Shown here piece by piece: positions 1 through 6,902 of a DNA stretch of 6,902 nucleotides. Each line of letters starts with the position of its first letter. Positions within the stretch are counted from its first letter, which is position 1. The DNA comes from a virus (lineage: Duplodnaviria > Heunggongvirae > Uroviricota > Caudoviricetes). Below the pieces are notes generated by a model. That model was not told the origin of the DNA, did no database searches, and saw nothing but the letters and a program-made list of their open reading frames with translations. The DNA is taken from the IMG/VR virus record IMGVR_UViG_2671180849_000001; one strand, written 5' to 3'. The translations under genes and the position numbers were made by a program.

Positions 1-419
1 ATGAAATCCCGGGAGGTAAACGGGCATTTCAGTTCAAGGCCGTTGCCGTCACTGCATAAACCATCGGGAGAGCAGGCGGTACGCATACTTTCGTCGCGAT
101 AGATGATCGGTGATTCAGTAACATTCACGCCGGAAGTGAACTCAAACAGGGCTCTGGCGTCGTTCTCGTACTGTTTTCCCCAGGCCAGCGCTTTAGCGTT
201 AACTTCCGGAGCCACACCGGTGCAAACCTCAGCAAGCAGGGTGTGGAAGTAGGACATTTTCATGTCAGGCCACTTTTTTCCGGAGCGGGGTTTTGCTATT
301 ACGTTATGAACTTCTGAAGCTGTGATGACGCCGAGCCGTAATTTGTGCCACGCATCATCCCCCTGTTCGACAGCTCTCACGTCGATCCCGGTACGCTGCA
401 GGATAATGTCCGGTGTCAT
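1..419 (-). CDS. exo: Lambda exonuclease (Red-alpha), N-terminal ~139 codons; the 3' end of the gene lies beyond the window start
   Basis: Reverse complement from the ATG at 419..417 translates [60 protein letters not shown]..., matching lambda Exo as I recall it. The start overlaps the bet stop as ATGA, as in lambda. Confidence 0.9.
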
Positions 420-1201
420 GCTGCCACCTTCTGCTCTGCGGCTTTCTGTTTCAGGAATCCAAGAGCTTTCACTGCTTCGGCCTGTGTCAGTTCTGACGAT
501 GCGCGAATGTCGCGGCGAAATATCTGGGAACAGAGCGGCAATAAGTCGTCATCCCATGTTTTATCCAGGGCGATCAGCAGAGTGTTAATCTCCTGCATGG
601 TTTCATCGTTTACCGGAGTGATGTCGCGTTCCGGCTGGCGTTCTGCAGTGTATGCGGTATTTTCGACAATGCGCTCGGCTTCATCCTTGTCATAGATACC
701 AGCAAATCCGAAGGCCAGGCGGGCACACTGAATCATGGCTTTATGCCGTAACATCCGTTTGGGATGCGACTGCCACGGCCCCGTGATTTCTCTGCCTTCG
801 CGGGTTTTGAATGGTTCGCGGCGGCATTCATCCATCCATTCGGTAACGCAGATCGGATGATTACGGTCCTTGCGGTAAATACGGCATGTGCAGGATTCGT
901 TGTCCTGTTCAAAGTCCATGCCATCAAACTGCTGGTTTTCATTGATGATGCGGGACCAGCCATCAACGCCCACTACCGGAACGATGCCATTCTGCTTATC
1001 AGGAAAGGCGTAAATTTCTTTCGTCCACGGATTAAGGCCGTACTGGTTGGCAACGATCAGTAATGCGATGAACTGCGCATCGCTGGCATCACCTTTAAAT
1101 GCCGTCTGGCGAAGAGTGGTGATCAGTTCCTGTGGGTCGACAGAATCCATGCCGACACGTTCAGCCAGCTTCCCAGCCAGCGTTGCGAGTGCTGTACTCA
1201 T
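416..1201 (-). CDS. bet: Bet (Red-beta) single-strand annealing recombinase, 261 aa
   Basis: ORF-track protein [64 protein letters not shown]... ends ...[11 protein letters not shown]; recognised as lambda Bet over its full length. Position between gam and exo is as in lambda. Confidence 0.95.
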
Positions 1202-1206
1202 CCGTT

Positions 1207-1623
1207 TTATACCTCTGAATCAATATCAACCTGGTGGTGAGCAATGGTTTCAACCATGTACCGGATGTGTTCTGCCATGCGCTCCTGAAACTCAACATCG
1301 TCATCAAACGCACGGGTAATGGCTTTTTTGCTGGCCCCGTGGCGTTGCAAATGATCGATGCATAGCGATTCAAACAGGTGCTGGGGCAGGCCTTTTTCCA
1401 TGTCGTCTGCCAGTTCTGCCTCTTTCTCTTCACGGGCGATCTGCTGGTAGTGACGCGCCCAGCTCTGAGCCTCAAGACGATCCTGAATGTAATAAGCGTT
1501 CATGGCCGAACTCCTGAAATAGCTGTGAAAATATCGCCCGCGAAATGCCGGGCTGATTAGGAAAACAGGAAAGGGGGTTAGTGAATGCTTTTGCTTGATC
1601 TCAGTTTCAGTATTAATATCCAT
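1207..1623 (-). CDS. gam: Gam, RecBCD inhibitor, 138 aa
   Basis: ORF-track protein [79 protein letters not shown]... recognised as lambda Gam. A 5-nt gap separates it from the bet start, as in lambda. Confidence 0.95.
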
Positions 1624-1721
1624 TTTTTATAAGCGTCGACGGCCTCACGAAACATCTTTTCATCGCCAATAAAAGTGGCGATAGTGAATTTAGTCTGGAT
1701 AGCCATAAGTGTTTGATCCAT
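1578..1721 (-). CDS. kil: Kil, host cell-division (FtsZ) inhibitor, 47 aa; canonical copy
   Basis: ATG at 1721..1719 gives [47 protein letters not shown]. It overlaps the gam start by 46 nt, the lambda arrangement. It is the C-terminal 47 aa of track ORF 1578..1826. Confidence 0.8.
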
Positions 1722-1810
1722 TTTTTGGGACTCCTGGCTGATTAAGTATGTCGATAAGGCGTTTCCATCCGTCACGTAATTTACGGGTGATTCGTTCAAG
1801 TAAAGATTCA
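1608..1810. repeat. Tandem direct repeat, unit 1 of 2 (period 203 bp); this copy carries lambda-type sequence
   Basis: Plus-strand cagtattaatatccattttttataagcgtcgacggcctcacgaaacatcttttcatcgccaataaaagtggc... at 1608 recurs at 1811. Identity runs 1608..1809 versus 1811..2012 with five substitutions, all between about 1681 and 1721. Confidence 0.9.
1690..1810 (-). pseudogene. cIII: 5'-truncated second copy of cIII (codons ~15-54, no start codon) left by the duplication
   Basis: Sequence from the junction down to the canonical cIII stop (plus-strand TTA at 1690..1692) encodes ...[37 protein letters not shown] in the cIII frame, but nothing in that frame initiates it. Confidence 0.6.
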
Positions 1811-1924
1811 CAGTATTAATATCCATTTTTTATAAGCGTCGACGGCCTCACGAAACATCTTTTCATCGCCAATAAAAGTGGCAATAGTGAATTTTGTCTG
1901 GATAGCCATAAGTTTTTTATCCAT
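1808..1924 (-). CDS. kil: Second kil allele in the duplicated unit, 38 aa (MDKKLMAIQ...KKWILIL), ending at a TGA created at the duplication junction
   Basis: ATG at 1924..1922, which is the canonical kil start shifted by 203 bp. Relative to copy 1 it has Q3K and T4K and lacks the last 9 residues. It is part of track ORF 1808..2050. Expression is not known. Confidence 0.45.
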   Translation of the reverse strand: MDKKLMAIQTKFTIATFIGDEKMFREAVDAYKKWILIL

Positions 1925-2013
1925 TTTTGGGGACTCCTGGCTGATTAAGTATGTCGATAAGGCGTTTCCATCCGTCACGTAATTTACGGGTGATTCGTTC
2001 AAGTAAAGATTCG
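1811..2013. repeat. Tandem direct repeat, unit 2 of 2; variant copy
   Basis: Same 203-bp unit directly abutting unit 1. It differs from unit 1 by five substitutions (on the plus strand: g>a, a>t, g>t, g>t, t>g) and no indels. Confidence 0.9.
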
Positions 2014-2057
2014 GAAGGGCAGCCAGCAACAGGCCACCCTGCAATGGCATATTGCAT
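1917..2057 (-). CDS. cIII: CIII (inhibitor of FtsH-mediated CII degradation), 46 aa; stops 8 codons early relative to the 54-aa lambda CIII
   Basis: Reverse complement from the ATG at 2057..2055 reads [46 protein letters not shown] then TAA (plus-strand TTA at 1917..1919). AAGGAG Shine-Dalgarno (plus-strand ctcctt at 2064..2069). The stop arises from a tca>taa substitution within the variant repeat copy. Confidence 0.75.
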   Translation of the reverse strand: MQYAIAGWPVAGCPSESLLERITRKLRDGWKRLIDILNQPGVPKNG

Positions 2058-2129
2058 GGTGTGCTCCTTATTTATACATAACGAAAAACGCCTCGAGTGA
2101 AGCGTAATTGGTATGCGGTAACGCCGCGC

Positions 2130-2498
2130 TCAGGCGGCTTTGATAGTCATATCATCTGGATCAAATATTCCTGATGTATCGATATCGGTAATTCTTATTC
2201 CTTCGCTACCATCCATTGGAGGCCATCCTTCCTGACCATTTCCATCATTCCAGTCGAACTCACACACAACACCATATGCATTTAAGTCGCTTGAAATTGC
2301 TATAAGCAGAGCATGTTGCGCCAGCATGATTAATACAGCATTTAATACAGAGCCGTGTTTATTGAGTCGGTATTCAGAGTCTGACCAGAAATTATTAATC
2401 TGGTGAAGTTTTTCCTCTGTCATTACGTCATGGTCGATTTCAATTTCCATTGATGCTTTCCAGTCGTAATCAATGATGTATTTTTTGATGTTTGACAT
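2130..2498 (-). CDS. ea10: Ea10 (lambda Ssb-like early protein), 122 aa
   Basis: ORF-track protein MSNIKKYIIDYDWKASMEIEIDHDVMTEEKLHQINNFWSDSEYRLNKHGSVLNAVLIMLAQHALL... recognised as lambda Ea10. Its offset from gam equals the lambda offset plus 203 bp. Confidence 0.9.
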   Translation of the reverse strand: MSNIKKYIIDYDWKASMEIEIDHDVMTEEKLHQINNFWSDSEYRLNKHGSVLNAVLIMLAQHALLIAISSDLNAYGVVCEFDWNDGNGQEGWPPMDGSEGIRITDIDTSGIFDPDDMTIKAA

Positions 2499-2518
2499 CT
2501 ATTCATATCCTCATAGAT

Positions 2519-2544
2519 AAAAAATCGCCCTCACACTGGAGGGC
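2519..2544 (-). terminator. Rho-independent terminator candidate on the leftward transcript, about 20 nt upstream of ea10 (a tL2-like position)
   Basis: Minus strand reads GCCCTC-cagtgt-GAGGGC (6-bp GC stem, 6-nt loop) followed by gaTTTTTTaT. In lambda, N-modified transcription reads through such sites. Confidence 0.5.
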
Positions 2545-2680
2545 AAAGAAGATTTCCAATAATCAGAACAAGTCGGCTCCTGTTTAGTTACGAGCGACAT
2601 TGCTCCGTGTATTCACTCGTTGGAATGAATACACAGTGCAGTGTTTATTCTGTTATTTATGCCAAAAATAAAGGTCACTA

Positions 2681-2881
2681 TCAGGCAGCTTTGTTGTTCT
2701 GTTTACCAAGTTCTCTGGCAATCATTGCCGTCGTTCGTATTGCCCATTTATCGACATATTTCCCATCTTCCATTACAGGAAACATTTCTTCAGGCTTAAC
2801 CATGCATTCCGATTGCAGCTTGCATCCATTGCATCGCTTGAATTGTCCACACCATTGATTTTTATCAATAGTCGTAGTCAT
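2681..2881 (-). CDS. ral: Ral, restriction alleviation protein, 66 aa
   Basis: ORF-track protein MTTTIDKNQWCGQFKRCNGCKLQSECMVKPEEMFPVMEDGKYVDKWAIRTTAMIARELGKQNNKAA recognised as lambda Ral. Confidence 0.9.
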   Translation of the reverse strand: MTTTIDKNQWCGQFKRCNGCKLQSECMVKPEEMFPVMEDGKYVDKWAIRTTAMIARELGKQNNKAA

Positions 2882-2951
2882 ACGGATAGTCTTGGTATTG
2901 TTCCATCACATCCTGAGGATGCTCTTCGAACTCTTCAAATTCTTCTTCCAT
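2865..2951 (-). CDS. Small acidic ORF (28 aa, MEEEFEEFEEHPQDVMEQYQDYPYDYDY) overlapping the ral start; same position and size as lambda orf28
   Basis: ATG at 2951..2949 preceded by GAGGTG; TGA at 2867..2865. Length and overlap with ral match lambda orf28. It is too short to appear in the ORF track. Confidence 0.55.
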   Translation of the reverse strand: MEEEFEEFEEHPQDVMEQYQDYPYDYDY

Positions 2952-3155
2952 ATATCACCTCAAATAAGTTGTTTGCTGCGAAAGTAAATACGCTTAAGTT
3001 ACCTGTTATTTATCCCACCAAGTTCCGTATCTATCTATCTATCCAGTTACACCAATCATCGACACTCCATTTTGTTGTGTCGCATTTTTGCAACTGGCAT
3101 GAATATCTACCTTCTTTGTAAAGTCGGCGTTTGACTTTCTTGAGCATGGCTCACC

Positions 3156-3497
3156 TCAATCGTAATAAGCTGGAATTGATTTTCCGCGTTGCTTCTGGCG
3201 GCCTGAGCAAGTCACACCCATTTCACTGCGTGGCTTGCGGTAGTAAATACGGTTCTGTTTACGCTCGACTTCTTCTGCCTTCTGGCAGCGAAGGCTTCCG
3301 AGTGATATTGCTTTTTCAGAAAGGCTTAAACGTTTTCTCGGGGCTTCCTGAACAGGTTCCTCACTGTCTGTGCCGAAGATCGAATCGATGATGTTGCATA
3401 TAGCATCACGCTCGATAGCCAGCTTTCTGCGCCGCTCATGACGGCGAGTTTTGGCATTTCCTGCAAATGTTGATTTCCCGTACACGATTACCGTCAT
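3156..3497 (-). CDS. N: N-family transcription antiterminator, 113 aa, with a P22 gene-24-type arginine-rich motif
   Basis: Internal ATG at 3497..3495 of track ORF 3156..3581, preceded by GAGGA. Product starts MTVIVYGKSTFAGNAKTRRHERRRKLAIERDAICNIIDSIFG, matching the P22 N ARM peptide GNAKTRRHERRRKLAIER. The C-terminus ...AEEVERKQNRIYYRKPRSEMGVTCSGRQKQRGKSIP resembles lambda/phage-21 N. P22-type boxB lies upstream. Confidence 0.85.
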   Translation of the reverse strand: MTVIVYGKSTFAGNAKTRRHERRRKLAIERDAICNIIDSIFGTDSEEPVQEAPRKRLSLSEKAISLGSLRCQKAEEVERKQNRIYYRKPRSEMGVTCSGRQKQRGKSIPAYYD

Positions 3498-3616
3498 GAT
3501 GTTTTCCTCATGTGAAATGGCTTTGGGGGTGATGTGCCAGATGCTGATCTTCTGGTTGCTGTCGTTGCAGCTGCAATTCACATCACCGCCAAATCCATCT
3601 CGTTTGGTATCTGTTT

Positions 3617-3651
3617 GCGCTTTGTCAGCGCCCCATCGAAGTTAAAGAGCC
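3617..3651 (-). promoter_or_regulatory. nutL: boxA plus P22-type boxB hairpin
   Basis: Minus strand reads gGCTCTTTAAc (boxA; plus 3641..3651), a 10-nt spacer, then GCGCTGACAAAGCGC (plus 3617..3631). That is a 4-bp stem with a TGACAAA loop, which matches the P22 boxB-left RNA as I recall it. It lies about 120 nt upstream of the N start. Confidence 0.7.
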
Positions 3652-3776
3652 TGCCAATCTGTTCCGTTTGGCTGCCAGCATCCTGCTGACGGCGATAATA
3701 ATGAACTAATAGTTCGATATTATCAAGAACTGCAAGTACGAGATTTTGCAACTCTTTAATTTTATTAGATAAGTTT

Positions 3777-3805
3777 TTGATATGTAATGAAATTTATTTT
3801 TGCAA
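3777..3805 (-). promoter_or_regulatory. Tentative pL promoter (-35 TTGCAA, 17-bp spacer, -10 TATCAA) in the AT-rich region upstream of nutL
   Basis: Best sigma-70-like match on the minus strand between the terminator at 3911..3942 and nutL. The match is weak and a second TTGCAA at 3746..3751 is an alternative -35. The start site is unknown. Confidence 0.25.
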
Positions 3806-3910
3806 AGATTGAAGATTGGTCTGTAGGGGAGAAAGGACTGTATTGCTGGCGTGTTAGTTCGTGGGTTAGCACATATGCGGATGTTAAATAGGGGAGGCGA
3901 ACGTGAGGTA

Positions 3911-3942
3911 AAGAAAACCCGGCGCAGAGGCCGGGTTTTTCT
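3911..3942. terminator. Bidirectional rho-independent terminator immediately downstream of the accessory cassette
   Basis: Plus strand reads aagAAAA-CCCGGC-gcagag-GCCGGG-TTTTTct: a 6-bp GC stem flanked by an A-run on one side and a T-run on the other, so it is terminator-like on both strands. It abuts the stop codon (3941..3943) of the 258-aa gene. Confidence 0.7.
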
Positions 3943-4717
3943 AGGCTACCAGAGAGTCAATCCAAGAGTCTCTGGTATGGAATGGCAACACTCGTGCGGT
4001 ATCATTAAATAGTAGTGATAGTTGCTGTAGCTCAGGTGTTAACCCATCGCTGTCAACTATTACAAATCTATTGTTTATGTCAGGAACGACCTGACTTAAG
4101 TCAACAATCTTCCCAACTGTTGAGTGGGCAGTATTCCATCCTTTACTGCTGGCAAGGCTTACCGTAAACCCGCGTTTTGGTGGTATTAGTCGAGACTCAT
4201 TCCTTAGCGTTAACGGAACAGTAATGTTATGCCCACTAATACCTTTCACTTTTTCCTTTAAGGCTAGTCGCTTCCCAAGCCCTGCTGATTTTAAGTAACT
4301 GATTACACATTTTTCGAACTTATCGTCTTTGACCTCAGCATACCAATCAGCAGTTTGGGCGGATGCAAGAATCCCACCACGAATAACATTTGCAGTTACC
4401 TGTCCAACGGACGACTCATCTGCCCACGCAGATATCTCTCCAGAGTCATTTAATGAAATTCCTTGCGAAGCGAGTGATGACCTGATCAGATCAATTTTCT
4501 TTTTAGTCAGGTGGATGCCGCGTGATTCAATATTCATCAATGTATCGCAGTAGTCTGTAACCCTATACTGACCACTCATCTCTTGAACGAATACGCTTAT
4601 CTGCTCACAATCATCGTAGTATGTGAAGGGACTAATAACGCGCAGCAACGTGTCGCTCATTGGGTGGCATTCAAACCCGAGCTTAGATATGACTGTTGAA
4701 CACGTTACATTTCCCAT
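3941..4717 (-). CDS. Hypothetical protein, 258 aa, no family recognised; downstream gene of the two-gene cassette at the rexAB-equivalent locus
   Basis: Track ORF MGNVTCSTVISKLGFECHPMSDTLLRVISPFTYYDDCEQ.... The ATG at 4717 overlaps the upstream gene by 13 nt (coupled arrangement). An alternative start is the ATG at 4660 (MSDTLL...), which has no clear Shine-Dalgarno. No long hydrophobic segment, no Walker motif. Confidence 0.7.
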   Translation of the reverse strand: MGNVTCSTVISKLGFECHPMSDTLLRVISPFTYYDDCEQISVFVQEMSGQYRVTDYCDTLMNIESRGIHLTKKKIDLIRSSLASQGISLNDSGEISAWADESSVGQVTANVIRGGILASAQTADWYAEVKDDKFEKCVISYLKSAGLGKRLALKEKVKGISGHNITVPLTLRNESRLIPPKRGFTVSLASSKGWNTAHSTVGKIVDLSQVVPDINNRFVIVDSDGLTPELQQLSLLFNDTARVLPFHTRDSWIDSLVA

Positions 4718-5247
4718 GATAGCTGACCTGATTTATCTTGATTCGGTAAAGGTGGGCTGCCTTCATATATGATATTAAGCGCCTCGCAAAAATAATTCCA
4801 GTAGCCAAAAAAATCATCTGGCTTGATGTTCGTTTCAAGCTTGAGTGCAATTTCTTCCCCAGCTGATTCGAAGTACATGTGATAGTGAGGACCTCGAGCC
4901 ACCTCAACAAAATCTGGATGGTGCACTATAGATTTATTACGGTGTGACTTGTTATGCGCAGGGTACGGGTCAAGCGCGTAAATGCGCCTGTCATGAAGAA
5001 ACATCACAAATGAAAGCTTCACTATATCCACCCCTTCAACGATAGGAGAACGCCAGTGAAGCATAAATCTTATGCCTGTGATTGGGTTGCCAATTTCATC
5101 AAAAGCTTTGAGATCCAATTTAAACCAGATTGGGGTTCGTCCCTCACTTCCGGTCCACGAAACTCCGCTAAAAGTTACTTTTTTCAAGCGAGTAATAGCT
5201 TGGTCAACCTCTTTCTGGGTAGGCTTAAAGTCGCCTTTTTTAGCCAC
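4705..5247 (-). CDS. Hypothetical protein, 180 aa, no family recognised; His-rich central segment; upstream gene of the cassette
   Basis: Track ORF; the first codon is GTG (plus-strand cac at 5245..5247), preceded by GGTGAT 9 nt upstream. Product MAKKGDFKPTQKEVDQAITRLKK... contains FLHDRRIYALDPYPAHNKSHRNKSIVHHPDFVEVARGPHYHMYFE. Same strand as cI, directly downstream of it. Confidence 0.7.
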   Translation of the reverse strand: MAKKGDFKPTQKEVDQAITRLKKVTFSGVSWTGSEGRTPIWFKLDLKAFDEIGNPITGIRFMLHWRSPIVEGVDIVKLSFVMFLHDRRIYALDPYPAHNKSHRNKSIVHHPDFVEVARGPHYHMYFESAGEEIALKLETNIKPDDFFGYWNYFCEALNIIYEGSPPLPNQDKSGQLSWEM

Positions 5248-5344
5248 TGATTCGTATCACCATGAAAGTTATTGTTAATACCTATGCTTCTTGTCACCCA
5301 AACGTCTCTTCAGGCCATTGGTTACCAGCTATGTGACGATGAAG

Positions 5345-6052
5345 TCACGAACTTTTAATCCATTCCCTTGCCTCGATGTCATCTAGGTGGCGAGATTGCT
5401 TCAAAATACCAGCCACATACTCCACCTTTGCTACTTGATGATAAGGCAACGTTATTGGCCTGTGGTCTTGATTGATGCTTGTAAATTGGTATTCTCCGTC
5501 TCTGTCATAGCCAAGAACCTTGATCATGTTGTGCCCTTCAATGGTTCTGACAAACACTTCATCACCTGGGAATACTTTGGTGTTAGGCTCAATGAGTACA
5601 TATTCTCCTGATTTAATTCTGGGCCACATGCTGTCTCCTTTTACACGAAGACCAAAGGCATCTGGATCATCGCTATAAATCTTGAGCCACCCATCGCGCT
5701 CTTCGGTCATCTCGATGGCACCATCAACACCAAGAATTGCCTCACCAACCACGCGCACTAACCCTTTTTTTAATTTGCCAACAATTGAAAAAGTATCTTC
5801 ATCATTCGCTCCATTTAACGAAGTGCCGTGCTGAAGCCAAACAACATCAACGTTTAGAAATTTCGCAAGCGCATTCATTTTTTCCTGGCGTGGTAAAGAC
5901 TCAGCATTAAACCATTTGCTAACGCCTTTGGACGAAAGAGAAAGGGCACGGGCTATGGCCATTCCCCTACCATGTTCATCAAGACCAGCTTCTTTACAGG
6001 CTTGCGCTAGCCGCTGGGCGAATTCTTTGCGCACTTTTTCATTCTGAACCAT
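5345..6052 (-). CDS. cI: CI-type prophage repressor, 235 aa: N-terminal HTH domain plus C-terminal LexA/S24-like autocleavage domain; not lambda immunity
   Basis: Track ORF MVQNEKVRKEFAQRLAQACKEAGLDEHGRGMAIARALSLSSKGVSKWF... with C-terminal ...LRVKGDSMWPRIKSGEYVLIEPNTKVFPGDEVFV..., the S24-type Ser-containing motif. Divergent from cro across an operator region. Confidence 0.9.
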   Translation of the reverse strand: MVQNEKVRKEFAQRLAQACKEAGLDEHGRGMAIARALSLSSKGVSKWFNAESLPRQEKMNALAKFLNVDVVWLQHGTSLNGANDEDTFSIVGKLKKGLVRVVGEAILGVDGAIEMTEERDGWLKIYSDDPDAFGLRVKGDSMWPRIKSGEYVLIEPNTKVFPGDEVFVRTIEGHNMIKVLGYDRDGEYQFTSINQDHRPITLPYHQVAKVEYVAGILKQSRHLDDIEAREWIKSS

Positions 6053-6130
6053 GAGTACGATACTAAAGCACTTGCAAAAACTTTCAGTTCAATCATAATG
6101 CGTACTGAAAGTACGAAAAAGGGTATTCCT
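6053..6130. promoter_or_regulatory. OR / pRM-pR divergent control region with dyad-symmetric operator candidates and a pR promoter
   Basis: pR on the plus strand: -35 TTGCAA (6072..6077), 16-bp spacer, -10 CATAAT (6094..6099). Palindromes: CGTACTgaaAGTACG (6101..6115), AGTAcgaTACT (6054..6064) and the dyad CTTTCAGT...ACTGAAAG (6081..6111). The cI ATG lies a few bp from the left operator candidate. Confidence 0.5.
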
Positions 6131-6358
6131 ATGCAAAATCTTGATGAGCCGATTAAAGGTGTCGGCATCCCTGAAGTTGCGAAGGCTTGTGGAGTTAGCG
6201 AAAGGGCTGTCTATAAGTGGCTCAAAAACGGCTTCCTCCCTAAGACTGAGTTTTTTGGGAAAACTAAATACGCATCAAAAATCGAAGAGATTTCTGGTGG
6301 CAAATATCAAGCAAGCGAAATGCTTGAAATAAGCAAAAAGAACCTTCTGGCTGCATAA
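6131..6358 (+). CDS. cro: Cro-type repressor, 75 aa, HTH
   Basis: Internal ATG at 6131 of track ORF 6098..6358 gives MQNLDEPIKGVGIPEVAKACGVSERAVYKWLKNGFLPKTEFFGKTKYASKIEEISGG.... First gene of the rightward operon, divergent from cI. Confidence 0.8.
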   Translation: MQNLDEPIKGVGIPEVAKACGVSERAVYKWLKNGFLPKTEFFGKTKYASKIEEISGGKYQASEMLEISKKNLLAA

Positions 6359-6365
6359 GTAACAC

Positions 6366-6400
6366 CGCTCTTTATCAATCTGCACCGCCGACAACGCGGT
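6366..6400 (+). promoter_or_regulatory. nutR: boxA plus P22-type boxB hairpin
   Basis: CGCTCTTTA (boxA, 6366..6374), then ACCGC-cgacaac-GCGGT (6384..6400): a 5-bp stem with a loop containing GACAA, matching the P22 boxB-right as I recall it. Located between cro and cII. Confidence 0.7.
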
Positions 6401-6411
6401 AACTAATTAAG

Positions 6412-6431
6412 CACTCATCGAAAGATGAGTG
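6412..6431 (+). terminator. Hairpin at the tR1 position (CACTCATC-gaaa-GATGAGTG) followed by a T-rich tract
   Basis: 8-bp stem with a GAAA tetraloop, then ttagtgattattta. Sits between nutR and cII where lambda has the (rho-dependent) tR1. The structure is seen directly; its function is inferred. Confidence 0.3.
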
Positions 6432-6464
6432 TTAGTGATTATTTACCTATGGGAATAGTAAGAA

Positions 6465-6761
6465 ATGACACAAACAAGTTACAGCAAACTATCACAGCGC
6501 GACGTTGATCGCGCAGAAACAGATTTACTCATCAACCTGTCAACGCTTACCCAGCGCGGTCTGGCAAAGATGATTGGCTGTCATGAATCGAAGATAAGCA
6601 GAACAGACTGGAGGTTTATTGCTTCGGTCTTGTGTGCTTTCGGAATGGCATCAGACATCAGTCCGATTAGTAGGGCTTTTAAGTATGCGCTTGATGAAAT
6701 CACAAAGAAAAAACGCCCGGCGGCAACCGAGCGTTCTGAACAAATCCAGATGGAATTCTGA
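6465..6761 (+). CDS. cII: CII transcriptional activator (lysogeny establishment), 98 aa; C-terminus lambda-identical, N-terminal/HTH part divergent
   Basis: Track ORF MTQTSYSKLSQRDVDRAETDLLINLSTLTQRGLAKMIGCHESKISRTDW...; the tail ...KKRPAATERSEQIQMEF matches lambda CII as I recall it. A 32-nt gap to O, as in lambda. Confidence 0.85.
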   Translation: MTQTSYSKLSQRDVDRAETDLLINLSTLTQRGLAKMIGCHESKISRTDWRFIASVLCAFGMASDISPISRAFKYALDEITKKKRPAATERSEQIQMEF

Positions 6762-6784
6762 GGTCATTACTGGATCAATCCACA
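6707..6784 (-). ncRNA. oop: oop antisense RNA (~77 nt) overlapping the 3' end of cII; includes its intrinsic terminator
   Basis: Position corresponds to lambda oop. Terminator on the minus strand: CGCTCGG-ttgccg-CCGGGCG (plus 6714..6733, one mismatch) followed by TTTTTT (plus A-run 6708..6713). The pO promoter lies just upstream. Confidence 0.6.
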
Positions 6785-6790
6785 GGAGTC

Positions 6791-6819
6791 ATTATGACAA
6801 ATACAGCAAAAATACTCAA
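6791..6819 (-). promoter_or_regulatory. pO promoter for oop RNA (-35 TTGAGT, 17-bp spacer, -10 CATAAT), lying within the start of O
   Basis: Minus strand reads TTGAGT-atttttgctgtatttgt-CATAAT-gactcctg, placing the transcription start near 6783, the expected oop 5' end. Confidence 0.55.
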
Positions 6820-6902
6820 CTTCGGCAGAGGTAACTTTGCCGGACAGGAGCGTAATGTGGCAGATCTCGATGATGGTTACGCCAGACTATCAAATATGCT
6901 GC
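6794..6902 (+). CDS. O: Replication initiator O, N-terminal 36 codons; continues beyond the window end
   Basis: ATG at 6794 preceded by AGGAG; translation MTNTAKILNFGRGNFAGQERNVADLDDGYARLSNML matches the lambda O N-terminus as I recall it. Confidence 0.9.
   Translation, partial: MTNTAKILNFGRGNFAGQERNVADLDDGYARLSNML

Follow-up and report, generated by a model that had tools for sequence, protein, structure and literature searches.

We describe here a 6,902-nt stretch of the viral contig IMGVR_UViG_2671180849_000001 (the window), in which two head-to-tail copies of a 202-nt segment covering parts of cIII and kil and the start of gam lie between flanks that are V-type on both sides; each copy is identical over its whole length to a different natural allele, and the closest relatives carry the segment once. 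We consider this to be probably a real and recent heteroallelic tandem duplication in the early-left (pL) operon of a V-type E. coli lambdoid prophage, of the lineage represented by NZ_CP180607 and IMGVR_UViG_2690316241_000001. From the sequence we infer both the recombination pathway and the presence of the structure in DNA rather than in the assembly alone.

Structure and setting of the repeat

The ORF list, Pfam matches and the annotation of near-identical prophages identify the window as the immunity region and pL operon of a lambdoid prophage, whose pL genes occupy the minus strand. On this strand lie exo' and bet (416-1201), gam, kil and cIII at the repeat, ea10/DUF2528 (2130-2498), ral (2681-2881), an N-type antiterminator (3156-3497) and two genes in the position of rexAB (3941-4717 and 4705-5247). 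The S24/HTH repressor gene occupies 5345-6052, and cro-like and cII genes are on the plus strand.

Within this operon, a find-repeats scan and TRF independently returned a tandem repeat of 1608-1809 and 1811-2012 with 197 of 202 positions identical, TRF giving a period of 203, 2.0 copies, 97% matches, 0 indels and a score of 775. Base-by-base comparison on the plus strand finds differences between copy 1 and copy 2 at 1680/1883 (G/A), 1692/1895 (A/T), 1711/1914 (G/T), 1715/1918 (G/T) and 1726/1929 (T/G). These are exactly five, as the initial annotation had reported, and they are clustered in 47 bp (1680-1726 in copy 1, with partners at 1883-1929 in copy 2), flanked within the repeat by perfectly matching blocks of 72 bp (1608-1679) and 83 bp (1727-1809). 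That annotation had set a 203-bp duplication at 1608-2013; the repeat is confirmed, but its end had been placed one base too far. The 203rd position is mismatched too (A1810 against G2013), and since A1810 is also unlike T1607, and so matches neither edge, the repeat proper is 202 nt plus one junction base at 1810. Apart from 1608-2012 the window has no tandem repeats, and none with a period of at least 40 was found in 134 related lambdoid loci (1.34 Mb).

At an offset of 31609, lambda 33217-33418 is the counterpart of the unit, and after subtraction of 203 nt gam, ea10 and ral sit on lambda coordinates at the same offset, in agreement with the earlier observation that the spacing from gam to ral is that of lambda except for a 203-bp insertion. 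Of cIII it includes the final 120 of 165 nt, of the long gam ORF the initial 16 nt, and of kil codons 1-38; the cIII and gam portions had been recognized correctly, whereas "the start of kil" understated what is included of that gene. Transcription at the locus runs from right to left. Copy 1 (1608-1809, minus strand) is therefore promoter-distal and adjoins gam, and copy 2 (1811-2012, minus strand) is promoter-proximal and adjoins the start of cIII. In sequence, the locus thus has the hallmarks of a tandem duplication: its copies lie side by side, head to tail and in register, one new joint connects them, and the closest relatives (19 E. coli records and 134 lambdoid loci) carry a single unit.

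Several structures surround the repeat. Terminator-like GC hairpins with T runs are found on the minus strand at 1536-1553, between the kil stop and the start of the 98-aa form of gam, and at 2088-2105, in the interval from the cIII leader to ea10; neither is part of the repeat, and they could be N-suppressed tL2-type terminators. The ea10-ral interval has a near-perfect hairpin (2597-2644) with 22-nt arms and a 4-nt loop, and upstream of the N-like gene lies a pair of 23-nt inverted repeats (3514-3601). Of the two minus-strand genes at the place of rexAB, flanked by N and the repressor, 3941-4717 encodes a DUF1828 protein of 258 aa and 4705-5247 is an overlapping ORF of 180 aa. The pair weakly matches PDC-M24, a candidate defence system in PADLOC, in both components (B at 6e-7, A at 1.5e-3), the 180-aa ORF also matching DUF6978 below the cut-off, and may serve the prophage in exclusion or defence. 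In sister prophages, insertion sequences are found between the repressor gene and the 180-aa ORF: a 1313-bp IS3 family element in ECO2947 (L135, 5381-6594) and IS100 in Z1323HEC0423 (H117). Insertions are accumulating in this prophage lineage.

Allelic identity of the copies and their flanks

A prophage 99.8% identical to the window is present in about ten complete E. coli chromosomes, and the unit occurs once in all 19 of the 19 E. coli records that cover at least 80% of the window. The closest single-copy relatives are the V-type E. coli prophages of NZ_CP180607.1 (L001; PS1Thumoskin9, 664215-670909), NZ_CP030939.1 and NZ_CP046259.1, together with IMGVR_UViG_2690316241_000001. All are 99.8% identical over the entire window and share its variant kil/cIII allele and its immunity region; they differ in having one 202-nt unit and in lacking the window's G1234 and T2892. 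Removal of 1608-1810 from the window leaves the sequence of L001 except for the SNPs at 1234 and 2892 and an extra TATC unit at 3028-3031, a match that also holds against ECO2947, AMSHJX01 and the IMG/VR contig L130, whereas deleting copy 2 instead leaves six further mismatches to L001. Because removal of copy 1 restores the sequence of the relatives, copy 2 is the resident copy and copy 1 the extra one.

We compared both copies with 124 natural single-copy units from IMG/VR and E. coli, the IMG/VR units having been fetched with 62-mers and the full 202-nt comparison done locally. Copy 1 is identical at 202 of 202 positions to the commonest lambda-type allele (87 of the 124 units, on IMG/VR contigs), and copy 2 is identical at 202 of 202 to L001 and to all nine of nine variant-allele loci. 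The two natural haplotypes are separated by exactly the five sites at which the repeat copies mismatch; between copy 1 and lambda itself, 2 of 202 positions differ, neither of them one of these five. When 1,529 E. coli records were sorted by their best match to a 90-nt variant probe, 13 were exact, 185 fell in the 95-99% band (1-4 mismatches) and 1,331 were lambda-type or more diverged. RefSeq annotates the products of the resident allele as CIII, of 46 aa, and as Kil, which starts MDKKL; the 46-aa CIII, the 54-aa CIII and both 47-aa Kil proteins are each found on at least 1000 contigs.

Since each copy is a pre-existing haplotype, the clustered differences predate the duplication and do not reflect later mutation or selection. 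The initial annotation had taken the clustering to argue against simple slippage and had offered either recombination with a different kil/cIII allele or selection on the cIII/kil overlap as its cause. Simple slippage is indeed ruled out, in that the copies were not identical at the outset and the endpoints have no microhomology; recombination accords with the identity of each copy to one natural haplotype, and selection becomes needless. An intramolecular slippage duplication that then diverged by point mutation, possibly selected at this overlap, would give clustered differences with coding changes in both overlapping genes, but it would also have to remake a common allele through five independent mutations, which is not credible, at precisely the sites that separate the haplotypes and with no other change in 202 nt; we regard it as vanishingly improbable. 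A diversity-generating or programmed variation cassette was considered and rejected: the differences (G/A, A/T, G/T, G/T, T/G) are not confined to adenines, both versions are fixed natural alleles, and there is no reverse transcriptase among the annotated genes of the relatives.

The flanks of the repeat are V-type on both sides. Positions 1-1607 mismatch V-type loci once (1234) but no lambda-type locus fewer than 24 times; at position 1507 nearly all loci of lambda type already differ from the window, and the most V-like of them (L059) first differs at 1438. To the right of the repeat, the V type is followed through ea10, ral, N and the immunity region. The lambda-type tract is therefore a short patch in a V-type backbone. 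The 24 or more mismatches over 1-1607 also dispose of a single unequal crossover with an ordinary lambda-type phage, so that an illegitimate joint plus a homologous exchange or conversion is needed. No complete E. coli genome holds the exact parent, with V flanks and the lambda-type allele; the candidate that comes closest mismatches at two of 599 nt, 1458 and 1507. The PSS-11 prophage, with the exact 202 nt of copy 1 and with G1234, exemplifies a realistic type of donor. It is common for a genome to carry several kil-cIII modules (in up to 6 places), and NZ_CP030939, a carrier of the V-type prophage, has such modules in 2 places.

These results suggest the following course. The resident prophage would have borne the variant kil/cIII allele, and a lambda-type stretch of 202-203 nt from a second lambdoid phage or prophage would have been placed promoter-distal to it, in register. 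This would involve a single illegitimate join, essentially blunt and without usable microhomology, between ...GATTC(A) and CAGTATT..., and a homologous exchange or short conversion to the left of the SNP cluster, where both types are identical (1508-1679 for most donors). The order may have been either duplication followed by patch conversion, or unequal inter-phage joining followed by homologous resolution.

Beyond the repeat, the window's proteins are all common ones, and its SNPs at 1234 and 2892 are private with respect to all V-type relatives. G1234 is synonymous in gam and is also found in lambda and in many lambda-type phages; it could represent a second small conversion patch from the same donor, whereas T2892 is found in no other sequence. 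The extra TATC unit belongs to a (TATC)4 microsatellite at 3016-3031, between ral and N, where the 99.8% relatives have (TATC)3; (TATC)4 is shared by L130 and the PSS-11 prophage, and the step is a simple slippage polymorphism. A search with this marker had one match in IMG/VR, the single-copy L130, and none in metagenomes.

The joint and its occurrence elsewhere

The parental edges read ...CAGTTT/CAGTATT... and ...AGATTC/GGAAGG..., and the joint reads ...AGATTC-A-CAGTATT..., for which GATTCACAGTATT and GTAAAGATTCACAGTATTAATA would serve as diagnostic spanning strings. There is no usable microhomology at the joint, as the endpoints ...GTTT/CAGT and ...ATTC/GGAA share nothing; an alignment of the joint on TTC was discarded because it predicts a 201-nt period and leaves two extra bases over. 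Neither the left breakpoint nor the new joint carries a hairpin, the folding there being no stronger than in shuffled sequences.

The right breakpoint, at the 3' edge of the cIII thermoregulator RNA (RF01804) and 2-3 nt from the beginning of its DNA hairpin, falls between 2012 and 2013 (lambda 33418 and 33419) and coincides to the base with a natural mosaic boundary. In two loci, L138 (E. coli 720632; 2692-2760) and L081, homology stops after ...GTAAAGATTC and an alternative cIII 5' module opens with ATTTAGTT...; the base after ...GATTC is A in these two and G in the other 133 of 135 loci. The alternative module encodes a CIII of 56 aa beginning MIYAIAGGARMGAFQLN..., followed by a TolA-like gene in place of ea10. 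It is joined to a kil/cIII 3' region of lambda type in 48 of 5,426 E. coli genomes and in 2 of 135 loci. As the first base of the module is A, a donor of this kind would make 1608-1810 a fully templated copy of 203 nt. None of the 48 genomes combines the module with the exact sequence of copy 1, the best having one mismatch, at 1759, and an A would match by chance 1 time in 3; we treat a templated A1810 as a lead only. The left breakpoint was rejected as a second mosaic boundary, since leftward divergence sets in at about 1620-1640 in the loci that show it, and one of these loci is merely shifted by an indel.

Taken further, these coincidences would allow a single unequal crossover between a V-type prophage and an unsampled hybrid phage that combined V-type exo-bet-gam, the lambda-type kil/cIII allele and the alternative cIII 5' module starting with A, so that all of 1-1810 would derive from the hybrid with A1810 as a templated base. 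The agreement of the right breakpoint with the L138/L081 boundary, the A at the head of the module, the frequency with which that module adjoins this kil/cIII 3' region and the high mosaicism of lambdoid phages speak for it. However, the required combination occurs in no sampled phage, and L138 and L081 carry T1759, T1458 and T1507 and have 44 mismatches over 1-1810; the best match to the hypothetical donor is 99.6%. The chance of a matching A, a left breakpoint that is no mosaic boundary and the need for an illegitimate join all the same weigh further against such a crossover, which we hold to be very improbable.

The duplication is a singleton in all collections searched. A 28-nt junction string is absent from the GTDB species representatives, IMG/VR and JGI metagenomes, and none of 5,426 complete E. 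coli genomes gives a single-piece match to the junction; in BLAST, the matches of an 81-nt junction query to ordinary genomes fall into two pieces separated by about 202 bp. None of about 50,700 phage records spans both copies, and the junction-specific products of 38, 80 and 82 aa are absent from a 15-billion-protein collection and a gene index, though gene callers may skip such products, which makes this last absence the weaker evidence. Comparison with other lambdoid prophages, as proposed in the initial annotation, thus found the variant allele elsewhere and the duplication nowhere else in these collections.

This singularity bears on the possibility that the structure is a sequencing or assembly artefact of a source with two prophages, one V-type and one lambda-type, produced by a chimeric read or by an error of consensus or polishing, or else that it is present in only a minority of molecules. 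The initial annotation took the clustered differences as an argument against a trivial assembly artefact, but such clustering is compatible with an artefact, at the level of reads or of assembly, where two lambdoid prophages share a genome or sample. Exactly the two alleles of such a genome are mixed here, genomes with several kil-cIII modules are frequent, and the junction holds an odd extra base. Yet the junction k-mers occur in neither parental arrangement, so that a graph mis-join alone could not make them and the reads must contain them, as we reason. Furthermore, the copy is in perfect register with 0 indels over 202 nt, and the sequence beyond the repeat is clean: its ten proteins are all identical to those of L001. 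An artefact is therefore a somewhat unlikely explanation, to be taken seriously all the same.

Against a duplication in the DNA itself stand, besides its being a singleton with unrecorded junction products, the need for two events, the absence from the sample of a parent with the exact V backbone and lambda-type allele, and a joint without microhomology in which one base stays unexplained unless a rare type of donor is invoked. Direct repeats are readily lost through RecA or Red recombination, and ready loss is expected given identical blocks of 72 and 83 bp, which fits both a singleton and a recent origin. If the deletion crossover fell in the left (72-bp) block, the resident allele would be restored; if it fell in the right (83-bp) block, a seamless lambda-type patch would remain in the V backbone. 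Either would remove the odd junction base. It is plausible, then, that the duplication is a transient intermediate of the short-patch mosaicism typical of lambdoid phages.

Gene products and relation to known systems

The duplication leaves the 46-aa cIII with its thermoregulator, a full-length kil and gam all intact, as judged from the reading frames and the RNA element. cIII (1917-2057, minus strand) is the intact natural 46-aa allele, as its translation, Pfam and the CIII of the relatives (WP_001198858.1) agree, and it matches Pfam Lambda_CIII (PF02061) with 106 bits over positions 1-42 of the 42 of the profile. The initial annotation had counted a truncated cIII among the products of the duplication; the 46-aa CIII is instead the resident natural allele, present in the closest relatives. 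The allele differences alter both overlapping genes, changing a Ser codon of cIII to a stop and giving Q3K and T4K in Kil. In this natural variant, the cIII stop TAA overlaps the kil start (ATGGATAA; window 1914-1929, L001 4714-4721), which gives the 46-aa CIII and tight translational coupling alongside Kil Q3K/T4K. Residues 14-37 of CIII are essential and sufficient for activity (PMC1838920), and the 46-aa protein retains them. Its mRNA thermoregulator is present in a single copy on the minus strand at 2012-2070 (Rfam RF01804, 88.5 bits against a gathering threshold of 50, model positions 1-59 of 59), with a matching DNA hairpin at 2015-2069, so that profile, essential residues and 5' thermoregulator RNA together place the gene in the lambda CIII family.

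The sole truncation that the duplication makes on the cIII side is in copy 1, a start-less 3' fragment of lambda type (1690-1809, minus strand, 120 nt) with neither an ATG nor a thermoregulator. No ORF of at least 30 aa ends at 1690, and the only Rfam hit lies outside copy 1; with no start and no RNA element, the fragment does not qualify as a gene.

Two kil alleles are present, as had been noted, but the junction shortens the promoter-proximal one to 38 aa. The full-length kil of 47 aa (1578-1721, minus strand) is the lambda-type allele, identified by translation and Pfam, and kil' (1808-1924, minus strand), the variant allele starting MDKKL, ends at a TGA whose T, on the minus strand, comes from junction base 1810. 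Both match Pfam Lambda_Kil (PF06301, cut-off 27.6) over profile positions 1-31 of 31, with 72.3 bits for the 47-aa copy and 70.8 for the 38-aa copy. Residues 4-38 of Kil form a predicted helix-turn-helix core, and lambda Kil deltaC11 (residues 1-36), which lacks the RSSK motif, still blocks division about 10-fold less efficiently (PMC11762379). By their translations, the full-length Kil has both the core and RSSK, and Kil(1-38) has the core without RSSK. By analogy with deltaC11 and with the 37-aa Kil of HK629, which both keep the core and block division (PMC11762379), the extra Kil(1-38) is probably weakly active; it ends in ...WILIL like deltaC11, with K3 and K4 in addition, whereas HK629 Kil ends in an RSK motif.

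The duplicated gam initiation region described earlier is borne out as 16 nt at 1811-1826, including an ATG at 1824-1826. From this long-gam ATG an ORF of 82 aa (1578-1826, minus strand) runs in frame with the full-length kil, with the Pfam Kil domain at residues 37-67, and might encode an N-terminally extended Kil. gam itself (1207-1623, minus strand) is intact, with a long ORF of 138 aa and a 98-aa form that starts at 1503 and is identical to the protein of L001, the Pfam Gam domain spanning residues 41-138. No promoter-like or terminator-like sites were found inside the repeat, and NCBIfam gave no matches to the small peptides. The net effect on a repressed prophage is probably close to neutral.

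Should the duplication be real, it offers a small, datable case of co-resident lambdoid prophages swapping short patches of alleles, with an unstable duplication of two alleles broken at a module boundary that recurs. We further put forward, as a tentative and rather unlikely proposal, that the window has captured an intermediate of module exchange, its joint lying exactly at the mosaic boundary at lambda 33418/33419 and its heteroallelic partial diploid able to resolve either way; if so, it would directly document that phage mosaicism can arise by a "duplicate then resolve" route, and the prophage would meanwhile express two active Kil peptides. No new gene, system or mechanism is revealed here, and the structural variant, although previously unrecorded, is ordinary in kind. 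For users of the locus, the "truncated cIII" and the clustered substitutions are a caution, as both are ordinary allelic variation, and we advise a check of the reads before the locus is used.

Compared with lambda (NC_001416, 33217-33418), the window has the same genes in the same order and spacing, including the cIII thermoregulator RF01804, but lambda has a single copy of the unit and a 54-aa CIII, and the immunity region and the genes in the rexAB position differ. Classical lambda duplication mutants are kilobase-scale and homoallelic; here, the unit is 203 bp, it joins two different natural alleles, and its pathway is reconstructed from the finished sequence. The elements that the duplication described here would bring together, head-to-tail copies with a novel non-homologous joint and exchange between diverged co-resident lambdoid partners, are shared with tandem duplication and illegitimate recombination in lambda and lambdoid phages and with Red/Rad52-type exchange between phages and resident prophages (for this literature see PMC2327257, PMC3945230).

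What the first reader, a model, noticed from the sequence alone, without database searches (positions are those of the whole stretch)
1578..1826. Duplication places a second gam start codon in frame with kil, creating an 82-aa N-terminally extended Kil ORF
The duplicated gam initiation region (ATG at 1826 with the same upstream context as the genuine gam start at 1623) reads MDINT, then 30 residues from the cIII 3' region in the kil frame (VNLYLNESPVNYVTDGNALSTYLISQESQK), then the full canonical Kil. If translated, this yields a Kil variant with a 35-aa N-terminal extension alongside normal Kil. Kil blocks host cell division, so altered dosage or form could change the filamentation and killing phenotype on induction.
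Basis: inference. Interest (0 to 1): 0.5.

Follow-up and report, generated by a model that had tools for sequence, protein, structure and literature searches.

The report
Private tandem duplication in kil-cIII-gam
A lambda-like E. coli prophage carries a one-off 203-base tandem duplication across the cIII/kil/gam overlap; the 82-codon "extended Kil" frame it produces is mostly a reading frame already open in phage lambda and has no ribosome-binding site, so it is probably an incidental ORF rather than a new protein.

Summary
Bases 1608-1809 and 1811-2012 are a head-to-tail repeat with period 203.

The interpretation needs three corrections.
1. The extension is not new. Residues 7-82 are the native kil reading frame, which is open upstream through cIII in lambda itself as an 89-aa ORF. 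Only MDINT(V) is new.
2. The ATG at 1826 copies the "GamL" start. That start has no Shine-Dalgarno, is not the start RefSeq annotates (GamS, 98 aa), and heads an extension that is broken by stop codons in about half of phages with identical GamS.
3. Both kil copies keep their own strong ribosome-binding sites. The likely products are normal 47-aa Kil plus a C-terminally truncated 38-aa Kil.

The duplication is a singleton. It is absent from 5,426 complete E. coli genomes, from the phage and plasmid collections, and from IMG/VR, GTDB and JGI contigs. Relatives that are 99.8% identical carry one copy.

The two copies differ at 5 clustered SNPs, and the extra copy carries the lambda-type allele. 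This points to recombination with a second lambdoid element, or to an assembly chimera.

Interest is low.

The parts
1608..1809 (.). Repeat copy A, next to gam. It carries the lambda-type allele at 1680, 1692, 1711, 1715 and 1726.
   Evidence: The five SNPs match lambda and E. coli 118UI prophage.
1810..1810 (.). Junction filler base A (native cIII has G here). Alternatively read as a 2-nt filler after a TTC microhomology.
   Evidence: One search compares the junction with the native cIII side and the native gam side.
1811..2012 (.). Repeat copy B, next to the cIII 5' end. It is identical to the single copy in the closest relatives.
   Evidence: The window without copy A differs from NZ_CP180607 by 2 SNPs plus one TATC unit.
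1578..1826 (-). The 82-codon ORF of the finding: the duplicated GamL ATG, then the native upstream kil frame, then full Kil.
   Evidence: Pfam Lambda_Kil matches residues 37-67 only. No SD. AF2 gives residues 1-20 pLDDT below 50.
1578..1721 (-). kil copy A: full-length 47-aa Kil, 100% identical to lambda Kil, with its own AGGAG Shine-Dalgarno.
1808..1924 (-). kil copy B': 38 aa (MDKKL...WILIL*), cut by the junction. It lacks the C-terminal KLRSSKSIH but has its own AGGAG Shine-Dalgarno.
1808..1811 (-). GTGA overlap: the TGA stop of kil-B' (1810-1808) overlaps GTG (1811-1809), which is codon 6 of the 82-aa ORF. This is a possible termination-reinitiation site giving a 77-aa form.
   Evidence: Read directly from the sequence. 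The coupling itself is inference.
1690..1809 (-). Orphan 3' fragment of cIII (lambda-type, ...SNTYGYPD*). It is preceded by an in-frame TAA and has no ATG/GTG/TTG start, so it is presumably untranslated.
   Evidence: frame 2: Y*YCESLLERITRKL....
1917..2057 (-). cIII, the 46-aa form typical of this prophage lineage, intact.
2012..2070 (-). cIII mRNA thermoregulator (Rfam RF01804). It is intact and lies just outside the duplicated unit.
   Evidence: 88.5 bits, gathering score 50.
1808..2050 (-). The native long kil-frame ORF (MPLQGG...), here 80 aa because the junction truncates it. It corresponds to the 89-aa ORF of lambda.
1207..1623 (-). gam. The GamL frame starts at 1623 (138 aa). GamS starts at 1503 (98 aa) with an AGGAG Shine-Dalgarno.

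Best explanation
The window is the leftward early (pL) operon of a lambdoid E. coli prophage. It carries a private tandem duplication of 202 nt plus 1 filler base. The duplicated unit runs from codon 16 of cIII, through kil codon 38, to 16 nt past the GamL ATG.

Read in the direction of transcription, the locus is now: intact cIII (46 aa); a truncated kil-B' (38 aa); an untranslatable cIII 3' fragment; a full lambda-type kil (47 aa); and gam.

The extra copy carries the allele of a different lambdoid phage type. The event therefore involved a second lambdoid element. One route is an exchange that was homologous on one side and illegitimate at 1810/1811. Another is a duplication followed by short-patch gene conversion.

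The 82-codon ORF is a by-product. A copy of the Shine-Dalgarno-less GamL ATG has landed in the kil reading frame, and that frame is natively open upstream. On induction the expected products are normal Kil, a weaker 38-aa Kil', CIII and GamS, with little or no 82-aa protein.

Shown: the anatomy, the uniqueness of the duplication, the allele pattern, the missing SD and the native long frame. Inferred: the recombination route, the activity of Kil' and the lack of translation from 1826.
For: Duplication and ORF.

Uniqueness. The closest relatives are 10 complete genomes at 99.8% identity, and all hold one copy. The window without copy A differs from NZ_CP180607 by only 2 SNPs and one TATC unit. 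The junction was not found in E. coli genomes, phages, plasmids, IMG/VR, GTDB or JGI contigs. A junction-independent pattern for the same period also found nothing; its positive control on the window matched, and a DUST-masking control for the 40-nt junction query passed.

Allele pattern. There are 5 SNPs in 203 bp against 2 in 6,695 bp, Poisson P about 6e-9. All 5 match the lambda-type allele. That allele is contiguous with the same gam, with 1 mismatch in 603 bp, in at least the 60 E. coli genomes listed.

Start site. Neither GamL ATG has an SD, while GamS, both kil starts and cIII have -6.9 to -8.5 kcal/mol. RefSeq annotates Gam as 98 aa. The GamL extension is interrupted in 40 of 80 loci with identical GamS.

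Native long frame. It occurs in lambda and in many assemblies.

Literature. A kil ATG point mutant abolishes killing (PMC3961180). Kil with 11 C-terminal residues deleted (residues 1-36) is still active, though about 10-fold weaker (PMC11762379).
Against: The region around the ATG at 1826 is A/U-rich and predicted to be fairly open, with mean unpaired probability 0.68. SD-independent initiation at a low level is therefore possible.

Reviews and the RecBCD-Gam structure paper treat GamL as a real isoform (PMC5218532, PMC11610958).

The GTGA stop/start overlap at the junction could couple translation of kil-B' to a 77-aa extended Kil.

I have no reads, so I cannot show that the duplication is real. 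Its hetero-allelic nature needs either two events or an unusual one.
Confidence: 0.6

Rival explanations
1. One reading: an N-terminally extended Kil is made alongside 47-aa Kil and changes the filamentation and killing phenotype. It would be 82 aa from the ATG at 1826, or 77 aa by reinitiation at the GTGA overlap.
For: The ORF is intact and in frame. The start context from -57 to +16 is identical to the GamL start, which some literature treats as used (PMC5218532, PMC11610958). The start region is predicted accessible. The stop of kil-B' overlaps an in-frame GTG. N-terminal Kil fusions such as His6-FLAG-Kil (about 10.5 kDa) are active in vivo and even ZipA-independent (PMC3961180). AF2 keeps the helix-turn-helix core at pLDDT 86-90, with residues 1-20 at low confidence (pLDDT below 50).
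Against: There is no SD. The GamL extension is not conserved and is not annotated by RefSeq. In lambda, the upstream in-frame 89-aa ORF does not rescue a kil ATG mutant (PMC3961180). The GTG at the junction is predicted to be paired, with unpaired probability 0.02. The duplication is a singleton, so there is no sign of selection.
Confidence: 0.12
2. The duplication is not biological. It is an assembly or sequencing chimera that stitches together the kil-cIII alleles of two co-resident lambdoid prophages.
For: The two copies carry two different natural alleles. Genomes often hold several kil loci: 2,370 places in 1,743 genomes, up to 5 per genome. The junction is found nowhere else. None of the duplication-specific gene products is on record: 82, 80, 77 or 38 aa.
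Against: The junction is a novel sequence with a filler base (AAGATTC-A-CAGTATT). Mis-traversal of a repeat graph cannot produce this without reads that contain it. The rest of the window is collinear with complete genomes and nearly identical to them.
Confidence: 0.2
3. The duplication is real and was selected because it doubles kil dosage (47-aa Kil plus 38-aa Kil'), lengthening the division block and the latent period on induction.
For: Both kil copies keep their SD and ATG. Kil residues 1-36 retain activity (PMC11762379). [quoted passage not shown]
Against: It is seen in one sequence only. Kil' lacks the RSSK motif that is found in nearly all homologues (PMC11762379). There is no evidence of spread.
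Confidence: 0.08

Closest known systems
Phage lambda Kil (47 aa; Pfam PF06301), a ZipA-dependent inhibitor of FtsZ ring assembly
   Same: Copy A encodes a protein 47/47 identical to lambda Kil. It has the same SD, the same overlap with cIII and gam, and the same place in the pL operon.
   Different: A second kil copy, truncated to 38 aa, lies upstream. An SD-less ATG 105 nt upstream opens an 82-codon version of the frame.
The 89-aa long kil-frame ORF of lambda and its relatives (MPLQGGLLLAALPNLYLNESPV...), which NCBI and gene callers often label 'Kil'
   Same: Residues 7-82 of the window ORF are this same frame. Identity is 92-96% over 93% of the query, and the frame reads the same way in lambda itself.
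   Different: The first 13 residues (MPLQGGLLLAALP) are replaced by MDINTV from the duplicated GamL start. The native ATG lies 7 nt after the cIII ATG and is not part of the duplicated unit.
GamL / GamS, the alternative starts of lambda gam
   Same: The ATG at 1826 and its surroundings (-57 to +16) are an exact copy of the GamL start.
   Different: After 5 codons it reads into the kil frame instead of gam. GamS, the form with an SD that RefSeq annotates, is unaffected.
Engineered N-terminal Kil fusions (His6-Kil, His6-FLAG-Kil)
   Same: An N-terminal extension of some tens of residues on an intact Kil. Such fusions block division (PMC3961180, PMC11762379).
   Different: Those fusions are expressed from strong vector ribosome-binding sites. 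Here no expression signal is evident.
HK629-type short Kil (37 aa, ...AYRKWRSK)
   Same: It is similar in length to kil-B' (38 aa). Natural short Kils exist and are active (PMC11762379).
   Different: kil-B' ends in WILIL and lacks the RSK/RSSK motif. It resembles the weaker engineered deletion of 11 C-terminal residues.

Membership tests
Lambda Kil (PF06301) | Sequence match to the family model above the curated threshold | tested here: met
   70.5 bits against a cutoff of 27.6, residues 37-67 of the 82-aa ORF. Copy A is 47/47 identical to lambda Kil.
Lambda Kil (PF06301) | Own start codon with a Shine-Dalgarno, located between cIII and gam and overlapping both, in the pL operon | tested here: met
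   AGGAG 8 nt upstream of the ATGs at 1721 and 1924, -6.9 kcal/mol.
Lambda Kil (PF06301) | Intact helix-turn-helix core (residues 4-38) plus a C-terminal RSSK/RSK motif | tested here: met
   Met for copy A. Copy B' keeps residues 1-38 but lacks the RSSK motif, so it does not meet the second half of this feature.
Lambda Kil (PF06301) | Blocks FtsZ ring assembly in a ZipA-dependent way | not testable with these tools
   Known for the identical lambda protein (PMC3961180). Not measured for this locus.
   best anti-SD duplex +0.4 kcal/mol for the ATG at 1826.
   The junction is a singleton. The 82-aa and 77-aa products are not on record. The GamL extension is open in only 38 of 80 loci.
   Needs ribosome profiling, mass spectrometry or reporter fusions.
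Tandem duplication by illegitimate recombination | Head-to-tail copies that are absent from otherwise near-identical relatives | tested here: met
Tandem duplication by illegitimate recombination | Microhomology at the novel junction | tested here: inconclusive
   at most 3 nt (TTC), with 1-2 filler bases.
Tandem duplication by illegitimate recombination | Copies identical at birth, with differences scattered as random mutations | tested here: not met
   5 clustered SNPs, all matching another natural allele. A second donor or a gene conversion is required.

The most novel reading that the evidence does not exclude
The junction creates a naturally expressed long Kil of 77-82 aa. It would be made by SD-independent initiation at the copied GamL ATG, or by termination-reinitiation at the GTGA overlap with the truncated upstream kil. 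Like engineered N-terminal Kil fusions, it would be more potent and independent of ZipA, making this prophage unusually toxic on induction.
Probability: 0.07. Interest if true: 0.35.

Novelty: new variant of a known kind. Interest (0 to 1): 0.15.

Why it matters
As it stands, it matters little. It is a private structural variant of one of the best-studied phage loci, and its most likely effect is a modest change in Kil dosage.

It is a useful caution for annotation. Long 'Kil' ORFs of 67-124 aa in databases mostly reflect the naturally open kil frame over cIII or read-through past the stop. They are not evidence of longer proteins.

If the extended form were made, it would be a natural counterpart of the hyperactive, ZipA-independent Kil fusions reported in PMC3961180. 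It could then help separate Kil's interactions with FtsZ and with ZipA.

Tried and rejected
1. Searched for the junction elsewhere. I used a 40-nt megablast query against complete E. coli genomes, phages and plasmids. I used a 33-nt exact pattern, or a junction-tolerant pattern, against IMG/VR, GTDB genomes and JGI metagenomes. I also used a junction-independent pattern for period 203 +/- 14. All were negative. The controls show that the queries work.

2. Tried to find the source contig by exact product: 82, 80, 77 and 38 aa. None is on record. The 73-aa TTG-start form hit only the single-copy phage YYZ-2008. The 46-aa cIII is too common to be useful: it is listed in 12,327 blocks, and all 10 places shown were single copy.

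3. Considered in-situ duplication followed by random divergence. Rejected, because all 5 differences reproduce a known alternative allele and the rate is about 80 times that of the flanks.

4. Considered a simple unequal crossover with a lambda-type phage that replaced the whole left arm. Rejected for the donor type examined, because the window follows the relative and not that donor at every difference left of 1176 and at 1507.

5. Considered whether the orphan cIII 3' fragment could be translated. There is no in-frame ATG/GTG/TTG after the preceding TAA.

6. Looked for published lambda ribosome-profiling data on gam and kil starts. The PNAS 2013 paper is not held, and the DNA Research reanalysis does not mention these genes.

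Full report
CONTEXT
The window is the early-left and immunity region of a lambdoid E. coli prophage. On the minus strand it holds exo (partial), bet (416-1201), gam (1207-1623 as GamL, 1207-1503 as GamS), kil, cIII, a DUF2528/ea10-like gene, ral, an N-family antiterminator, two genes in the rexAB position and an S24-type repressor. On the plus strand it holds cro, cII and the start of O.

Ten complete E. coli genomes carry the same prophage region at 99.8% identity.

Two repeat finders report a two-copy tandem repeat at 1608-1809 and 1811-2012, with period 203 and 97-98% identity. A repeat-spanning pattern matches the window once and none of 200 shuffles.

The 82-codon ORF at 1578..1826 (-) reads MDINT, then 30 residues, then a 47-residue segment that is 47/47 identical to lambda Kil.

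The sequence around the ATG at 1826 is identical to that around the ATG at 1623 from -57 to +16.

ANATOMY IN THE DIRECTION OF TRANSCRIPTION (MINUS STRAND)
- The cIII thermoregulator RNA element (2070-2012) and cIII (2057-1917, 46 aa) are intact.
- kil copy B' starts at 1924 with its own AGGAG. It runs into the junction and stops at TGA 1810-1808 after 38 codons (MDKKL...WILIL*), losing KLRSSKSIH.
- The copied GamL ATG sits at 1826.
- The junction is AAGATTC-A-CAGTATT on the plus strand: one filler base, or TTC microhomology plus two filler bases.
- Next comes a 3' fragment of cIII (1809-1690, lambda-type end ...SNTYGYPD*). It follows an in-frame TAA and has no start codon.
- kil copy A (1721-1578, 47 aa, own AGGAG) follows, and then gam.

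THE 'EXTENSION' IS NOT NEW
A protein search with the 82-aa ORF returned many 89-aa proteins of the form MPLQGGLLLAALP-NLYLNESPVNYVTDGNALSTYLISQESQ[KR]-MDQTL...SIH. They cover 93% of the query at 92-96% identity, and NCBI names some of them Kil. There were also 79-aa and 67-aa forms.

Translating lambda itself shows the same 89-codon frame, which starts 7 nt after the cIII ATG. A 73-aa TTG-start call identical to residues 10-82 of the window ORF exists in the single-copy phage YYZ-2008.

So the kil frame is natively open across the cIII overlap. The duplication only swaps its first 13 codons for MDINTV. The window also retains the native long frame, as the 80-aa ORF 2050-1808.

THE ATG AT 1826 IS A POOR CANDIDATE START
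Its best pairing with the 16S anti-SD is +0.4 kcal/mol. The values are -6.9 for GamS and both kil starts, -7.1 for bet and -8.5 for cIII.

It copies the GamL start. RefSeq annotates Gam as the 98-aa GamS form in the relatives.

Among 80 IMG/VR loci that encode a GamS 100% identical to the window's, only 38 keep an open 40-codon MDIN... extension. Forty have stop codons in it, including 13 of the 50 loci with a lambda-type kil upstream.

The literature does describe GamL and GamS as two isoforms 'presumably' made from two starts (PMC5218532, PMC11610958). The region is A/U-rich and predicted to be open. Weak initiation therefore cannot be excluded.

A more specific route is that the TGA of kil-B' overlaps an in-frame GTG as GTGA (1811-1808). 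This could allow termination-reinitiation to a 77-aa form. It is inference only, and that GTG is predicted to be base-paired.

In lambda, a point mutation of the 47-aa kil ATG abolishes filamentation and killing although the upstream in-frame ORF is untouched (PMC3961180). This argues that upstream in-frame starts give no effective Kil.

WHAT THE PRODUCTS WOULD DO
This section rests on the literature plus inference.
- Full-length Kil from copy A is identical to the lambda protein.
- Kil lacking its C-terminal 11 residues (1-36) still blocks division but leaves about 10-fold more Z-rings. The RSSK/RSK motif is nearly universal in homologues (PMC11762379). Kil-B' (1-38, no RSSK) is therefore probably a weak extra dose.
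- Natural 37-aa Kils of the HK629 type exist, but they end in RSK.
- N-terminal fusions such as His6-FLAG-Kil (about 10.5 kDa) are active and were reported to act even without ZipA (PMC3961180). If the 82-aa form were made, it would probably be active.
- AF2 models the Kil core at pLDDT 86-90 and the first 20 residues below 50.

ORIGIN OF THE DUPLICATION
With copy A removed, the window differs from E. coli PS1Thumoskin9 (NZ_CP180607) by 2 SNPs and one TATC unit in 6.7 kb. That relative's single copy is the B allele.

Copy A differs from copy B at five positions within 47 bp: 1680, 1692, 1711, 1715 and 1726. All five equal the lambda-type allele. At the background divergence, the chance of at least 5 differences in 203 bp is about 6e-9.

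The stretch of gam plus copy A (1207-1809) occurs contiguously, with one mismatch, in at least the 60 E. coli genomes listed. Compared with one such prophage (strain 118UI), the window follows the relative at 1507 and at every difference left of 1176. The foreign patch is therefore short, at most about 300 bp.

The simplest biological scenarios are these:
- an exchange with a co-resident or superinfecting lambdoid phage that was homologous on the gam side and illegitimate at 1810/1811; or
- an in-situ duplication followed by short-patch gene conversion.

Co-resident kil-bearing prophages are common: 2,370 places in 1,743 genomes.

An assembly chimera of two prophage alleles is the main non-biological alternative. 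The novel junction with a filler base argues against a pure graph artefact. Only reads can settle this.

UNIQUENESS
The junction is absent from 5,426 complete E. coli genomes, 50,697 phage records, 72,556 plasmids, IMG/VR, GTDB species representatives and JGI metagenome contigs. No equivalent duplication of similar period was found. All 49 IMG/VR loci in which both the cIII ATG and the GamS ATG were found have the single-copy spacing of 350-352 nt, against 554 in the window.

VERDICT
The sequence feature is real and is correctly described. The extended-Kil protein is unlikely. The extension is mostly an already known incidental frame. The likelier effect of the duplication is an extra, truncated kil gene.

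This is a private variant of a thoroughly known locus, and interest is low.

Noticed in passing
window 3941-4717 (-) and 4705-5247 (-): Two overlapping genes sit where lambda has rexA/rexB, between N and the repressor. One is a 258-aa DUF1828 protein. The other is a 180-aa protein with a sub-threshold DUF6978 match. They give weak PADLOC hits to the candidate defence pair PDC-M24B (E 6e-7) and PDC-M24A (E 1.5e-3). This may be a prophage-encoded defence module.
   Followed up: partly
window 2012-2070 (-): The Rfam cIII thermoregulator (RF01804, 88.5 bits) ends at 2012. The duplicated unit 1811-2012 starts at that same base. The regulatory RNA structure is left intact and single-copy. Whether this is coincidence or related to the breakpoint is unknown.
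   Followed up: no
window 1917-2057 (-): cIII in this lineage is 46 aa rather than lambda's 54 aa. The kil-B allele (GAT AAA AAA) creates a TAA in the cIII frame. This short CIII is very widespread, being listed in 12,327 blocks of the protein-position index.
   Followed up: partly
window 1503-1623 (-), and loci L005-L084: The 40-codon GamL extension is not conserved. Among 80 IMG/VR loci with a GamS identical to the window's, 40 have stop codons in it. This supports GamS as the conserved product.
   Followed up: yes
window 3028-3043: A (TATC)4 microsatellite lies upstream of the N-like gene. The closest relative has 3 units. This is one of only three differences outside the duplication.
   Followed up: no
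proteins P0002, P0006, P0059-P0061, P0069; P0004, P0007, P0008, P0011: Databases hold many aberrant 'Kil' calls. Some are read-through past the kil stop into the GamL region (82-124 aa). Others are in-frame fusions of Ral, ea10, CIII or unrelated N-termini to the long kil frame, caused by deletions or frameshifts. The open frame around kil is therefore prone to spurious long ORF calls.
   Followed up: partly
loci L085 and L093, 2634-2747: Natural 37-aa Kil (…AYRKWRSK, HK629 type) occurs next to the same 46-aa cIII in phages whose recombination module is not Red: Anti-RecBCD_p2/Abc2 in both, and Rad52-family plus SSB in L093. The mosaic boundary lies inside kil.
   Followed up: partly

Follow-up and report, generated by a model that had tools for sequence, protein, structure and literature searches.

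How can the RNA-binding end of a lambdoid N antitermination protein and its two RNA targets stay matched when the DNA around them is reshuffled? The locus analyzed here raises this question, since it was originally predicted to carry a P22-type arginine-rich motif in N and P22-type boxB hairpins at both nut sites, swapped in together within an otherwise lambda-type Red and replication backbone. The window, by which we mean the whole stretch of 6,902 nucleotides, is a 6.9-kb early regulatory region of a lambdoid E. coli prophage. Its layout is canonical for lambdoid phages, with pL, nutL, and N on the minus strand and pR, cro, nutR, a hairpin, cII, and O on the plus strand (Table 1). The prophage of E. 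coli strain AMSHJX01 matched the window at 99.7–99.9% identity throughout, with the exception of a 202-bp duplication. On the evidence below, the window is very probably the early region of a mosaic lambdoid E. coli prophage using P22-specificity N antitermination, in which N is chimeric and its motif and the two nut sites were inherited as a trio.

Table 1. Positions of the genes and regulatory elements in the window
Feature	Positions	Strand	Description
Minus-strand genes		minus	exo (N-terminal part, 1-419), bet, gam, kil/cIII, ea10, ral, 38-aa ORF, N, two accessory genes, cI-type repressor
Plus-strand genes		plus	cro, cII, start of O
N antitermination gene	3156-3497	minus	113 aa; ATG start, MTVIVYGK; GAGGAAAA upstream
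Crossover zone within N	3270-3317	minus	codons ~61-76, KAISLGSLRCQKAEEV
N leader, nutL to N start codon	3498-3616	minus	long hairpin adjoining the N ribosome-binding site
nutL boxB	3617-3631	minus	GCGCTGACAAAGCGC / GCGCUGACAAAGCGC; 5-bp stem, GACAA loop; fold -7.1 kcal/mol
nutL boxA	3643-3651	minus	GGCUCUUUA; aligns with annotated P22 nutL boxA GCTCTTTAAC
Candidate pL	3698-3726	minus	TTGATA-17-CATTAT; from a consensus scan only; upstream of nutL as in lambdoid organization
Candidate pR	6072-6099	plus	TTGCAA-16-CATAAT, upstream of cro; from a consensus scan only
nutR boxA	6366-6374	plus	CGCUCUUUA; also the left breakpoint of the nutR cassette against 933W
nutR boxB	6384-6400	plus	ACCGCCGACAACGCGGT / ACCGCCGACAACGCGGU; GACAA loop flanked by a C-C mismatch; fold -5.9 kcal/mol
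Candidate terminator, tR1 position	6410-6433	plus	10-bp hairpin and U-rich tail between nutR and cII; terminator-like match

The backbone was compared with lambda. Nucleotide identity was ~98% over 1–2976 and 6700–6902, and no alignment was obtained over 2977–6699 apart from a 50-bp match (3893–3942, 90%). Bet, Ral, Kil, CIII, and the first 36 aa of O were 100% identical to their lambda counterparts, while Exo matched at 138/139 residues, Gam at 98.6%, and Ea10 at 98.4%. The claim that exo, bet, gam, ral, and O are lambda-identical holds at the protein level (98.6–100%), with nucleotide identity at ~98%. CII shared only 42% identity with lambda CII over the aligned part (88/98 residues), and the immunity region was 933W-like. 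By BLASTN, the non-lambda block 2977–6699 is a patchwork whose nearest relatives differ by segment. The segment after N had no counterpart in lambda, 21, or P22. The 3′ part of N was phage 21/HF4s-like, and the 5′ part of N, nutL, and pL were 1H12-like. The accessory genes (3941–5247) showed a different affinity again, and cI-cro-nutR-cII was 1H12-like and also 933W-like apart from the nutR cassette. Because of this patchwork and the 933W-like immunity, the term lambda backbone fits the Red-to-ral genes and O, but not the rest of the window.

A 202-bp segment of the window occurs as a tandem direct duplication (1608–1809 and 1811–2012; copies 98% identical, with one extra base between them). 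It spans kil and the 3′ part of cIII and yields an extra kil that is truncated (MDKKLMAIQ...) and an incomplete cIII. Only one copy of this unit is present in lambda, 1H12, 933W, a Stx2a phage, and the AMSHJX01 prophage. The duplication could stem from unequal crossing-over between two related prophages or could be an assembly artifact. A match to the Rfam family Lambda_thermo, the cIII mRNA thermoregulator, was found at 2012–2070 on the minus strand (88.5 bits). The duplication's right edge lies directly against the end of this match, so the regulatory 5′ region is retained by the upstream cIII copy only. Between the repressor gene and pL, at the position of rexA/rexB in lambda, lie two overlapping minus-strand genes (3941–4717 and 4705–5247) encoding a 258-aa DUF1828 protein and a 180-aa protein with a weak DUF6978 match. 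Both fall into PHROGs of unknown function, and their matches to the PADLOC candidate defense system PDC-M24 were modest (B: 6e-7; A: 1.5e-3). The two genes may be a prophage-encoded defense pair. Next to N, a 38-aa cysteine-rich ORF (MLKKVKRRLYKEGRYSCQLQKCDTTKWSVDDWCNWIDR, 3031–3147, minus strand) starts 9 nt past the N stop codon with its own ribosome-binding site. It matched phrog_1871 (4e-18, unknown function) and carries no annotation in the AMSHJX01 prophage.

Directly downstream of candidate pL and nutL lies the 113-aa ORF expected for N; a longer ORF (3156–3581) begins at a GTG upstream of the N ATG. N was aligned with P22 gp24, lambda N, and phage 21 N. Pairwise alignment with P22 gp24, taken from the annotated genome BK000583, gave 40/42 identical residues over positions 1–42, and the arginine-rich motif GNAKTRRHERRRKLAIERD was identical in the two proteins. 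Residues 43–60 were of the E. coli 1H12 lineage type, and residues 60–113 were ~90% identical to phage 21 N and HF4s N, with lambda N more distant. A search with phrog_271 (anti-termination protein N-like) matched N at E 2e-45. The Pfam family PF25694 (N_peptide, E 5e-26) matched residues 1–76 only, using profile positions 1–76 of 100. Among solved structures, lambda N chain 6gov_N was matched at E 5e-9 over residues 14–110. In that match, residues 77–110 correspond, in 6GOV, to the C-terminal part of lambda N (ERKNQRTWYSKPGERGITCSGRQKIKGKSIPLI), a stretch through which lambda N binds RNA polymerase, and the NusA-binding stretch had no confident alignment. The same search with full-length N did not return the P22 peptide entry, whose chain is probably shorter than the library's 20-residue minimum. 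Free N is expected to be mostly disordered.

The two ends of N are therefore of different origin. Full-length homology to P22 gp24 is absent: tblastn to P22 covers residues 1–75 at 69%, and residues 43–113 of the window's N are unrelated to gp24, with P22 ending in ...LPGVALYAAGHRKSKQITAR and the window's N in the phage 21/lambda-type ...ERKQNRIYYRKPRSEMGVTCSGRQKQRGKSIPAYYD. Since the P22-type match is limited to residues 1–76 and the C-terminus is phage 21-type, N is a chimera that belongs to the P22 class by its specificity domain only. The original assignment of its N-terminus to P22 and of its C-terminal half to the lambda/phage 21 kind agrees with these alignments. BLASTN, which had been proposed for locating the breakpoints, placed the crossover in a short zone. 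1H12 aligned over 3270–3936 at 91.8% and phage 21 N over 3193–3317 at 92%, so that the two alignments, 1H12-like on the 5′ side and phage-21-like on the 3′ side, share codons 61–76, encoding KAISLGSLRC.... The motif SLGSLRC is common to both parents in the protein alignments, and the crossover point likely lies within it.

This N is widespread. The AMSHJX01 prophage encodes an identical protein (annotated WP_001504518.1). At least 80% of the N region was found in 18 complete E. coli genomes, 13 of them with the full length at ~99%, and related sequence was present in more than 1,000 genomes. The RefSeq label at the N position varies by genome between 'hypothetical protein' and 'transcriptional antitermination N peptide'.

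Both boxB hairpins were found exactly at the predicted coordinates and strands. The nut arrangement is canonical, with nutL (3617–3651, minus strand) between pL and N and nutR (6366–6400, plus strand) between cro and cII. Each boxB had one exact match in the window, and with up to 2 mismatches allowed, shuffled sequence was expected to give 0.01 (nutL) and 0.00 (nutR) matches. These expectations rule out a chance origin of the hairpins. Both are base-for-base identical to the boxBs in the annotated nutL and nutR features of P22 (BK000583), as had been predicted, and the 34-nt nut sites (boxA, spacer, and boxB) differ from those of P22 at 2 positions each. The nutL boxB is also the exact 15-mer RNA of the NMR structure 1A4T, the P22 N-peptide/boxB complex. 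The 1A4T peptide NAKTRRHERRRKLAIERDT matches residues 14–32 of N at 18/19 positions (peptide and RNA sequences from PMC11480772). With motif GNAKTRRHERRRKLAIERD in N and GACAA-pentaloop boxBs at both nut sites, the locus falls into the P22 specificity class. Phage 21, HF4s, and lambda differ from the window in both their arginine-rich motifs and their boxB hairpins. Neither lambda boxB (GCCCUGAARAAGGGC) nor the pattern used for phage 21 nutL, which matched a different hairpin, occurs in the window. A search of the nut sites and the N leader against Rfam gave no match, the cIII thermoregulator being the only Rfam hit in the window, so no curated RNA family speaks for or against boxB.

The leader between nutL and the N start codon also resembles that of P22. 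A fold of 3490–3620, a stretch that extends a few bases into boxB and into the N start, gave −44.8 kcal/mol with a z score of −4.67, and 0/200 shuffles were as stable. The P22 leader (3845–4006 in the P22 locus, L001) likewise forms a long hairpin (−54.4, z −3.4). The helix at its base, GAGAUGGNUUUGG / CCAAAGCCAUUUC, is kept in both P22 and the window, and the interior differs. This hairpin looks like a counterpart of the RNase III site in the lambda N leader. On the right side, the fold of 6400–6470 around the hairpin at the tR1 position had a z score of −4.98, making it a candidate for a terminator that N would have to override.

Mosaic N proteins of this kind have been described before. In phage L, gp24 begins with 75 residues of the P22 type and ends in an unrelated sequence, both nut sites carry identical boxBs, and the protein is functionally interchangeable with P22 gp24 (PMC8022706). 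Mosaicism between the N-terminal and C-terminal parts of N was also noted for phage epsilon34 (PMC2629481). The P22-type N/boxB module in a coliphage is thus real and common, and it was already described in phage L. With P22 itself (BK000583), the window shares the start of N, the base of the leader helix, the motif, and both boxBs; its host is E. coli, however, and its immunity and surrounding genes are not those of P22. ST64T gp24, built like that of phage L from a P22-type N-terminus and a C-terminus unlike that of P22, aligns with the window's N over the full length at 64.6% and has the same end (QKQRGKSIPAYYD), but differs in the middle of the C-terminal half (...RDVNPLGNKIHAV...). L and ST64T are Salmonella podoviruses with other immunity regions than the window. 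Among coliphages, HF4s and phage 21 share the C-terminal 54 residues of N with the window at ~90% identity. 1H12 shares N residues 1–71, nutL, cI, cro, nutR, and cII at 92–97.5%, but its N has a P22/933W-type C-terminus, unlike that of the window. The N of Stx2a phages is 88% identical over residues 1–109. 933W has its Red genes, cI, cro, and cII in common with the window but its N (motif RRTQFKGNSRSRRRER) and its nutR cassette are of another type.

The pairing of N motif and boxB was examined in two surveys, which overlap in some contigs and in which nut types were assigned by explicit sequence classes. The first covered 80 IMG/VR viral contigs encoding an N with the P22-type motif. P22 boxBL was present at nutL in 78/79 loci in which the nutL region was found, the remaining one being a single-base variant (...AAGUGC), and nutR was located in 75 loci, all of which had P22 boxBR there. 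In these contigs, the motif was joined to four kinds of N C-terminus: window-like (10), phage 21-like (22), P22/933W-like (40), and ST64T-like (8). Beside nutR, the 75 loci carried at least nine unrelated Cro types, including lambda Cro, P22 Cro, and 933W-type Cro. The second survey held the neighboring gene constant and covered 80 contigs whose Cro is 100% identical to that of the window, 72 of which could be scored for both N type and nutR type. The two types were concordant in 72/72. The P22-type motif occurred with the P22 nutR boxB in 38/38 contigs and the 933W-type motif with UCGCUGACAAAGCGA in 31/31, and two further N types each occurred with their own boxB (2/2 and 1/1).

Alignment with 933W defined the edges of the exchanged segment at nutR. 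The two sequences are identical through the end of cro to ACACCGCT inside boxA, then carry different cassettes, and become similar again at the cII ribosome-binding site; the nutR break thus falls inside boxA. Together with the identical-Cro survey, these breakpoints indicate that nutR is exchanged as a cassette of ~90–120 nt in step with N, which lies beyond the repressor gene. The surveys support a matched inheritance of the N motif and both nut targets.

The main alternative is linkage. N, nutL, and nutR lie within ~3 kb, and their match would follow from common ancestry alone, with no need for selection on specificity or for a modular swap. The closest relatives, the 1H12 lineage, do share two separate segments with the window at 92–97.5% identity, one holding nutL and the 5′ part of N and the other cI-cro-nutR-cII, and only about four distinct N/nutR pairings occur in the single Cro background. 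The number of independent N/nutR exchange events is small, and the 72/72 concordance could largely reflect a few clonal lineages instead of many independent exchanges. Against linkage, however, the motif/boxB trio flanks at least nine unrelated Cro types and is fused to four C-terminal kinds. In the identical-Cro background, moreover, the cassette of nutR has sharp edges at boxA and the cII ribosome-binding site and always changes with N across cI. Two sites would not stay matched through repeated replacement of the DNA between them by linkage alone, and we consider this explanation quite unlikely. Inheritance of the motif and its nut sites as a trio remains the preferred reading. As to the original claim that motif and boxB were swapped in together, the matched inheritance stands (72/72; 80 contigs), but a single event and its direction are not demonstrable.

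Three contigs (L096, L152, and L153) had appeared as exceptions in the Cro survey and were rejected as such, having been misclassified. Each encodes an intact P22-type N with the end ...SITAR, followed by a fossil phage 21-type N C-terminus. In L096 (4386–5164), and likewise in L152 and L153, the P22-motif N is followed by an 88-aa zinc-finger-like ORF and then by the phage 21-type remnant. The leftover fragment is a fossil of the replacement of a C-terminal module. In one E. coli genome, a DUF7167 gene is annotated between two N fragments. Separately, eleven viral contigs (L025, L030, L031, L034–L036, L042, L076, L079, L085, and others) combine a lambda-type Cro with a P22-type nutR and a P22-motif N. 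From their sequences, they are predicted to be cases of lambda immunity driven by P22-specificity antitermination.

The elements seen directly in the sequence suggest how the system would operate, with binding and read-through modeled on P22 and lambda. Transcripts from pL and pR would carry nutL and nutR, respectively, each with boxA, spacer, and boxB. The arginine-rich motif of N would bind the GACAA-loop boxBs, as in the P22 N-peptide/boxB structure, and boxA would recruit the host factors NusB/NusE. The phage 21/lambda-type C-terminal half of N would engage NusA and RNA polymerase. Polymerase modified in this way would read through terminators into the Red genes on the left and into cII-O on the right, the 6410–6433 hairpin being one candidate. 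Over evolution, the motif and the two nut sites are kept as a trio, and what surrounds them is shuffled: the immunity genes, the backbone on either side, and the C-terminal part of N.

That the module has instead decayed, leaving N or the nut sites as nonfunctional relics, is highly improbable: the odd 202-bp tandem duplication in kil-cIII and the many defective prophages of E. coli would fit such decay, but N is intact with a ribosome-binding site, an identical N protein occurs in several independent contigs and genomes, and the boxAs and boxBs are perfectly conserved over dozens of loci while spacers and the leader interior vary. Conserved boxA and boxB beside variable spacers and leader interior are a signature of purifying selection.

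The comparison with 933W bears on where specificity resides. In 933W (L008; 3825–3891 and 7307–7352), the nutL boxB GCGCUGACAAAGCGC equals that of P22, and the nutR boxB UCGCUGACAAAGCGA differs from its P22 counterpart in the outermost pair only; 933W also has a long structured spacer. The nutL boxB is therefore not exclusive to the P22-type motif, since phages with a 933W-type N carry the identical hairpin. The 933W motif GNSRSRRRER resembles the P22-type GNAKTRRHER. These identical or near-identical boxBs suggest that the difference in specificity between P22-type and 933W-type N may not reside in boxB alone. Among the papers searched, none links H-19B, boxB, and P22.

The identical nutL boxB, the same nutR loop, and the similar motif raise the possibility of cross-talk with Shiga toxin prophages. 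In a host that also contains a 933W-type Stx prophage with the same cI/cro immunity, the P22-type N of a non-toxin prophage such as this one could act in trans at the nut sites of the Stx prophage or compete for them, and could thereby modulate early transcription and ultimately induction of the toxin phage. We regard this as rather unlikely. If it were true, the strict 72/72 pairing would place specificity in parts of the nut sites other than boxB, for example the spacer hairpin.

For the lambdoid family, the locus is a textbook illustration of how N keeps its RNA-binding end matched to its two RNA targets amid reshuffling, with little significance beyond annotation. In practical terms, genes labeled 'hypothetical protein' at the N position in several E. 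coli genomes are P22-specificity N genes. Recombination concentrates in the C-terminal part of N, where at least four alternative modules occur on one RNA-binding end, and nutR behaves as a very small exchangeable cassette whose left joint is boxA, a host-factor site. The forward-looking point is that N may cross-talk between co-resident prophages with GACAA-loop boxBs, including Shiga toxin phages.

Follow-up and report, generated by a model that had tools for sequence, protein, structure and literature searches.

We assign a probability of roughly 50% to the reading that the two genes lying between the cI-type repressor gene and the OL/pL region of this lambdoid prophage form an accessory module that is most likely expressed in the lysogen from the repressor promoter and protects the lysogen against other phages. 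An anti-phage defense role for the pair, here called A and B, is moderately likely on sequence and analogy: it is the best reading because the locus is syntenic with RexAB and BstA (PMC8585504), because the pair has homology to PDC-M24, a candidate system of the defense database PADLOC, and because related loci contain defense or candidate-defense genes as neighbors. An earlier sequence-only reading had proposed a candidate novel defense system; the defense part of that proposal stands on these three lines of evidence, whereas its novelty was overstated, as the pair itself is already recorded under DUF1828, phrog_1960, and phrog_2017 and has relatives in PDC-M24.

The window, i.e. the whole stretch of 6902 nt that was analyzed, carries on its minus strand, in this order, cI, A, B, a terminator, OL/pL, and N. 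The repressor gene (5345–6052, minus strand) encodes 235 aa with HTH and S24 self-cleaving peptidase domains (Pfam HTH_3, E = 1.2e-5; Peptidase_S24, E = 3.5e-16), falls in phrog_4 (transcriptional repressor), is annotated as an S24 family peptidase by PGAP, NCBI's annotation pipeline, and is presumed to be the first gene of the PRM operon. A 97-nt spacer (5248–5344) separates it from gene A (4705–5247, minus strand; 180 aa, with a GTG start that is identical in PGAP), and the stop of A overlaps the start of gene B (3941–4717, minus strand; 258 aa) by 13 nt (ATGGGAAATGTAA, 4705–4717). The sequence-only reading had described exactly this arrangement of two same-strand genes of 180 and 258 aa directly downstream of cI, including the 13-nt overlap, and had placed it in the slot equivalent to that of rexAB, with which the order of the flanking elements agrees.

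Beyond the terminator, the operator pattern and a promoter scan delimit an OL/pL-like region (3698–3739), in which two operator-like palindromes of pattern GWACTNNNAGTWC (3703–3715 and 3727–3739) are overlapped by a pL-like, sigma-70-like promoter on the minus strand (TTGATA-17-CATTAT, 3726–3698). The pattern occurs three times in the window, where 0.01 occurrences would be expected; the third is an OR-side palindrome in the gap between cI and cro (6102–6114), ahead of a cro-like gene on the plus strand (6131–6358). The N-type antiterminator gene occupies 3156–3497 on the minus strand when the PGAP start is used, and its open frame runs to 3581 (Pfam N_peptide, E = 1e-25; phrog_271).

Immediately 3' of the B stop codon, a GC-rich hairpin with an A-run on one side and a U-run on the other (about 3908–3942, minus strand) has the properties of an intrinsic terminator, with a folding energy of −21.4 kcal/mol (z = −3.3) that none of 200 shuffled sequences equaled in stability. 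This hairpin appears to close a cI-A-B unit and, given the A-run on its far side, could act in both directions, in agreement with the strong bidirectional terminator reported earlier. The spacer between cI and A folds no better than shuffled sequences (z = +0.40) and contains no hairpin with a U-run, and the scan for minus-strand terminators and promoter sites was negative there; we infer read-through from cI into A and co-transcription of the pair with the repressor. The 13-nt overlap implies that A and B are probably translationally coupled. Rfam and tRNA scans gave no match within the cassette.

The cI-N slot is an established hotspot of mosaicism, with RexAB and BstA among its occupants (PMC8585504). 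Lambda RexAB matches the present pair in position, as two genes after cI with a terminator before OL/pL and N, and expression in the lysogen is likewise expected. No RexA or RexB model was among the Pfam, NCBIfam, and PADLOC matches of A and B, even at E-values up to 1, which bears out the earlier impression that neither protein resembles them. RexB is a polytopic inner-membrane protein (PMC8585504), whereas a 19-residue Kyte-Doolittle scan found no membrane-spanning stretch in A or B (highest values 1.22 and 0.79, respectively), as had also been claimed, and this makes a membrane-depolarizing, Rex-like mechanism unlikely. BstA of the Salmonella prophage BTP1 is an abortive infection gene downstream of cI, but it consists of one protein rather than a pair and is accompanied by the self-immunity DNA element aba, and the PADLOC model search detected no BstA homology in A or B. 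Assignment to RexA/RexB, BstA, or any other named defense family was rejected, as PADLOC returned PDC-M24 models only and NCBIfam returned nothing.

Phage defense candidates (PDCs) are predicted computationally from their embedding in known defense loci, and some of those tested protect. PDC-M24 likewise consists of two proteins, which are adjacent and co-oriented in A/B loci; its profiles cover about 147 and 255 positions, compared with 180 and 258 aa here, and it combines the same pair of domains, DUF6978-like and DUF1828. The window proteins match it weakly: B reaches E = 6e-7 (6.3e-7) against PDC-M24B over the N-terminal domain only, and A reaches E = 1.5e-3 against PDC-M24A, over profile positions 85–135 of 146. 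At this strength, we would not expect them to be called as PDC-M24. The PDC-M24B profile is matched by all 21 members of the B family (best E = 8e-10), over positions 5–254 of 256 in the ev207-type protein (E = 7e-10) and over the full length in a metagenomic one (E = 5e-9), and PDC-M24A by 6–8 of the 31 members of the wider A family (best E = 2.5e-9). By sequence, B and, more tentatively, A are distant relatives of PDC-M24, from which the window branch differs in being prophage-borne at the cI-N slot.

The neighborhoods of related loci add to this picture. A type III restriction-modification system lies next to the pair in one of them, and at the same slot its neighbors also include PDC-S43 (DUF3024, E = 6e-37) and a weakly PDC-S48-like gene. 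The contexts of distant relatives are mixed (seven loci sampled), with UvrB and an aminotransferase gene as examples of housekeeping neighbors. The literature searched contained no mention of PDC-M24, no experimental evidence of defense for the A-B pair or PDC-M24, and no functional report on DUF1828, DUF6978, the two PHROG families, or phages derived from ECOR13.

The sequence-only reading had recognized no family for either protein, which does not hold: B scores 40.9 bits with Pfam DUF1828 over residues 30–112, above the gathering cut-off of 22, all 21 B-family members match this model as well, and A and B each fall in a PHROG family of unassigned function (phrog_1960 and phrog_2017). The DUF1828 region forms the N-terminal domain of B (aa 1–125, 4343–4717), whose predicted structure has a type III secretion chaperone/YbjN-like fold, and is presumed to be a protein- or peptide-binding sensor. 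The C-terminal domain (aa 130–258 plus the stop codon, 3941–4330) is confidently modeled by AF2 with an alpha-beta-beta-beta-alpha-beta core, a restriction-endonuclease-like fold. Its invariant residues are GxSGH (159–163), W194, G202, D206, R217, and an acidic residue at 222. A canonical D...(D/E)xK triad was not identifiable in strands 2 and 3: strand 2 starts with the invariant SGH, and strand 3 has neither an acidic residue nor a lysine that is conserved, K181 being lost in distant members. The domain may therefore be inactive or otherwise employed. No DUF1829 or other Pfam model matched it in the 21 members, even at E-values up to 1, and the B family profile found no match among all PDB chains at E-values up to 10. 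B differs from PD-(D/E)xK nucleases of the Can2/Card1 and NgoMIV/Cfr10I/PspGI types in that its sequence resembles no chain of known structure and that it has no CARF domain and no identifiable acidic/lysine triad.

Protein A is a rare, beta-rich protein whose AF2 model is confident and has no structural match; its family profile likewise matched no PDB chain at E-values up to 10, and its chemistry could thus be new. Its relation to Pfam DUF6978 is at the superfamily level only, with a score of 21.1 bits below the gathering cut-off of 29.6 and matches in only 4 of the 31 wider family members at E ≤ 1e-3. The most conserved feature across this wide family, whose members share 20–40% identity, is the cluster D93, H102-x-N104, H121-x-H123. 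A C-terminal G-Q-x-x-L tail is also conserved and predicted to be disordered. The invariant G-Q codons lie ∼12–17 nt upstream of the B start, farther away than a Shine-Dalgarno sequence usually does, and are kept at 20% identity, which makes constraint at the protein level more likely and disfavors the tail as a mere by-product of the B ribosome-binding site. The final residue of A is partly constrained by the ATGA overlap.

The transcript from the repressor promoter most likely reads through into A and B in the lysogen, as it does into rexAB in lambda. As a specific mechanism we offer a hypothesis in which B would combine sensor and effector: the chaperone-like DUF1828 domain would bind a protein or peptide, and the restriction-endonuclease-like domain would deliver the output through a non-canonical site (GxSGH, D206, R217, and acidic 222). 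A, with its novel fold and D/H/N/H/H cluster, would associate with B in a complex, perhaps with its conserved, disordered C-terminal tail docked into the chaperone-like domain. A phage product would then displace or alter the contact between A and B and switch on either nucleic-acid cleavage or an activity of A itself, with exclusion or abortive infection as the outcome. HepS of Gifsy-1 and Tha of Staphylococcus aureus prophages may serve as a conceptual model: each is described as a prophage nuclease that stays inactive until a phage protein, in these cases a structural protein, binds a sensor surface (PMC13043305, PMC11087260). Both are single-protein HEPN RNases, whereas B has a restriction-endonuclease-like output domain and an obligatory partner in A.

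Within a defense function, the roles could also be reversed, with A as the effector, a metal-dependent hydrolase acting through D93, H102, N104, H121, and H123, and B as a sensor or adaptor with a dead nuclease-fold domain. Many restriction-endonuclease-fold domains are non-catalytic, and the missing triad and unconserved K181 of B would fit such a loss, just as the prominence of the histidine cluster in the A family would fit an active site. We nevertheless regard this assignment as possible but on the unlikely side, given that A has no structural or sequence relative of known activity and that the C-terminal domain of B retains an invariant polar set (S161, H163, D206, R217, and the acidic residue at 222).

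The pair is inherited as a unit across a broad set of loci. A lies directly upstream of B in all 88 close loci and in all 55 distant metagenomic loci with room for A (three more are cut by contig ends), and nearly all related loci keep an overlap of 13 or 4 nt; the search for the distant loci used a degenerate DNA version of the HEHxW...GYAEP motif of A, which samples only one branch of the family and gave eight clusters. Among the 88 close loci, 76 have an HTH+S24 repressor directly ahead of the pair and one more has an HTH-only repressor (about 77/88 in total), so that co-occurrence at the cI-adjacent position, which the sequence-only reading had named as a check, is borne out. These repressors comprise at least seven sequence types, a copy 98.9% identical to the cassette stands behind a different repressor in O104:H4, and these combinations show that the module has moved from one repressor type to another. 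The pair also lies between the repressor and N in the cultured phage ev207 and, in a Pseudomonas D3-like phage, follows a CI-like repressor. When the cassette was compared by megablast with 50 697 phage records, only the flanks gave matches, and a protein-level search recovered an allele with 51% identity.

Base composition does not contribute to this conclusion. The cassette had been described as AT-richer than the flanking recombination and immunity genes and, on that ground, as horizontally acquired, but its GC content of 43.5% falls inside the 42–46% range of cI (44.8%), cro (41.8%), and cII (46.1%), and only exo/bet (52.7%) and gam (50.5%) are GC-richer in the comparison. A foreign origin based on GC content was therefore rejected, the composition matching that of the immunity genes, and the support for acquisition that had been drawn from it was mistaken; module exchange is shown by the other evidence.

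Position and exchange also bear on whether the pair instead serves the phage life cycle, by modulating induction or repressor cleavage, by processing DNA in the lysis-lysogeny decision, or by countering host defenses. Repressor-adjacent genes are often regulatory, the neighboring pL-operon genes ral and gam are counter-defense genes, and the pair is carried by cultured, viable phages. However, the cassette has its own terminator insulating it from the pL operon and probably shares its transcription unit with cI, and its free combination with at least seven repressor types speaks against dependence on any single regulatory circuit. It is also dispensable: phage 1H12 has a cI of equal length and agrees with the window at the 3' end of cI and in the flank on the side of the terminator, but its slot holds an unrelated 299-aa single-TM protein, which confirms the earlier view of the slot as a site of exchangeable cargo. 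Some distant relatives, moreover, lie outside any obvious phage context, adjoining the type III restriction-modification system. We consider a life-cycle role unlikely.

Still less probable, in our assessment, is a toxin-antitoxin-like addiction or stabilization module, or some other lysogenic-conversion function directed at host physiology. Such a module would suit two small, overlapping, and probably translationally coupled genes of which the downstream one has a nuclease-like fold, the expression expected from the prophage, and the addiction-module antitoxin gene found near one of the seven distant relatives sampled. Yet A is large for an antitoxin and has no DNA-binding or antitoxin-family match, searches of Pfam, NCBIfam, and PADLOC returned no HTH, RHH, AbrB, or toxin-family match for either protein, and the PADLOC matches are confined to PDC-M24. 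Addiction modules are common on plasmids, but no B homologue was found among 72 556 of them. Toxin-antitoxin and abortive-infection roles are not mutually exclusive.

That A and B are chance reading frames or decaying remnants, as the split A and truncated B of one IMG/VR locus (L053) might suggest, is refuted by conservation: both genes are under strong purifying selection as judged from sequence comparison (dN/dS 0.06–0.10, with synonymous sites often saturated), the proteins are conserved from Enterobacterales to a Pseudomonas phage and metagenomes, their AF2 models are confident, and 302 complete E. coli genomes carry intact copies.

The presence of the pair in cultured phages (ev207 and ev017) and in the culture-collection strain ATCC 11775 makes it immediately testable. 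Among complete E. coli genomes, ∼5.6% have one of its two alleles, and as these include the outbreak lineage O104:H4 as well as ATCC 11775, which is the type strain, the pair is common enough to matter. If it does not act in defense, it would be one more conserved prophage accessory pair. If it does, the repressor-adjacent hotspot that yielded RexAB and BstA would have yielded another system, and DUF1828, the DUF6978-like proteins, and PADLOC's PDC-M24 would gain their first function.

The window covers the early-left and immunity region of a lambdoid prophage from E. coli. Nineteen complete E. coli genomes match at least 80% of its length, the best of them at 99.8% identity across the full length, and the annotated order in strain PS1Thumoskin9 runs exo, bet, gam, kil, cIII, DUF2528, ral and N, followed at the place of the A-B pair by a "DUF1828 domain-containing protein" and a "hypothetical protein", and then by an S24 peptidase (cI), an HTH regulator (cro-like), cII and replication genes. 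In the kil-cIII region, a 202-nt unit is tandemly duplicated (1608-1809 and 1811-2012, 98% identical), giving two near-identical Kil-type ORFs across 1608-2012; the best-matching E. coli genomes hold a single copy and are shorter than the window by ∼207 bp, and the duplication could be either a real recent event or an assembly artefact. The only Rfam family scoring above its gathering threshold in the window is the lambda cIII thermoregulator element (RF01804, 2012-2070 on the minus strand, 88.5 bits).

Gene A (4705-5247, minus strand, 180 aa, GTG start, called identically by PGAP) and gene B (3941-4717, minus strand, 258 aa) overlap by 13 nt (ATGGGAAATGTAA), as the sequence-only reading had described. 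The strong terminator proposed after the B stop codon is borne out: AAAAACCCGGCCTCTGCGCCGGGTTTTCTTT begins immediately 3' of that codon and folds at -21.4 kcal/mol (z = -3.3; 0 of 200 shuffles equally stable), and its A-run on the upstream side and U-run on the downstream side make action in both directions possible. Within the 97-nt spacer between cI and A, a scan of the minus strand saw no terminator-like or promoter-like site and RNA structure was not significant (z = +0.40), so that read-through from the repressor promoter into A would be expected.

The palindrome GWACTNNNAGTWC has exactly three matches in the window against 0.01 expected by chance, two of them (3703-3715 and 3727-3739) overlapping a minus-strand promoter-like site, TTGATA-17-CATTAT, and the third (6102-6114) lying between cI and cro; a one-mismatch copy, AAACTTTCAGTTC, is found near 6078-6090. 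The exact copies are confined to the presumed OL and OR positions and are probably the OL and OR operators of the window's repressor type. N lies downstream of OL/pL (N_peptide, E 1e-25), and gene order, terminator, OL/pL and N together match the lambda layout cI-rexA-rexB-terminator-pL-N, which places the pair, as had been proposed, in the slot equivalent to rexAB. The accompanying claim that the cassette is AT-richer than the flanking recombination and immunity genes fails for the latter: its GC content of 43.5% is close to that of cI (44.8%), cro (41.8%) and cII (46.1%), and higher values are limited to exo/bet (52.7%) and gam (50.5%).

Pairing of the two genes is strict. When B was used as the query, an A homologue stood immediately upstream in all 88 recovered loci (8 GTDB genomes and 80 IMG/VR contigs), almost always with an overlap of 13 or 4 nt. 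Distant relatives were recovered from metagenomes by means of a degenerate DNA pattern that represents the HEHxW...GYAEP branch of A; a B homologue lies directly downstream in 55 of the 58 loci with an A-like ORF, its match in most of them spanning almost the whole profile, and the other three end at the contig edge. With dN/dS values of 0.06-0.10 and synonymous sites that are often saturated, both genes are under strongly purifying selection. A and B are one strictly paired, selected and terminator-bounded module behind cI.

Placement beside a repressor recurs as well. Of the 88 close loci, 76 have an HTH+S24 repressor, drawn from at least seven sequence clusters, encoded directly upstream on the same strand, and one more has an HTH-only repressor there, giving 77/88 for the cI-adjacent arrangement that the sequence-only reading had raised. 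In phage 1H12 (L152), whose cI gene has the same length and whose matches to the window lie at the cI 3' end and the terminator-side flank, the slot instead holds an unrelated 299-aa protein (1641-2540, minus strand) with one predicted membrane segment and no PADLOC match. Slot cargo is therefore exchangeable, as suspected, which fits the published view of the cI-N interval as a mosaic hotspot and the home of RexAB and BstA (PMC8585504). The A-B pair shares the position of both systems but belongs to neither family, in line with its reported lack of resemblance to RexA and RexB.

In Providencia (L003, L004, L056-L060) and Izhakiella (L007), the pair is separated from the repressor region by a DUF3024 gene (113 aa, about 5044-5393) matching PADLOC PDC-S43 (E 6e-37), indicating that the slot has room for two or more candidate defence genes. 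A distant pair follows a CI-like repressor in the Pseudomonas D3-like phage VB_PaD_phPA-G (L151), where the unannotated A-like ORF (2420-3004, plus strand; E 1.5e-30 against the A-family profile) shares 4 nt with the start of the annotated B-like gene and a 216-aa gene with a weak PDC-S48 match in PADLOC (E 3e-6) lies between repressor and pair. Five cultured phage isolates (ev207, ev017, PhiR63_2, PhiR57_1 and Stx1_121427) carry a variant whose B and A are 51% and 40% identical to the window proteins, positioned in ev207 between a LexA-family repressor and N. E. coli O104:H4 HUSEC2011, of the 2011 outbreak lineage, has a 98.9%-identical cassette (L153, 5001-7067) in a prophage that encodes RecE and a Rac-type Kil, where it follows the gene of a different LexA-family repressor. 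Among 5426 complete E. coli genomes, the window allele occurs in 61 and the ev207 allele in 241, including type strain ATCC 11775; no copy was found among 72 556 plasmids. One IMG/VR locus (L053, 2588-3896), with A split into two ORFs and B shortened, looks like a cassette in decay that is otherwise 100% identical, and a 518-bp contig labelled Actinomadura rugatobispora (L009; 57% identity to B), with an enterobacterial-type A-B junction, is probably contamination and not a real actinomycete homologue.

Both proteins had been described as belonging to no recognised family; they do have assignments, A to phrog_2017 (E 9e-73) and B to phrog_1960 (E 6e-119), PHROG families without function, and B also to Pfam DUF1828 (above the gathering cut-off). 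The absence of membrane-spanning segments was confirmed for both. B is modelled (mean pLDDT 81) as two domains, one chaperone-like and, fused to it, one with a nuclease fold. In an alignment reaching ∼25% identity and including the copy of a Pseudomonas phage and metagenome copies, the C-domain keeps G159, S161, G162, H163, W194, G202, D206 and R217 invariant and position 222 acidic in every member; K181 is not conserved, so a canonical D...(D/E)xK triad could not be identified there, and the domain is nuclease-like by fold.

The A family is rare, its profile reaching only 42 clusters at E ≤ 1e-3 in an exhaustive search of 1.84 billion representative proteins. A is modelled confidently (pLDDT 86, pTM 0.83) and has no structural relative. 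Its His/Asp/Asn cluster and its tail are conserved: across the wider family W31, R88, H121, H123 and P168 are invariant, K22, D93, H102, N104 and F153 nearly so, and a C-terminal G-Q-x-x-L motif is kept; residues 171-180 are predicted to be disordered (pLDDT <50). The profile also makes 12 separate short matches to one 1089-aa protein (P0059), the best at profile positions 91-109, in the region of the D-P-Y-P...H-x-N segment; repeats of this motif may make up the protein.

In PADLOC, A and B match only PDC-M24A and PDC-M24B, the components of a two-protein phage defence candidate system. The window proteins do so weakly (A, E 1.5e-3; B, E 6e-7, N-domain only), while all 21 B-family members match PDC-M24B, end to end for ev207-type B (E 7e-10) and one metagenome B (E 5e-9), and 6-8 of 31 A-family members match PDC-M24A. 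By these profile matches, the pair reads as a divergent, prophage-borne branch of the PDC-M24 candidate family. PDC systems are "phage defence candidates" found through recurrent embedding in known defence loci; a few were later shown to be protective, PDC-M24 lying outside the tested set, and our literature search returned no paper that mentions PDC-M24 or assigns a function to DUF1828 or DUF6978. In a cluster of 11 distant metagenome loci (L130), the pair adjoins a type III restriction-modification system (5704-8095; Mod of 540 aa with a DPPY motif, Res cut by the locus end). Also seen beside distant relatives are a TIR-domain protein, a PDC-M14A match, an antitoxin and a terminase, along with housekeeping genes, and the association with defence genes is suggestive.

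We put the probability that the pair serves defence at about 0.5-0.6. Our working model, considerably less probable than the role itself, is that the module would be expressed with cI and that A and B would form a complex, as their overlapping reading frames and absolute co-occurrence suggest. The disordered C-terminal tail of A might be held by the chaperone-like domain of B, by analogy with secretion chaperones and extended peptides; a phage product could disturb this contact and free a nucleolytic or other enzymatic activity that would block the infecting phage. The same defence role could be served if A were the effector and B only a sensor. Alternatively, the pair may have a toxin-antitoxin-like or host-directed function, or may act in the phage's own cycle. 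Non-function is ruled out by the conservation data.

As a novel candidate system the pair stands in part. Since the slot, the family's standing as a candidate and the idea in general were known beforehand, the pair would be no great surprise to a specialist. Its new elements are a repressor-adjacent position that holds across at least seven repressor types, the way in which the domains of B are read, and the lack of a structural relative for A. The value of the pair lies in its presence in cultured phages and in the type strain, which makes it directly testable.

Follow-up and report, generated by a model that had tools for sequence, protein, structure and literature searches.

Is the small histidine-rich gene behind a lambdoid prophage repressor the effector of a phage defence system, and if so, what kind of protein does it encode? 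We addressed this question in a 6,902-nucleotide stretch of a Caudoviricetes genome (IMG/VR record IMGVR_UViG_2671180849_000001), hereafter the window. An initial annotation, made from the sequence alone, had described a 180-aa ORF with a GTG start and had suggested that its histidines, among them an HD dipeptide and an HH pair, mark the active site of a metal-dependent phosphohydrolase or nuclease of the type common in abortive infection. We refer to this ORF as gene A and to the gene that follows it as gene B.

Gene A is a genuine gene with a non-ATG start

The features needed to judge the reading frame are as follows.

Positions 4705 to 5247, minus strand: gene A, the histidine-rich ORF, 180 aa, starting at GTG and distantly related to DUF6978 and PDC-M24A.
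Positions 5257 to 5261, minus strand: a GGTGA Shine-Dalgarno-like site, 9 nt 5' of the gene A GTG, with an in-frame TGA inside it.

The ORF is present on the minus strand as first described, and RefSeq carries an identical ORF with the identical start (WP_024167659.1, "hypothetical protein"); it also matches phrog_2017 at 9e-73. Reading of the sequence places the GTG at 5247-5245 and an in-frame TGA four codons 5' of it, so that an upstream in-frame start is impossible. Among 78 related loci, which were gathered with the narrower of our alignments of A relatives (A2), the start codon is GTG in 75, TTG in two and ATG in one; a non-ATG start, found in 77 of the 78, is a trait of the gene A family. 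The ribosome-binding site proposed for the gene lies at 5261-5257, and a boundary alignment shows an AGGA/GGTGA element kept at this position in related loci. All full-length aligned relatives begin MA(K/S)(K/S), with MAKK in most.

An internal ATG start would have truncated the protein and removed part of the region of interest. The dN/dS ratio is 0.05-0.09 for gene A and 0.05-0.12 over codons 2-61, and therefore translation does not begin at M62, the first internal ATG. Strong purifying selection acts on gene A, beginning at codon 2, and it is a real protein-coding gene that begins at GTG.

Genes A and B travel together

Positions 3941 to 4717, minus strand: gene B, 258 aa, the obligate partner of gene A.

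A homologue of B directly follows A in all 78 related loci, and the same order recurs in all six distant homologues (22-28% identity), where the two genes overlap by 1-4 nt. The stop of A and the start of B usually overlap, either as ATGA or over 13 nt, and the two genes are translationally coupled. The cassette occurs in 61 of 5,426 complete E. coli genomes (about 1%), and also in many other Enterobacterales. Distant copies adjoin a TacAT toxin-antitoxin pair (TacA/GNAT), a resolvase or another CI repressor.

A pair of small genes whose stop and start codons overlap, a weak but conserved non-ATG start on the first of them and mobile surroundings that include a neighboring toxin pair and a resolvase are also what might be seen if the cassette were a toxin-antitoxin or addiction module, stabilizing the prophage or mobile element rather than acting in phage defence in the narrow sense. 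However, Pfam, NCBIfam and PADLOC reveal no resemblance of either protein to toxin or antitoxin families, and one prophage (locus L052) carries a decayed cassette with no obvious compensating change. Many toxin-antitoxin systems defend against phages too, which makes this reading overlap with a defence role. We consider an addiction module quite improbable.

The cassette replaces rexAB in a lambda-type immunity region

The position of the cassette is defined by three flanking features.

Positions 5345 to 6052, minus strand: a CI-type prophage repressor (Pfam Peptidase_S24, 3.5e-16, and HTH_3, 1.2e-5; RefSeq "S24 family peptidase"), upstream of the cassette.
Positions 5294 to 5335, minus strand: a relic of the 3' end of a lambda-type cI, in frame and after the stop codon of the resident cI, ending in IAGNQWPEETFG and a stop codon.
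Positions 3911 to 3935, minus strand: an intrinsic terminator at the end of the cassette (CCCGGC-loop-GCCGGG, then TTTTCTT), homologous to lambda tIMM.

The rexAB position of lambdoid prophages is a classic site of lysogen-expressed exclusion genes. We found that the cI relic aligns with lambda and with another related locus (L014) and matches the 3' ends of Stx phage cI genes at 98%, while the remaining spacer up to the start of A aligns with the lambda cI-rexA spacer. At the other end, the terminator is kept in 15 of 15 aligned loci, with the sequences diverging beyond it, and it is nearly identical to the lambda sequence that follows rexB. Given that the cassette is flanked by a lambda cI end, the cI-rexA spacer and tIMM, we conclude that it is an allelic replacement of rexAB. 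That A-B is a real gene pair, forming an operon exactly in the rexA-rexB slot of lambda, is close to certain. A different two-gene cassette has thus been swapped into this slot via lambda's own flanking sequences.

The lambda rex genes are transcribed from PRM together with cI (PMC11077077). Between cI and A, the minus strand carries no terminator-like site, and in lysogens the cassette would be transcribed with cI from PRM, in the manner of rexAB. A Peptidase_S24 plus HTH repressor accounts for 35 of 39 distinct upstream proteins, which are 10-65% identical to the first of them, and phage ev207 has the same arrangement of cI and cassette. The cassette rides behind many different immunity alleles in lambdoid prophages of Enterobacterales. 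Neither A nor B resembles RexA or RexB (BLASTP E 0.28 to 11). Over 19-residue segments, Kyte-Doolittle hydropathy peaks at 1.22 in A and at 0.79 in B, values so low that neither protein has a transmembrane segment.

RexA biases the bistable lysis-lysogeny switch independently of RexB (PMC11077077), and the slot by itself is therefore no proof of a role in defence. A-B could instead tune the switch of its own prophage as RexA does, with no role against other phages, and its exact rexAB position behind the cI promoter suits such a function. The lack of any Rex similarity argues against this reading, as does the fact that PDC-M24, the candidate defence system described below, was collected inside BREX, DISARM and restriction-modification loci. 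Moreover, some distant copies lie on contigs with no called CI-type repressor gene, and the presence of 39 or more different proteins upstream, 35 being CI-type repressors, argues against specific contacts with one CI/Cro pair. We regard pure switch tuning as very unlikely.

A-B is related to a candidate defence system

The PADLOC candidate (PDC) set comprises 145 candidate systems that were chosen for their location inside BREX, DISARM or type I restriction-modification loci (Payne et al., bioRxiv 10.1101/2024.01.29.577857). In PADLOC, A matches only PDC-M24A (1.5e-3) and B only PDC-M24B (6e-7), and the gene order is that of PDC-M24. Relatives give stronger matches: the best PDC-M24A score within the A family is 4e-6, and PDC-M24B is matched by all 13 B members that we compared, with matches that span the whole protein in the distant ones (best 7e-22).

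The match of A to the Pfam family DUF6978 (PF22398) is confined to residues 100-159 and scores 21.1 bits (E 4e-4), against a gathering threshold of 29.6 bits. Ten of 20 members of the A family match DUF6978 (best 2e-6), and three close homologues of A carry a precomputed PF22398 assignment. By profile similarity, A is a remote relative of DUF6978 rather than a formal member, and A-B is probably a divergent member of the DUF6978 plus DUF1828 pair that PADLOC lists as PDC-M24. The A branch itself is very small: among 1.84 billion clusters, it has 22 representatives. In the papers searched, we found no mention of PDC-M24, of the two RefSeq accessions or of the two PHROG ids, and DUF6978 and DUF1828 appear only in passing in gene lists.

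The suggestion that A belongs to an abortive-infection setting stands in part: the surroundings fit an exclusion or abortive-infection cassette, whereas an HD-type hydrolase effector does not. We lean, if only modestly, towards a defence function for A-B. Linking this orphan prophage pair to PDC-M24 gives that candidate a tractable E. coli/lambda model, well suited to expression work, genetics and phage panels; if it has no part in phage defence, the cassette would be an ordinary prophage accessory operon.

The conserved residues of A are not those of an HD domain

Protein A contains eight histidines (H64, H85, H98, H102, H109, H110, H121 and H123; 4.4% of its residues), all of them within a 60-residue span (64-123), which has a probability of about 0.002 under random placement. 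The histidine-rich central segment is thus real, and all five peptide strings quoted for it are present. We compared how these residues are kept among 20 relatives down to 37% identity (alignment A2) and in a wider alignment down to 21% identity (A3). H102, H110, H121 and H123 are invariant in the narrower alignment; in the wider one, H121 and H123 remain invariant, H102 nearly so, and H110 is lost from distant members. H64 is kept in the close clade only, and H85, D86, H98 and H109 vary freely in three alignments of relatives. Even among close relatives, position 85 is H, Y, Q or K and position 86 is D or N, and in the wider-family alignment neither falls on a conserved column. The HD dipeptide (H85-D86) and the HH pair (H109-H110) consequently lose their diagnostic value, since H85, D86 and H109 are not conserved in close relatives.

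Positions 4879 to 4986, minus strand: codons R88-H123 of gene A, the conserved polar core (R88, D93, H102, N104, H110, D112, G119, H121 and H123; invariant columns in A2 and A3).

R88, D93, N104, H121 and H123 are invariant across the whole A family at 21-28% identity, and the polar core is modelled with a pLDDT of 80-96. These residues, drawn from alignment, point to a real functional site, whatever its chemistry. That the site is catalytic or metal-binding seems to us quite possible, at slightly less than an even chance. Alternatively, the conserved histidines might hold a structural zinc, or belong to a surface that binds a ligand or a protein.

The AlphaFold model of A (pLDDT 86, pTM 0.83) consists of ten beta strands and two helices. 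It has no match among solved structures, and a Foldseek search of viral predicted structures returned nothing at E up to 0.001. Family-profile sequence searches of the PDB gave zero matches for both A and B at E up to 10, and no HD or other hydrolase family is among the matches of A in Pfam (E up to 1), NCBIfam or PADLOC. The predicted fold and these searches contradict an HD-domain or known hydrolase fold. If A were an HD-domain protein, or a similar known metal-dependent phosphohydrolase or nuclease acting as the effector of abortive infection, this would agree with the clustering of its eight histidines, with the invariance of several of them and with the defence-like context. However, the very residues that suggested it vary in close relatives, hydrolase matches are missing from Pfam, NCBIfam and PDB sequences, and the model is beta-rich, not all-helical. 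We therefore judge this proposal extremely improbable.

Individual motifs were also considered and set aside. An HD domain (PF01966) has no profile match in A, the His-Asp doublet of its H...HD...D metal-ligand motif is not invariant among A relatives, and the fold is beta-rich rather than all-helical. A beta-beta-alpha unit at 121-156 recalls a His-Me finger or HNH nuclease, but its histidines begin the first strand rather than end it, no profile supports it, and the idea is speculative. In a HEPN-like Rx4-6H motif (R103...H109/H110), R103 and H109 are variable, and look-alikes of the PLD HKD motif and of the kinase HRD...DFG motif have the wrong spacing. One further protein, of 1,089 aa (P0059), matched twelve times through a 19-residue stretch and was judged a repeat artefact.

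A conserved tail ends protein A

Positions 4708 to 4731, minus strand: codons S173-M180 of gene A, the tail SGQLSWEM, conserved and predicted to be disordered, with its last four codons overlapping the start of gene B.
C-terminal peptide of A, a candidate clamp-binding peptide: NQDKSGQLSWEM.

Residues 172-180 of A have a pLDDT below 50, and a Pro-rich linker, predicted to be disordered, precedes the motif. S173, G174 and Q175 are nonetheless invariant in the narrower alignment, and the wider one keeps Q175 at 90% or more; in each of two comparisons, the tail shows three synonymous and no nonsynonymous changes. The motif ends at the last residue of the protein, either as a 5-mer (QIPLL, QMSLL, QLRLL) or as a 6-mer (QLSWEM, which is residues 175-180 in the window's A; QIGLPL; QMGFGI), and follows the pattern S-G-Q-[LMI]-x-[LFW]-(x)-[LMI] at the extreme end. 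In some distant members, the second motif residue is G or T (QGRLL, QTSLL).

Because the tail is encoded where gene B begins, its conservation could be a by-product of the ribosome site of B. The spacing from SGQ to the B start differs between clades (8 versus about 15 nt), which speaks against this, and the by-product reading is also ruled out by the fixed distance of the motif to the C-terminus of A and by synonymous variation in all three SGQ codons.

The motif is fitted by 25 of 878 distinct ORF C-termini in the loci, 22 of which belong to A proteins; the other three resemble lambda CII tails. The C-terminal tail of lambda CII is a degradation signal for the FtsH protease. Given that CII-like tails fit the same motif, the tail of A could be a degron, and a protease degron of this pattern would also suit the toxin-antitoxin reading considered above.

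The beta sliding clamp is another possible partner. Known clamp-binding penta- and hexapeptide motifs include QL[S/D]LF, QLVLGL and QLSLPL (PMC3716654; PMC3664792). The SGQLSWEM sequence of A matches the clamp-binding consensus, although this motif is short and degenerate and the resemblance was seen after the fact. That A docks on the clamp via its tail strikes us as doubtful, if worth pursuing, and it would provide a new and specific hypothesis for this protein, founded on sequence resemblance. We found no description of clamp-binding defence systems in the papers searched.

Gene B has a chaperone-like domain and a nuclease-like domain

B residues ~15-125: N-terminal domain, DUF1828, with a type III secretion chaperone/YbjN-like fold.
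B residues ~130-258: C-terminal domain, with a restriction-endonuclease-like fold and an alpha/beta core.

Among 13 family members, the conserved residues of B are S161, G162, H163 (11 of 13), D206 and an acidic residue at 222. No (D/E)xK lysine is invariant in this set; K181 is present in nine of the 13. Since B lacks a conserved (D/E)xK lysine and the fold of A has no enzyme match, there is no recognizable catalytic motif in either component.

Proteins of the type III secretion chaperone-like class bind extended peptides. This raises the prospect that A is a non-enzymatic adaptor or regulator, built around a structural zinc or a binding surface, whose tail anchors it on B or on a host protein while B acts as the effector. 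The N-terminal fold of B is of the right class, and the four histidines that are invariant in the enterobacterial clade (H102, H110, H121 and H123) resemble a zinc site, H110 being the one that distant members lose. In addition, A diverges faster than B, as would be expected of a component that touches phage proteins: within the same A-B pairs, identities are 36-42% for A versus 46-52% for B, or 86% versus 91%. Nevertheless, an effector role for B is hard to reconcile with its missing (D/E)xK lysine and with an H163 that is itself not invariant, and the five invariant polar residues of A (R88, D93, N104, H121 and H123) exceed the needs of a simple zinc site. We view the adaptor as a credible minority reading, on the unlikely side.

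A model for the A-B cassette

Our reading of the initial annotation as a whole is mixed: the gene, its GTG start, the clustering of histidines, a conserved subset of them and the cassette context are upheld, while the HD and HH motifs and the HD-domain fold are discarded. A vague "histidine-rich" observation has been narrowed to R88, D93, H102, N104, H121 and H123.

The explanation that we favor is that A-B is a defence-type cassette in the rex slot and that A has a real functional site that is not of the HD type; taken as a whole, this statement seems to us about equally likely to be right or wrong. Under this explanation, A-B would be a prophage-encoded exclusion or abortive-infection module directed against other phages, and A a small soluble beta-rich protein. 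Its working site would comprise R88, D93, N104, H121, H123 and H102, joined by H110 and D112 in the enterobacterial clade, and would most likely be a metal- or phosphate-binding catalytic center. The flexible tail would serve as a docking motif. Its first-choice target would be the host beta sliding clamp, which would bring A-B onto replicating DNA; alternatively, the tail would dock on a protease or on the chaperone-like DUF1828 domain within B. B, in turn, would contribute a sensor-like domain and a restriction-endonuclease-like domain for handling DNA.

A more specific version of this favored explanation holds that A is an enzyme or sensor of a new fold with a His/Asp/Asn/Arg center, that its tail tethers it to the clamp and that A-B guards or attacks clamp-loaded replicating DNA. 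We think that this full version is unlikely. If it proved true, however, A-B would be the first known prophage defence module to dock on the host replication clamp, and it would hint that the lambda CII tail (QIQMEF) acts likewise in the known inhibition of replication by CII.

Comparison with known systems

The tail of A is like those of clamp-binding proteins (Pol II, Pol IV, UmuC and epsilon) in having a penta- or hexapeptide motif, and it ends at the last residue as QLVLGL does in Pol IV. Unlike these proteins, A has no known DNA-metabolism domain. B likewise departs from the PD-(D/E)xK effectors (Can2/Card1, NucC and McrC), in that it does not conserve their D...(D/E)xK signature, although a variant active site is conceivable. 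Its N-terminal domain is type III secretion chaperone/YbjN-like rather than CARF.

Lambda RexA-RexB is, like A-B, a two-gene operon between cI and tIMM on the strand of cI. The sizes are reversed, however, with 180 aa for A and 258 aa for B compared to 279 aa for RexA and 144 aa for RexB. RexB has four transmembrane segments, and RexA has an RdgC-like fold (PMC11077077), whereas A and B are both free of transmembrane segments and the model of A has no solved-structure match.

Like A-B, PDC-M24 pairs a DUF6978-type gene with a downstream DUF1828-type gene on the same strand. The A family matches PDC-M24A and DUF6978 over the C-terminal half, including HxN, GxHxH, W150 and F153, while the match of the window's B to PDC-M24B is limited to the first ~100 residues. 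The two also differ in their surroundings, since PDC-M24 is found inside BREX or restriction-modification loci, whereas A-B sits in the immunity region of lambdoid prophages.

Layout of the prophage region

ORF, domain and RefSeq annotation identified the window as the early-left and immunity region of a lambdoid prophage, in which the 180-aa gene A and its 258-aa partner B follow the repressor gene.

Features of the window
5345-6052, minus strand: CI-type repressor gene (HTH_3 and Peptidase_S24), first in minus-strand order
4705-5247, minus strand: A (180 aa), directly after the CI-type repressor gene in strand order
3941-4717, minus strand: B (258 aa), after A
3156-3581, minus strand: N antiterminator gene, after B
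minus strand, after N: ral-like gene, then DUF2528 gene
minus strand, after the DUF2528 gene: cIII/kil region
1207-1623, minus strand: gam
416-1201, minus strand: bet
plus strand: Cro-like gene and CII-like gene (the latter at 6465-6761)

A 203-bp tandem duplication (1608-2012; 2.0 copies, 97% identical) lies in the gam/kil/cIII region and gives rise to two near-identical ORFs of ~80 aa (1578-1826 and 1808-2050). In the closest E. coli genomes, the 99.8% match to the whole window comes in two pieces that span ~6,695 bases against the window's 6,902, so these genomes lack the second copy.

A is a constrained gene with a GTG start

A is a real, constrained gene. It begins with GTG (5247-5245, minus strand) 9 nt downstream of a GGTGA, the start and ribosome-binding site proposed in the initial annotation, and an in-frame TGA inside the GGTGA makes an upstream start impossible. 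The same ORF is present in RefSeq (WP_024167659.1, hypothetical protein), and among 78 related loci A starts with GTG in 75, TTG in two and ATG in one; a Shine-Dalgarno-like element lies 9-12 nt upstream of the start in these loci. The N-terminus MA(K/S)(K/S), mostly MAKK, is kept in all aligned relatives, and dN/dS ranges from 0.05 to 0.09 over the full gene and from 0.05 to 0.12 over codons 2-61. Given the start-codon survey, the kept N-terminus and the constraint on codons 2-61, we conclude that GTG is the correct start and that the internal ATG (M62) is not.

A conserved histidine-containing site in a beta-rich protein

The histidine-rich segment noted initially is real: all eight histidines of A (64, 85, 98, 102, 109, 110, 121 and 123) fall inside 60 residues (P ~0.002 under random placement). 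Relatives of A are few: a profile search run exhaustively over 1.84 billion cluster representatives gave only 22 at E up to 0.001. Across 20 sequences of at least 37% identity, H102, N104, H110, D112, G119, H121, Y122 and H123 are invariant, as are R88, D93, W31, R37 and W41; in a wider set reaching down to 21% identity, W31, R88, D93, N104, H121, H123, F153 and P168 remain invariant, and conservation is 90% or more at H102, G119, W150 and Q175. H64 is conserved in the close clade only, and H85, D86, H98 and H109 vary freely, so the H85-D86 dipeptide and H109-H110 pair initially singled out are not the functional residues. The actual signature, as read from these alignments, is R-[IV]-x-x-x-D ... 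H-x-N-[KR] ... G-x-H-x-H.

HD domains are helical. The AlphaFold2 model of A, built on the 20-sequence alignment, is confident (pLDDT 86, pTM 0.83) and consists of ten beta strands and two helices, with residues 172-180 disordered. We therefore rejected an HD domain, and an HD hydrolase is highly improbable. A Foldseek search of the model against viral predicted structures gave no match at E up to 0.001, and profile searches against PDB sequences gave none. We consider it nearly an even chance that the invariant R88, D93, H102, N104, H121 and H123 form a catalytic or metal-binding site.

A and B form an obligate operon related to PDC-M24

A and B are an obligate operon. A B homologue directly follows A in 78 of 78 loci (E. 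coli, phage ev207, Pantoea, Thorsellia, Providencia and 72 IMG/VR contigs) and also follows all six distant A homologues (22-28% identity). The two genes overlap by 13 nt in the window and by a 4-nt ATGA in other clades, and this stop/start coupling is seen throughout the related loci. Together with the non-ATG start of A, the overlap suggests that expression at a low level and in a fixed ratio has been selected for. We judge it improbable that the pair is a toxin-antitoxin or addiction module. The cassette can evidently be lost while the prophage region is kept, as in a decayed copy (L052, IMG/VR contig 2548876529_000017, 2588-3893) in which a frameshift at the HPDFV codons shortens A to 114 aa and the match to B covers only residues 38-258.

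Compared pair by pair, A always shows lower identity than B (36-42% vs 46-52%, 86% vs 91%, 96% vs 100%), making the smaller protein the faster-evolving partner. A division of labor in which A is a non-enzymatic adaptor and B a nuclease is rather unlikely. Among 13 B-family members, S161, G162, H163 (11/13), D206 and an acidic residue at 222 are conserved, but not the canonical (D/E)xK lysine. No membrane segment was found in A or B. B's DUF1828 domain belongs to a fold class that usually comprises peptide-binding chaperones; in it, C6, C17, D36, D55 and G93-E94 are invariant down to 23% identity, a hint that the cassette has a second conserved site.

Against Pfam DUF6978, A scores 21.1 bits, below the threshold of 29.6, and 10 of 20 A-family members match this family (best 2e-6). 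In PADLOC, A matches only PDC-M24A and B only PDC-M24B; A-family members match the former at up to 4e-6, and all 13 B-family members match the latter, the distant ones end to end (up to 7e-22). PDC-M24 is a two-gene cassette (FAM_00129>>FAM_00065, 153 instances) proposed through 'guilt by embedding' in BREX, DISARM, type I restriction-modification or Hma loci, and is one of 145 candidates that their authors describe as untested (bioRxiv 10.1101/2024.01.29.577857). Both proteins fall into PHROGs families of unknown function, and the literature searched discusses neither protein nor its function. A-B is related to PDC-M24, and by sequence comparison the window's cassette appears to be a divergent member of this catalogued, uncharacterised candidate defence pair. 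The initial interpretation of a metal-dependent hydrolytic site was partly right, in spirit if not in detail: a conserved histidine-containing site in a defence-like cassette stands, while the HD domain falls and no known hydrolase fold was found.

The C-terminal tail of A

Residues 172-180 of A are predicted to be disordered, yet S173, G174 and Q175 are invariant in 20 sequences, and Q175 persists at 21% identity. Their codons vary synonymously (TCA/TCG/TCT, GGT/GGG/GGA/GGC and CAG/CAA), and pairwise comparison with related loci L026 and L044 gave, each time, three synonymous changes and no nonsynonymous one in codons 165-176. Since the distance from the S173-Q175 codons to the B start codon differs between clades, this conservation reflects a protein-level constraint.

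The tails (QLSWEM, QMGFGI, QIGLPL, QLRLL, QMSLL, QIPLL, QMLLL and QIQLL, all extending to the final residue) share the penta- or hexapeptide pattern of bacterial beta-clamp-binding motifs, such as the consensus QL[S/D]LF, the Pol IV C-terminal QLVLGL and the strong variant QLSLPL (PMC3716654, PMC3664792). The motif is matched by 25 of 878 distinct C-termini, taken from ORFs of 100 aa or longer in the retrieved loci; 22 of the 25 belong to A proteins, and the other three resemble the lambda CII tail. Lambda CII, whose C-terminal tail is an FtsH degradation signal, and the window's CII-like protein (6465-6761, plus strand, last six codons) both end in QIQMEF, which fits the pattern of the A tails and the clamp-binding consensus. 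The last 5-6 residues of lambda CII, Gln and Met among them, were found to influence both the toxicity of CII and the loss of ColE1 plasmids (PMC5869508).

Given a conserved disordered tail, the clamp-motif pattern and the likeness to CII, the A tail is probably a docking or degradation signal. The beta clamp would be our first choice of target, with B's DUF1828 domain or a protease as live alternatives. That the tail docks on the clamp, so that A-B acts on replicating DNA, is nonetheless rather unlikely in our estimate.

A-B occupies the rexAB slot

A is preceded on its own strand by an HTH + S24 repressor gene in 35 of 39 distinct cases, and since these repressors are only 10-65% identical to the first among them, the cassette sits behind many immunity alleles. 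Set beside this diversity, regulation of the prophage's own switch by A-B is quite improbable, for all its place next to the repressor gene. At one locus (L083) the CI-type repressor and A are separated by a 110-aa ORF without a family match, and at another (L086, ENA ERZ27309107 k141_303943, 1409-3580) a distant A-B pair lies just 3' of a TacA antitoxin/GNAT-toxin pair on the same strand.

A-B sits in the rexAB slot. The spacer from the cI stop to A is 97 nt in the window and holds, directly after the resident cI stop and in frame, a relic of a lambda-type cI end (5294-5335, minus strand), reading IAGNQWPEETFG-stop against IASQWPEETFG-stop in lambda cI. The relic matches the cI 3' ends of H-19B and many Stx phages at 98% identity, and the remaining spacer aligns with the lambda cI-rexA spacer; the relic looks like a scar left where recombination at the cI 3' end exchanged one immunity for another. 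Downstream of B, the terminator (3911-3935) differs little from lambda tIMM after rexB, and homology ends there. By these flanks, A-B is an allelic replacement of rexA-rexB. Of the complete E. coli genomes, 61 among 5,426 carry the full cassette.

Lambda transcribes its rex genes together with cI, from PRM (PMC11077077). Given this precedent, and since no terminator-like site was found between cI and A on the window's minus strand, A-B would probably be transcribed from PRM in lysogens. We lean slightly toward the view that the cassette excludes other phages. A and B show no sequence similarity to RexA or RexB.
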